Source: a virus (lineage: Duplodnaviria; Heunggongvirae; Uroviricota; Caudoviricetes). From it: a stretch of DNA of 7,299 bases. The position numbers were made by a program, and so were the translations under genes. The notes below the pieces were generated by a model. That model was not told where the DNA came from. It was given only the letters and a program-made list of their open reading frames with translations, and searched no databases. The stretch lies in the IMG/VR virus record IMGVR_UViG_2639763115_000004, positions 1-7,299 of that record; one strand, 5' to 3'. This document shows positions 1 through 7,299 of the stretch, piece after piece (positions within the stretch are counted from its first letter, which is position 1; every line of letters begins with the position of its first letter).

Positions 1-63
1 ATCATACTTCAGCACATTAGGAAAATAGAACTGCTGCGCACCATACGCATCATAAACAGCCAT
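1..63 (-). CDS. 5' end (21 codons, [21 protein letters not shown]) of the gene downstream of the O-like gene, in the position of a P/DnaC-like helicase loader; truncated by the window edge
   Basis: ATG at 63-61 (minus) preceded by a weak AAGG about 7 nt upstream; open to the window edge. Position only, no recognisable similarity. Confidence 0.25.
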
Positions 64-124
64 AGAATGGCCTTGCACGGTAACGAATTTGGCAATCTGT
101 CCGTTATATACAGGGTATCCTGTC

Positions 125-946
125 TCATGCAATCCCCCTGTCTGCAAACTTCCCTTCCCGTACTCCCGTTAACGAATCTTCCCTCAGCAGGTAATCAAAA
201 TCAGCTGTCCAGCCAGTGTCGTTGTCTCCGAAGTAAAACGGCTTGGCCTGATGCACAAACGCCCTGACATACGCTCTGAAACCGTCCACGTTTGGCGTTT
301 TCAGTTGCGGGATGATTTTCTTCAGGCGGCGTTTGCGTTTCTCATTGACCGCAACAGCGTGTGGCAGTCTGTCACCGACTTCGGTGTTGTAGGCGTTCAG
401 GAAGGATTCGTAGTCGATTCGTTCTGCCTTGCGACGTTCAGGTTTAACCTGCCCATCGCCGACCCCGTTAGGGGGTAAGGGGGTATTTGTATTTATTGTC
501 TTTTGTATATTGTCTTTTGTGTTTAGCTGACTTGGCTTATACCCATTAGCCGACTTGGCTAATGTTTTATTAGCTGTTTTAGCTAATGTTAAGCTGTCCT
601 GGCTAATCCACTGCGAAACCACCTTGTTCACTCCGATTTTCACGCCATCAGCAATGAGGAATTTACGCTCAATAAGCTGGCGCTTGGCAGCGCAAACATG
701 AGTGTGATGAATACCTGTCATGGCTGCTATCTGCGTGTTTGTGAGTCGATCCATCGGCTTATTGAATCCGTATGTCTTGCGCATGATAGCGAGCATCACC
801 TTCAGCTGCCGGACGGTTAAATCAGCCATCAGCAGACTGTCGGTAATCTCGTTAGCAACGCGCATGAAACCATCTTCGGTATCTGCCACGCGATGCTCCA
901 CGACCTCCAGTTGAGGCCTGTAATCAGCTAACTTAACGACGCCCAT
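125..946 (-). CDS. Replication initiator protein, lambda O-like N-terminal domain with a different C-terminal domain
   Basis: 273-aa ORF; AGGAG 7 nt upstream of the ATG at 946; N-terminal segment [29 protein letters not shown] aligns with recalled lambda O (ADLTKRQFKVLLAILRKTYGWNKPMDRIT); repetitive linker [18 protein letters not shown] encoded by DNA iterons. Confidence 0.85.
481..610. repeat. Putative replication origin iterons inside the O-like gene
   Basis: Tandem direct repeats: attgtcttttgt at 495-506 and 509-520; agctgacttggct at 525-537 with near-copy agccgacttggct at 548-560; ggctaat/agctaatg copies at 557-609. AT-rich and located at the O interdomain linker as in lambda ori. Confidence 0.5.
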
Positions 947-1094
947 GTTTCACTCCTGCTTTGGCTAGTCTGTAAACACCAACAAGGCGCTCTGCGAACG
1001 CCCTGTTATTTGCTGCGGCTACCACTAATCCCTCAGGTGAATCAGGGTGTCGAATCTCTTCTTTTTCCTGGTATTTCTTACGACGTTTTGTCAT
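933..1094 (-). CDS. Small basic hypothetical protein (53 aa, [53 protein letters not shown]) between cII and O
   Basis: Not in the ORF track (under 60 aa); found by manual translation. AGGAG 6 nt upstream of the ATG at 1094; stop overlaps the O-like start by 14 nt in a different frame. Confidence 0.4.
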   Translation of the reverse strand: MTKRRKKYQEKEEIRHPDSPEGLVVAAANNRAFAERLVGVYRLAKAGVKHGRR

Positions 1095-1128
1095 AATTAC
1101 TCCTGTGGATTGATCCAGTCTTTCTACA

Positions 1129-1410
1129 TCAGGCCTCGAAGAATTCGCCGTTCTTCGGGGCTTTTTCTTTTGTCAGGTAATTGGCAAGCCGCTTAGTCAG
1201 CTCAGCCATTTCATCGTCTTCGATTCCGTATTCCAGAACAGCCAGCATCATGCTTACCTGCGAGAAGAAACCATTCTTCCATCGGCTTACCTGATATTCA
1301 GGAACCCCCATTGCTCGAGCGAATGTCTTCTGCCCCATCAGTGCCAGTTTGTTCAGCAAGGCTGACTCGATGCGAGCCGCTTTCTTGCTTTTAGTTGCAA
1401 TAGTACCCAT
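1129..1410 (-). CDS. cII: CII-like transcriptional activator of lysogeny
   Basis: 93-aa ORF; RIESALLNK...QVSRWK...SMMLAVLEYGIEDDEMA aligns with recalled lambda CII (RIESALLNK...QISRWK...SMLLAVLEWGVVDDDMA), roughly 40 percent identity by eye; TAAGGAAAT-type RBS before the ATG at 1410. Confidence 0.85.
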   Translation of the reverse strand: MGTIATKSKKAARIESALLNKLALMGQKTFARAMGVPEYQVSRWKNGFFSQVSMMLAVLEYGIEDDEMAELTKRLANYLTKEKAPKNGEFFEA

Positions 1411-1486
1411 AGATAATTTCCTTAATGATTAGATAGAGTTGGCTTCGCAAAGAAACGCAAAACCATAGAGATTTGTTTCTGGTAAT

Positions 1487-1518
1487 GCCCTTTTTCAGGG
1501 CGGGGATGTGTAAGAGCG
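1487..1518 (-). promoter_or_regulatory. nutR (boxA CGCTCTTACA plus boxB GCCCTGAAAAAGGGC) between cro and cII
   Basis: Minus-strand reading CGCTCTTACACATCCCCGCCCTGAAAAAGGGC; close to recalled lambda nutR. boxB is a 5-bp stem with a GAAAAA loop. Confidence 0.7.
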
Positions 1519-1526
1519 AGAATGTC

Positions 1527-2879
<1,353 letters not shown>

Positions 2880-2928
2880 TCCCCACCTCAATCTCGATAA
2901 CCAAAAACAAACTATTTTTCATTTAAAA

Positions 2929-3002
2929 ACAACGGAGTTTGTTTTTCACGCCCCTTTTTACAATATATCTTGTTTACAACATACAATCTTTCTTGTGATT
3001 TT
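2929..3002 (+). promoter_or_regulatory. 434-type OL operators (2929-2942, 2960-2973, 2983-2996) and putative pL promoter
   Basis: Three ACAA-N6-TTGT sites (acaacggagtttgt, acaatatatcttgt, acaatctttcttgt); candidate -35 TTTACA at 2973-2978 and -10 GATTTT at 2997-3002, oriented toward nutL and N. Confidence 0.65.
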
Positions 3003-3040
3003 AAGCCATCAGCAGGACGCACTGACCACCATGAAGGTGA

Positions 3041-3071
3041 CGCTCTTAAAAATTAAGCCCTGAAGAAGGGC
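3041..3071 (+). promoter_or_regulatory. nutL (boxA CGCTCTTAA at 3041-3049, boxB GCCCTGAAGAAGGGC at 3057-3071)
   Basis: Identical to lambda nutL boxA/boxB as I recall them; boxB is a 5-bp stem with a GAAGA loop. Confidence 0.75.
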
Positions 3072-3243
3072 AGCATTCAAAGCAGAAGGCTTTGGGGTGT
3101 GGTGAAGGGTTCATGGATGGGAATATGTCGCACGTAAAGCGGCGAGGCCTGCGGAACTATTGCCGAATTGAAGTCGGCCGAAGCAGGTCGAAATGGGTCT
3201 CCCACCTACCACACCACCAAAGCTAACTGACAGGAGAATCCAG

Positions 3244-3831
3244 ATGGATGCACAAACACGCCGCCGCGAACGTCGCGCAGAGAAACAGGCTCAATGGAAA
3301 GCAGCAAATCCCCTGTTGGTTGGGGTAAGCGCAAAACCAGTTACCGTGCTTGCGCTTCTTGATGAACTGGAAGCTCAAAGCAAACGCATTGCAGAGCTGG
3401 AGAAAAAAGCTGCACCAGATTCGTTTGGCATCATCGGTGAAAATATTCGAACACAGGATAATCGAATAACGTCAGACCCTATGTTTTGTGTGTATCAAAA
3501 GCGCGAAATCGTTGTTGATGCTGATTATGACTATGACCGGATTGTCTGGGTTGATGAAGATGGTAATGAAGCCAATAAACGCCAAAGTCGTCGTCTCGAA
3601 CTACTTCACGAAAACTTTCGAGAGCCACCAGAAAAATGGCGGCGCGTTGCTGTGAAAGATATTGATGAATTCGTTACCTGCTGTTTCACCGAACAGGGTT
3701 GTAAATACTACCTAGCAGCCAATGGTCACAATCTTCGCTTGCCATTTATATATGTAAAAAGCGGTTTCAGGAACGCTGAATATATCGGCATAAGAAACTG
3801 GCTTGCTGGCATTCGCATCAAAGGAGAGTGA
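3244..3831 (+). CDS. N-like protein: lambda N arginine-rich motif (residues 1-33) fused to an unrelated C-terminal region of about 160 aa
   Basis: AGGAG at 3232-3236 then ATG at 3244; MDAQTRRRERRAEKQAQWKAANPLLVGVSAKPV matches recalled lambda N, then diverges completely (TVLALLDELEAQSKRIAELEKK...). The ORF-track start at 3193 lacks an RBS and is rejected. Confidence 0.65.
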   Translation: MDAQTRRRERRAEKQAQWKAANPLLVGVSAKPVTVLALLDELEAQSKRIAELEKKAAPDSFGIIGENIRTQDNRITSDPMFCVYQKREIVVDADYDYDRIVWVDEDGNEANKRQSRRLELLHENFREPPEKWRRVAVKDIDEFVTCCFTEQGCKYYLAANGHNLRLPFIYVKSGFRNAEYIGIRNWLAGIRIKGE

Positions 3832-3832
3832 T

Positions 3833-4096
3833 ATGGCAACTTTGACAAAAAAGGAACAGGCATGGTTGAGCGAATTACAGAACGTTCTTGATCGCTGCCC
3901 GTCACCGAAAAAAATTGGTTTTTACACCATTGGCGATAAAAGCATTTACCTGTATGACCTGCGCCGCATGGATGAAATCATGGAGGCTCTTGATAATCGT
4001 TCGTCGATGGATTGGTGTGTTGCTGTTCATGATATGAATGCAGGGTTTGATGAAAAGATTTTGTTCCCCTCATCAGTTGAAAGCACTGCGGGTTAA
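3833..4096 (+). CDS. Hypothetical protein (87 aa), tightly coupled to the N-like gene
   Basis: AAGGAGA at 3821-3827, ATG at 3833, two nt after the upstream stop at 3829-3831. No recognisable domain. Confidence 0.6.
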   Translation: MATLTKKEQAWLSELQNVLDRCPSPKKIGFYTIGDKSIYLYDLRRMDEIMEALDNRSSMDWCVAVHDMNAGFDEKILFPSSVESTAG

Positions 4097-4106
4097 GGAG
4101 TAACAC

Positions 4107-4703
4107 ATGACCACTATTACCAAAGAACGTATTGAATTGTTCATTAAAAATCCGCTTGAAAACGGACTTACCCGTGGCGAACAAATGGAACTGGCACGAA
4201 TTGCTCTGGCATCGCTGCAACGCGAACAGATTCGCCACGAGCATGCCAAATGGTCTGACTCCACATTTGGCTGCGTTGGCCCCATTGGTCCGCTGAAACA
4301 TCTCTCAAAAGAGGCACTGGAAGCCGCAGCCGAACCAGACGATCTTAGCGAGTGGGCTGATATGCAGTTTCTGTTGTGGGATGCACAGCGCCGTGCTGGC
4401 ATCAGCGATGCTGAAATTACCGCTGCTATGGAAGATAAATTGAAGATCAACATGGAGCGCCAGTGGCCTGAGCCAAAAGATGGTGAGCCTCGCTTGCACA
4501 TTAAAGAACCCGGCAACTCTCCGGTAATTCCGGATGGTTGGGTTATGGTGCCGAAGGAGTTAACCCCGGAAATGATGAGAGCCGTTCAGATTAGAAGTGA
4601 GCTTGGAGGGTATGCCACTTCCAATCTATCTGGTGCATACAATATGTTTTCTGAGTTCTGGAATGTTGCTGTCTCAGCTGCGCCTAAGGTGGATGATTTA
4701 TGA
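4107..4703 (+). CDS. Putative MazG-like nucleotide pyrophosphohydrolase (DUF550-like N-domain, DUF551-like C-terminal region)
   Basis: AAGGAG at 4095-4100; segment EALEAAAEPDDLSEWADMQFLLWDAQRRAGISDAEITAAMEDKLKINMERQW resembles the all-alpha MazG/NTP-PPase motif (EExxE ... ELGD-like ... KL.xNxxR). Confidence 0.55.
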   Translation: MTTITKERIELFIKNPLENGLTRGEQMELARIALASLQREQIRHEHAKWSDSTFGCVGPIGPLKHLSKEALEAAAEPDDLSEWADMQFLLWDAQRRAGISDAEITAAMEDKLKINMERQWPEPKDGEPRLHIKEPGNSPVIPDGWVMVPKELTPEMMRAVQIRSELGGYATSNLSGAYNMFSEFWNVAVSAAPKVDDL

Positions 4704-5002
4704 ATCTATATCGCTGCCCATTCTGTGGTTCCACTGTGCTTAACATCGGATACTCATTCAGTATCAGAGGGAAAATGCGCTATGTGTCATGCAAATGTGG
4801 TGCCCAAGGACCAGAAAAACGAACTAAATCTGAAGCGATTTCTTCATGGAATAGTCGAATGAAAGTATGGGTTTATGATCCAGAAACCATATTAAACGCT
4901 GAAGAGCGCAGGAGAACGGAAGTCTATATTCATAACCTTAATGAAGATGGATTTACACCAGTGCTTGTAAAGGCTACTCCGCAGGAGGTTAACCATGGCT
5001 AA
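4700..5002 (+). CDS. Lar-family putative restriction-alleviation (anti-restriction) protein with a C-terminal extension
   Basis: ATGA overlap with the upstream stop; N-terminus MNLYRCPFCGSTVL...CKCGAQGP...AISSWNSR has the CPFCG plus CxC plus A..WN.R signature I associate with Lar-family zinc-ribbon proteins. Confidence 0.55.
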   Translation: MNLYRCPFCGSTVLNIGYSFSIRGKMRYVSCKCGAQGPEKRTKSEAISSWNSRMKVWVYDPETILNAEERRRTEVYIHNLNEDGFTPVLVKATPQEVNHG

Positions 5003-5064
5003 CCTGCAACTTGCCGTCAAAGGTGAATAACAATCCTCGCACTCGCGGGGATTTCTTTTATCTG

Positions 5065-5090
5065 AACTCGCTACGGCGAGTTTTGTTTTA
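5065..5090 (+). terminator. Putative intrinsic terminator after the Lar-like gene
   Basis: Stem aactcgc (5065-5071), loop tacg, stem gcgagtt (5076-5082), then T-rich ttgtttta. Confidence 0.45.
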
Positions 5091-5102
5091 TGGAGATGAT
5101 AA

Positions 5103-5270
5103 ATGCACTTCCGAGTCACAGGTGAATGGAATGGAGAACCATTCAACAGAGTTATCGAAGCAGAGGACATCAACGACTGCTATAACCACTGGATGATATG
5201 GGCGCAGATAGCGCATGCAGACGTAACCAATATTCGAATTGAAGAACTGAAAGAACACCAAGCCGCCTGA
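5103..5270 (+). CDS. Small hypothetical prophage protein (55 aa, MHFRVTGEWNGEPFNRVIEAEDINDCYNHWMIWAQIAHADVTNIRIEELKEHQAA)
   Basis: GGAGA 7 nt upstream of the ATG at 5103; followed at once by a terminator hairpin. Not in the ORF track (under 60 aa). Confidence 0.5.
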   Translation: MHFRVTGEWNGEPFNRVIEAEDINDCYNHWMIWAQIAHADVTNIRIEELKEHQAA

Positions 5271-5283
5271 TGGCGGTTTTTTA
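5261..5283 (+). terminator. Putative intrinsic terminator
   Basis: ccgcc (5263-5267), loop tgat, ggcgg (5272-5276), then tttttt (5277-5282); overlaps the stop codon of the 55-aa gene. Confidence 0.55.
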
Positions 5284-5293
5284 TTGCCTGATT

Positions 5294-5308
5294 TGCAGGT
5301 TCGATTCC
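5294..5308 (+). other. tRNA-derived fragment: 15 nt identical to the T-arm 5' half of tRNA-Arg(CCU) argW (tgcaggttcgattcc)
   Basis: Exact 15-nt match to recalled argW, with degenerate similarity a few nt upstream; the rest of the tRNA is absent. Confidence 0.4.
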
Positions 5309-5327
5309 CTATTCGGAGATAGCACTC

Positions 5328-5528
5328 ATGCAACACGAACTACAGCCTGATTCACTGGTTGATTTGAAATTCATCATGGCCGATACTGGCTTCGGTAAAA
5401 CCTTCATCTACGACCGGATTAAGTCCGGCGACCTGCCAAAAGCCAAAGTTATCCACGGACGAGCAAGATGGTTATATCGTGACCATTGTGAATTCAAAAA
5501 TAAGCTCTTAAGCCGCGCTAATGGGTAA
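5328..5528 (+). CDS. torI: AlpA-family excisionase / recombination directionality factor (TorI-like, 66 aa)
   Basis: SLVDLKFIMADTGFGKTFIYDRIKSGDLPKAKVIHGRARWLY fits the AlpA/Xis winged-helix pattern; length and position next to an argW attR core fit KplE1 TorI as I recall it. GGAGA 8 nt upstream. Confidence 0.7.
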   Translation: MQHELQPDSLVDLKFIMADTGFGKTFIYDRIKSGDLPKAKVIHGRARWLYRDHCEFKNKLLSRANG

Positions 5529-5544
5529 AATAGCGGGTAAAATA
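5523..5544 (+). repeat. Tandem direct repeat gggtaaaata x2 (5523-5532, 5535-5544), candidate RDF or integrase arm-type binding sites
   Basis: Two exact 10-bp copies at a 12-bp period spanning the torI-like stop codon, about 60 bp from the att core. Confidence 0.35.
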
Positions 5545-5602
5545 TTTCTCACATCTAAAAAATATCATTCCAATCAATCCCCTGCCGCGCCAAGTAGATG
5601 TC

Positions 5603-5617
5603 TGCAGGGGACACCAT
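5603..5617 (+). other. Putative attR core: terminal 15 nt of tRNA-Arg(CCU) argW (ctgcaggggacacca)
   Basis: Exact match to the recalled argW 3' end including CCA; no intact tRNA upstream, so this is a duplicated att core rather than a gene. Confidence 0.6.
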
Positions 5618-6000
5618 TTATCCTTCCAACGAAATCCACCTTCCCCGCGTAAAAGTTGGGTTTGGCAGCACACTTGCCCTAAATCTACTCATTTTCCCTG
5701 CAACAGGTTGAAATCTCAGCACTGTGCGGCGATGACTAAACAGCCCCGGGCCTGGCAATGTATTCATCACACAGAATCCTGATCGCGAAATCTGGCTTGA
5801 CTCGATACTTCACTCCGCAATGCATTCCTTGATGGATTAGCAGGCCCGTGATACACGGGACAGGTCGCTGAATTACGACAATTTCCTGGAAATCAGCGAA
5901 CCGCGTATCCTGAGTACATTTGAGCGACTGTTCCAGAACATGAATGAGGCGTTTGGATTAGGCGATTATTAGCCGCGCTAAGCATTTTGGTATTATTATT

Positions 6001-6040
6001 TTCCGGTTGAGGGATATAGAGCTATCGACAACAACCGGAA
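6001..6040. repeat. 9-bp inverted repeat ttccggttg / caaccggaa with a 22-nt spacer, 12 bp downstream of the cscB stop
   Basis: Perfect reverse-complement arms at 6001-6009 and 6032-6040; no U-tract on the cscB transcript side, so not a canonical terminator. Confidence 0.3.
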
Positions 6041-6051
6041 AGAGTTTACGT

Positions 6052-7299
6052 CTATATTGCAGAAGGTACAGGCGTTTCCATCACCATTTGCTCACGCTTT
6101 TTACTCAGGAAGAAAATGCCAAATAACAACATCAGGCAGACAATACCCGAAATTACGAAGAAAACCGTCTGGTAACCTGCATGGTCAAAAAGTATTCCAG
6201 TCGGCGTTGAAAGCAACACAATCCCCAACGAACTAGCAATTTGAAAACCAATCAGAAAGATCGTCGACGACAGGCGCTTATCAAAGTTTGCCACGCTGTA
6301 TTTGAAGACGGAAATGACACACAGTGGAACCTCAATGGCATGTAACAGCTTCACTAATGAAATAATCCAGGGATTAACGAACAGTGCGCAGGAAAGAATA
6401 CGCAACGCCATAATCACAACACCGATAAGTAATGCATTTTTTGGCCCTACCCGGTTAACAAAGAAAGGAATAATGGCCATGCACAGCGCTTCGAGTACAA
6501 CCTGGAATGAGTTGAGATAACCATACAGGCGCGTTCCTACATCGTGTGATTCGAATAAACCTGCATAAAAAACAGGAAAGAGCTGTTGATCAAAAATGTT
6601 ATAGAAAGACCACGTCCCCACAATAAATATGACGAAAATCCAGAAGTTTCGATCCTTGAAAACTGCAATAAAATCCTCTTTTTTTACCCCTCCCGCATCT
6701 GCCGCTACGCACTGCTGATCCTGATATTTAAAACGCATGTTGATCATCATAAATACAGCGCCAAATAGCGAAACCAACCAGAAGTTGATATGGGGACTGA
6801 TACTGAAAAATATGCCAGCAAAGAACGCGCCAATCGCATAGCCAAAAGATCCCCAGGCGCGCGCTGTTCCATATTCGAAATGAAAATTTCGTGCCATTTT
6901 TTCGGTGAAGCTATCAAGCAGACCGCAGCCCGCCAGATACCCCAAGCCAAAAAAGAGCGCCCCCAAAATTAGACCTACAGAAAAATTGCTTTGCAGTAAC
7001 GGTTCATAAACGTAAATCATAAACGGTCCGGTCAAGACCAGGATGAAACTCATACACCAGATAAGCGGTTTCTTCAGACCGAGTTTATCCTGGACGATGC
7101 CGTAGACCATCATAAATAGAATACTGGTAAACTGGTTGACCGAATAAAGTGTACCTAATTCCGTCCCAGTCAACCCTAGATGTCCTTTCAGCCAAATAGC
7201 GTATAACGACCACCACAGCGACCAGGAAATAAAAAAGAGAAATGAGTAACTGGATGCAAAACGATAGTACACATTTCTGAATGGTATATTCAGTGCCAT
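6052..7299 (-). CDS. cscB: Sucrose:H+ symporter, LacY-family MFS oligosaccharide permease (CscB-like, 415 aa)
   Basis: Complete 415-aa ORF with its start codon at the window edge; multi-TM hydrophobic protein whose N-terminus MALNIPFRNVYYRFASSYSFLFFISWSLWW and length match CscB as I recall it; clear LacY-family similarity. Confidence 0.8.
   Translation of the reverse strand: MALNIPFRNVYYRFASSYSFLFFISWSLWWSLYAIWLKGHLGLTGTELGTLYSVNQFTSILFMMVYGIVQDKLGLKKPLIWCMSFILVLTGPFMIYVYEPLLQSNFSVGLILGALFFGLGYLAGCGLLDSFTEKMARNFHFEYGTARAWGSFGYAIGAFFAGIFFSISPHINFWLVSLFGAVFMMINMRFKYQDQQCVAADAGGVKKEDFIAVFKDRNFWIFVIFIVGTWSFYNIFDQQLFPVFYAGLFESHDVGTRLYGYLNSFQVVLEALCMAIIPFFVNRVGPKNALLIGVVIMALRILSCALFVNPWIISLVKLLHAIEVPLCVISVFKYSVANFDKRLSSTIFLIGFQIASSLGIVLLSTPTGILFDHAGYQTVFFVISGIVCLMLLFGIFFLSKKREQMVMETPVPSAI

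Follow-up and report, generated by a model that had tools for sequence, protein, structure and literature searches.

The 53-codon open reading frame (ORF) at minus-strand positions 933 to 1094 of the window (i.e., the whole 7,299-nucleotide stretch of viral DNA analyzed here) is, judged by its substitution pattern among relatives, a genuine protein-coding gene under purifying selection. It is already known as HK97 gp53, annotated since 2000, and it carries little weight as a discovery, being annotated in the HK97 genome record and present as the 'orf' slot in the lambdoid literature. A modest new point is that this slot, located between cII and the replication initiator gene, pairs near-exclusively with phage-encoded helicases, an association that we consider suggestive. 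Strong purifying selection on a very common 53-amino-acid (aa) 'hypothetical protein' also makes the gene one that merits experiment.

The ORF starts at an ATG (1092-1094), with the Shine-Dalgarno (SD) motif AGGAG (1100..1104) lying 5 nt ahead of it, and ends with a TAA (933-935), as the sequence-only reading had described it. With 79 ORFs of 30 aa or longer in the window, a length of 53 codons is not by itself beyond chance, and it is conservation that lifts this ORF above that level. A search of 5.8 billion proteins returned 68 relatives, all of which are short, unnamed, and from Enterobacterales, and the exact 53-aa sequence is carried by at least 1,000 contigs. A scan of one genome per species identified 17 loci with 57 to 100% aa identity, from genera comprising Edwardsiella, Trabulsiella, Yokenella, Enterobacter, Citrobacter, Chimaeribacter, Serratia, Rahnella, and Brenneria. 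In 17 of 17 genome loci, a frame of 52 to 55 codons is intact and begins with an ATG and an SD-like site, the latter being of the GGAG/GAGG type at the equivalent place (n = 17). Two of the loci lie on contigs labeled as other bacteria, namely, a 'Bacillota bacterium MAG' contig (L003; 100% aa identity) and a 'Chryseobacterium sp.' contig (L006; 83% aa identity, helicase gene missing); both carry an enterobacterial prophage region and are probably contaminated or misbinned.

The sequence-only reading had proposed that the frame be followed through related prophages for frameshifts and stops. The frame is intact, with 0 stops across 16 homologues compared with 11 to 55 in each of the other five frames, and the indels among homologues are in-frame only. 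The median dN/dS (Nei-Gojobori, NG86) is 0.17, or 0.16 without the final 12 codons, where the ORF overlaps the ribosome-binding site (RBS) and start of the initiator gene; synonymous sites are saturated, with a dS of >1 in most pairs. Column entropy in the alignment is 0.56, 0.39, and 1.21 at the first, second, and third codon positions, respectively. With its intact frame and a dN/dS of about 0.16, the ORF thus qualifies as a real gene even at a size below the 60-aa threshold of the ORF list from which it had been missing. Occasional decay is exemplified by one of 44 gp53-type copies in IMG/VR, in which a frameshift leaves 22 aa (MTKRRKKYQEKKRFDTLIHLRD).

The description of the ORF as unannotated holds solely for that 60-aa list, and public records do annotate the gene (HK97 gp53, Sf6 gp42, and ES18 gp58). 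The window protein is 100% identical over 53 aa to HK97 gp53 (AAF31131.1; tblastn), the coding sequence of which lies at 29720..29881 of the HK97 genome. It is likewise 100% identical to the Sf6 gene 42 protein, annotated as 'Phage HK97 53 protein homolog,' to the 53-aa mEp213_055, and to a 'conserved hypothetical protein' of several Stx-converting phages, including Stx2 phage 1717. ES18 gp58 is 94% identical at the protein level, and ST104 ORF27 represents the same stretch with 98.9% nucleotide identity. In HK97, Sf6, ES18, and mEp213, the ORF lies between cII/oop and the initiator with a 14-nt overlap, as it does in the window, and the window gene shows no difference of substance from its HK97 gp53 kin other than its location in a deleted, defective prophage. 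In RefSeq, the protein appears as a 'hypothetical protein' in 948 of 5,426 complete Escherichia coli genomes (approximately 17%), so that the reach of gp53 covers about a sixth of these genomes in addition to Stx-converting phages. The protein matches PHROG 1331 (phrog_1331; E = 1.4e-37, residues 1 to 53 on profile positions 1 to 53 of 53), a family labeled 'unknown function.' The layout 'cII - oop - orf - O - P' and the lack of the orf in lambda were described by Hayes et al. in 2012, whose alignment takes as position 1 the ATG of lambda O, P22 orf48, or the HK97 gp53 homologue (PMC3349717). Our literature search for a function of HK97 gp53 or P22 orf48 found none, and in the literature found, orf48 appears merely as a passenger in constructs.

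The protein is very basic, as the sequence-only reading had noted, with 14 Lys and Arg versus 6 Asp and Glu residues, a pI of 10.7, and a net charge of about +8. An AlphaFold2 model based on a 31-sequence alignment (pLDDT of 67.9, i.e., moderate confidence) predicts an unstructured, Lys/Arg-rich segment at residues 1 to 19, followed by helices at residues 20 to 29 and 31 to 46. The invariant or nearly invariant residues of the helical part are L23, A27, N30, F33, A34, E35, R36, G39, R42, and A44, and a second conserved cluster forms the motif P-D-S-P-x-G. Scans of the protein against Pfam (E values of up to 1), NCBIfam, and PADLOC assigned it to no family, and neither a PDB sequence profile search nor a Foldseek comparison of the model with the PDB (0 matches) returned a match. 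A profile search of 1.84 billion representatives yielded just 24 relatives, all of them short, with no longer homologue that was informative. A helix-turn-helix, ribbon-helix-helix, or bZIP-like fold was thus matched in none of the Pfam, PDB sequence, and Foldseek comparisons, and high positive charge alone is not diagnostic of the nucleic acid binding that the sequence-only reading had proposed.

The neighbors of the ORF are those that the sequence-only reading had named. Upstream lies a cII-like transcriptional activator gene (1129..1410, minus strand; 93 aa; Phage_CII, 7.6e-30; phrog_191), and downstream lies a gene for an O-like origin-binding replication initiator of the HK97 gp54 type (125..946, minus strand; 273 aa; Phage_rep_O, 5.8e-33; phrog_345, 9.3e-105). 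The last codons of the small ORF run into the initiator start in another frame, as had also been noted, and the TAA lies within the first 14 nt of the O-like gene. This dual-coding overlap (ATGGGCGTCGTTAA; 933..946, minus strand) encodes both the small-ORF end (..GRR*) and the initiator start (MGVV..). The initiator has its own SD, an AGGAG at 953..957 (minus strand), which is located inside the small ORF, 6 nt ahead of the initiator ATG (944-946), and is conserved in all loci as CAGGAG, CGGGGG, or CAGGGG. The overlap measures 14 nt in 16 of 18 sequences (the window, HK97, and 14 of 16 genome loci) and 17 nt in two Rahnella loci. The initiators of all loci belong to phrog_345, and their start lies within the small ORF in every locus, whether the N-terminal domain is Phage_rep_O or DnaD-like. 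The upstream gene varies: it is mostly Phage_CII, but two loci (L008 and L015) have a YdaT-like gene there, and a third (L005) has one with an ANT domain.

A long-range helix within the small ORF that would hide the initiator SD, as the fold of the window sequence had suggested, was considered and rejected as a conserved structure. Across 16 homologues, 64.6% of its cells are paired, and covariation is nearly absent, a single sequence showing compensation at a single pair, so that obligatory translational coupling of the two genes is left unproven by this helix. A separate observation concerns the first approximately 10 residues of the initiator (917-946, minus strand; loci L002 to L019), which are conserved across initiators with differing N-terminal DNA-binding domains. 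Flynn et al. are said to have defined, in 2003, an N-terminal class of ClpX recognition signals on lambda O, and the conserved initiator N terminus presumably resembles this class. This peptide could be a shared degron, or it could simply be part of a mobile small-ORF cassette.

The start of the ORF coincides with a 33-bp lambdoid 'boundary sequence' (ACTGGATCAATCCACAGGAGTAATTATGACAAA; 1087..1119, read on both strands), which matches the published consensus ACTGGATCaATCcACAGGAGTaATTATGaCAAA (PMC3349717) exactly, with 0 such matches expected by chance. Read on the minus strand, this block spans the RBS and ATG and runs five bases further, into codon 3 (second position); the plus strand has the -10 element of pO and the 5' end of an OOP-like RNA. 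The first codons of the small ORF therefore overlap pO. The candidate pO promoter has the extended -10 element TGtCATAAT (1089..1097, plus strand), antisense to the small-ORF start codon, and direct reading shows the plus-strand letters TTTGTCATAAT to be the same in lambda. Hexamers resembling TATAAT, TAGAAT, or TAAAAT occur at the equivalent site in most homologous loci, and a two-hexamer promoter scan did not pick up the candidate. The predicted OOP-like antisense RNA (1105..1172, plus strand; approximately 68 nt), proposed on its homology to lambda oop, would stop within the 3' end of cII at an intrinsic terminator, which consists of a 14-bp stem (1131-1163) and a T-run (MFE of -27.2, z score of -4.99). 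Most homologous loci, and lambda as well, have an equivalent hairpin whose stem differs in sequence, and one locus (L018) has no recognizable oop terminator. The strand opposite the small-ORF start thus corresponds, by homology and terminator prediction, to the lambdoid pO/oop unit with its predicted transcript. In the annotations of related phages, the Sf6 record names the block 'bsq5; boundary sequence,' and the P22 record places the oop promoter over the orf48 start. The OOP of Salmonella prophage BTP1 has been detected by RNA-seq (PMC7067206). An Rfam scan of the whole window gave no matching family for oop. That scan also returned a weak Leu_leader match at 5027-5085 (minus strand; 20.8 bits versus a gathering score of 50, E = 0.98), which is a GC-rich, terminator-like hairpin with a T-run and most likely represents chance similarity or a plain terminator.

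Comparison with lambda shows what the slot adds. In a local alignment, 30 of the 33 bases of the window block, which also holds the RBS and ATGACAAA, are shared with the pO/oop/gene O start of lambda. In lambda, the boundary ATG directly opens the 299-aa O protein, whereas in the window it opens the 53-aa ORF, and the window initiator starts 149 nt further on with an N terminus that differs from the MTNTAKILNF of lambda O. Just 32 nt separate cII from O in lambda, so that the sequence-only reading was right in stating that lambda has no such ORF there.

The gene that follows the initiator tends to differ between loci with and without the small ORF. A DnaB-like helicase gene is found after the initiator in 16 of the 17 genome loci. 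We also surveyed 119 IMG/VR contigs with the boundary sequence, in which the boundary ATG opens (i) a 53-aa gp53-type ORF (43 contigs and the one frameshifted copy), (ii) a 48-aa P22 orf48-type ORF (27 contigs), or (iii) a lambda-type O directly (about 41 contigs). Partners were counted solely in contigs with enough downstream DNA. The gp53 type is followed by a phage helicase in 35 of 36 cases (32 DnaB-like helicases and 3 ES18-type primase-helicases), behind four initiator types, and the orf48 type is followed by one in 21 of 21 cases (13 DnaB-like and 8 primase-helicases). Contigs with no small ORF have lambda P at this place (37 of 38). For initiators of the ES18 type, an identity of 94% to lambda O residues 17-148 has been reported in the N-terminal region. 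Taken together, 56 of 57 such contigs with a small ORF of either type also encode a phage helicase. The contigs are redundant, and a single exact DNA pattern served to select them, so the association is suggestive and not proven.

Orf48 of P22 and HK022 (PF10872, DUF2740) takes the place of gp53, starts at the boundary-sequence ATG, and ends inside the initiator start, with an 8-nt overlap in P22. At 48 aa and a pI of 10.4, P22 orf48 is like gp53 in size and charge. The two share common initiator and helicase types, and both occur almost only with phage-encoded helicases. Homology between them was rejected, given that BLASTP produced no alignment and hhalign a probability of 0.6%, and the window ORF matched no Pfam family, PF10872 (DUF2740) included, at E values of up to 1. 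By these comparisons, P22 orf48 is a positional analogue of gp53 and not a homologue. The RefSeq product name of P22 orf48 (L021, 1350-1496), 'tail protein,' looks like an annotation error.

Between the two roles that the sequence-only reading had suggested, i.e., modulation of replication initiation and modulation of cII, gene context favors replication: the overlap with the initiator start is constant, the upstream gene may be CII, YdaT, or ANT, and the small ORF co-occurs with phage-encoded helicases. The small ORF is physically the first cistron of a replication block comprising the small ORF, an origin-binding initiator, and a phage-encoded helicase, and such a block is common to many lambdoid phages and prophages of Enterobacterales. 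It would be transcribed rightward from pR, after cII. Ribosomes ending the small ORF would terminate on the start region of the initiator, so that the two proteins would probably be translated together, even though an AGGAG of its own precedes the initiator. As the product, gp53 would then act as a nonenzymatic accessory factor of replication initiation where the module brings its own helicase. Its possible targets would include the nucleic acid of the origin, a generic host or helicase-loading component, and the conserved peptide at the N terminus of the initiator. A specific, variable phage partner is unlikely, since gp53 copies that are nearly the same occur with four types of initiator and two classes of helicase. 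We therefore arrive, with evenly balanced confidence, at a reading from gene order and sequence conservation in which gp53 may be a small, basic protein, transcribed from pR and cotranslated with the initiator, that assists replication initiation in own-helicase modules, with a generic target being the likelier one. Two caveats apply to this role. The helicase association may reflect linkage inherited from a few ancestral modules and not a functional need, and the unrelated DUF2740 gene in the same slot also fits a recombination hot spot with arbitrary accessory genes.

The second caveat leads to the main alternative, which we regard as possible though doubtful, namely, that gp53 is a functional accessory gene at a recombination junction with no part in replication (e.g., a host-takeover, antidefense, or exclusion protein). 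It would stay beside the initiator only because the boundary sequence and the overlapping start make the slot a handy landing place that is cotranscribed. Such a gene is consistent with the alternation of the unrelated gp53-type and DUF2740/orf48 families before the same initiator and helicase types, as well as with the location of the slot start at an annotated mosaic boundary. The sequence of gp53 shows no covariation with initiator or helicase subtype, which also speaks against a specific phage partner, and lambda replicates without any gene of this kind. However, the initiator start is overlapped in every locus and gp53 was not found with lambda P modules in the contigs surveyed. The pR operon is, moreover, repressed in lysogens, unlike the typical accessory genes that are expressed in the lysogen. 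The protein had no PADLOC match either, which bears on defense genes, as the PADLOC library is without antidefense genes.

A stronger form of the replication role would make gp53 and DUF2740/orf48 nonhomologous functional analogues that own-helicase lambdoid modules specifically require, which strikes us as improbable. The two would serve as helicase-loading or origin-remodeling cofactors for phage DnaB-like helicases or primase-helicases, as lambda P and host DnaC do for host DnaB. If true, this cofactor reading would explain why the small ORF is missing from lambda O-P modules. Should the association itself hold, it would offer a testable handle on how P22/HK97-type modules load their own helicases, a process known in far less detail than the lambda O-P-DnaB pathway.

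It is less probable still, and in our estimate quite unlikely, that gp53 modulates the lysis-lysogeny decision together with cII and OOP, whether by binding OOP RNA or cII mRNA or by protecting or destabilizing CII in the manner of lambda CIII. The ORF does adjoin cII and start on the 5' block of pO/oop, and its Arg/Lys-rich N terminus is reminiscent of RNA-binding peptides, as far as the residues themselves can suggest. However, the overlap with the initiator is constant, whereas the gene upstream is YdaT-like or ANT-domain encoding in the three loci mentioned above, and the locus without a recognizable oop terminator retains the ORF. Pfam at E values of up to 1 moreover gave no family for the 53-aa protein, including none like lambda CIII among small regulators.

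The least probable account, in which the act of translation alone matters (i.e., a leader cistron that feeds ribosomes to the initiator or shields the mRNA, with the peptide irrelevant, or in its limit a chance frame held by overlapping DNA and RNA signals), would draw on the 14-nt overlap, the initiator SD inside the ORF, a strongly structured mRNA in the window (z score of -3.97), and the overlap of pO with the first codons, but it is largely refuted by the dN/dS of about 0.16, i.e., by strong purifying selection on amino acids with saturated synonymous sites over the entire ORF, also where neither pO nor the initiator RBS overlaps it, and by mRNA structure that is unconserved past one 8-bp hairpin. 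This hairpin (GGGCGTTC GCA GAGCGCCT; 985-1003, minus strand) spans codons 31 to 37 of the small ORF (R-A-F-A-E-R-L). Across 16 homologues, its pairing reaches 96.9%, and two of its pairs show compensatory changes. It could be a genuine RNA element, or the pairing could simply follow from conservation of the FAER codons.

In the window itself, the gene resides in a prophage that appears to be defective. The gene after O (1-128) starts with MRQD, as does the HK97 helicase gp55, and then diverges, with a stop after 39 codons. The helicase sequence breaks off after four codons, where a tailspike fragment joins it, and bases 1 to 122 share 97.5% identity with a 'phage tailspike protein' gene. The stretch from helicase to tailspike thus appears to have been lost. 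No complete E. coli genome matches the window over its full length, the maximum coverage being 66%. A second internal deletion is suggested by an ORF at 3241-3828 (plus strand), in which the arginine-rich peptide of lambda N (Pfam N36, 9e-24, aa 3 to 34) is followed by Ead/Ea22-like sequence, such that N appears fused to an early-left gene. The repressor and cro genes appear intact. Since the window is the remnant of a deleted prophage, the small ORF is probably a silent passenger here. The remaining content includes a dATP/dGTP pyrophosphohydrolase-family gene (4107-4700), a Lar restriction-alleviation gene (4700-4999), and a 66-aa ORF with no Pfam match (5328-5528), which we take to be TorI/excisionase-like. 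A cscB-like gene for a sucrose/oligosaccharide MFS transporter (6052-7299, minus strand) marks the chromosomal flank.

Follow-up and report, generated by a model that had tools for sequence, protein, structure and literature searches.

Lambdoid replication origins lie within the initiator gene O, and both this arrangement and the presence in P22 of four repeats of its own are already part of the literature (PMC7466680, PMC8022706). In phage lambda, gene O carries four iterons in its middle part, to which the O protein binds to form the O-some; the AT-rich tract is required for unwinding, and the two nearest iterons suffice in vitro (PMC7466680). These sites are annotated in the lambda record as four 'ori iterons' within O, at 39034, 39054, 39078 and 39101. 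Gene 18 of P22 carries four repeats of ~20 bp that are unlike those of lambda, and the partner in this phage, gp12, is described as a DnaB-type helicase (PMC8022706). Binding of O to the origin has also been shown biochemically for the Stx phages 933W and P27 (PMC7466680), in which iterons and an AT-rich tract are likewise situated mid-O. The literature searched, the HK97 genome paper aside, describes the iterons of lambda, Stx phages, P22 and phage L, and contains no report on HK97-type iterons.

The window, i.e., the whole 7299-bp stretch of viral DNA analyzed here, contains an O-like gene of the HK97 gp54 type with an array of comparable design. We consider it highly probable that window positions 431-607 represent a lambda-type (theta, bidirectional) origin of an HK97/ST104-type lambdoid prophage of E. 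coli, located in the inter-domain part of its own O gene. With the helicase gene deleted, this copy is most likely a non-firing relic.

Organization of the replication region

In the window, the immunity and replication region of a lambdoid prophage adjoins cscB, the sucrose permease gene (Table 1). The O-like protein matches the Pfam family PF04492 (Phage_rep_O) over residues 19-113 with an E-value of 5.8e-33 and a score of 113.7 bits (curated threshold, 28.7 bits), and the match covers profile positions 1-95 of 95. The gene shows ~99% nucleotide identity to its counterparts in HK97, mEp213, HK446, ST104, Nil2 and many Stx2 phages, and the protein is 99% identical to HK97 gp54, which the HK97 record already calls similar to P22 gp18. 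The C-terminal domain, presumed to be the helicase-contacting part of O, has ~60% amino acid identity to the C-terminus of P22 gp18 and none to that of lambda. Since it is unrelated to the lambda domain, the expected partner is a phage DnaB-like helicase, not the lambda P loader. A DnaB-like helicase gene, and not a lambda-P loader gene, comes next after O in HK97, mEp213, P22 and others, that is, in relatives with a P22 gp18-type C-terminal domain. A search of the O sequence against PDB chains gave no match at E-values up to 1, and a single-sequence structure model (mean pLDDT 38.9) was uninformative on the N-terminal winged-helix fold and on linker disorder.

Table 1. Features of the window, with coordinates in base pairs from its first position
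Feature	Coordinates	Strand	Description or basis	Position in O gene
Tailspike gene fragment (internal)	1-122	minus	97.5% identity to annotated tailspike genes	
DnaB-like helicase gene remnant	116-128	minus	4 codons (MRQD); HK97 gp55 begins MRQDIEAS	
O-like replication initiator gene, HK97 gp54 type	125-946	minus	273 aa; ORF and Pfam Phage_rep_O	
C-terminal domain coding region, P22 gp18 type	128-466	minus	amino acid identity to P22 gp18	
Imperfect palindrome (inverted repeat I2)	431-459		29 bp; beyond the AT-rich tract	
GC-rich box CCCCCTTACCCCCTAACGGGG	463-483		borders the AT-rich region	
AT-rich, strand-asymmetric region	484-524		GC 0.30, AT skew -0.62	
Iteron 4, O-sense ATAAGCCAAGTCAGCTAAA	522-540		partial dyad; adjoins the AT-rich region	nt 407, codon phase 2
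Iteron 3, O-sense ATTAGCCAAGTCGGCTAAT	545-563		perfect 7+7 dyad; reference copy	nt 384, codon phase 3
Iteron 2, O-sense ATTAGCTAAAACAGCTAAT	569-587		full 7+7 dyad	nt 360, codon phase 3
Iteron 1, O-sense ATTAGCCAGGACAGCTTAA	589-607		partial dyad	nt 340, codon phase 1
N-terminal origin-binding domain coding region	608-946	minus	Pfam match extent	aa 1-113
53-codon ORF	933-1094	minus		
CII gene	1129-1410	minus	Pfam Phage_CII	
Cro-like HTH gene	1527-1742	minus		
LexA-type repressor gene	1846-2478	plus		
cscB (sucrose permease)	6052-7299	minus	LacY_symp match	

Upstream of O, window positions 1087-1119 (minus strand) are a perfect match to a 33-bp block that lambdoid phages are reported to conserve at the oop promoter and 5' end (PMC3349717), and at 1131-1172, on the plus strand, a strong terminator-like hairpin overlaps the 3' end of cII. 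Judging from these sequence elements, the 1087-1172 region probably encodes an OOP-like antisense RNA; an Rfam scan of the whole window gave 0 matches. Directly downstream of the repressor gene and overlapping it, a 158-aa ORF at 2403-2879 (plus strand) is without a Pfam match; its central part, judged by eye, resembles a signal peptide, and the ORF may be a lysogen-expressed moron. The prophage remnant ends beside the csc sucrose locus (5328-7299). A 66-aa ORF at 5328-5528 occupies the position where a related region (L011) annotates torI, an excisionase-like gene, and no integrase gene was found in the window between this ORF and cscB.

A four-iteron array within the initiator gene

A repeat search detected a unit of 16-22 nt occurring four times, at 525-540, 548-563, 572-587 and 592-607, with start-to-start distances of 23, 24 and 20 bp. 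Extension of these repeats gave the four 19-bp units listed in Table 1, which have the consensus ATTAGCC-N5-GGCTAAT with internal dyad symmetry and, read in the O sense, a spacing of 20/24/23 bp. Complete 7+7 inverted repeats are found in units 2 and 3, whereas units 1 and 4 are partial only; as single strands, iteron 2 folds with 7 pairs (z -3.1) and iteron 3 with a z of -6.0. With at most one mismatch allowed, the pattern TTAGC-N7-GCTAA has four matches in the entire window, all within 523-606, and dinucleotide shuffles yielded a mean of 0.26 matches, with 0 of 200 reaching four. The array sits inside the initiator gene: the Phage_rep_O domain ends at residue 113 and is followed at codon 114 by the start of iteron 1. 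GC content is 0.30-0.38 across ~461-620, compared with ~0.5 on both flanks. The sequence-only reading had described several families of short repeats in an AT-rich segment, and the formal analysis bears this out, with the four-unit main family, two more families described below and the low GC content of the segment.

The same reading had likened the locus to lambda ori within O, and the position, the four dyad 19-mers, the spacing, the AT-rich tract and the P22 annotation all agree with it. In lambda, too, the initiator gene contains the array just past the Phage_rep_O domain, in the form of four dyad-symmetric iterons of ~19 bp; these start at gene nt 349, 369, 393 and 416, as against 340, 360, 384 and 407 in the window, and the spacing is 20/24/23 in both. 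P22 shares the architecture and the spacing, as well as the ~60% identical C-terminal domain and the downstream DnaB-like helicase gene (gene 12), and at the homologous site of gene 18 its record (NC_002371) has an annotated rep_origin described as 'similar to phage lambda'. The iteron sequences themselves differ: the half-sites are TTAGCC/GGCTAA in the window and TCCCTC/GAGGGA in lambda, while the P22 iterons read TTTACC-N5-GGTAAA. For the N-terminal domain, identity is only about 43% to lambda (over the aligned part) and likewise only about 43% to P22. The Stx phages 933W and P27 have six iterons of the lambda type, in contrast to the four of different sequence found here. All four iterons of HK97 are identical to those of the window, and HK97, ST104, mEp213, HK446, Nil2 and the Stx2 phages 1717 and 2851 show 98-99.5% nucleotide identity over the origin; for the HK97-type group, identity over window positions 440-640 is 99.0%.

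Because the repeat region falls between the two O domains, the repeats could instead be a by-product of a repetitive, low-complexity O linker (LAKTAN/LAKSAN) with no role as DNA sites. The sequence-only reading had itself described the linker as repetitive, and this holds in part: the peptide quoted there corresponds to O residues 119-136, and iterons 2 and 3, which are 24 bp (8 codons) apart, encode TLAKTAN and TLAKSAN, but the peptide repeat derives from these two units only. Since neither 20 nor 23 is divisible by three, translation passes through the four units in three codon phases, and the peptides encoded by units 1-4 are ISQDSL, (T)LAKTAN, (T)LAKSAN and (Y)KPSQLN. Iterons 1 and 4 thus have the same half-sites although their codon phases differ from that of units 2 and 3 and the peptides they encode are unrelated; moreover, dyad symmetry is meaningless for a peptide. 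The window iteron class was compared in 21 distinct arrays from phage and prophage contigs. Little or no variation occurs there at positions 2-6 (TTAGC), positions 14 and 15 (GC) and 18 (A) rank with the best conserved, and the centre is variable. Half-sites that are kept across three codon phases while the centre varies indicate that the constraint acts on the DNA and not on the peptide. The 20/24/23 geometry, not built on multiples of three, is also kept across iteron classes that encode different peptides, and the iteron class co-varies with the DNA-binding domain (see below). It is therefore very improbable that the DNA repeats are a side effect of a repetitive linker, and we rejected the peptide-repeat explanation on the codon-phase evidence.

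Other readings of the palindromic units are that they terminate or attenuate transcription, or that they bind a regulator different from O. A terminator scan flagged 544-564 (plus strand), where the iteron 3 hairpin is followed by a T-run. This match is antisense to O, however, and amounts to a palindrome next to an AT-rich spacer; the scan, which gave 5 sites against 2.2 expected, is weakly informative, and such readings leave unexplained the four phased copies and their co-variation with the O N-terminal domain. We give them hardly any credence. We rejected the 544-564 match, which is most likely a by-product of the palindrome in iteron 3.

The AT-rich region and its flanking elements

By nearest-neighbour energies, no 41-bp stretch of the O gene is less stable than 484-524, which ranks third for instability in the window as a whole (z 3.1). 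Among the eight stretches listed as least stable, the other six are located outside O. This AT-rich region is the presumed DNA unwinding site. Its motif ACACAAAAGAcA...CAAAAGA is common to lambda, P22 and all other relatives examined, and directly after iteron 4 the sequence reads ACACAAAAGACAATATACAAAAGACAATAAATACAAATA, with ACACAAAAGACACTATTACAAAAGAAAAAAGAAAAG at the equivalent place in lambda. In both the window and lambda, the AT tract has an A-rich strand, opens with ACACAAAAGACA and is followed by an inverted repeat: lambda has a GTCAGAG...CTCTGAC dyad at the place of the 29-bp palindrome of the window, whose single-strand fold has an energy of -7.6 kcal/mol (z -3.4). Two shorter repeat families accompany the iterons. 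ATTGTCTTTTGT occurs twice in the AT-rich part, at 492-507 and 506-521 (direct repeat D3, with a 14-bp period), and Tandem Repeats Finder reported two copies of AGGGGGTA at 470-485. Most relatives whose C-terminal region is not of the lambda type have the GC-rich box, whereas lambda, SEN34 and 4A7, all of which share the C-terminal region of lambda, lack it. The extent originally proposed for the iteron cluster, 481-610, covers the AT-rich part and the iterons (522-607) but is too short on the left, where the origin runs to ~431.

The break in homology between the window and P22 coincides with the junction of iteron 4 and the AT-rich region. A separate observation concerns a 55-nt block at window positions 470-524, comprising the AT-rich tract and CCCCCTTACCCCCTAA, which is 100% identical to P22 (L002, ~1520-1580) while its flanks are only ~40-60% identical. 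Either this block is under very strong constraint at the DNA level, or it is a recombination joint at which the N- and C-terminal halves of O are shuffled.

Iteron classes across O genes

To place the array among its relatives, 80 O-gene loci from viral contigs were collected together with the O genes of nine reference phages and that of the window itself. For 54 distinct origin regions, all 1331 spacing triplets (17-27 bp) were scored for four mutually similar 19-mers. The triplet 20/24/23 ranked first in 47 of these 54 regions, those of the window, lambda and P22 among them. This geometry is shared by at least four iteron classes: TTAGCC..GGCTAA (window, HK97), TTTACC..GGTAAA (P22), TCCCTC..GAGGGA (lambda) and TGTCAC..GTGACA (L078, L090); the ACACAAAAGA motif follows the iterons in all classes. 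Some loci stand apart. L078 and L090 carry the distinct class TGTCAC-N7-GTGACA, L085 and L086 have 24/24/24 spacing with five matches to the window-type half-site pattern, GZ7 (L007) and 4A7 (L009) have 19/24/23 spacing, and phiES15 (L005) has extra iterons and an extended linker.

Natural domain swaps within this collection separate the two halves of O. Six loci (L051, L054, L056, L059, L061 and L062) encode a C-terminal domain 96-99% identical to that of the window, joined to a P22-like N-terminal domain (85-91% identity to P22), and their iterons are of the P22 type. Klebsiella phage RCIP0114 and Cronobacter phage phiES15 show the reciprocal combination: their C-termini are unrelated to that of the window (6-7%), their N-terminal domains are 49-56% identical to it, and their iterons are of the window type. 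The iteron class therefore tracks the N-terminal Phage_rep_O domain and not the C-terminal one. This co-variation is what would be expected if the N-terminal domain reads the iterons, and it lends support to such a role.

The half-sites, being unlike those of both lambda and P22, place the window in a separate O/ori specificity group. A specificity distinct from that of lambda had been suggested from the non-lambda appearance of the repeats; comparison with lambda and other lambdoid iterons, in which the window class is unlike lambda and P22 and identical to HK97, together with the dependence of the class on the N-terminal domain, supports this putative distinction at the level of sequence. 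The group is already represented by HK97, ST104, mEp213, HK446, Nil2 and many Stx2 phages.

By analogy with oriλ, we infer O binding and origin firing at an intact origin of this kind to proceed as follows. Dimers of the O N-terminal domain would bind the four 19-bp iterons (Table 1), and the resulting nucleoprotein complex, the 'O-some' of lambda, would strain and open the AT-rich region. The P22 gp18-type C-terminal domain of O would then recruit the phage-encoded DnaB-like helicase.

A decayed prophage copy

In the window, this helicase is missing. Homology to HK97-type phages stops at window position 116, and only the start of the helicase gene remains, overlapping the O stop codon (ATGA). 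HK97 and the other phages with the same module carry the DnaB-like helicase gene directly downstream of O; here it is deleted, and no cognate helicase or loader gene follows O. The remnant is joined out of frame to a tailspike gene fragment (from ~residue 71), and the fused frame stops after 39 codons. The deletion junction, at ~114-122, is a short patch of near-identity. The interval between the helicase and tailspike genes is wholly missing; by a P22-like gene order, it would have held the late-regulation, lysis and most virion genes. A second deletion is evident in a 212-aa fusion ORF at 3193-3831 (plus strand), in which the first ~50 codons of an N-like antiterminator gene, with the lambda N arginine-rich N36 peptide (aa 19-50), run into Ead/Ea22-like sequence. 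This deletion, with its junction inside N at about 3340, took away the remaining part of N together with the genes past it; in L011, N is a separate 108-aa gene.

With the helicase gene deleted, the origin looks intact but is probably non-firing unless a helicase is supplied in trans. The loss touches function in situ, not the identity of the origin. The window junctions recur in none of the complete E. coli genomes of the collection, the best of which covers 66% of the window in 6 pieces, so that a misassembly is formally possible.

The state of the copy also bears on a different reading, in which the O-ori-oop cassette of this helicase-less remnant serves as a single-copy origin decoy against superinfecting phages with HK97-type replication, titrating or misdirecting their initiator. 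Ectopic oriλ copies block the initiation of lambda replication (PMC4488673), and plasmids with oop and iterons silence rep-lambda phages (PMC3349717). Deletions have removed flanking genes in the window, whereas O, the iterons, the oop promoter block, the terminator-like hairpin at the expected position of the oop terminator and the repressor gene look intact. The published effects, however, were obtained with multicopy plasmids, whereas the window would provide a single chromosomal copy, and the intactness may simply reflect a recent deletion, given that O is ~99% identical to that of functional phages. We regard a decoy function as very unlikely; if true, a cassette retained by selection would amount to superinfection exclusion at the level of replication.

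Significance

The preferred reading remains that of a lambda-type origin in a relic prophage. Judged by its sequence, this origin is ordinary, being already known in kind and in sequence from HK97 and its relatives. The stretch deserves the label of replication origin of the HK97-type O module, and its significance beyond annotation is small. The module is common, since at least 80% of window positions 1-1100 is present in 394 of the 5426 complete E. coli genomes. As a decayed prophage copy, the one described here should not be counted as a replication-competent element. For the family as a whole, the survey illustrates a known principle, in which the iterons change with the O N-terminal domain, whereas at least four classes have the geometry and the AT-rich motif in common.

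Follow-up and report, generated by a model that had tools for sequence, protein, structure and literature searches.

The genetic switch of phage 434 is a textbook case. In a lysogen, PRM transcription must not enter nutL-N or the toxic PL operon, and lambda uses a strong terminator for this need. The lambda terminator, tIMM, lies directly after rexB in the cI-rexA-rexB operon and reads AACCCGGCCTCAGCGCCGGGTT, followed by TTCTTT. The folding energy of its core is -14.0 kcal/mol, or about -21 kcal/mol with the flanks. It is a canonical terminator, with an 8-bp GC-rich stem, a 6-nt loop and a T-run. It is located about 145 bp upstream of OL3, is independent of it, and presumably keeps PRM/PLIT transcription from the PL operon.

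The same slot, which runs on the sense strand from the last gene of the PRM operon to OL3, has been compared in other lambdoid phages. In mEp213, a phage whose cI shares 55% identity with that of 434, AAACCCGCTTCGGCGGGTTT and then a T-run are found right after cI, with a core of -12.2 kcal/mol. In imm21 (phage DE3), AAGGGGCTTTCGCCCCTT and then a T-run come after C2. Both are canonical GC-rich hairpins with 4-nt loops and energies of about -12 to -17 kcal/mol, and neither overlaps an operator. The slot of ES18 holds a GC hairpin without a T-run, which is not a canonical terminator, and no terminator was detected right after cI in HK97. A strong terminator in the slot is usual but not universal.

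In phages of 434 type the last gene of the PRM operon is hex, which RT-PCR has shown to be co-transcribed from PRM (PMC3564112). The sequence that follows hex has long been public in 434 and Sf6. As far as we found, neither an inverted repeat in it, nor the longer hairpin to which the repeat belongs, nor the end of the 434-type PRM operon has been described, and the literature searched gave no mapping of the RNA 3' end of a 434-type PRM transcript and no footprint data for the DNA upstream of OL3. Here we analyse this segment in a prophage and in its relatives.

Results

The DNA analysed, called the window, is a stretch of 7,299 nucleotides (positions 1 to 7,299 of the IMG/VR virus record IMGVR_UViG_2639763115_000004). 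Judged from its sequence, the window is a defective lambdoid prophage with an immunity region of 434 type. Sequence comparison showed that the DNA of positions 2400-3300 is 97-99% identical to that of Sf6, HK633 and 434. The cI of the window is 99-100% identical to the cI of 434, Sf6, HK633 and HK446. Among the records inspected, cI identity drops directly from 99% to below 60%, with three records at 60-80% left out. The ATG of the next gene, hex, overlaps the cI stop codon as ATGA at 2475-2478, and hex is annotated at the equivalent place in the phage 434 record. Hex was found only alongside 434 immunity, in 13 phage records with protein identities to the window of 97.7-100%, including 98.5% for 434 and 100% for Sf6. 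A scan of genome contigs for more divergent relatives of Hex gave no match. A preliminary description, made from the letters of the window, had proposed a 434-type immunity region with a cI-coupled gene, and both the alignment and the annotation of the relatives agree with this. The features of the region are as follows.

1846-2478, plus strand: cI repressor gene of 434 type, 210-aa ORF, gene 1 of the PRM operon
2475-2879, plus strand: hex homologue (Hex / gene 38), last gene of the PRM operon
2880-2902, plus strand: 3' UTR spacer, C-rich, G-poor, rut-like in composition, polymorphic in 10 of 23 columns
2903-2913, plus strand: left arm of the repeat, AAAAACAAACT, 5' strand of the outer stem, includes ACAAACT at 2907-2913
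2913-2917, plus strand: bulge UAUUU, 5 nt on the 5' side in the folds of most relatives
2918-2923, plus strand: 5' strand of the inner helix, UCCGUU in 434 and UUCAUU in the window
2924-2930, plus strand: loop UAAAAAC, made of the A-flank and the first OL3 bases, invariant
2925-2946, no strand assigned: extended 22-bp palindrome AAAAACAA-N6-TTGTTTTT around OL3, comprising two of three 8-mers
2929-2942, no strand assigned: OL3, ACAACGGAGTTTGT, distal left operator for 434 repressor and Cro, ACAA-N6-TTGT with 0 mismatches
2936-2946, plus strand: right arm of the repeat, AGTTTGTTTTT, PL-proximal half of OL3 and its T4 flank
2947-2959, no strand assigned: spacer from the U-run/OL3 flank to OL2, hypervariable, 12-14 bp
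2960-2973, no strand assigned: OL2, ACAA-N6-TTGT operator, aligned with 434
2983-2996, no strand assigned: OL1, ACAA-N6-TTGT operator, aligned with 434
2973-3001, plus strand: PL promoter, -35 TTTACA at 2973-2978 and -10 TGATTT at 2996-3001, position from the 434 annotation
3057-3071, plus strand: nutL boxB hairpin, inverted repeat GCCCTGAAGAAGGGC, nutL annotated there in 434

Transcription from PL starts near 3008, and the start of N lies downstream of PL and of the nutL boxB. A cscB gene is found shortly downstream of an xis/AlpA-like ORF. The untranslated segment 2880-2960 contains 22 C and 6 G, which is a rut-like composition. The RT primer of the Hex paper, CGAGATTGAGGTGGGGATTAC, is the complement of window positions 2876-2896 (PMC3564112). 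The PRM transcript therefore extends at least to position 2896, 7 nt short of the left arm.

The preliminary description had pointed to an exact 11-bp inverted repeat at 2903-2913 and 2936-2946, between the end of hex and PL and overlapping the distal operator. The repeat, its coordinates and its placement were all confirmed. The arms are exact reverse complements separated by 22 nt and are found past the hex stop (2879) and before PL. The operator that they overlap is the real OL3, which aligns with the annotated oL3 of 434. Among perfect inverted repeats whose arms are 11 bp or longer and are no more than 40 nt apart, it is the only one in the window. On the PRM-sense strand the left arm begins 24 nt past the hex stop, and in RNA the right arm provides the stem's 3' strand, which ends in U5. 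All three copies in the window of the 8-mer AAAAACAA are inside the 44 bp of the repeat. One is in the left arm; the other two, at 2925-2932 and inverted at 2939-2946, make the extended palindrome around OL3. The left-arm copy and the copy at 2925-2932 form a direct repeat 22 bp apart, and 15 of 22 bases are common to 2903-2924 and 2925-2946.

We measured how often such a repeat arises by chance. When the whole window was shuffled with its dinucleotides preserved, at least one such repeat appeared in 7% of trials, and shuffling 2880-3000 alone gave one in 0.24% of trials. In a stricter null, OL3 and its flank were held fixed and only the 45 nt upstream were shuffled; the observed folding energy was then matched in 3% of trials for 434 and in 10.5% for the window. 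The repeat is real, and it is moderately, not overwhelmingly, beyond chance. It is partly compositional, in that an A-rich 3' UTR adjoins a T-flanked palindromic operator.

Conservation was examined at 91 homologous loci (from 80 IMG/VR contigs that carry an identical cI, and from 12 annotated records of phages or E. coli), which gave 54 haplotypes, or 55 with the window. Across these sequences, the inverted repeat is conserved in the phages with 434-type immunity that were examined. The pi values of the segments are given below.

hex 3' end: 0.022
2880-2902: 0.099
Left arm: 0.007, invariant in 54 of 55 haplotypes
2914-2928: 0.034, with two linked common sites
OL3: 0.020
OL3-OL2 spacer (2947-2959): 0.223, with 13 of 14 alignment columns polymorphic and with indels
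OL2: 0.016
OL1: 0.013

The 44-bp block is constrained like the true operators and is found between two freely varying flanks. A small ORF was considered as the reason for this conservation and was rejected, as 434 and the window do not have the same short ORFs and these ORFs cross the indel-rich spacer. Because the left arm and the spacer are operator-like in conservation, their neighbours of 23 bp and 13 bp are highly polymorphic, and no conserved ORF covers the block, some constraint on the block is indicated.

The variants within the block were compared with the predicted pairing. The bulge is invariant in the 55 haplotypes, and among extra loci from a second IMG/VR pattern scan the sole new block variant was a T-to-G change in the bulge (L176), next to one false positive. 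The common polymorphisms, C/T at 2919 and G/A at 2921, keep standard or wobble pairs on the plus strand, as does T/C at 2933 on the G2921 background. C is the minor allele at 2933 (3 of 55 haplotypes). Changes that break pairs are confined to rare haplotypes and affect 2905 together with 2912 (one haplotype), 2935 and 2937. Each right-arm variant alters one side of the stem only: at 2937 the G is replaced by A or T, and at 2946 the T is replaced by G, which touches the terminal pair only. In a covariation test of 25 distinct sequences with little variation, 98% of the cells were paired, double-sided changes numbered 0, and the result was no better than that of shuffles. The unpaired bases of the bulge and the loop are conserved as strongly as the paired bases. 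This indicates that RNA pairing alone is insufficient to explain the conservation.

The presumed 3' end of the PRM transcript was folded, as the preliminary description had advised. The repeat folds as a hairpin stem, which is weak in the window. In most relatives, including 434, it forms the outer part of a bulged hairpin with 16 bp in all. The 434 fold has a stem of 10 + 6 bp with 4 G-C pairs, a 5-nt bulge and a 7-nt loop. Its 10-bp outer stem is AAAAACAAAC / GUUUGUUUUU. The inner 6-bp helix, nested within the repeat in most relatives, joins 2918-2923 with 2931-2936, and in 434 (UCCGUU / AAUGGA) it pairs with the unique centre of OL3. Sense-strand energies were -11.1 kcal/mol for 434 (z -3.02; none of 200 shuffles reached this stability), -8.8 kcal/mol for Sf6 (z -2.2) and -7.3 kcal/mol for the window (z -1.45). 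Most of the 55 haplotypes gave -10.6 to -12.9 kcal/mol. The antisense strand gave no structural signal, with z scores of -0.29 in 434 and +0.28 in the window. This strand specificity is as expected if G.U pairs matter.

In the window, a stem of 11 bp, two of them G-C pairs, encloses a loop of 22 nt. This fold is weaker because T2919 and A2921, which weaken the 5' strand of the inner helix, together with the rare C2933 destroy that helix. The U-run, UUUUU at 2942-2946, is followed by CACGCCCC, and all 5 U are paired to the upstream A-tract in the predicted fold. When the pairs between the A-tract and the U-tract are not counted, the core hairpin has an energy of -5.1 kcal/mol for 434 and -1.4 kcal/mol for the window. 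A search for a known Rfam family returned only noise (E of 1 or more). A promoter was sought on either strand of 2880-2960, and none was found by scan, nor an acceptable -35/-10 pair by eye. A terminator pattern scan did not report the element, and the curated 434 and Sf6 records have terminators annotated elsewhere, with none at the repeat.

Discussion

The preliminary description had offered the repeat as a terminator or attenuator at the end of the PRM operon, or as an additional protein-binding site. An attenuator finds no backing in the folds, which contain only two very weak alternative pairings. The support for a terminator is indirect. It comes from the canonical terminators of lambda, mEp213 and imm21 in the equivalent slot, from the lack of another hairpin there in the 434 type, from a sense-strand fold that exceeds chance in 434 and Sf6, and from the conserved left strand. 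The element falls outside the definition of an intrinsic terminator. From the sequence, the fold energies, the conservation, the strand specificity and the positional analogy we infer, tentatively, that the repeat may be the base of a weak, operator-embedded terminator that ends the PRM operon and needs help from a repressor roadblock and/or from Rho. This is the reading that we prefer, while holding it to be possible and not yet probable.

The comparison with lambda carries much of this reading. Like tIMM, the element lies on the sense strand in the slot between the last gene of the PRM operon (hex stop at 2879) and OL3 (2929-2942), and it is the sole hairpin with a U-run between hex and nutL in the 434 type. 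It would have the same job. The mEp213 terminator likewise has the layout of A-tract, hairpin and U-tract, with the flanks AAAAACA...TTTTTTGTT. In contrast to the GC-rich hairpin of lambda, the 434-type element is A/U-rich and bulged, and its core is -5 kcal/mol or weaker. Unlike tIMM and the mEp213 and imm21 terminators, it is not separate from the operators, and its 3' half is operator sequence. An intrinsic terminator is expected to have a stable, usually GC-rich stem of 5 bp or more, including three or more G-C pairs, and a loop of 3-8 nt; such a hairpin was not found in the element. In the predicted fold, the few G-C pairs, the 5-nt bulge and the pairing of the 5-nt U-run count against an intrinsic terminator. 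The null with fixed OL3 also counts against the terminator reading (p about 0.03 for 434 and about 0.1 for the window), as do the negative pattern scan, the curated records, the lack of compensatory double changes and the conservation of unpaired bases. By analogy, so may ES18 and HK97, which have no canonical terminator in the slot. As a weak hairpin at an operon end that is embedded in an operator, the element fits neither the definition of an intrinsic terminator nor, in its left arm, that of an operator.

A mechanism can be proposed for such an element. The cI-hex transcript from PRM (and PRE) would carry in its 3' UTR a conserved A/U-rich bulged hairpin with the repeat as its outer stem. 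The 5' strand of the hairpin (2903-2923) would be 3'-UTR sequence, and the loop and 3' strand (2924-2946) would be encoded by OL3 and its A/T flanks. A-tract, hairpin and U5 would then be laid out at the position of the immunity-operon terminator (tIMM), and the hairpin would most likely mark the end of the PRM operon and shield nutL-N from PRM transcription. Because the hairpin is too weak alone, it would depend on polymerase being held at the U-run. In roadblock experiments, polymerase stalls about 13 bp short of a protein bound to the DNA. Repressor on OL2, 13 bp downstream of the last U, would stall polymerase at the U-run, and repressor on OL3 would stall it earlier, when it is over the AUUUU region of the bulge. 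Rho might also enter at the C-rich untranslated segment 2880-2902 and release the stalled complex. In termination at protein roadblocks, polymerase stalled by a DNA-bound repressor is released by Rho or Mfd. A precedent exists in vitro, where elongation complexes are stalled by a repressor roadblock and their RNA can be released by Rho (PMC1950744). The 434 type would resemble this case of lac repressor with release by Rho, having three repressor dimers directly downstream of untranslated RNA that is C-rich and then U-rich. The spacing in the 434 type suggests that a weak hairpin and U-run may be coupled to a roadblock located 13 bp farther downstream. Taken in full, a terminator built into the operator, in which repressor at OL2 or OL3 holds polymerase on the U-run and the hairpin or Rho releases the transcript, seems to us rather unlikely.

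A different explanation, which we regard as doubtful, is that the function of the block resides in the DNA. The conserved 44 bp, at -63 to -106 from the PL start, would be an accessory element of the left operator or PL, and the repeat as such would be incidental. Phased A/T tracts might bend the DNA. The block might also be a site for a nucleoid protein or for distal contacts of the polymerase alpha subunit, as in the IHF/UP region upstream of lambda PL, or an orphan half-site for repressor or Cro, 22 bp upstream, might help repressor to load or to stay on OL3, an intrinsically weak operator. Conservation extends over the whole block and takes in the bases that the RNA model leaves unpaired, and lambda too is AT-rich and rich in A-tracts upstream of OL3. 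A4 and T4 flank OL3 symmetrically and give the 22-bp palindrome, which suggests that the flanks matter for DNA binding. The left-arm half-site ACAAACT (2907-2913) is identical to the half-sites of OR1 and OL3. A site at 2907-2920 would have its centre (2913.5) 22 bp from that of OL3 (2935.5); the centres of OR1 and OR2 are 22 bp apart and those of OL2 and OL1 are 23 bp apart, and 22-23 bp is the distance for cooperative binding.

Several observations argue against a function of the block as DNA. A fourth operator ('OL4') at 2907-2920, ACAAACTATTTTTC, was tried and rejected. One half scored 7.8 and the other -5.0, giving a PWM score of 2.8 (rank 15 of 7286), as compared with 9.2-19.3 for the six real operators. 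Its second half is the non-site GAAAAAT, with one position polymorphic. In the operator family ACAA-N6-TTGT, exemplified by OL3 (ACAATGGAGTTTGT), the right arm is the PL-proximal half of OL3 with its flank, and the left arm lacks a second half-site at a distance of 6 bp and so is not a 14-bp operator. Lone half-sites as good as that of the left arm number about 24 in the 7.3-kb window. Of the additional protein-binding site first proposed, what stands is one perfect half-site; no full operator accompanies it. An IHF site upstream of PL was also rejected, the best match to WATCAANNNNTTR being AAACAAACTATTT at 2905-2917, with 2 mismatches at conserved positions. A promoter was sought on either strand of 2880-2960, and none was found by scan, nor an acceptable -35/-10 pair by eye. 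The true position of a UP element (-40 to -60) falls in the hypervariable spacer. A role in DNA also leaves unexplained the strand-specific fold signal and a complementarity that reaches bases that are not contacted (ACT/AGT) and, by way of the inner helix, the unique centre of OL3. The 11-nt identity of the arms includes bases that the 434 repressor does not read in repressor-operator structures.

It is likewise doubtful, in our estimate, that the repeat has no function and is a by-product of an A-rich 3' UTR beside a T-flanked palindromic operator, or of an old duplication of a 22-bp OL3 unit. In that case the arrest of PRM transcription would be left to the repressor roadblock and/or Rho alone, and the C-rich, G-poor, rut-like 3' UTR would suit this. 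The direct repetition of AAAAACAA at 22 bp is consistent with a duplication. That 3-10% of shuffled upstream sequences fold as well with OL3 fixed, and that 7% of whole-window shuffles hold an 11-bp repeat, also favours a by-product, as do the lack of covariation, the weakness of the hairpin and the natural variants with broken pairs, the window among them. However, a by-product would hardly be expected to show operator-like conservation of the left arm and spacer between highly polymorphic neighbours, with no conserved ORF over the block, or folds in 434 and Sf6 that are significantly stable and strand-specific.

We think it very improbable that the hairpin is instead a 3'-end stabiliser of the cI-hex mRNA, protecting it from 3' exonucleases, or a processing element (a site bound or cleaved by Hfq or RNase E, with an A-rich ARN-like run and a U-rich bulge), which would set repressor and Hex levels; the evidence from fold and conservation is the same as for the terminator and the single-stranded A-rich and U-rich parts are conserved, but no Rfam family was above noise, and a 3' end would still have to be generated here or downstream.

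The window itself holds a degraded copy of the hairpin in a decaying prophage. Its PL -10 is TGATTT, as compared with TAATTT in the other 54 haplotypes, a unique A-to-G change at 2997. Its N frame keeps the first 33-34 residues (Pfam N36) and continues into Ead/Ea22-like sequence. The degraded hairpin, the mutated PL -10 and the truncated N fit relaxed selection. Whatever the nature of the element, its role in 434 or Sf6 is probably poorly performed in the window, and with the prophage defective and the hairpin degraded the practical meaning for the window is small.

The meaning lies with lambda imm434 and Sf6, which are a heavily used model system. For the need that lambda serves with a strong terminator, the 434 type has only the weak hairpin embedded in its operator. 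If the fuller reading of a terminator built into the operator is true, the repressor would end transcription of its own operon and protect nutL-N from PRM read-through, and the 44 bp would have two readers, the repressor for the DNA and polymerase for the RNA. Working with bound repressor, it would be a compact case in which one sequence is both operator DNA and terminator RNA. If it does not work with bound repressor, the strongly conserved segment 2903-2928 would still mark an unrecognised functional element upstream of OL3.

OL3 and the sequence around it

Three left operators of the 434 type lie downstream of hex, the last gene of the PRM operon:
2929-2942, OL3
2960-2973, OL2
2983-2996, OL1

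OL3 is flanked symmetrically by A4 and T4, which extend it to a 22-bp palindrome, AAAAACAA-N6-TTGTTTTT, at positions 2925-2946. Flanks of this type are absent from OL1, OL2 and OR1-3. They may tune the affinity of OL3, an operator with a G/C-rich centre. The adjoining OL3-OL2 spacer (2947-2959) is hypervariable: across the haplotypes (55 distinct versions of the locus) polymorphisms occur in 13 of its 14 alignment columns, and its length ranges from 12 to 14 bp. The sequence on either side of it is nearly invariant.

A further operator-like site lies elsewhere in the window:
110-123, ACAGGGTATCCTGT, within the replication-initiator gene

Its score with the 434 operator matrix, 12.6, is below that of OR3 (13.3) and above that of the window's OL3 (9.2). 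The site could be a chance occurrence or an additional repressor/Cro site.

The end of the PRM operon

The segment directly 3' of the hex stop codon (2880-2902) is C-rich and G-poor; over 2880-2960 there are 22 C vs. 6 G. Rho could load here, where the PRM transcript is no longer translated. In phage ES18, a GC hairpin, GGGGCACCCGCCCC, follows c2 (positions 1535-1560 of locus L096) in the place between the last PRM-operon gene and OL where lambda has the terminator tIMM, and no T-run stands behind it. No terminator was detectable directly after cI in HK97. These two cases indicate that the manner in which the PRM operon ends varies between lambdoid immunity types.

The N-terminus of Hex

Translated from the ATG at 2475, Hex has an N-terminal stretch of 18 residues followed by E (N-terminal region, 2475-2540), and this N-terminus resembles a Sec signal peptide. 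A stable fragment of the protein, sHex, begins at Glu43 of the 158-aa ORF (PMC3564112), exactly after ANS. Hex had no Pfam match. Export of Hex would be hard to square with the proposal that it acts in the cytoplasm on the RecA-mediated cleavage of repressor.

N, PL and the state of the prophage

In the N frame (3244-3831), only residues 1-34 match lambda/434 N (Pfam N36), and unrelated Ead/Ea22-like sequence follows. The frame thus looks like a deletion fusion, which makes N almost certainly non-functional. The prophage itself looks defective, given that no integrase is in view in the window and that this gene is present:
6052-7299, cscB

The -10 hexamer of the leftward promoter PL is TGATTT (2996-3001) in the window and TAATTT in all 54 other haplotypes, including 434 and Sf6. 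This A-to-G substitution hits position -11, the most conserved of the -10 element, and has probably crippled PL. The locus of E. coli O157:H7 strain 2571 (L006) carries a 22-bp deletion, aligned to 2960-2982, by which OL2 and OL1 are joined and the -35 element of PL is lost. Here a 434-type prophage has lost PL by a different route.

Follow-up and report, generated by a model that had tools for sequence, protein, structure and literature searches.

A fused N–ead/Ea22-like open reading frame as the very probable scar of a recent deletion in the pL operon of a lambdoid prophage

Genetic organization of the prophage region

The analysed window, by which we mean the whole stretch of 7,299 nucleotides, spans the immunity region and the early-left region of a lambdoid/P22-like prophage and extends into the neighbouring chromosome (Table 1). 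It starts at base 3 of a 252.5-kb contig (JWKK01000017.1) of the draft assembly GCA_000812765.1, and the contig break splits the prophage inside its replication region, with 7.3 kb of the prophage being visible. A search of the literature found no paper that mentions this assembly or the accession of the protein considered below (WP_077782388.1).

Table 1. Coordinates of the genes and sequence features of the window.
Feature	Position	Strand	Basis or remark
O-type replication gene	125–946	-	
cII	1129–1410	-	
cro-type gene		-	
nutR, lambda-type	1487–1518	-	boxA 1518–1511, boxB 1501–1487
oR, matching operator triplet (ACAA-N6-TTGT)	1756–1814		pattern scan
cI repressor gene	1846–2478	+	HTH and Peptidase_S24 domains
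134-aa gene	2475–2879	+	ATGA overlap of its start with the cI stop
oL/pL region, three 434-type operators (ACAA-N6-TTGT)	2929–2942, 2960–2973, 2983–2996		pattern scan
nutL	3041–3071	+	boxA CGCTCTTA at 3041–3048, boxB hairpin GCCCTGAAGAAGGGC at 3057–3071; exact lambda-type motifs
Lambda N Shine-Dalgarno/start string AGGAGAATCCAGATG	3232–3246	+	ATG at 3244; aligned lambda sequence is the same
Fused ORF, 195 aa plus stop	3244–3831	+	WP_077782388.1, named 'antitermination protein N' by NCBI
N-derived segment, codons 1–33 and first base of codon 34	3244–3343	+	arginine-rich motif and linker
Deletion junction, 2-bp TA common to both parents	3342–3343	+	within a 13-mer identical at 9 of 13 positions (N, GCAAAACCAGTTA; Ea22-like, GCTAATCCGGCTA)
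Ea22-like-derived segment, codons 34–195	3342–3831	+	residues 69–230 of intact 230-aa ead/Ea22-like proteins
Coiled-coil segment of the Ea22-like parent, residues 34–55	3343–3408	+	Pfam Ead_Ea22 match and AF2 helix
Compact alpha/beta C-terminal domain, residues 59–188	3418–3807	+	AF2; intact, function unknown
Codon 155, TAC (Tyr), in the conserved CFTEQGCKD motif	3706–3708	+	sole difference from the nearest intact parental alleles (Asp; GAC to TAC)
First intrinsic-terminator-like hairpins 3' of the fusion in the pL transcript	5032–5053, 5064–5083, then 5260–5279	+	consensus scan, pattern matches only
TorI/AlpA-type excisionase gene	5328–5528		last phage gene at the right prophage end
cscB, chromosomal sucrose permease gene	6052–7299	-	

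We take CI and Cro to be of the phage 434 types, and the operator triplets detected at both oR and oL are consistent with this assignment. The 134-aa ORF that follows cI sits where lambda has rexAB, and the two reading frames overlap at the stop codon of cI; in a lysogen, the ORF therefore probably shares a transcript with the repressor gene. Its product has a hydrophobic, signal-like N-terminus and matches PHROG 2651, a family of unknown function (6.7e-59), with no match in Pfam, NCBIfam or PADLOC. We regard this ORF as a candidate lysogen-expressed moron or exclusion gene. Between it and pL, the terminator search revealed one weak A/T-rich hairpin with a 22-nt loop, which was no better than those of shuffled sequences (z = -0.66); neither a terminator nor a promoter stood out convincingly that would bear on read-through transcription from cI.

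Rightward from oL/pL, nutL is followed by the ORF at 3244–3831, a gene encoding an 87-aa protein of PHROG 1714, a gene with a dATP/dGTP pyrophosphohydrolase domain, a Lar-like gene, a 55-aa gene, the excisionase gene and, finally, chromosomal cscB. The prophage is integrated next to cscB, and its right end abuts the cscB-cscK-cscA-cscR-dsdA genes (record L004, positions 1–13833). Neither an integrase gene nor a tRNA gene was found at this end, and the whole window contained no tRNA and no Rfam family. An excisionase gene in the last position, with no integrase beside it, matches a KplE1/HK620-type layout, in which the integrase lies at the other end.

Two mosaic patches were observed. The N leader, i.e. 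the region between nutL and the ribosome-binding site (approximately 3095–3217), is unlike that of lambda and of the otherwise closest undeleted relative, the prophage of E. coli WCHEC96200 (L005), and is matched by ET151-type prophages. The segment 3838–5023, which carries the PHROG 1714, dATP/dGTP pyrophosphohydrolase-domain and Lar-like genes, has no counterpart in either L005 or lambda.

Both nut sites are of the lambda type (lambda boxA is 5'-CGCUCUUA-3'; PMC2724277), and the prophage, its right operon included, should therefore depend on a lambda-type N protein.

The ORF at 3244–3831 begins as lambda N

The first 33 residues of the 195-aa product are identical (33/33) to the lambda N chains in the PDB entries 5LM7, 6GOV and 1QFQ, the match ending after V33, and residues 2–33 match the Pfam family N36 (PF11438) with E = 9e-24. 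At the DNA level, the blastn matches of the window with the N genes of L005, of the Ec-U18 prophage (L003) and of lambda all end at position 3343. The N-like start, the elements upstream of it and their coordinates are far beyond what chance would produce.

Two of the four features that define N-type antiterminators are present: the N-terminal arginine-rich motif is, by sequence identity, of the boxB-binding type, and the fusion is the first gene of the pL operon, located 3' of the boxA and boxB of nutL. The other two features are absent. The C-terminal region of lambda N (approximately residues 73–107) contacts RNA polymerase, with which the N chains in 5LM7 and 6GOV agree; nothing N-like was found in the fusion past residue 33, and hence this region is missing, whereas it is present in the intact 108-aa N alleles of L003, L005 and the ET151 prophage (L006). 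Also absent is the segment comprising N residues 34–47, which bind the AR1 domain of NusA (PMC2724277), since the sequence from residue 34 onward is Ea22-like. The fusion is therefore like lambda N in its residues 1–33, its ribosome-binding site and its place 3' of pL and a lambda-type nutL (with a lambda-type nutR as well), and unlike it in everything past V33.

The remaining 162 residues (34–195) are unrelated to N, and contain 28 acidic and 25 basic residues as well as cysteines at positions 82, 146, 147 and 153. An earlier, sequence-only reading of this DNA had described the first 33 residues, the upstream ribosome-binding site and nutL as lambda N-like, and the interaction parts of N as replaced by about 160 unrelated residues with acidic and Cys-containing stretches. 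Both descriptions proved accurate.

The tail corresponds to the body of an ead/Ea22-like protein

BLASTP analysis aligned fusion residues 30–195 with residues 65–230 of URC09300.1 of Escherichia phage vB_EcoP-683R2 (162 of 166 residues identical), and the DNA of positions 3342–3837 is 99.4% identical to the gene of this phage. Compared with P0124, P0129 and P0132, which are intact alleles of 230 aa found in E. coli, E. albertii and Salmonella, residues 34–195 differ at a single position (161/162 identical). Moreover, the DNA of positions 3342–3550 is 100% identical to 35 E. coli genomes among the matches listed, and in these genomes the gene is annotated as ead/Ea22-like. Two family profiles were matched as well: PHROG 3205 (phrog_3205) by residues 43–194 (1.6e-50) and Pfam Ead_Ea22 (PF13935) by residues 15–55 (30.8 bits, with a cut-off of 27), so that both the PF13935 coiled-coil segment and the PHROG 3205 C-terminal domain are present in the fusion. 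As judged by these alignments, the tail represents the main part of an ead/Ea22-like gene, an ordinary gene of the early-left (exo-xis) region. That it might align with the internal part of a downstream early-left gene had been foreseen in the sequence-only reading, and this is what we found, the part in question being residues 69–230.

With respect to this family (PF13935; PHROG 3205), the fusion is alike in its residues 34–195, which show 98–99% identity and comprise the coiled coil and the whole C-terminal domain. It is unlike the family in three respects: N residues 1–33 with their arginine-rich motif stand in place of the N-terminal domain (MSKIDYQALREAAEKAG..., residues 1–68 in the 230-aa parents), residue 155 carries a substitution (D155Y), and the ORF lies directly after nutL, whereas the family genes are found in the exo-xis region.

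The AF2 model of the fusion (pLDDT 93.6 overall and 94.4 for the C-terminal domain alone) predicts a long helix (residues 3–54) that spans the arginine-rich motif together with the coiled coil of Ea22 (with a helix at 32–54), followed by the alpha/beta domain. Homologs of the C-terminal domain form 1,453 clusters. This domain had no Pfam match, no sequence relative in the PDB and no Foldseek match against the PDB at E ≤ 0.001, and the fused protein gave no match in NCBIfam or PADLOC.

In the alignment column of the D155Y substitution, 79 of 83 homologs carry D or E and none carries Y. As weak evidence, the substitution agrees with a relaxation of constraint following the fusion; alternatively, it could be a sequencing error.

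In lambda Ea22, a coiled coil links a short domain at the N-terminus to a C-terminal domain, and the protein forms a tetramer through this coiled coil (PMC10834534), and Ea22 proteins have been reported to favour lysogeny (PMC7093339, PMC10834534). Since lambda Ea22 and the PHROG 3205 subfamily have only approximately the first 21 and the last 8 residues in common, these functional data can be transferred only loosely.

The last eight residues, AGIRIKGE, are common to the fusion and lambda Ea22 (L002, 2848–3396, - strand), the other C-terminal domain sequence being unrelated. The corresponding stretch of the window (3808–3835) holds a ribosome-binding site (AAAGGAGAG) and abuts the start of the next gene (ATG at 3833), and both this end and the start of the following gene are the same in the fusion and in its Ea22-like parents. 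Such a common stretch, with a ribosome-binding site and abutting the next start, therefore looks like a conserved gene-boundary joint for the exchange of exo-xis modules.

Two groups of apparent relatives of the fusion were discarded. P0012 and similar proteins, whose alignments cover 96% of the fusion, owe this coverage to a low-identity stretch of the alignment that runs spuriously into the N-terminal regions of those proteins, while P0138, a 195-aa protein with the same domain register, has an N-terminus unrelated to N.

Breakpoint and missing interval

A three-way alignment of the DNA shows that the window agrees with lambda N up to ...GCAAAACCAGTTA (position 3343) and with the Ea22-like gene from TACCGTGCTTGCG... 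(position 3342 onward). Only the dinucleotide TA is common to both parents at the breakpoint, which is the signature of an illegitimate, microhomology-mediated deletion and not of homologous module exchange.

In related prophages with the same immunity region and the same chromosomal site, approximately 4 kb of DNA lie between the two breakpoints, comprising the remainder of N, the ral and kil genes, genes for recombination and small ORFs. The undeleted prophage of E. coli WCHEC96200 (L005), which has the same cI and 134-aa gene and a 108-aa N, carries after N the genes for Ral, a small ORF, Kil, an ORF, RecT, Gp157, another ORF, DUF5405, DUF2737 and DUF7446 proteins, and then the ead/Ea22-like gene. 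Position 3343 of the window corresponds to L005 position 4423, and the similarity resumes at approximately L005 position 8425, i.e. about 4.0 kb are missing. At the same cscB site, the prophage of Ec-U18 (L003) carries a 108-aa N followed by a module of Rad52, SSB, exonuclease and anti-RecBCD genes, and the ET151 prophage (L006), which is 98.7% identical to the window over positions 116–3346, has an intact 108-aa N. The deletion certainly removed N codons 34–108 and codons 1–68 of the Ea22-like gene. To judge from the relatives of this mosaic region, ral, kil, the recombination module and several small ORFs would also have been lost.

Both halves of the fused ORF are approximately 98–100% identical to the parental genes, which indicates that the event was recent. 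The genes neighbouring the fusion within the window show no visible degradation, so the deletion looks recent and not like part of an advanced decay.

In roughly a dozen genomes an exact match to the window extends as far as position 3346, and the N gene of ET151 is annotated as a partial pseudogene, which raised the possibility of a shared or recurrent breakpoint. This was rejected, because the ET151 DNA encodes an intact 108-aa N; the matches end at 3346 because the window diverges there.

The junction is found in one draft genome

Megablast searches of 5,426 complete E. coli genomes identified none in which a 401-bp junction probe was spanned and none in which 80% of the whole window was covered. 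In a phage collection of 50,697 records, the junction was spanned by 0 of the 243 matching records. The exact junction 24-mer (GCAAAACCAGTTACCGTGCTTGCG) had no match in one-genome-per-species contigs, IMG/VR or JGI metagenome contigs.

A similar picture was obtained with the protein. The N36 domain was absent from the best 120 of 1,128 homologs, all of which are plain ead/Ea22-like proteins, and the string RRRERRAEK occurred in the fusion only among the 283 proteins compared. The exact 195-aa protein was found once among approximately 15 billion sequences, as WP_077782388.1 of the contig analysed here. The junction is thus not conserved across genomes, conservation being a point that the sequence-only reading had proposed to check as a sign of selection.

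Origin of the fused ORF and its predicted consequences

The ORF at 3244–3831 is very probably the scar of one recent deletion of approximately 4 kb in the pL early operon of a prophage with 434-type immunity. Illegitimate recombination at the 2-bp TA would have joined N codon 33 to codon 69 of the ead/Ea22-like gene of the same transcript, and the join would be in frame by chance, as is expected for one in three random deletions. The product would have lost the NusA- and RNA polymerase-binding parts of N together with the first 68 Ea22-like residues, and would still possess the arginine-rich motif for boxB binding, the coiled coil of the Ea22 type and the C-terminal domain in intact form.

As follows from the domain map of N, a product without the NusA- and RNA polymerase-binding parts should be unable to assemble a termination-resistant complex. 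Without N, pL transcripts should stop at the terminator-like hairpins at 5032–5083 and 5260–5279, before the excisionase gene, and pR transcripts should not reach the genes for replication and late regulation. In lambda prophages that are defective in N, the delayed-early genes cannot be expressed. The prophage would keep its immunity and, unless it receives N in trans, e.g. from another prophage, is probably unable to excise and to grow lytically. It is plausible that the joint loss of kil and N could spare the host after accidental derepression, which would help the deletion to persist.

The kind of event is already known: it belongs to routine prophage decay and does not create a new kind of RNA-tethered protein. 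Cryptic lambdoid prophages with deletions in the pL operon likewise have lost N and the kil/recombination block while retaining an intact immunity region, and there is no difference of substance from them; the one unusual point is that the deletion endpoints fall here within two ORFs, and in the same frame. Of the two origins suggested by the sequence-only reading, an in-frame deletion scar in a decaying prophage stands as far as the scar is concerned, given the identified parents, the TA breakpoint and the approximately 4 kb missing. As to the decay, the neighbouring genes in the window look intact, so that the prophage is not a heavily decayed one as far as its visible 7.3 kb show. The other suggested origin, a boxB-tethered protein with a new function (a variant antiterminator or a Nun-like factor), gained no support, because the tail is that of a known early-left gene and the junction occurs in one draft genome, two outcomes that the same reading had named as speaking against it.

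Alternative explanations

An assembly or sequencing artefact, in which a chimeric join of short reads would conceal a real prophage with intact N and Ea22-like genes, appears unlikely. In favour of an artefact, a single draft assembly is the only source of the sequence, its contig starts within the replication gene, 2 bp ahead of the window, which shows that the assembler struggled with this prophage, and E. coli often holds several copies of these modules, at up to 12 places per genome. However, mis-joins normally need repeats at least as long as the assembler k-mer, and the parents share only 2 bp within an imperfect (9/13) match; moreover, the join is free of irregularities and keeps the reading frame, it is 3.3 kb away from the end of the contig, and it is flanked by genes in the order and orientation of real prophages. 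It is more improbable still, to the point of being nearly negligible, that the ORF represents a natural mosaic variant, i.e. a functional N allele whose C-terminal two-thirds were swapped by homologous exchange. Lambdoid genes are highly mosaic, and the N leader already differs from that of lambda and L005, but the substituted part is not of the N type, being the body of another gene family from 4 kb downstream. In addition, the NusA-binding segment is absent, and no other protein combines both parts, as follows from the lack of N36 in the best 120 homologs and the restriction of RRRERRAEK to the fusion among 283 proteins.

The in-frame join, together with the intact arginine-rich motif, coiled coil, C-terminal domain, nutL and nutR, means that a boxB-binding oligomer could in principle be formed on induction, which is a point against reading the ORF as a scar. 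In such a neo-functional protein, made from pL, the motif would bind the boxB RNA of nutL and nutR and the Ea22 coiled coil would mediate oligomerization; the protein would either deliver the Ea22-type C-terminal domain to the nascent transcript, or act as a decoy that blocks N-dependent antitermination and thereby locks its own prophage or excludes superinfecting phages with a lambda-type N. Engineered N-peptide fusions bind boxB-tagged RNA (the lambda-N/boxB tethering method), and one published study reportedly uses this system. Such engineered fusions are also found among solved structures (PDB 7A4F–7A4J). Besides the intact motif (33/33) and the intact lambda-type boxB at both nut sites, the retained coiled coil and the confidently predicted C-terminal domain, as well as the pro-lysogenic role reported for Ea22 proteins (PMC7093339, PMC10834534), would suit this explanation. 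We nevertheless consider it very unlikely. The fusion occurs in one draft genome, with neither conservation nor a second lineage, and the near-identity of both halves to their parents left no time for selection. The sole substitution (D155Y) is non-conservative and affects the most conserved motif of the domain, and the protein matched no defence-system model. Finally, the fusion lies behind pL/oL, where the resident repressor should block transcription in a lysogen, so that Nun-like exclusion there is unlikely. The more specific proposal of an oligomeric boxB decoy, in which four arginine-rich motifs on an Ea22-type coiled coil would compete in trans with a lambda-type N, is highly improbable. 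If true, it would be an accidental natural dominant-negative inhibitor of N antitermination that helps the host to survive, and a natural counterpart of the engineered lambda-N/boxB tethering tools.

Nun of HK022, an arginine-rich-motif protein located at the N position, recognises the lambda boxB and acts on superinfecting lambda by terminating its transcription. The nun gene is conserved in a viable phage and is expressed in lysogens. Like Nun, the fusion occupies the N position of a prophage and combines an N-type arginine-rich motif with a C-terminal part that is not from N; unlike Nun, it is a one-off deletion product behind a repressed pL, with a junction found in one genome. No Nun chain was present among the PDB sequence matches (E ≤ 1), no Nun-type family appeared among the Pfam and PHROG matches of the fusion, and its C-terminal part is fully accounted for as Ea22-like. 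A deletion scar, presumably with no selected new function, thus remains the preferred reading of the ORF.

Consequences for annotation

The biological weight of the finding is small, as it adds one more prophage disarmed by an internal deletion of N and of the kil/recombination block with its immunity kept. Its practical value lies in annotation: when an ORF is flagged as a known motif plus an unrelated tail, the tail should first be tested as a downstream gene of the same operon. Two RefSeq annotations are problematic, in opposite directions. WP_077782388.1 is called 'antitermination protein N', yet N accounts for 33 of its 195 residues and two of the three functional parts of N are gone. Conversely, the intact 108-aa N of ET151 (L006, 10225–10551) is annotated as a partial pseudogene without both ends (L006, 10192–10284).

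Follow-up and report, generated by a model that had tools for sequence, protein, structure and literature searches.

Introduction

In lambdoid phages, the exo-xis region influences lysis-lysogeny decisions and prophage induction, including those of the Shiga-toxin phages. The position of this region, between the recombination genes and xis, is conserved, and the region as such is poorly understood (PMC7093339, PMC8614690). The same placement is met in the gene orders of phages lambda, Sf6, VSe13 and ST64T and of E. coli SH21PTE31. In lambda, the compartment contains orf60a, orf63, orf61, ea22, ea8.5 and an ORF of 55 codons. The order in Shigella phage Sf6 is erf, followed further on by gp21 (Ea22-like), gp20 (Lar), gp19, gp18 (xis), attP and int, while Salmonella phage VSe13 has Ea22-like, Orf-87 and DUF550 genes and, further on, xis and int; ST64T is equivalent. 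SH21PTE31 carries genes for a Rad52-like protein, Ssb, an anti-RecBCD protein, an Ea22-like protein, a hypothetical protein, a DUF550 protein, Lar, a second hypothetical protein, an HTH-type regulator, which occupies the position of xis, and Int. In the Rac prophage, the order is recT, ralR (lar), rcbA, xisR and intR.

The Lar protein of Rac (RalR) is the only characterised member of its family, and two different functions have been reported for it, relief of restriction and a toxic DNase activity (PMC4041452). King & Murray (1995) described alleviation of type I (EcoKI-type) restriction together with enhanced modification, an assignment which Guo et al. (2014; PMC4041452) dispute. DUF550 (PF04447) belongs to the MazG-like, all-alpha NTP pyrophosphohydrolases and bears the Pfam name 'dATP/dGTP pyrophosphohydrolase'. 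The measurement behind this name was made on a two-domain protein of the Z-genome phage SH-Ab 15497 that joins DUF5664 to DUF550, and DUF5664 by itself has an activity similar to that of the fusion (PMC12884076). For the SH-Ab 15497 enzyme and for MazZ of cyanophage S-2L, the reported chemistry is the conversion of (d)GTP or dATP to the monophosphate and pyrophosphate (PMC12884076), and roles as metal ligands and as base or phosphate contacts have been assigned to individual MazZ residues (PMC8342488).

Here, we describe a cluster of three genes at positions 3833-5002 of a 7,299-nt stretch of viral DNA (the window; positions 1 to 7,299 of IMG/VR record IMGVR_UViG_2639763115_000004). We estimate a probability of roughly 80% that this cluster is the distal, exo-xis accessory segment of the pL operon of a lambdoid prophage, which came to adjoin N through a deletion of about 4 kb and whose products have the functions predicted below.

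Results

Three intact genes with tight junctions

An earlier note on this DNA had described three tightly packed ORFs, all of which proved intact: orf87 (3833-4096, 87 aa), an eaA-type gene (4107-4703, 198 aa) and a lar-like gene (4700-5002, 100 aa, with its TAA stop codon at 5000-5002), each on the plus strand. The stop/start junctions reported there could likewise be read off the sequence. The ORF upstream of orf87 ends with TGA at 3829-3831 and the ATG of orf87 at 3833 follows one base later, while the ATGA at 4700-4703 places the start of the lar-like gene over the stop of the eaA-type gene. Every start of the trio has one Shine-Dalgarno-like motif (GGAG, AAGGAG and AAGGTGGA) 6-8 nt upstream. 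Given matches to phrog_1714, PF04447 and TIGR03655/PF14354, as well as the number of Orf-87 homologues that keep the same length, these are real genes and not chance ORFs. They are built from standard mosaic modules and, we propose, translationally coupled. The window contains no detectable tRNA, and an Rfam search of its whole length in E-value mode returned just a chance-level Leu-leader match on the hairpins downstream of lar.

An exo-xis segment placed next to N by deletion

The three genes are usual exo-xis ('ea') accessory genes, which lie directly before xis in P22/Sf6/HK022-type phages. Sf6 resembles the window most closely at its distal end: gp20 (Lar) is 99% identical, the 63 residues encoded before it are 98% identical, the xis/TorI product is 100% identical and the att core is the same. 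However, in Sf6 an Ea22-like gene takes the place of the DUF550 gene upstream of lar, and lar is followed by gp19 instead of the 55-aa ORF. At the proximal end, VSe13 and ST64T have the same order and spacing of Ea22-like, Orf-87 and EaA (DUF550) genes. Their Ea22-like genes also end in ...GIRIKGE, with orf87 beginning one base on, but are complete and carry no N fusion; their EaA either ends in another C-terminal module or has a separate DUF551 gene behind it, and lar does not follow. The exo-xis region of lambda constitutes the same compartment with the same early, pL-driven logic and shares with the window an Ea22-type gene ending in GIRIKGE and the 55-aa ORF (96% identity), whereas it lacks Orf-87, DUF550 and Lar genes.

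Judged by sequence identity, the trio is ordinary: its modules are about 98-100% identical to annotated genes of Sf6, VSe13 and ST64T and of many E. coli genomes, and the 55-aa ORF is 96% identical to that of lambda. Of 5426 complete E. coli genomes, 1606 have one module or more, and part of the trio is also found in 98 phage records. The exact three-gene combination was found in none of the 5426 complete E. coli genomes and in none of 50,697 phage records; pairs were the most that was met elsewhere, with mosaic breakpoints both between and within the genes.

How the trio came to lie beside N can be read from the ORF that precedes orf87. This ORF (3244-3831, plus strand) joins N codons 1-33 in frame to the 3' portion of an ead/Ea22-like gene, with the junction at 3342-3346. 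This 'N chimera' of the earlier note is thus real: the ORF matches PF11438 (N36) and PF13935, its first 33 residues are those of lambda N as found in PDB entries, and the remainder corresponds to the 3' part of the ead/Ea22-like gene. At the DNA level, 3244-3346 matches the N gene of the Ec-U18 prophage and 3342-3835 the Ea22-like gene of SH21PTE31, with 4-5 bp of microhomology, (T)ACCG, at the junction. The Ec-U18 prophage, located at the same cscB-side site, has an intact N and about 3.85 kb of additional DNA. Compared with these relatives, rather than with the true ancestor, about 4 kb are missing between codon 33/34 of N and a point midway in the Ea22-like gene, which is why the trio adjoins N. 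We suggest that an illegitimate deletion at the microhomology took away the distal two thirds of N along with the 5' portion of the Ea22-like gene, and that tL1, the intrinsic terminator after N in lambda, would have been lost together with kil/cIII-type genes and the recombination genes.

Two claims of the earlier note do not survive this comparison. It had held that the trio replaces ea10/ral/sieB/kil/cIII and the recombination genes, but intact relatives carry the modules after the recombination genes and directly before xis. It had also seen a coupling of the 87-aa protein to the N chimera, which turns out to be the ordinary Ea22-to-Orf-87 junction, given that the Ea22-like/Orf-87/DUF550 array of VSe13 has identical one-base spacing.

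Expression signals and the prophage end

Upstream of the fusion, a site at 3041-3071 (plus strand) consists of boxA CGCTCTTAA at 3041-3049 and a boxB hairpin at 3057-3071; it was read from the sequence, and the hairpin was found on the minus strand by a scan for promoters and terminators. We take this nutL-like site to correspond to nutL of lambda. Two terminator-like hairpins with T-runs occupy the spacer after lar (5032-5083, plus strand), and a further hairpin with a T-run is located at 5260-5279, after the 55-aa ORF. Between 2800 and 5032, the scan yielded no plus-strand terminator-like site, and three such sites afterwards; it is a simple consensus match that also misses pL itself. The 55-aa ORF (5103-5270, plus strand) is lambdap35 of lambda, a small ORF situated there between ea8.5 and xis (96% identity; phrog_676 at E 2e-39). 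It is followed by the gene for a TorI-type excisionase, xis (5328-5528, plus strand), whose product is 100% identical to Sf6 gp18 and matches phrog_66, and whose counterpart is annotated as torI in E. coli genomes. The prophage ends at an Sf6/HK620-type att core, CTGCAGGGGACACCAT (5602-5617), an exact match to the annotated attP core of Sf6, and homology to Sf6 stops at 5622. Since the Sf6/KplE1-type attP is located between xis and int, these two genes come to lie at opposite ends of the prophage, and the idea that the prophage had lost its integrase was dropped.

If the 434-type repressor were inactivated, transcription from pL would be expected to pass through the fusion, orf87, eaA and lar with no need for antitermination and to end either at the hairpins that follow lar or at the one downstream of the 55-aa ORF. 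The genes might also be silent passengers of a crippled prophage, intact for the sole reason that the deletion is recent, and useless to the host. N is cut down to its first 33 residues, pL lies under a 434-type repressor gene that is present and intact, the consensus scan detected no internal plus-strand promoter-like site, and the fusion is encoded by a single contig of the public collection, which was found in two samples; all of this is compatible with such a state. However, the three frames are full length and 98-100% identical to their counterparts in phage isolates and would therefore work if transcribed, and any terminator between pL and the cluster has been deleted, so that expression upon derepression would, if anything, be easier than in the intact phage. 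We regard silence as possible but less likely than not. This alternative concerns the use of the genes in the source strain and not their identity.

Orf-87, a conserved early protein

According to the earlier note, the 87-aa protein belonged to no recognisable family. This holds for Pfam, NCBIfam, PADLOC and the PDB, none of which gave a match; in PHROGs, however, the protein is a member of phrog_1714, the uncharacterised family of ST64T Orf-87, with a full-length profile match (E 1.2e-50, residues 1-87 of 87). The name Orf-87 itself stems from the annotation of phage FSL SP-030 gp43. The protein is 99% identical to VSe13 gp27, and ST64Tp10 stands in the equivalent position. We collected 142 homologues of conserved length, and an exhaustive profile search with the Orf-87 alignment returned 197 cluster representatives at 50% identity, nearly all of them stand-alone proteins of 80-90 aa. 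The few longer representatives carry no Pfam domain, and one of them (P0289) is a read-through from an Ea22-like gene; hence, none provides an informative fusion. Conservation is strong, with an invariant core, CPSP...YDLR, and a STAG tail at the C-terminus. Structure prediction gives a small alpha/beta protein whose fold is modelled with confidence and has no known structural analogue. Homologues are scattered over the early regions of unrelated phages, including lambdoid, P2-like, virulent Chi-like and Vibrio phages, and the neighbourhoods of the distant ones revealed no constant partner gene.

A DUF550 protein with a swapped C-terminal module

The 198-aa product of the eaA-type gene is a mosaic protein, 100% identical to the 'eaa protein' of E. 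coli E1520, with a central DUF550 domain at residues 42-137 (4230-4517, plus strand). The domain matches PF04447 at 143.1 bits (cut-off 23; E 3.3e-42) over profile positions 1-96 of 97, and a profile of eight diverse DUF550 proteins (alignment A2) finds MazZ (PDB 7ODY) at E 2.4e-8. On this sequence-profile basis, the earlier assignment of a MazG-like enzyme is upheld. Nine residues (E69, E72, E82, D85, D92, K111, N115, R118 and W120) are invariant in the eight proteins, which come from Enterobacterales, Paracoccus, Pseudomonas and a Mycobacterium phage, and align with MazZ E35, E38, E50, D53, D60, K76, N80, R83 and W85. As aligned, all metal- and nucleotide-binding residues of MazZ are present in the EaA-type protein. 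We therefore place both proteins in the same superfamily by profile, although pairwise similarity is weak (E 0.3) and EaA has additional N- and C-terminal modules that MazZ lacks. By analogy, EaA may hydrolyse dGTP, and possibly dATP, to the monophosphate and pyrophosphate, with metal ions presumably held by E69, E72, E82 and D85.

Because the name of the DUF550 family and its sole measured activity go back to Z-genome phages (PMC12884076, PMC8342488), we considered whether the enzyme might belong to a pathway for 2-aminoadenine (Z-base) DNA. Unlike the SH-Ab 15497 enzyme, EaA has no DUF5664 domain and no PurZ/DatZ/DpoZ context: PurZ-, DatZ- and DpoZ-like genes were seen neither in the window nor in the annotated left-arm stretches of SH21PTE31, Sf6, VSe13 and ST64T. 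In addition, DUF550 genes are widespread, occurring in 512 phage records that include P22-like phages, Klebsiella Webervirus and mycobacteriophages, whereas the DUF550 proteins of Z-phages are treated as a separate monophyletic group (PMC12884076). With no purZ, datZ or dpoZ seen in the window or in these left arms, a Z-genome pathway at this locus is effectively refuted, and we consider it extremely improbable.

Residues 136-198 of EaA (4512-4703, plus strand) form a swapped mosaic segment that travels with lar. The segment is 98% identical, over 63 residues, to the C-terminus of the Ea22-like protein Sf6 gp21, and DNA matches to Sf6 and to Stx1a phages start at 4512 and extend through lar. 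VSe13 EaA, in turn, is 98% identical to the window protein over residues 1-146 and then has a different C-terminus. All three proteins share the linker GNSPV..DGW. Neither the C-terminal module nor the N-terminal segment of EaA matched Pfam even at E 10, and the same applies to the C-terminal extension of the Lar-like protein.

The Lar-like protein and its downstream region

The Lar-like protein scores above both curated cut-offs, with 59.5 bits against TIGR03655 (cut-off 39.6) and 36.1 bits against PF14354 (cut-off 28.6), in agreement with its earlier assignment. It is 99% identical to Sf6 gp20, annotated in RefSeq as Lar-like restriction alleviation protein, over all 100 residues. A core of about 55 aa contains C6, C9, C31 and C33, a four-cysteine pattern that is conserved in homologues and probably forms a zinc ribbon, and is followed by a conserved C-terminal extension of 46 aa. 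The protein shares with Rac Lar/RalR the TIGR03655 model, the CxxC...CxC pattern and a WN(S/K)R motif. The first CxxC of RalR corresponds to C6 and C9 in the alignment, and RalR has a second C-x2-C in the matching segment. Identity to RalR is just 34% over 53 aa, and of the two proteins, it is the one in the window that has the 46-aa extension. An all-against-all BLASTP comparison at E 1e-3 gave no match between the Lar-like protein and lambda Ral, the restriction alleviator that is encoded near N in lambda and has no detectable similarity to it. A literature search for Lar-like proteins yielded routine annotation mentions only. We expect the Lar-like protein to act most likely as a modulator of type I restriction-modification upon infection or induction, and an anti-defence role is plausible for this candidate.

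The founding member of the Lar family, RalR, has been reported to act as a non-specific DNase that is kept in check by RalA, a small RNA from the adjacent opposite strand (PMC4041452). Both lar genes lie directly before xis at the far end of a leftward operon, and lar in the window is followed by a structured spacer of 100 nt. Consequently, one could picture lar as the DNase toxin of a type I toxin-antitoxin pair, with an antisense sRNA encoded downstream, that stabilises the prophage remnant. The window differs from Rac in having neither a RalA-like RNA nor an rcbA homologue: a short-word BLAST with the ralA/rcbA/ralR region of Rac found no ralA similarity, Rfam gave no match, an inverted-repeat search for a RalA-like antitoxin at lar was negative, and the consensus scan showed no minus-strand promoter-like site 3' of lar, where such an RNA would start. 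The RalR/RalA pair is characterised by a neighbouring small RNA, encoded on the opposite strand, that is complementary to the coding region of the toxin over about 16 nt. In the window, pairing between the lar coding region and the 330 nt that follow it amounts at best to 11 of 12 nt (4775-4786 with 5205-5216), a value reached by 12 of 100 shuffles. The 55-aa ORF, which was also considered as a relative of RcbA and is unrelated to it, occurs behind other genes as well, such as lambda ea8.5 and an ASCH-domain gene in Ec-U18, and is therefore not a dedicated partner of lar; in Sf6, another gene comes after the same lar. A toxin function of this kind appears quite unlikely to us.

Discussion

Our preferred reading, an exo-xis accessory segment relocated by deletion, differs from the proposal that the trio is a dedicated anti-defence or host-takeover island standing in place of ral/sieB/kil/cIII and the recombination genes, with Lar as an inhibitor of type I restriction, the MazG-like enzyme breaking down nucleotide signals or alarmones and the 87-aa protein acting with the N chimera. 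Such an island is a sensible conjecture. The matches to the Lar and MazG-like families are real, the genes are early, small and mosaic, and the occurrence of Orf-87 and DUF550 in many unrelated temperate and virulent phages is a pattern typical of counter-defence genes. However, proximity to N is the product of a deletion and not a designed replacement, and in intact phages the trio genes are far from N. The coupling of orf87 is to Ea22-like genes in general, as in VSe13 and in the P0289 read-through, and the trio is not inherited as a unit. None of its proteins matched a PADLOC model, although that library covers defence rather than anti-defence proteins. Lastly, the nucleobase-contact residues of EaA fit a dGTP-type pocket, with D92 corresponding to MazZ D60, a fit that does not point to cyclic nucleotides as the substrate. 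Taken as a whole, we judge the island unlikely.

A related view would cast Orf-87 as a new-fold protein that serves counter-defence or host takeover, and EaA as an offensive manipulator of purine dNTP pools or of nucleotide-derived immune signals in ordinary, A-containing phages. We hold this combination of roles to be improbable as well.

As a discovery, the trio carries little weight, given that every module has already been deposited and annotated. The labels under which the modules are known, 'Lar family restriction alleviation protein' and 'dATP/dGTP pyrophosphohydrolase', each derive from one or two experiments on distant or fused relatives. Recognition of the exo-xis segment corrects the adjacency to N to a deletion scar, and the locus is therefore uninformative with respect to a new organisation of early-left genes. 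Orf-87 and the C-terminal module of EaA, both conserved, occur commonly in the exo-xis region and have so far been left wholly uncharacterised; they are targets for experiment.

Family assignment of the three genes

The three compact, tightly joined genes that had been proposed at 3833-5002 were confirmed from the sequence as orf87 (3833-4096, 87 aa), eaA (4107-4703, 198 aa) and a lar-like gene (4700-5002, 100 aa), all on the plus strand. The first follows the upstream stop codon in a TGA-t-ATG arrangement (3829-3835), the last two overlap in an ATGA (4700-4703), and a ribosome-binding motif precedes every start. HMM searches bore out the MazG-like and Lar assignments of the earlier note: the 198-aa protein matches DUF550 (PF04447) with 143 bits (cut-off 23), and the 100-aa protein matches TIGR03655 with 59.5 bits (cut-off 39.6) and PF14354 with 36.1 bits (cut-off 28.6). 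The 87-aa protein, which was thought to have no recognisable family, matches phrog_1714 from end to end (E 1e-50) and belongs to a compact family. Public phage and E. coli records already contain all of these components, with annotation. The lar call of the source assembly starts at an internal ATG at 4775 (4777 on the assembly contig, where the call spans 4777-5004) and yields a 75-aa product that drops the first CxxC of the zinc ribbon; the Lar family model match begins at residue 3 of the 100-aa form, whose start lies in the ATGA overlap.

A deletion places the genes next to N

The open reading frame upstream of orf87 (3193/3244-3831, plus strand) is a fusion: its first part is residues 1-33 of lambda N, in full agreement with the N chains of PDB entries, and the remainder corresponds to the last two thirds of an ead/Ea22-like protein (PF13935, phrog_3205). 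Positions 3244-3346 align with the intact N gene of the Ec-U18 prophage, which occupies the same cscB-side site, and for positions 3342-3835 the counterpart is the 3' part of the Ea22-like gene in E. coli SH21PTE31. Five bases (3342-3346) belong to both alignments, with (T)ACCG common to both sequences at the crossover, and in Ec-U18 the two fusion points are ~3.85 kb apart. This interval carries what is left of N and small ORFs, together with genes for a Rad52-type annealing protein, Ssb, an exonuclease and anti-RecBCD, as well as others. As read from these alignments, the fusion is the product of an in-frame illegitimate deletion of ~4 kb at the (T)ACCG microhomology. The trio therefore adjoins N by deletion, and the proposal that it replaces the early-left genes of lambda is wrong. 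Similarly, the coupling supposed to link orf87 with the N chimera does not hold: GIRIKGE is the C-terminal end of the Ea22-like proteins of lambda and of the Salmonella phage VSe13 as well as of the fusion, and the junction is thus an ordinary Ea22-to-orf87 junction. A single contig of the public gene-position collection codes for the fusion, which is therefore a strain-specific lesion.

Lambda N contacts boxB through residues 1-22, NusA through residues 34-47 and RNA polymerase through its C-terminus. The fusion retains the arginine-rich boxB-binding motif and lacks the parts that bind NusA and RNA polymerase; with these residues gone, antitermination should be beyond its ability. A consensus scan, which is crude and missed pL itself, returned no plus-strand terminator-like site in 2800-5032. 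The same scan returned tandem hairpin/T-run sites at 5032-5053 and 5064-5083, in the 100-nt spacer between lar and the 55-aa ORF (5003-5102), and a further plus-strand site at 5260-5279, directly 3' of that ORF. Because the deletion took out the DNA that holds tL1 in lambda, we infer that derepression of pL would allow the fusion, orf87, eaA and lar to be transcribed without antitermination, while transcription, with functional N absent, would probably halt ahead of xis.

A mosaic in the exo-xis region

Judging from gene order, the modules of the trio lie in intact relatives at the distal end of the leftward operon, preceded by recombination genes and followed by xis. SH21PTE31 carries Ea22-like, hypothetical, DUF550, Lar and hypothetical genes, then an HTH-type regulator in the xis position and int; Sf6 has gp21 (Ea22-like), gp20 (Lar-like), gp19, gp18 (xis), attP and int; VSe13 has Ea22-like, the 87-aa gene and DUF550; and ST64T has Ea22-like, Orf-87, DUF550, DUF551, eag, eac, xis and int. 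The corresponding orders are recT, ralR (lar), rcbA, xisR and intR in Rac, and exo, orf60a, orf63, orf61, ea22, ea8.5, a 55-aa ORF, xis and int in lambda. The literature calls this stretch the exo-xis region; its position is conserved, its content is a mosaic, and understanding of it is poor (PMC7093339, PMC8614690).

Protein comparisons mark the cluster as a mosaic of known modules. Orf-87 is closest to VSe13 gp27 (99% identity), EaA residues 1-146 to VSe13 EaA (98%), EaA residues 136-198 to the C-terminus of Sf6 gp21 (98%), the Lar-like protein to Sf6 gp20 (99%), the 55-aa ORF product to lambdap35, the same small gene in lambda (96%), and Xis to Sf6 gp18 (100%). At the swap point within EaA lies a linker, GNSPV..DGW, common to the aligned proteins, and over its full length EaA is 100% identical to an 'eaa protein' of E. 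coli E1520. The C-terminal module at 4512-4703, with the motif GW(V/I)MVP.E.T.EM and no Pfam family, ends otherwise unrelated exo-xis proteins, namely the Ea22-like gp21 of Sf6, the DUF550 protein studied here and a 339-aa DUF550 protein on a Salmonella diarizonae contig (L011 4393-5412). At least part of the trio is carried by 1606 of 5426 complete E. coli genomes and by 98 of 50,697 phage records; the pairs orf87 plus eaA and eaA plus lar occur in these collections, and all three genes together (at least 80% coverage) occur in none of the genomes or phage records.

The prophage and its boundary

The window is the left arm of a lambdoid prophage. The minus strand carries an O-type replication gene (125-946), a cII-type gene (1129-1410) and a Cro-type helix-turn-helix gene (1527-1742), and the plus strand a LexA/S24-type repressor gene (1846-2478), a 134-aa gene (2475-2879), the fusion, the trio, the 55-aa ORF (5103-5270) and an excisionase-type gene (5328-5528). 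The attP core of Sf6/HK620, CTGCAGGGGACACCAT, is reproduced exactly at 5602-5617 and homology to Sf6 stops at 5622, which together place the prophage end at 5602-5622; int is expected at the opposite end from xis, as in Sf6/KplE1-type phages. The host flank is the csc sucrose locus, beginning with the sucrose permease gene cscB (6052-7299, minus strand). In assembly GCA_000812765.1 the window is nt 3-7301 of contig JWKK01000017.1, which runs on to cscK, cscA, cscR and dsdA. The non-coding stretch between prophage end and cscB (5700-6050) is probably a remnant of a different element; a short DUF4942-domain fragment is annotated in the equivalent region of Ec-U18.

The immunity region (1527-2478 and 2940-3000) appears to be of the phage 434 type, its cI and cro products corresponding to the 434 repressor and 434 Cro. 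Operators of the form ACAA...TTGT can be seen to either side, and the region is paired here with lambda-type nutL and N. The 134-aa ORF overlaps the repressor stop codon and occupies the rexAB position of lambda. It matches phrog_2651 and returned no match in Pfam, NCBIfam or PADLOC; its N-terminus is hydrophobic. Its predicted product is probably secreted or a lipoprotein, and the gene could serve in lysogenic conversion or exclusion.

Predicted functions of the encoded proteins

A pairwise PDB search with EaA returned MazZ of cyanophage S-2L (7ODY) as its sole match (E 0.3), and a profile built from eight DUF550 proteins of Escherichia, Salmonella, Klebsiella, Paracoccus, Pseudomonas and Mycobacterium phages matched MazZ with E 2.4e-8. 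The invariant columns of this alignment include E69, E72, E82, D85, D92, K111, N115, R118 and W120, which align with MazZ E35, E38, E50, D53, D60, K76, N80, R83 and W85. In MazZ, E35, E38, E50 and D53 are strictly conserved metal ligands, D60 touches the guanine 2-amino group, and K76, N80, R83 and W85 are pocket residues from the second chain (PMC8342488). The profile match and the aligned ligand and pocket residues support the MazG-like assignment, and EaA looks catalytically competent, with an apparent purine, guanine-type pocket. The activity behind the Pfam name is that of a DUF5664-DUF550 fusion from phage SH-Ab 15497, and DUF5664 by itself has similar activity (PMC12884076). No Z-base genes were seen at this locus, and 512 phage records, for the most part of ordinary phages, include DUF550 genes.

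Membership of the 100-aa protein in the Lar family is firm. It shares no more than 34% identity across 53 residues with Rac Lar/RalR and carries a C-terminal extension of 46 residues, strongly conserved and absent from RalR. This Rac protein, the founding member of the family, was first reported as a restriction alleviator; a later account described it as a non-specific DNase toxin whose control by the small RNA RalA depends on 16-nt complementarity (PMC4041452). A search for a RalA-like partner gave no ralA similarity and no Rfam match, and lar is complementary to the 330 nt that follow it over at most 11/12 nt, a level equalled by 12% of shuffles. Any function assigned to the protein would thus be borrowed from a distant, disputed relative. 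The anti-defence island suggested in the earlier note is a hypothetical function of the trio.

Orf-87 has 142 homologues in Enterobacterales and 197 representatives at 50% identity among 1.84 billion proteins, almost all of them stand-alone proteins of 80-90 aa, with strong conservation in a CPSPKKIGFYTIGD...YDLRR core and in FPS.VESTAG at the extreme C-terminus. None of the longer members has a known domain; one of them represents read-through out of an Ea22-like gene. Homologues lie directly upstream of eaA in P22-like phages, apart from Ea22 in an Edwardsiella lambdoid prophage, immediately 3' of replication gene A in P2-like Pectobacterium prophages (L009/L010 3501-3749) and amid nucleotide-metabolism genes in virulent Chi-like Salmonella phages; in FSL SP-030 (L013 2501-2764) the neighbours are ThyX, PAPS-reductase-like and nucleoside 2-deoxyribosyltransferase-like genes. 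Vibrio phages also carry homologues. No constant partner gene appeared across the neighbourhoods compared, and this distribution fits a self-contained accessory factor. What interest the locus retains lies in the roles of Orf-87, of the C-terminal module of EaA and of the DUF550 enzymes carried by phages whose DNA is ordinary.

Follow-up and report, generated by a model that had tools for sequence, protein, structure and literature searches.

The window, by which we mean the whole stretch of viral DNA that was analyzed (7,299 nt), carries, according to its ORF list, part of a lambdoid/P22-like prophage with the functions for immunity and replication and the early-left genes. Read from the left end, the genes encode a replication protein, a CII-like protein, a Cro-like protein and a LexA-family repressor, followed by early genes on the + strand, the last of which is torI. 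Two other products of the early-left operon have Pfam matches, namely a dATP/dGTP pyrophosphohydrolase domain in the product of 4107-4703 (E = 3e-42) and a Lar-like restriction-alleviation protein encoded at 4700-5002 (E = 8e-9). The recombination module is preceded by a small early-left gene of 55 aa (5103..5270, + strand), which shows 96-99% DNA identity in HK022, HK140, CUS-3 and many lambdoid phages and whose product has no Pfam match. This gene is ended by an intrinsic terminator, a GC hairpin with a T-run at 5260..5285 (+ strand) located by a terminator scan and RNA folding, and the T-run forms the left mosaic boundary of the torI module. Beyond it lie an exact 16-nt copy of a part of the tRNA gene argW (5293..5308, + strand; fragment A, hereafter the box), the Shine-Dalgarno region of torI, CGGAGATA, 5 nt past the box (5314..5321, + strand; placed by alignment of the leaders of nine lineages), and torI itself (5328..5528, + strand), which was assigned from its identity with K-12 TorI as the gene for a recombination directionality factor (RDF, or excisionase) that is also a TorR inhibitor. 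Two GGGTAAAA repeats at 5523-5530 and 5535-5542 (+ strand) were recognized by alignment as putative arm-type integrase sites in the P arm of attR. They are followed by the attR core, CTGCAGGGGACACCAT (5602..5617, + strand), which comprises the 3’ end of argW and the crossover region and whose tRNA-derived part stops at 5616. A 43-aa ORF at 5521-5652 (+ strand) is the positional counterpart of HK620 hkaB and Sf6 gene 17; because it spans the att core into host DNA, its C-terminus is altered by the integration, and it is unlikely to be a genuine gene. The stretch of about 430 bp 3’ of torI is non-coding. After the host-side flank of attR (5618..6051, no strand assigned) comes the chromosomal gene that adjoins attR, the sucrose permease gene cscB (6052..7299, − strand), which was identified as an ORF, is annotated as cscB in Escherichia coli Ec-U18 and extends past the end of the window. 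ARAGORN found no tRNA gene in the window.

We compared the window with K-12 argW, gtcctcttagttaaatggatataacgagcccctcctaagggctaattgcaggttcgattcctgcaggggacacca (taken from NC_000913.3), by an exact-match scan and obtained two 16-nt matches, both on the + strand. The first, TTGCAGGTTCGATTCC at 5293-5308, equals argW nt 46-61 and covers the last two bases of the variable loop, the 5’ strand of the T-stem, the T-loop and, from the 3’ strand of the T-stem, its first two bases. The second, the core at 5602-5617, is argW nt 61-75 with a T added. In the tRNA these segments adjoin and overlap by 1 nt (C61); in the window they are 293 bp apart (5309-5601) with torI between them. Neither 16-nt pattern, even with up to two mismatches, occurred in 200 dinucleotide-preserving shuffles, and in 300 shuffled windows no argW match exceeded 13 nt, a length reached in 2 of the 300; both matches are exact and beyond chance. 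The alignment and the shuffle controls thus bear out the initial annotation, which had described two argW fragments, contiguous in argW, split around torI. Its coordinates, 5294-5308 and 5603-5617, located both fragments correctly but left each of them one base short at the 5’ end. Two more argW-like strings on the − strand, TTGCAGGTTC and TTGCAGGTT (2863-2872 and 5001-5009), lie near ORF ends; with 9-10 nt they are inside the chance range of the shuffle test.

The downstream fragment belongs to a known attachment site. KplE1 is bordered by a duplicated 16-nt core of the sequence CTGCAGGGGACACCAT (PMC2951348), and the 17-bp att site given in the Kapi1 paper is the same 16-nt core plus one base. 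The core at 5602-5617 is this published KplE1 core, in agreement with the earlier suggestion that the downstream fragment is an argW-derived att site at the right end of the prophage, and IntS would be expected to carry out the crossover there. The window TorI is identical to K-12 TorI at 66 of 66 aa and matches PDB 1Z4H, ‘Tor inhibition protein’ (E = 6.6e-43). In the window, torI lies directly 5’ of the core at the prophage right end, both on the + strand, with cscB beyond, and the GGGTAAAA arm-type repeats are found in the sequence between the torI stop codon and the core (5523-5530 and 5535-5542); the HK620 stretch homologous to these repeats is annotated as ‘repeat_region attP’. The functional attR used in vitro is 135 bp long and starts from a primer site that corresponds to window 5505-5524 (PMC3509656).

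The position of torI relative to the integrase gene follows from the same module. The attP of HK620 and Sf6 lies between the RDF gene and int (PMC2951348, PMC8787464), and the GenBank annotation of both phages places the attP core at the homologous position, between hkaC or gene 18 (the TorI homologue) and int. The Kapi1 paper likewise puts the attP of Kapi1, Sf6, HK620 and KplE1 between int and xis, which sends the two genes to opposite prophage ends, and the K-12 chromosome carries argW-intS at one prophage end and torI-core-dsdC at the opposite one. Given this xis-attP-int order, integration leaves torI at the end seen here and intS beside argW at the far end. K-12, HK620 and Sf6 have an IntS-type (P4-family) integrase beside an intact argW and a P’ arm with GTTCG TorI sites; the corresponding attL side of the window prophage (integrase, argW and P’ arm) lies outside the 7.3-kb window. 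The initial annotation had remarked that there is no integrase at this prophage end and had expected it at the attL end, as in KplE1. Indeed, the ORF list of the window contains no integrase ORF, its absence is explained by the normal layout of the KplE1/HK620/Sf6 module, and the K-12 (argW-intS...torI-core) and HK620/Sf6 (xis-attP-int) arrangements agree with an integrase at the far end. As far as the sequence can tell, the locus has every testable defining feature of the KplE1/HK620/Sf6 IntS-TorI module, which makes the finding as first described already known biology. We consider it likely that the region is a KplE1/HK620/Sf6-type attR in argW, tRNA-Arg(CCU), belonging to a P22-like/lambdoid prophage, and that the upstream fragment is a selected box in the torI leader and not a junction.

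We then compared the locus with its closest known relatives. The comparison with the K-12 attR of KplE1 (CPS-53), which had been proposed at the outset, gave an identical TorI, the same 16-nt core, the same arm repeats, the same T-arm fragment and the same argW site. The two differ 5’ of the terminator T-run, where K-12 has yfdT/ypdJ and the window has the 55-aa lambdoid gene, and in the host flank, which contains dsdC in K-12 and cscB in the window. They also differ directly after the core: positions 5618-5622 (TTATC) of the window are still those of the phage attP, giving 21 identical nt and thus an attP identity 5 nt longer than in K-12, where attR diverges immediately. Moreover, KplE1 is a 10-kb remnant, whereas the prophage in the window, of which the immunity and replication region is seen, appears to be fuller. 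HK620 (hkaC-attP-int), Sf6 (gene 18-attP-gene 16), Kapi1, N7 and HF4s share the order terminator-box-torI-arm repeats-core at 97-98% identity, but they carry an unrecombined attP, in which the core is followed by a P’ arm with GTTCG sites and int, while in the window it is followed by host DNA. This host flank (5618..6051) is homologous to the flank in another csc+ E. coli (L091), and csc+ strains have cscB and the csc sucrose regulon at the argW attR in place of K-12 dsdC/dsdX. We also considered the flank as the decayed P’ arm of an older element and rejected this after alignment and a shuffle test (p = 0.3-0.97).

Among complete E. coli genomes, none of which had a locus covering 80% or more of the window, the closest was Ec-U18, in which about two thirds of the window was matched at 96%. 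Ec-U18 has a full P22-like prophage that ends in torI and is followed by cscBKAR-dsdA-emrYK-evgAS, the chromosomal neighborhood of argW. In this genome (L120 27590-28030), an extra 345-nt gene with its own terminator lies between the T-run of the upstream terminator and a second copy of TTTTTTATTG. This moron-like insertion sits exactly at the left boundary of the torI module, and TTTTTTATTGCCTGATTTGCAGG...torI is kept as one unit despite the inserted gene. IME10 and HZ41 have a similar extra segment, recognized from matches in two pieces. Unsplit arrangements of torI, core and P’ arm, in some cases with int, were seen inside chromosomes (for example Hafnia, JGI 3300075143; L112 2501-4134) and also on records of 12.8, 29.7 and 39.4 kb (two of the last size) in the E. 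coli collection. Possible explanations are tandem lysogeny, integration by another route, or circular phage forms that were assembled as separate replicons.

The upstream 16-mer occupies the same place in K-12 KplE1, HK620 and Sf6, and it is also present in CUS-3. It was found in this position in 79 E. coli-type IMG/VR contigs representing 72 distinct sequences, a few of which have single substitutions inside it. A scan of IMG/VR with the 14-mer returned 80 viral contigs, in about half of which it stood in a torI leader; the others had it in unrelated tRNA genes or in coding sequence. To follow the fragment outside E. coli, we used loci of TorI homologues (60-100% identity), drawn from one genome per species, assemblies and three phage records. 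The 13-nt core of the box, CAGGTTCGATTCC (5296-5308 in the window, with GTTCG at 5299-5303), or a one-base variant of it was found about 30 nt 5’ of the torI start codon in ten lineages from at least nine enterobacterial genera: Escherichia, Citrobacter, Serratia, Pantoea sp. BAV, P. stewartii, Edwardsiella, Hafnia, a Cedecea-like contig, a metagenome-assembled genome (MAG) and the Erwinia phage Midgardsormr38. Across these carriers the box lies directly 5’ of the conserved CGGAGATA ribosome-binding region. It is absent from the loci of Klebsiella, Erwinia phage 49, Dryocola, Tatumella, Rouxiella, Rahnella, Cronobacter and Mixta and from four more distant Pantoea loci, although these have the same core.

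For the quantification of conservation, mean pairwise identities were taken over the 45 pairs of box-positive lineages. The 13-nt box reached 96.9%, compared with 84% for torI codon positions 1 and 2, 57% for codon position 3 and, in the 5’ flank of the box (20 nt), 33%. The box is thus more conserved than the torI codon positions and its own 5’ flank, which indicates purifying selection on the box itself. The three 5’ bases that extend the E. coli match to 16 nt (TTG) are not conserved in the other lineages, and the bases 5’ of CAGG vary by lineage (G, C or A) in a way that showed no connection with the variant of the core; the one additional host tRNA seen in this comparison was Proteus tRNA-Arg(CCU). 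A search of the literature for the 14-16-mers, with papers on attR footprints and torI transcription outside its reach, returned no description of the element; earlier annotations had treated it as a CII or ‘phage integration’ promoter (HK620, and pI in Sf6) or as an att core (CUS-3). The conservation of this T-arm-like box across genera is what remains new about the locus.

Two further loci differ from the common pattern. In Midgardsormr38 (L007 2485-2516), two tandem copies of the box at a distance of 16 nt (CAGGTTCGATTCCCGT and CAGGTTCGATTCCCAC) stand directly 5’ of the excisionase gene. In Proteus hauseri, a TorI-like gene without a box 5’ of it (L106 3001-3174) faces a tRNA-Arg(CCT) gene on the opposite strand about 1.3 kb away (4495-4567), a layout unlike the xis...int split; the T-arm of this tRNA is ACAGGTTCGATTCCTGT.

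The initial annotation had offered two origins for the upstream fragment, and neither found support. Acquisition of the RDF module through a second recombination at the tRNA in this prophage does not fit with an arrangement that is shared with KplE1, HK620 and Sf6: the 338-bp block 5280-5617 aligns without gaps at 96.4% identity to KplE1, 97.6% to HK620 and 97.0% to Sf6, implying that the arrangement is fixed in the module, free phages included. A nested or relic att site is opposed by the same fixed block, by the absence of a tRNA remainder and of junctions, and by the strong conservation. A split tRNA or an old core predicts TGCAGGGGACACCA-like sequence after GATTCC, and a decayed full att core 5’ of torI would show as a likeness of the sequence after the box to TGCAGGGGACACCAT; both were rejected, as the likeness was no better than in shuffles in nine of the ten lineages. 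The attP of most relatives carries its own T-loop-like TTCGATGT directly left of the core, reading TTCGATGT(A/C)TGCAGGGG where the tRNA has TTCGATTCCTGCAGGGG; the upstream box is therefore an extra copy and not a missing half. Fragment A itself has only C61 in common with the core. A chimeric junction probe for argW(1-61)-ctattcgg-torI had no match in a set of 5426 complete genomes of E. coli, roughly one in four of them with torI and the fragment. A second probe, for a fusion of fragment A and the core lacking torI (at least 80% coverage; best 8 of 14 phage records and best 8 of 13 E. coli genomes), yielded no such fusion among the matches listed, all of which were an intact attP spanning about 418-745 bp. 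Nor is the fragment a tRNA gene or pseudogene by the measures used, with no gene called by ARAGORN and no Rfam match; the E. coli box forms only 2 bp of the T-stem because its 3’ strand is CCCTA and not CCTGC. Across genera, the core of the box is more conserved than torI coding positions, contrary to what is expected of a scar in decay. That the box arose from argW long ago is plausible.

What, then, does the box do? Its sequence and placement suggest that it is probably a cis element of the torI leader, similar to a tRNA T-arm, with a regulatory function. The most likely mechanism, which we put forward tentatively and would not rate as high as an even chance, is that it serves as a protein-bound operator that gates RDF expression. 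The box lies in the torI leader, 3’ of the terminator and 5’ of the ribosome-binding site, is inherited together with the module and duplicates the argW segment next to the attB crossover site. Two candidate binders are the core-binding part of IntS, for which recognition of the same sequence at attB is a necessity, and TorI, whose recognition pentamer GTTCG stands at the center of the box. With either protein bound there, torI expression would respond to the state of the recombination proteins. In its specific form, the proposal is that a copy of an attB half-site in front of the excisionase gene, mimicking the target site, lets IntS, or TorI through GTTCG, gate RDF synthesis; we regard this as possible but doubtful. 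If true, the circuit of IntS and TorI known at PintS would gain a second arm, and xis-attP-int modules in general may be built in this way. In the KplE1 work (PMC2951348), TorI recognizes GTTCG/GATCG/GTCCG sites on attL and acts as a repressor of PintS, the promoter of intS has been mapped, and the control of excision is proposed to rest on RDF expression; given this proposal, a conserved box at the torI ribosome-binding region is a cheap and testable candidate for such control.

Several observations bear on the operator reading. The attP of most relatives retains TTCGAT beside the core, which suggests that the integrase reads the T-loop sequence; the box, a copy of this half-site, is about 210 bp from the GGGTAAAA arm repeats. 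There is also a parallel at PintS, where a small winged-helix RDF acting on short repeated sites represses the promoter of a recombination gene (PMC2951348), and the box holds the same GTTCG. However, the bases that flank the pentamer in the box, aG-GTTCG-A, do not fit the consensus (C/T)A-GTTCG-(C/T) derived from 35 P’-arm sites, and no promoter is evident: no sigma-70 promoter was detected at or near the box and no promoter-like site in 5000-5750. The 135-bp attR that supports excision in vitro does not contain the box (PMC3509656), and a few E. coli-type sequences have single substitutions within it. The absence of the box from many torI-bearing relatives with the same core indicates that it is dispensable for recombination. 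In the literature searched, we found no report of TorI or IntS binding to the torI leader. Because an intrinsic terminator lies just 5’ of the box, torI is probably reached by antiterminated read-through. Transcriptional regulation by an RDF is also seen with P4 Vis and P2 Cox.

Of the other explanations, the one that survives best sees in the box a neutral relic, left from an older attachment site or from captured tRNA DNA and kept by common descent only. The exact match to argW fits this, and so do the patchy distribution of the box, with losses in many lineages that still recombine at the same core, the excision that proceeds in vitro without it and the occasional point variants in the E. 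coli population. We nevertheless consider it unlikely, because across ten lineages the box has stayed 97% conserved while torI third positions have dropped to 57% and the 5’ flanks have become unalignable (33%), and because its distance to the start codon is fixed, it is duplicated in tandem in Midgardsormr38, and no decayed tRNA 3’ remainder follows it.

Alternatively, the box could act in the RNA, as a T-loop-like or anti-Shine-Dalgarno element of the 5’ UTR that controls torI translation or mRNA processing, either by pairing with the ribosome-binding site or by being bound by a tRNA-binding protein. It does lie at a fixed distance of 4-6 nt 5’ of a conserved Shine-Dalgarno sequence, the minimum-free-energy fold of the window pairs UUCGA with UCGGA of the Shine-Dalgarno region, and the leader hairpins of Citrobacter and Pantoea BAV are stronger than those with a shuffled box (p = 0.01-0.03). 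In seven of the ten lineages, including E. coli, the leader folds no better than with a shuffled box, though (p = 0.11-0.67), and one more, L094, is borderline (p = 0.05). The consensus fold reaches only -0.9 kcal/mol with four pairs and no compensatory change, the T-stem around the loop is not conserved, and there is no Rfam match at the gathering score. Taken with these points, a role in the RNA seems quite unlikely.

A third possibility is that the fragment is part of a CII-activated integration promoter (pI), with the TTGC repeats at 5284-5287 and 5293-5296 as the CII site. In the GenBank record of HK620, a ‘promoter, phage integration’ and a binding site of the ‘cII protein’ are annotated at positions homologous to these, Sf6 has pI annotated at the homologous position, a CII-like protein is encoded in the window prophage, and a CII family regulator is annotated in a relative. 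In lambda-type CII sites, the TTGC repeats are spaced by N6. The window has TTGC-N5-TTGC instead, and the sequence does not provide TTGC-N6-TTGC over a -35 element with a -10 element downstream; no -10/-35 pair was detected at all. Unlike the box, the TTGC repeats are not conserved outside Escherichia and Citrobacter. Such a promoter would, moreover, express the excisionase during lysogenization, intS is transcribed from a promoter of its own, and the HK620 annotation is older than the discovery of hkaC as an RDF. We therefore judge this explanation very unlikely.

The CUS-3 record (CP000711.1; L001 1714-1729, L004 1-16) treats the upstream fragment in yet another way, with TTGCAGGTTCGATTCC annotated as the core of both attL and attR. 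CUS-3 has the same 16-mer as the window, preceded by the same upstream gene and terminator, but there the 16-mer is taken as the att core, whereas the experimentally defined core differs. The record begins at the argW T-arm and stops exactly at the upstream fragment, before torI. NU14 (L111 1850-2050) is 100% identical to the last 330 bp of CUS-3 and continues directly into torI, the true core and dsdC, implying that the CUS-3 record was cut at the wrong repeat; it seems to lack the RDF gene and the real attR. A second att site at the fragment, active now or used until recently, with a 16-bp direct repeat delimiting the element, is thus extremely improbable despite the perfect 16-bp repeat with the argW T-arm at attL and the CUS-3 annotation, given the NU14 sequence, the predicted junction missing from all 5426 E. 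coli genomes, the intact attP with torI inside in the fusion-probe matches listed, and the published experiments that define CTGCAGGGGACACCAT as the duplicated core. The boundary given in the CUS-3 record can mislead the calling of prophage boundaries at argW.

Follow-up and report, generated by a model that had tools for sequence, protein, structure and literature searches.

Why should the end of an excisionase gene coincide with a pair of perfect direct repeats, and which protein, if any, would read them? In the window, by which we mean the whole stretch of DNA analysed (7,299 nt), the decamer GGGTAAAATA is found twice without mismatch on the plus strand, at 5523-5532 and 5535-5544, the two copies being separated by the dinucleotide GC (...cgcgctaat GGGTAAAATA gc GGGTAAAATA tttctc...). 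The torI-like open reading frame ends in AAT GGG TAA, and its TAA stop (5526-5528) falls inside the first copy. A sequence-only reading of this DNA had described exact 10-bp direct repeats overlapping the stop codon of a torI-like gene, and both statements are borne out. It had also put their spacing at about one helical turn; the direct arrangement stands, but the period does not, since the start-to-start distance of 12 bp corresponds to ~1.14 turns. The features needed to place the repeats are the following.

5328-5528, plus strand: torI-like gene encoding a recombination directionality factor (RDF, excisionase) of 66 aa, from the list of open reading frames and a match to PDB 1Z4H.
5523-5532, plus strand: repeat 1, GGGTAAAATA, predicted distal P-arm arm-type site for IntS, with its conserved core TGGGTAAA at 5522-5529.
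5535-5544, plus strand: repeat 2, GGGTAAAATA, predicted proximal P-arm arm-type site for IntS, with its conserved core GGGTAAAA at 5535-5542.
5602-5617, plus strand: att core (attR copy), CTGCAGGGGACACCAT, an exact match corresponding to the 3' end of argW, a tRNA-Arg gene.
6052-7299, minus strand: csc-type sucrose/oligosaccharide permease gene, in the host flank (5618-7299).

The identity of the gene is clear. Its 66-aa product aligns over residues 1-66 of 66 with the 'Tor inhibition protein' of PDB 1Z4H (E=6.6e-43), and this full-length match identifies it as TorI; the same gene carries the torI annotation in K-12 and in many E. coli genomes. A Pfam search of the protein at E<=0.001 gave no family match.

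The surrounding DNA is equally recognizable. The 16-nt att core of KplE1 is CTGCAGGGGACACCAT (PMC2951348), a sequence with a single exact match in the window and none in shuffled sequences. It begins 57 bp 3' of repeat 2, so that the repeats occupy the interval 57-79 bp upstream of the core, and their nearness to an att core, as originally proposed, is confirmed. From torI to the core, the sequence is very similar to that of attR in the K-12 prophage CPS-53/KplE1 and of attP in HK620. Compared with these two, a few substitutions lie between the repeats and the core (for example, TATC for CACC and CCGCGCC for CTGCTTC), whereas the repeats are untouched and the 22-nt repeat block is identical in the window, K-12 and HK620. 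Downstream of the core, a csc-type oligosaccharide permease gene is found instead of the dsdC of K-12; the host flank thus differs, being the csc (sucrose) locus, and the repeats are unaffected. The torI-to-core match, followed by the csc flank after the core, shows that the locus is where a KplE1/HK620-type prophage residing in the tRNA-Arg gene argW meets the host DNA on its right side (attR). Of 5426 complete E. coli genomes, 1404, about a quarter, have the same attR arm. The best-matching complete genomes are only ~95% identical to the window over positions 4700-6100, so that the DNA may come from an atypical Escherichia lineage.

The identity between the attR of the window and the attL of K-12 or the attP of HK620 extends over 21 nt, 5602-5622 (CTGCAGGGGACACCATTTATC), against 16 nt for the K-12 core, because the host flank here begins with TTATC. 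When positions 5602-6060 were searched for a relic integrase or P' arm (blastn with K-12 and HK620, tblastn with IntS), only this 21-nt core identity was recovered.

Could the repeats simply be a coincidence, without function, in A+T-rich intergenic DNA? Their mere existence is not a strong argument to the contrary: an exact 10-nt direct repeat with a spacing of 10-14 bp arose in 56 of 2000 windows simulated under a first-order Markov model (~3%), and the window itself contains a second one, at 494. Tandem Repeats Finder, at a score of at least 30, did not list the GGGTAAAATA repeat, because 1.8 copies of a 12-nt unit are too short for it. Chance being only moderately unlikely on these figures, the significance of the repeats must come from their context and their conservation. 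Elsewhere in the window, a cluster of short tandem repeats occupies positions 470-600 (AGGGGGTA twice, a 14-nt unit 2.6 times and a 12-nt unit 2.8 times). It sits in a replication-initiator-like open reading frame on the minus strand (125-946) and resembles the ori iterons that are embedded in the O genes of lambda-type phages.

Conservation was assessed on 24 loci encoding TorI relatives (60-100% identity), taken from one-genome-per-species contigs, and on the attP regions of four phages (of Escherichia, Klebsiella and Erwinia). Together they yielded an alignment of 21 distinct 85-mers from about a dozen genera, including Escherichia, Klebsiella, Erwinia, Serratia, Citrobacter, Pantoea, Edwardsiella, Arsenophonus and others. 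Every locus that retains the gene end carries G(G/A)GTAAA-N5-G(G/A)GTAAA, beginning 3 nt upstream of where the last sense codon ends. Among the 21 distinct sequences, information content is highest at TGGGTAAA (5522-5529) and at GGGTAAAA (5535-5542), near zero in the four bases between these cores, and low downstream. The pattern TGGGTAAA-N5-GGGTAAAA is near-invariant and held in a fixed 12-bp register, while spacer and flanks drift. Judging from this alignment, the conserved unit is 8 nt long, and identity over the full 10 nt is a feature of the Escherichia lineage. Conservation in related prophage att regions had been named in the sequence-only reading as a test of the repeats, and in these 21 relatives they are near-invariant.

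The first of the two cores, TGGGTAAA, spans the last sense codon of torI together with its TAA stop, and the codons concerned are hardly free to vary: GGG serves as last codon in 20 of the 21 relatives and GAG in the remaining one, and all 21 use TAA as stop. The residue just before the last codon, on the other hand, may be N, D, A, S or G. Such frozen synonymous choices show a constraint acting on the DNA and not on the protein. Near-invariance in a fixed register, between variable flanks and across about a dozen genera, excludes chance for practical purposes, and the same motif recurs on the other att arm (see below); we give next to no credence to a fortuitous, functionless repeat.

A constraint on a different protein might also be imagined. 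In the annotation of HK620, a small gene, hkaB, begins at an ATG at this place, and a 43-aa hkaB-like open reading frame is present in the window (5521-5652; MGKIAGKI...), so that the repeats would be part of its coding sequence and would encode a GKI peptide repeat. However, this frame spans the recombination core, and its C-terminus would therefore change upon integration. Moreover, 3 of the 21 relatives have CTG or GTG in place of its ATG, although the DNA motif persists in them, and the sequence 3' of the repeats is poorly conserved. A Pfam search with the 5521-5652 frame returned no family. We consider it extremely unlikely that the repeats are kept for the sake of this peptide.

If the constraint bears on DNA, the question becomes which DNA-binding protein imposes it. 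IntS, the integrase of this module, has arm-type P' sites that all contain TAAA, the P'1 site overlapping the -10 element of the PintS promoter (PMC2951348). In the attL of K-12, beside intS, we found four copies of the motif: CGGGTAAAAAGT (over the -10), TGGATAAAATAA, and the inverted TGGGTAAAATTA and TGGGTAAAAATC. The repeats of the window, TGGGTAAAATAG and CGGGTAAAATAT, are the same motif as these P' copies. More precisely, GGGTAAAA equals the four P' copies in the attL of K-12, HK620 and PK5074, and repeat 2 has the same sequence as the motif CGGGTAAAA of the P' arm in HK620 and in the K-12 attL. In strain PK5074, whose attR does not differ from the window over 128 nt, the same four copies recur in attL beside intS. 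In the GenBank record of HK620 (AF335538), an identical stretch of 23 nt, TGGGTAAAATAGCGGGTAAAATA, is annotated 'repeat_region attP', as are the repeats of the P' arm.

The motif is likewise found on each arm of attP in the four phages, in 2 + 4 copies, and Klebsiella phage Chronis has a variant, AACGAGTAAAA, that is identical on the two arms. The outermost sites reach into the genes: on the P side, ATGGGTAAA overlaps the stop codon of the RDF gene (at 5522-5530 in the window), and on the P' side the inverted TTTACCCAT overlaps the ATG of the integrase gene. Between the RDF stop and the integrase ATG, the four phages (attP regions L002-L005) have 248-249 bp, and attP fits exactly into the space between the two recombination genes.

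Functional data on attR place the repeats in the same light. A published 135-bp attR substrate, amplified with primer attR-IHF2 (CTCTTAAGCCGCGCCAATGG), recombines in vitro (excision). The primer corresponds to positions 5505-5524 of the window with one mismatch, and 18 bp of the substrate precede repeat 1. The repeats consequently lie inside the DNA that is sufficient for attR function, near its outer edge. The window itself is without intS and attL, and the HK620 integrase was analysed: it contains the Arm DNA-binding domain PF13356 (Arm-DNA-bind_3; E=5.8e-25), as expected for a heterobivalent integrase reading arm-type sites. Direct IntS footprints on the two P-arm sites are reportedly to be found in the work of Panis of 2007 (JBC) or 2010 (Virology), and the binding-site mapping of the 2007 JBC study is said to have covered attR as well.

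Taken with the motif identity, this leads us to propose that the repeats are very probably P-arm arm-type sites for IntS in attR (in attP for the excised phage). Of the readings put forward from sequence, that of integrase arm-type sites is hence supported, the motif being that of the IntS P' sites of attL and being conserved on both arms of attP; so is the suggestion of an attR architecture encoded within the gene end, as the repeats are part of a published, functional attR substrate.

The other protein to be considered is TorI itself. Under this hypothesis, the repeats would be binding sites of the excisionase, serving torI autoregulation or an RDF-directed bending of attR. Their location at the end of the RDF gene is suggestive, and according to a general statement of PMC7498355 RDF sites are commonly direct repeats about one helical turn apart. 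However, the known TorI sites are of another kind and lie elsewhere: five sites, with cores GTTCG, GATCG and GTCCG, form two blocks, all on attL (PMC2951348). We recovered five TorI cores at the published positions in the K-12 attL (L001 392, 412, 455, 465 and 475). The block coordinates given in PMC2951348, counted from the position of the intS ATG, map onto these GTTCG/GTCCG/GATCG cores, an agreement that validates our mapping of the K-12 attL sites. The same article, speaking of attL, credits Panis 2007 with having mapped where IntS and TorI bind (PMC2951348). By contrast, neither strand of the window contains GTTCG, GATCG or GTCCG between 5480 and 5660. The repeats belong to the P arm, in attR, and the TorI sites to the P' arm, in attL, which is also the substrate of the TorI EMSAs in the literature; finally, the motif of the repeats equals that of the IntS P' sites. 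That the repeats are TorI sites is therefore very unlikely, and the earlier proposal of RDF binding or autoregulation is not supported. That proposal had called for a comparison with the mapped sites of the KplE1 attR; made with the mapped sites of attL, the comparison turns out positive for the arm-type sites of IntS and negative for those of TorI.

Since P'1 on attL doubles as the -10 element of PintS (PMC2951348), a role in transcription must be weighed too. The TAAAAT hexamers of the repeats differ by one mismatch from TATAAT, and could be -10 elements reading out of torI across attR or, in the excised phage, into int. Yet they are without a -35-like hexamer at 16-18 nt, and a scan for sigma-70-like promoters on both strands of 5200-5750 found none. 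In addition, GGG is conserved as strongly as TAAA, which a -10 element would not need. A promoter function for these hexamers is scarcely credible.

As predicted arm-type sites of IntS, the repeats would belong to a well-described class. The IntS sites of the argW module of KplE1 (CPS-53), HK620 and Sf6 (Panis, Mejean and Ansaldi 2007; Panis et al. 2010) are the closest parallel, with the same 16-nt core and, in the P' sites, the same motif. Arm sites are bound by the N-terminal domain of heterobivalent integrases, which bridge arm and core in the intasome (PMC2951348). In phage lambda, the arm-type sites of Int (P1, P2 and P'1-P'3) are likewise short repeats of the att arms, distinct from the core sites. 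The present system departs from lambda in its consensus (GGGTAAAA), in the number of sites (six, 2 + 4, against five), and in its two P-arm sites being adjacent, direct and 12 bp apart. Furthermore, it is the P' (attL) arm and not the P arm that carries the RDF sites, and attP separates the RDF gene from int, instead of the two lying side by side. P22 and other lambdoid phages that target tRNA genes also integrate at the tRNA gene's 3' end and have multiple arm repeats. Here, compared with P22, the integrase family is P4-like with a PF13356 arm domain, and the site layout is different as well. P22-type att sites of tRNA-targeting lambdoid phages are listed in 10.1101/2023.11.06.565760.

Two further elements are situated between the arm sites and the core or at its edge.

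5572-5584, plus strand: candidate IHF-like site, AATCAATCCCCTG, one mismatch to WATCAANNNNTTR, a weak consensus match.
5578-5611, no strand: inverted repeat, TCCCCTGC (5578-5585) and GCAGGGGA (5604-5611), around the left edge of the core.

The candidate IHF-like site AATCAATCCCCTG lies between arm sites and core; the match itself is not significant, as the window contains 9 matches to this consensus against 10 expected by chance. The stretch ATCAA..CCCCTGC is kept in relatives. One functional IHF site reportedly exists on attR, according to the 2010 Virology study of Panis. An inverted repeat equivalent to TCCCCTGC/GCAGGGGA is found in the attP of the Klebsiella and Erwinia phages, in columns that are invariant, and it may mark core-type binding of the integrase.

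The other side of torI also bears traces of argW. An exact 16-nt copy of the argW T-arm, TTGCAGGTTCGATTCC, is present at 5293-5308 of the window, 20 nt upstream of the torI ATG, and again at L001 10276-10291 and L002 1466-1481. In the tRNA gene (L001 355-370), this T-arm segment directly abuts the att core. With TTGCAGGTTCGATTCC upstream and the core downstream, the torI gene and the P arm are thus bracketed by two consecutive pieces of argW. The copy is limited to the Escherichia lineage, being absent in the Klebsiella and Erwinia phages and in other genera, and may be what remains of an older attP identity of greater length. Positions 5260-5279 hold a terminator-like hairpin with a T-run, and TTGCCTGATTTGC (5284-5296) comes directly after it. 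The GenBank record of HK620 annotates TTGCCTGATTTGC as a cII-binding box in a 'phage integration' promoter that precedes the RDF gene; the box has the spacing TTGC-N5-TTGC.

How might the two P-arm sites be used by IntS? This tyrosine integrase, heterobivalent and of the P4 family, serves the argW recombination module of KplE1, HK620 and Sf6. By analogy with the lambda paradigm and with the KplE1 literature, two IntS protomers would dock their N-terminal arm-binding domains on the two GGGTAAAA sites. With the DNA bent between these sites and the core, presumably by IHF, the catalytic domains of the same or of partner protomers could then reach the core sites. The two P sites and the four P' copies would together assemble the integrative and excisive intasomes, and TorI would direct excision from elsewhere, through its five GTTCG-type sites on the P' arm (attL). 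The overlap between repeat and torI stop would then reflect the tight packing of attP.

A regulatory side effect can be conceived. With IntS on the distal P site, the final codon of torI and its stop would be covered; this could affect the completion of torI expression and, in the excised phage, any read-through into intS that starts at the torI promoter and crosses attP. We regard such an effect as very improbable. If true, it would add a second layer of cross-talk from integrase to RDF, beside the known repression of PintS by IntS and TorI on the other arm.

The repeats are of an already known kind, already annotated in a public phage record, and in this respect the finding is ordinary, with little significance beyond correct annotation. 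As predicted IntS sites, they mark the outer boundary of the functional attR in a very common E. coli prophage family, and the intact P arm kept by this prophage is consistent with its being still excisable. The case is mildly instructive in that the last codon and the stop codon of one gene appear frozen by the DNA-binding site of another protein.

Follow-up and report, generated by a model that had tools for sequence, protein, structure and literature searches.

The attR junction of a lambdoid prophage at argW in csc-positive Escherichia and the three-part spacer that separates it from the sucrose permease gene cscB

The window, by which we mean the whole 7,299-nt stretch analyzed here (IMGVR_UViG_2639763115_000004:1-7299), begins with the early-left half of a lambdoid prophage and ends in host DNA. 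ORF calls placed an O-like replication gene, a cII-like gene and a cro-like gene on the minus strand of the prophage part. The immunity region resembles those of HK446, Sf101, Sf6 and 434, and the best collinear match to the window in complete E. coli genomes reached 66%, since the prophage is a mosaic. The features discussed below are as follows.

1846-2478, plus strand: LexA-family repressor gene, on the same strand as a run of early genes that ends with the torI ORF
5103-5270: eag-like ORF
5328-5528, plus strand: torI, a 66-aa ORF for the excisionase (recombination directionality factor) of the KplE1/HK620/Sf6 module and the last prophage gene
5602-5617, plus strand: attR core, the 16-nt repeat CTGCAGGGGACACCAT, a lone exact match just after torI
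5618-5735, no strand: host flank native to the position downstream of argW in csc-positive E. coli, about 118 bp, with no recognizable coding or RNA feature
5736-5963, plus strand: internal fragment of a DUF4942 gene (pseudogene), 228 bp, on the same strand as argW and corresponding to residues 76-151 of a 281-aa protein
5964-5983, no strand: junction between the DUF4942 relic and the csc module; DUF4942 homology stops at 5963 and Citrobacter csc homology starts at about 5984
about 5984-6051, minus strand: 3' tail of the csc module with a conserved hairpin, about 68 bp
6052-7299, minus strand: cscB, complete coding sequence for a sucrose:H+ symporter of the LacY family, 415 aa, whose ATG is the last triplet of the window

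The product of cscB matched family profiles over their full length and above the cutoff, with 590.4 bits on TIGR00882 (cutoff 220; profile positions 1-396 of 396) and 636.8 bits on PF01306 (profile positions 2-412 of 413). In an alignment to LacY structures (PDB 1PV6 and 2Y5Y; CscB residues 11-399, E = 1e-63), CscB R147, R300, H320 and E323 fell on LacY R144, R302, H322 and E325, the residues for proton coupling and sugar binding. LacY E126 is replaced by D129 in CscB, whereas LacY E269 is replaced by Val, with a Glu (E270) three residues further on. The two proteins share PF01306 and align over almost their entire length, but CscB is a member of a different subfamily encoded in a sucrose operon, and sucrose is its predicted substrate. 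Annotated relatives of the window carry this gene as cscB or as an oligosaccharide MFS transporter. More distant CscB relatives, at 61-63% identity, were seen in Rosenbergiella species.

On the prophage side, TorI of the window is identical to K-12 TorI of KplE1 (CPS-53) at 100% of amino acids, and annotated relatives also give this gene the name torI. The gene ends 73 bp before the att core and adjoins it as the last phage gene, as in an attR of the KplE1/HK620 type. The free phages HK620, Sf6, HK633 and Kapi1 have an hkaC-attP region that was 97-98% identical to window positions 5271-5617. In some genomes that are otherwise 99% identical over 5250-7299, an extra segment of about 439 bp with a 114-aa hypothetical ORF lies between the eag-like ORF and torI, a small moron-like indel in the recombination module (window about 5270-5328 against 6049-6393 of relative L002).

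The core itself, CTGCAGGGGACACCAT, occurs once in the window, with none expected from shuffled sequences. Its first 15 nt coincide with the 3' end of tRNA-Arg(CCU) argW, and the 16-mer is the same as the K-12 attL/attR core and as the published 16-nt core of KplE1 (PMC2951348). ARAGORN found no tRNA gene in the window, where just the 16-nt fragment is present, which is what an attR retaining no more than the displaced end of the tRNA should show. In two relatives (L002 and L003) the attL identity extends to position 5622, giving 21 nt. The earlier note had placed a cscB-like gene about 435 bp from an argW-derived att core; the complete cscB and the exact core at 5602-5617 bear this out, with a measured distance of 434 bp (5618-6051) from core to cscB stop codon.

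Compared with the KplE1 (CPS-53)/HK620/Sf6 module, in which intS lies at attL, torI at attR and the 16-nt core in argW, the window has an identical TorI and an identical core, whereas the remaining prophage is a different mosaic with its own type of immunity region. K-12 KplE1 was 91% identical to the window from torI to the core (5560-5617). Past the core K-12 has the dsdC flank, in contrast to the csc-type flank and the 21-nt attL identity of the window.

A separate observation concerns TTGCAGGTTCGATTCC, which stands just upstream of torI at 5293-5308 on the plus strand and is an exact 16-nt copy of the argW T-arm, for which the chance expectation was 0 matches. In the argW tRNA this segment sits immediately 5' of the att core, with a 1-nt overlap, so that 293 bp containing torI here come between two stretches that are adjacent in the argW 3' end. 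The same copy is present in K-12 CPS-53. In GenBank, the CUS-3 record stops at this 16-mer and marks it as 'attR core'; the one for HK620 annotates the stretch as an integration promoter activated by cII and assigns the attP core to the other 16-mer.

Where the phage ends was addressed with a rebuilt empty site, in which the K-12 yfdC-argW sequence was joined to window positions 5618-6051 (720 bases). This construct was covered by at least 80% at one place in 1412 genomes, the listed matches being single pieces, and the best match was 99.0% identical over all 720 bases. In that genome, CP55_Sichuan, an intact argW is followed directly by ACACCATTTATCCTTCC and the rest of the window's allele, and then by cscB, cscK, cscA, cscR, a 5'-truncated dsdX and dsdA. 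The TTTATCC that follows the core in the window is the same in prophage-free genomes with the window's allele, and Shigella flexneri has the same unoccupied site with the common allele. The DNA beyond the core is therefore contiguous with argW in unoccupied genomes, as it should be at an attR. Since the empty site is contiguous in 1412 genomes, the prophage is best read as a simple insertion at argW and cscB as host DNA. By these sequence comparisons the right prophage end is position 5617 and the insertion at argW is clean; cscB, convergent with torI, would have been left intact by integration and would not be phage cargo.

Four GenBank records deposited as complete phages (ON470608.1, ON470622.1, ON470589.1 and ON470594.1) match the spacer and cscB and also carry cscK and cscA, and could suggest that cscB and the spacer belong to the phage, either as a moron or through imprecise excision and specialized transduction, with the true end beyond 7299. 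These four were, however, the only phage records matching 5618-7299, and the one examined, ON470608.1, also contains a tRNA-Arg and stops inside host genes, so that its limits overshoot the att site. The matches of HK620, Sf6 and Kapi1 stop at the core, and the contiguity of spacer and cscB with intact argW in the prophage-free genomes points the same way. We therefore rejected cscB as phage cargo and consider this origin extremely improbable.

The DNA that follows the core belongs to a locus already known in the literature. The csc genes have been described at a recombination hotspot beside argW, where they replace or disrupt dsd genes (PMC11251922, PMC3032704), and lambdoid phages often target the argW/dsd site (PMC11251922). 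The variable argW-dsdCXA/cscRAKB locus goes back to Jahreis et al. 2002 and Moritz & Welch 2006, as those studies are cited in PMC11251922 and PMC3032704. Several RefSeq E. coli chromosomes were 99.0-99.4% identical to the window over 5250-7299, and the gene order in these close relatives is torI-attR-spacer-cscB-cscK-cscA-cscR-'dsdX-dsdA-emrY, with cscK annotated as aminoimidazole riboside kinase, cscR as a LacI-family regulator and dsdX truncated at its 5' end. The window itself stops at the cscB start codon; cscK, cscA and cscR come after cscB in those genomes that match it at 99% over 5250-7299. In K-12, where torI and the core are the same, the core gives way to a 95-bp flank of unrelated sequence and then to dsdC-dsdX-dsdA.

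The order argW, (prophage), cscB, cscK, cscA, cscR, truncated dsdX and dsdA is thus that of the known locus, from which the window shows no essential difference, except that its allele is a minority one. A spacer at least 99% identical to that of the window was found in 39 of 5426 genomes, and the common alleles are about 90% identical to it in the spacer and about 96% in cscB. This divergence between spacer/cscB alleles is unusually deep for E. coli chromosomal DNA. The earlier note had proposed that the context was the variable argW island carrying csc or dsd genes, and had suggested a comparison with csc-positive argW regions; the torI-attR-spacer-csc order in relatives, the dsdC of K-12 and the empty site all agreed with that proposal. 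Taken together, we consider it highly probable that the window holds the attR junction of a lambdoid prophage with an IntS-TorI module in the 3' end of argW, in an Escherichia with the csc regulon at the argW-dsd locus, and that the core and cscB are separated by a three-part spacer. The attL, intS, the intact argW and the genes past cscB (beyond 7299) would be as in the relatives, from which their presence is extrapolated.

In an O157 genome (L004, 2960-3000), a longer fragment of the argW 3' end, TTCGATTCCTGCAGGGACACCA, slightly damaged by the loss of one G, stands before the same spacer. Upstream of this fragment lies a different element with a gene of the serine-recombinase family and not torI.

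The first part of the spacer is specific to this locus. Of 5426 genomes, 2631 had the segment 5618-5752, each in a single copy and at no other place, and the whole spacer was found in about the same number (2624); nearly all genomes with the flank hold the entire spacer next to cscB, and the region occurs in all csc-positive genomes. The flank is contiguous with an intact argW in prophage-free genomes, and K-12 has an unrelated sequence at this position. No Pfam match in six frames and no Rfam match was obtained for the flank.

The second part is a gene relic. A tblastn search with the DUF4942 protein of Nissle 1917 aligned its residues 86-151 to 5766-5963 with 64% identity over 66 aa and one in-frame stop (E = 2e-23 against the region), and against near-identical loci (L001 and L002) the alignment covered residues 76-151 with 55% identity over 76 aa, corresponding to window positions 5736-5963. 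Profile PF13708 matched the relic above its cutoff, with 32.8 bits (cutoff 25) over profile positions 5-62 of 190, and a six-frame Pfam scan of the whole spacer returned PF13708 at 30.6 bits and no other credible family. At the DNA level, 5765-5955 was 74-78% identical to the interior of DUF4942 genes elsewhere in E. coli chromosomes. An intact DUF4942 ORF is absent from the spacer: the N- and C-terminal parts are missing, an in-frame TAG stands at 5838-5840, where the common allele has TCG, and further stops lie upstream of it.

The ORFs that the spacer does contain are chance-like, 43-51 aa long and overlapping its left edge. The earlier note's statement that 5618-6051 has no credible ORF thus held, but it had missed the pseudogene fragment, which came up in a sensitive DNA search and in a translated-similarity search of the kind that the note had recommended, and which gives substance to its suggestion of decayed island sequence in the gap.

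In relatives, PGAP annotates short 'DUF4942 domain-containing protein' ORFs at the relic, and a search of 5.8 billion proteins with the relic translation returned short ORFs of 44-131 aa only, most of them DUF4942 or hypothetical proteins and mostly from E. coli. These appear to be calls on the same relic. No close full-length DUF4942 relative was present among the 5.8 billion proteins, and the best intact paralogue was 55-64% identical in protein.

The annotation of such ORFs in many RefSeq genomes (50-85 aa in PGAP), where they form database clusters, one seen on 805 contigs, together with the presence of the spacer in all csc-positive genomes, could argue for a working small protein or a small RNA encoded there. 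Against a protein speak the TAG and the upstream stops in the frame of the window, the variable length of the annotated ORFs (44-131 aa) and the short section of the DUF4942 profile that is covered. A promoter scan of 5250-6300 gave no promoter-like site, and Rfam at a permissive threshold over 5200-6200 gave nothing in the spacer. In a diverged Escherichia (L008) the core, the hairpin and cscB are kept, while deletions have taken 32 of the 118 positions of the flank and 132 of the 228 positions of the relic. These deletions, with the absence of a promoter-like site and of an Rfam family, fit neutral decay of everything except the hairpin and argue against a working small gene. The same Rfam search touched STnc130 in the phage part, which was set aside as sub-threshold (E = 0.26; 25 bits against 55).

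Comparison with the O157 allele bears on the same question. Divergence was distributed as follows.

flank 5618-5735: 12.7%
DUF4942 relic 5736-5963: 7.9%
3' tail 5984-6051: 7.4%
cscB third codon positions: 9.9%
cscB second codon positions: 0.5%

The differences in cscB numbered 11, 2 and 41 at codon positions 1, 2 and 3, respectively. The spacer diverges at about the rate of cscB third positions, so it mostly looks neutral, and the relic is no exception, which again speaks against a small gene. A functional small protein or RNA is accordingly very unlikely in our estimation, and the spacer apart from the hairpin probably evolves neutrally.

Beyond the relic lies the short junction at 5964-5983. 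An 11-nt direct repeat, AGCCGCGCTAA (5511-5521 and 5971-5981), has its second copy here; it was judged to be chance, since that copy is not kept in the common allele.

The third part of the spacer was delimited by comparison with Citrobacter. In a scan of species-representative genomes, CscB orthologues with 90-92% protein identity were found in three Citrobacter amalonaticus genomes, where cscR, cscA, cscK and cscB form a complete cluster flanked by ytfT-yjfF on one side and by a truncated chemoreceptor gene, fbp and mpl on the other, a chromosomal location other than the argW site of E. coli. DNA homology between the window and these csc loci runs from the cscB stop codon to about 5984 only, which suggests that the last 68 bp or so travel with csc, and that the relic and the flank belong to the Escherichia argW locus. 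By these comparisons the spacer is a three-part mosaic of a locus-specific flank, a DUF4942 fragment and the end of the csc module.

This end piece contains a hairpin with perfect 10-nt arms at 6000-6009 and 6032-6041, 22 nt apart, and an additional inner 4-bp stem, beginning about 10 nt past the cscB stop codon. The inverted repeat reported earlier at 6001-6040 is therefore real and conserved across species, but its extent is 6000-6041. A perfect repeat of at least this length arose in 10 of 1000 mononucleotide shuffles of the spacer, and the predicted folding energy on the cscB strand was -16.6 kcal/mol (z = -2.3). As the sole part of the spacer common to the C. amalonaticus csc loci, the hairpin is assigned to the csc module.

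All 10 outer and 4 inner pairs were unchanged in seq­uences from E. coli, Shigella, a diverged Escherichia and Citrobacter amalonaticus (seven in total), and substitutions and a 3-nt indel were confined to the apical loop. Between the window and Citrobacter, 34% of cscB third positions differ, so the invariance of the stems points to constraint. As every pair is invariant in the seven sequences, there is no covariation among them, and the fold rests on prediction.

With regard to function, the 10-pair stem has 4 G-C pairs; the nucleotides that come after it are AAAAUAAUAAUACC on the cscB strand and AGAGUUUACG on the opposite one. There is no U tract after the hairpin on either strand, and a terminator scan made no call; an intrinsic (Rho-independent) terminator was therefore rejected, as the U tract that defines it is missing. 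The hairpin may instead be a 3' stem-loop that stabilizes the cscKB transcript or helps to end it. It would then mark or protect the cscKB 3' end, acting as a barrier to exonucleases or as a stop that is weak or assisted by Rho, and not as an intrinsic terminator of the canonical kind.

The missing U tract would also suit an element that acts as DNA, such as a protein-binding palindrome, a target of recombination or insertion, or a boundary of a mobile csc cassette. The homology between the E. coli and Citrobacter csc loci stops about 18 nt beyond the hairpin, and in one genome, Escherichia sp. MOD1-EC7003 (L007, 6464-6524), the end of an IS66-family element interrupts the apical loop, at which point the contig ends. 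The insertion is a single case, however, and no recombinase was associated with the csc module at any locus examined. Moreover, 3' stem-loops typically stand where this hairpin does, about 10 nt past the stop codon that closes the operon, and a variable apical loop with both stems kept fits a folded strand. On balance we regard a DNA-level element as unlikely, though less so than the small-gene and phage-cargo alternatives, and favor the 3' stem-loop. The earlier note had offered two alternatives for the gap, decayed island sequence or a 3' structure of cscB, and the gap holds both, since the DUF4942 relic and the csc hairpin are both present; the structure, of putative role, belongs to the csc module.

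The relic in turn bears on the history of the locus. DUF4942 genes are found in CP4-type islands, such as that of Nissle 1917, where ECOLIN_RS16980 (281 aa) follows the cbeA, cbtA, DUF5983 and DUF957 genes near the far end of the island. The relic shares 55-64% protein identity and the orientation to the tRNA gene with such genes, but only residues 76-151 of 281 are left here, with an in-frame stop. ORF calls and the six-frame Pfam scan detected no integrase, cbtA/cbeA or other island gene at the locus. A second argW-core-like repeat, which would mark the old island end, was not found between cscB and dsdA at up to three mismatches; in the absence of such a repeat beyond csc, the island origin draws on the protein family, its usual CP4 position and its orientation. 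Most likely, the relic is a leftover of the far end of a CP4-type island. An older island of this type (P4-integrase) would once have occupied argW and later been deleted, leaving the DUF4942 fragment behind.

A more speculative scenario, which we put forward tentatively and regard as less likely than not, is that a CP4-type island at argW brought the csc regulon into Escherichia as cargo located at its far end or just past it. The island would then have decayed to the 228-bp relic, and the hairpin without a U tract may be a functional end-piece of a csc cassette that moved between Escherichia (argW) and Citrobacter (yjfF/fbp).

For annotation, these results fix the prophage boundary at 5617 and assign cscB to host DNA despite the four GenBank phage records that include it; the short ORFs that many genome annotations show at this place as 'DUF4942 domain-containing protein' are to be read as pseudogene pieces. 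The significance of the locus goes little beyond such correct annotation. To the history of the argW-dsd/csc hotspot it adds a small detail, namely that an older island would have left a scar beside argW and that the csc module appears to bring its own 3' hairpin.
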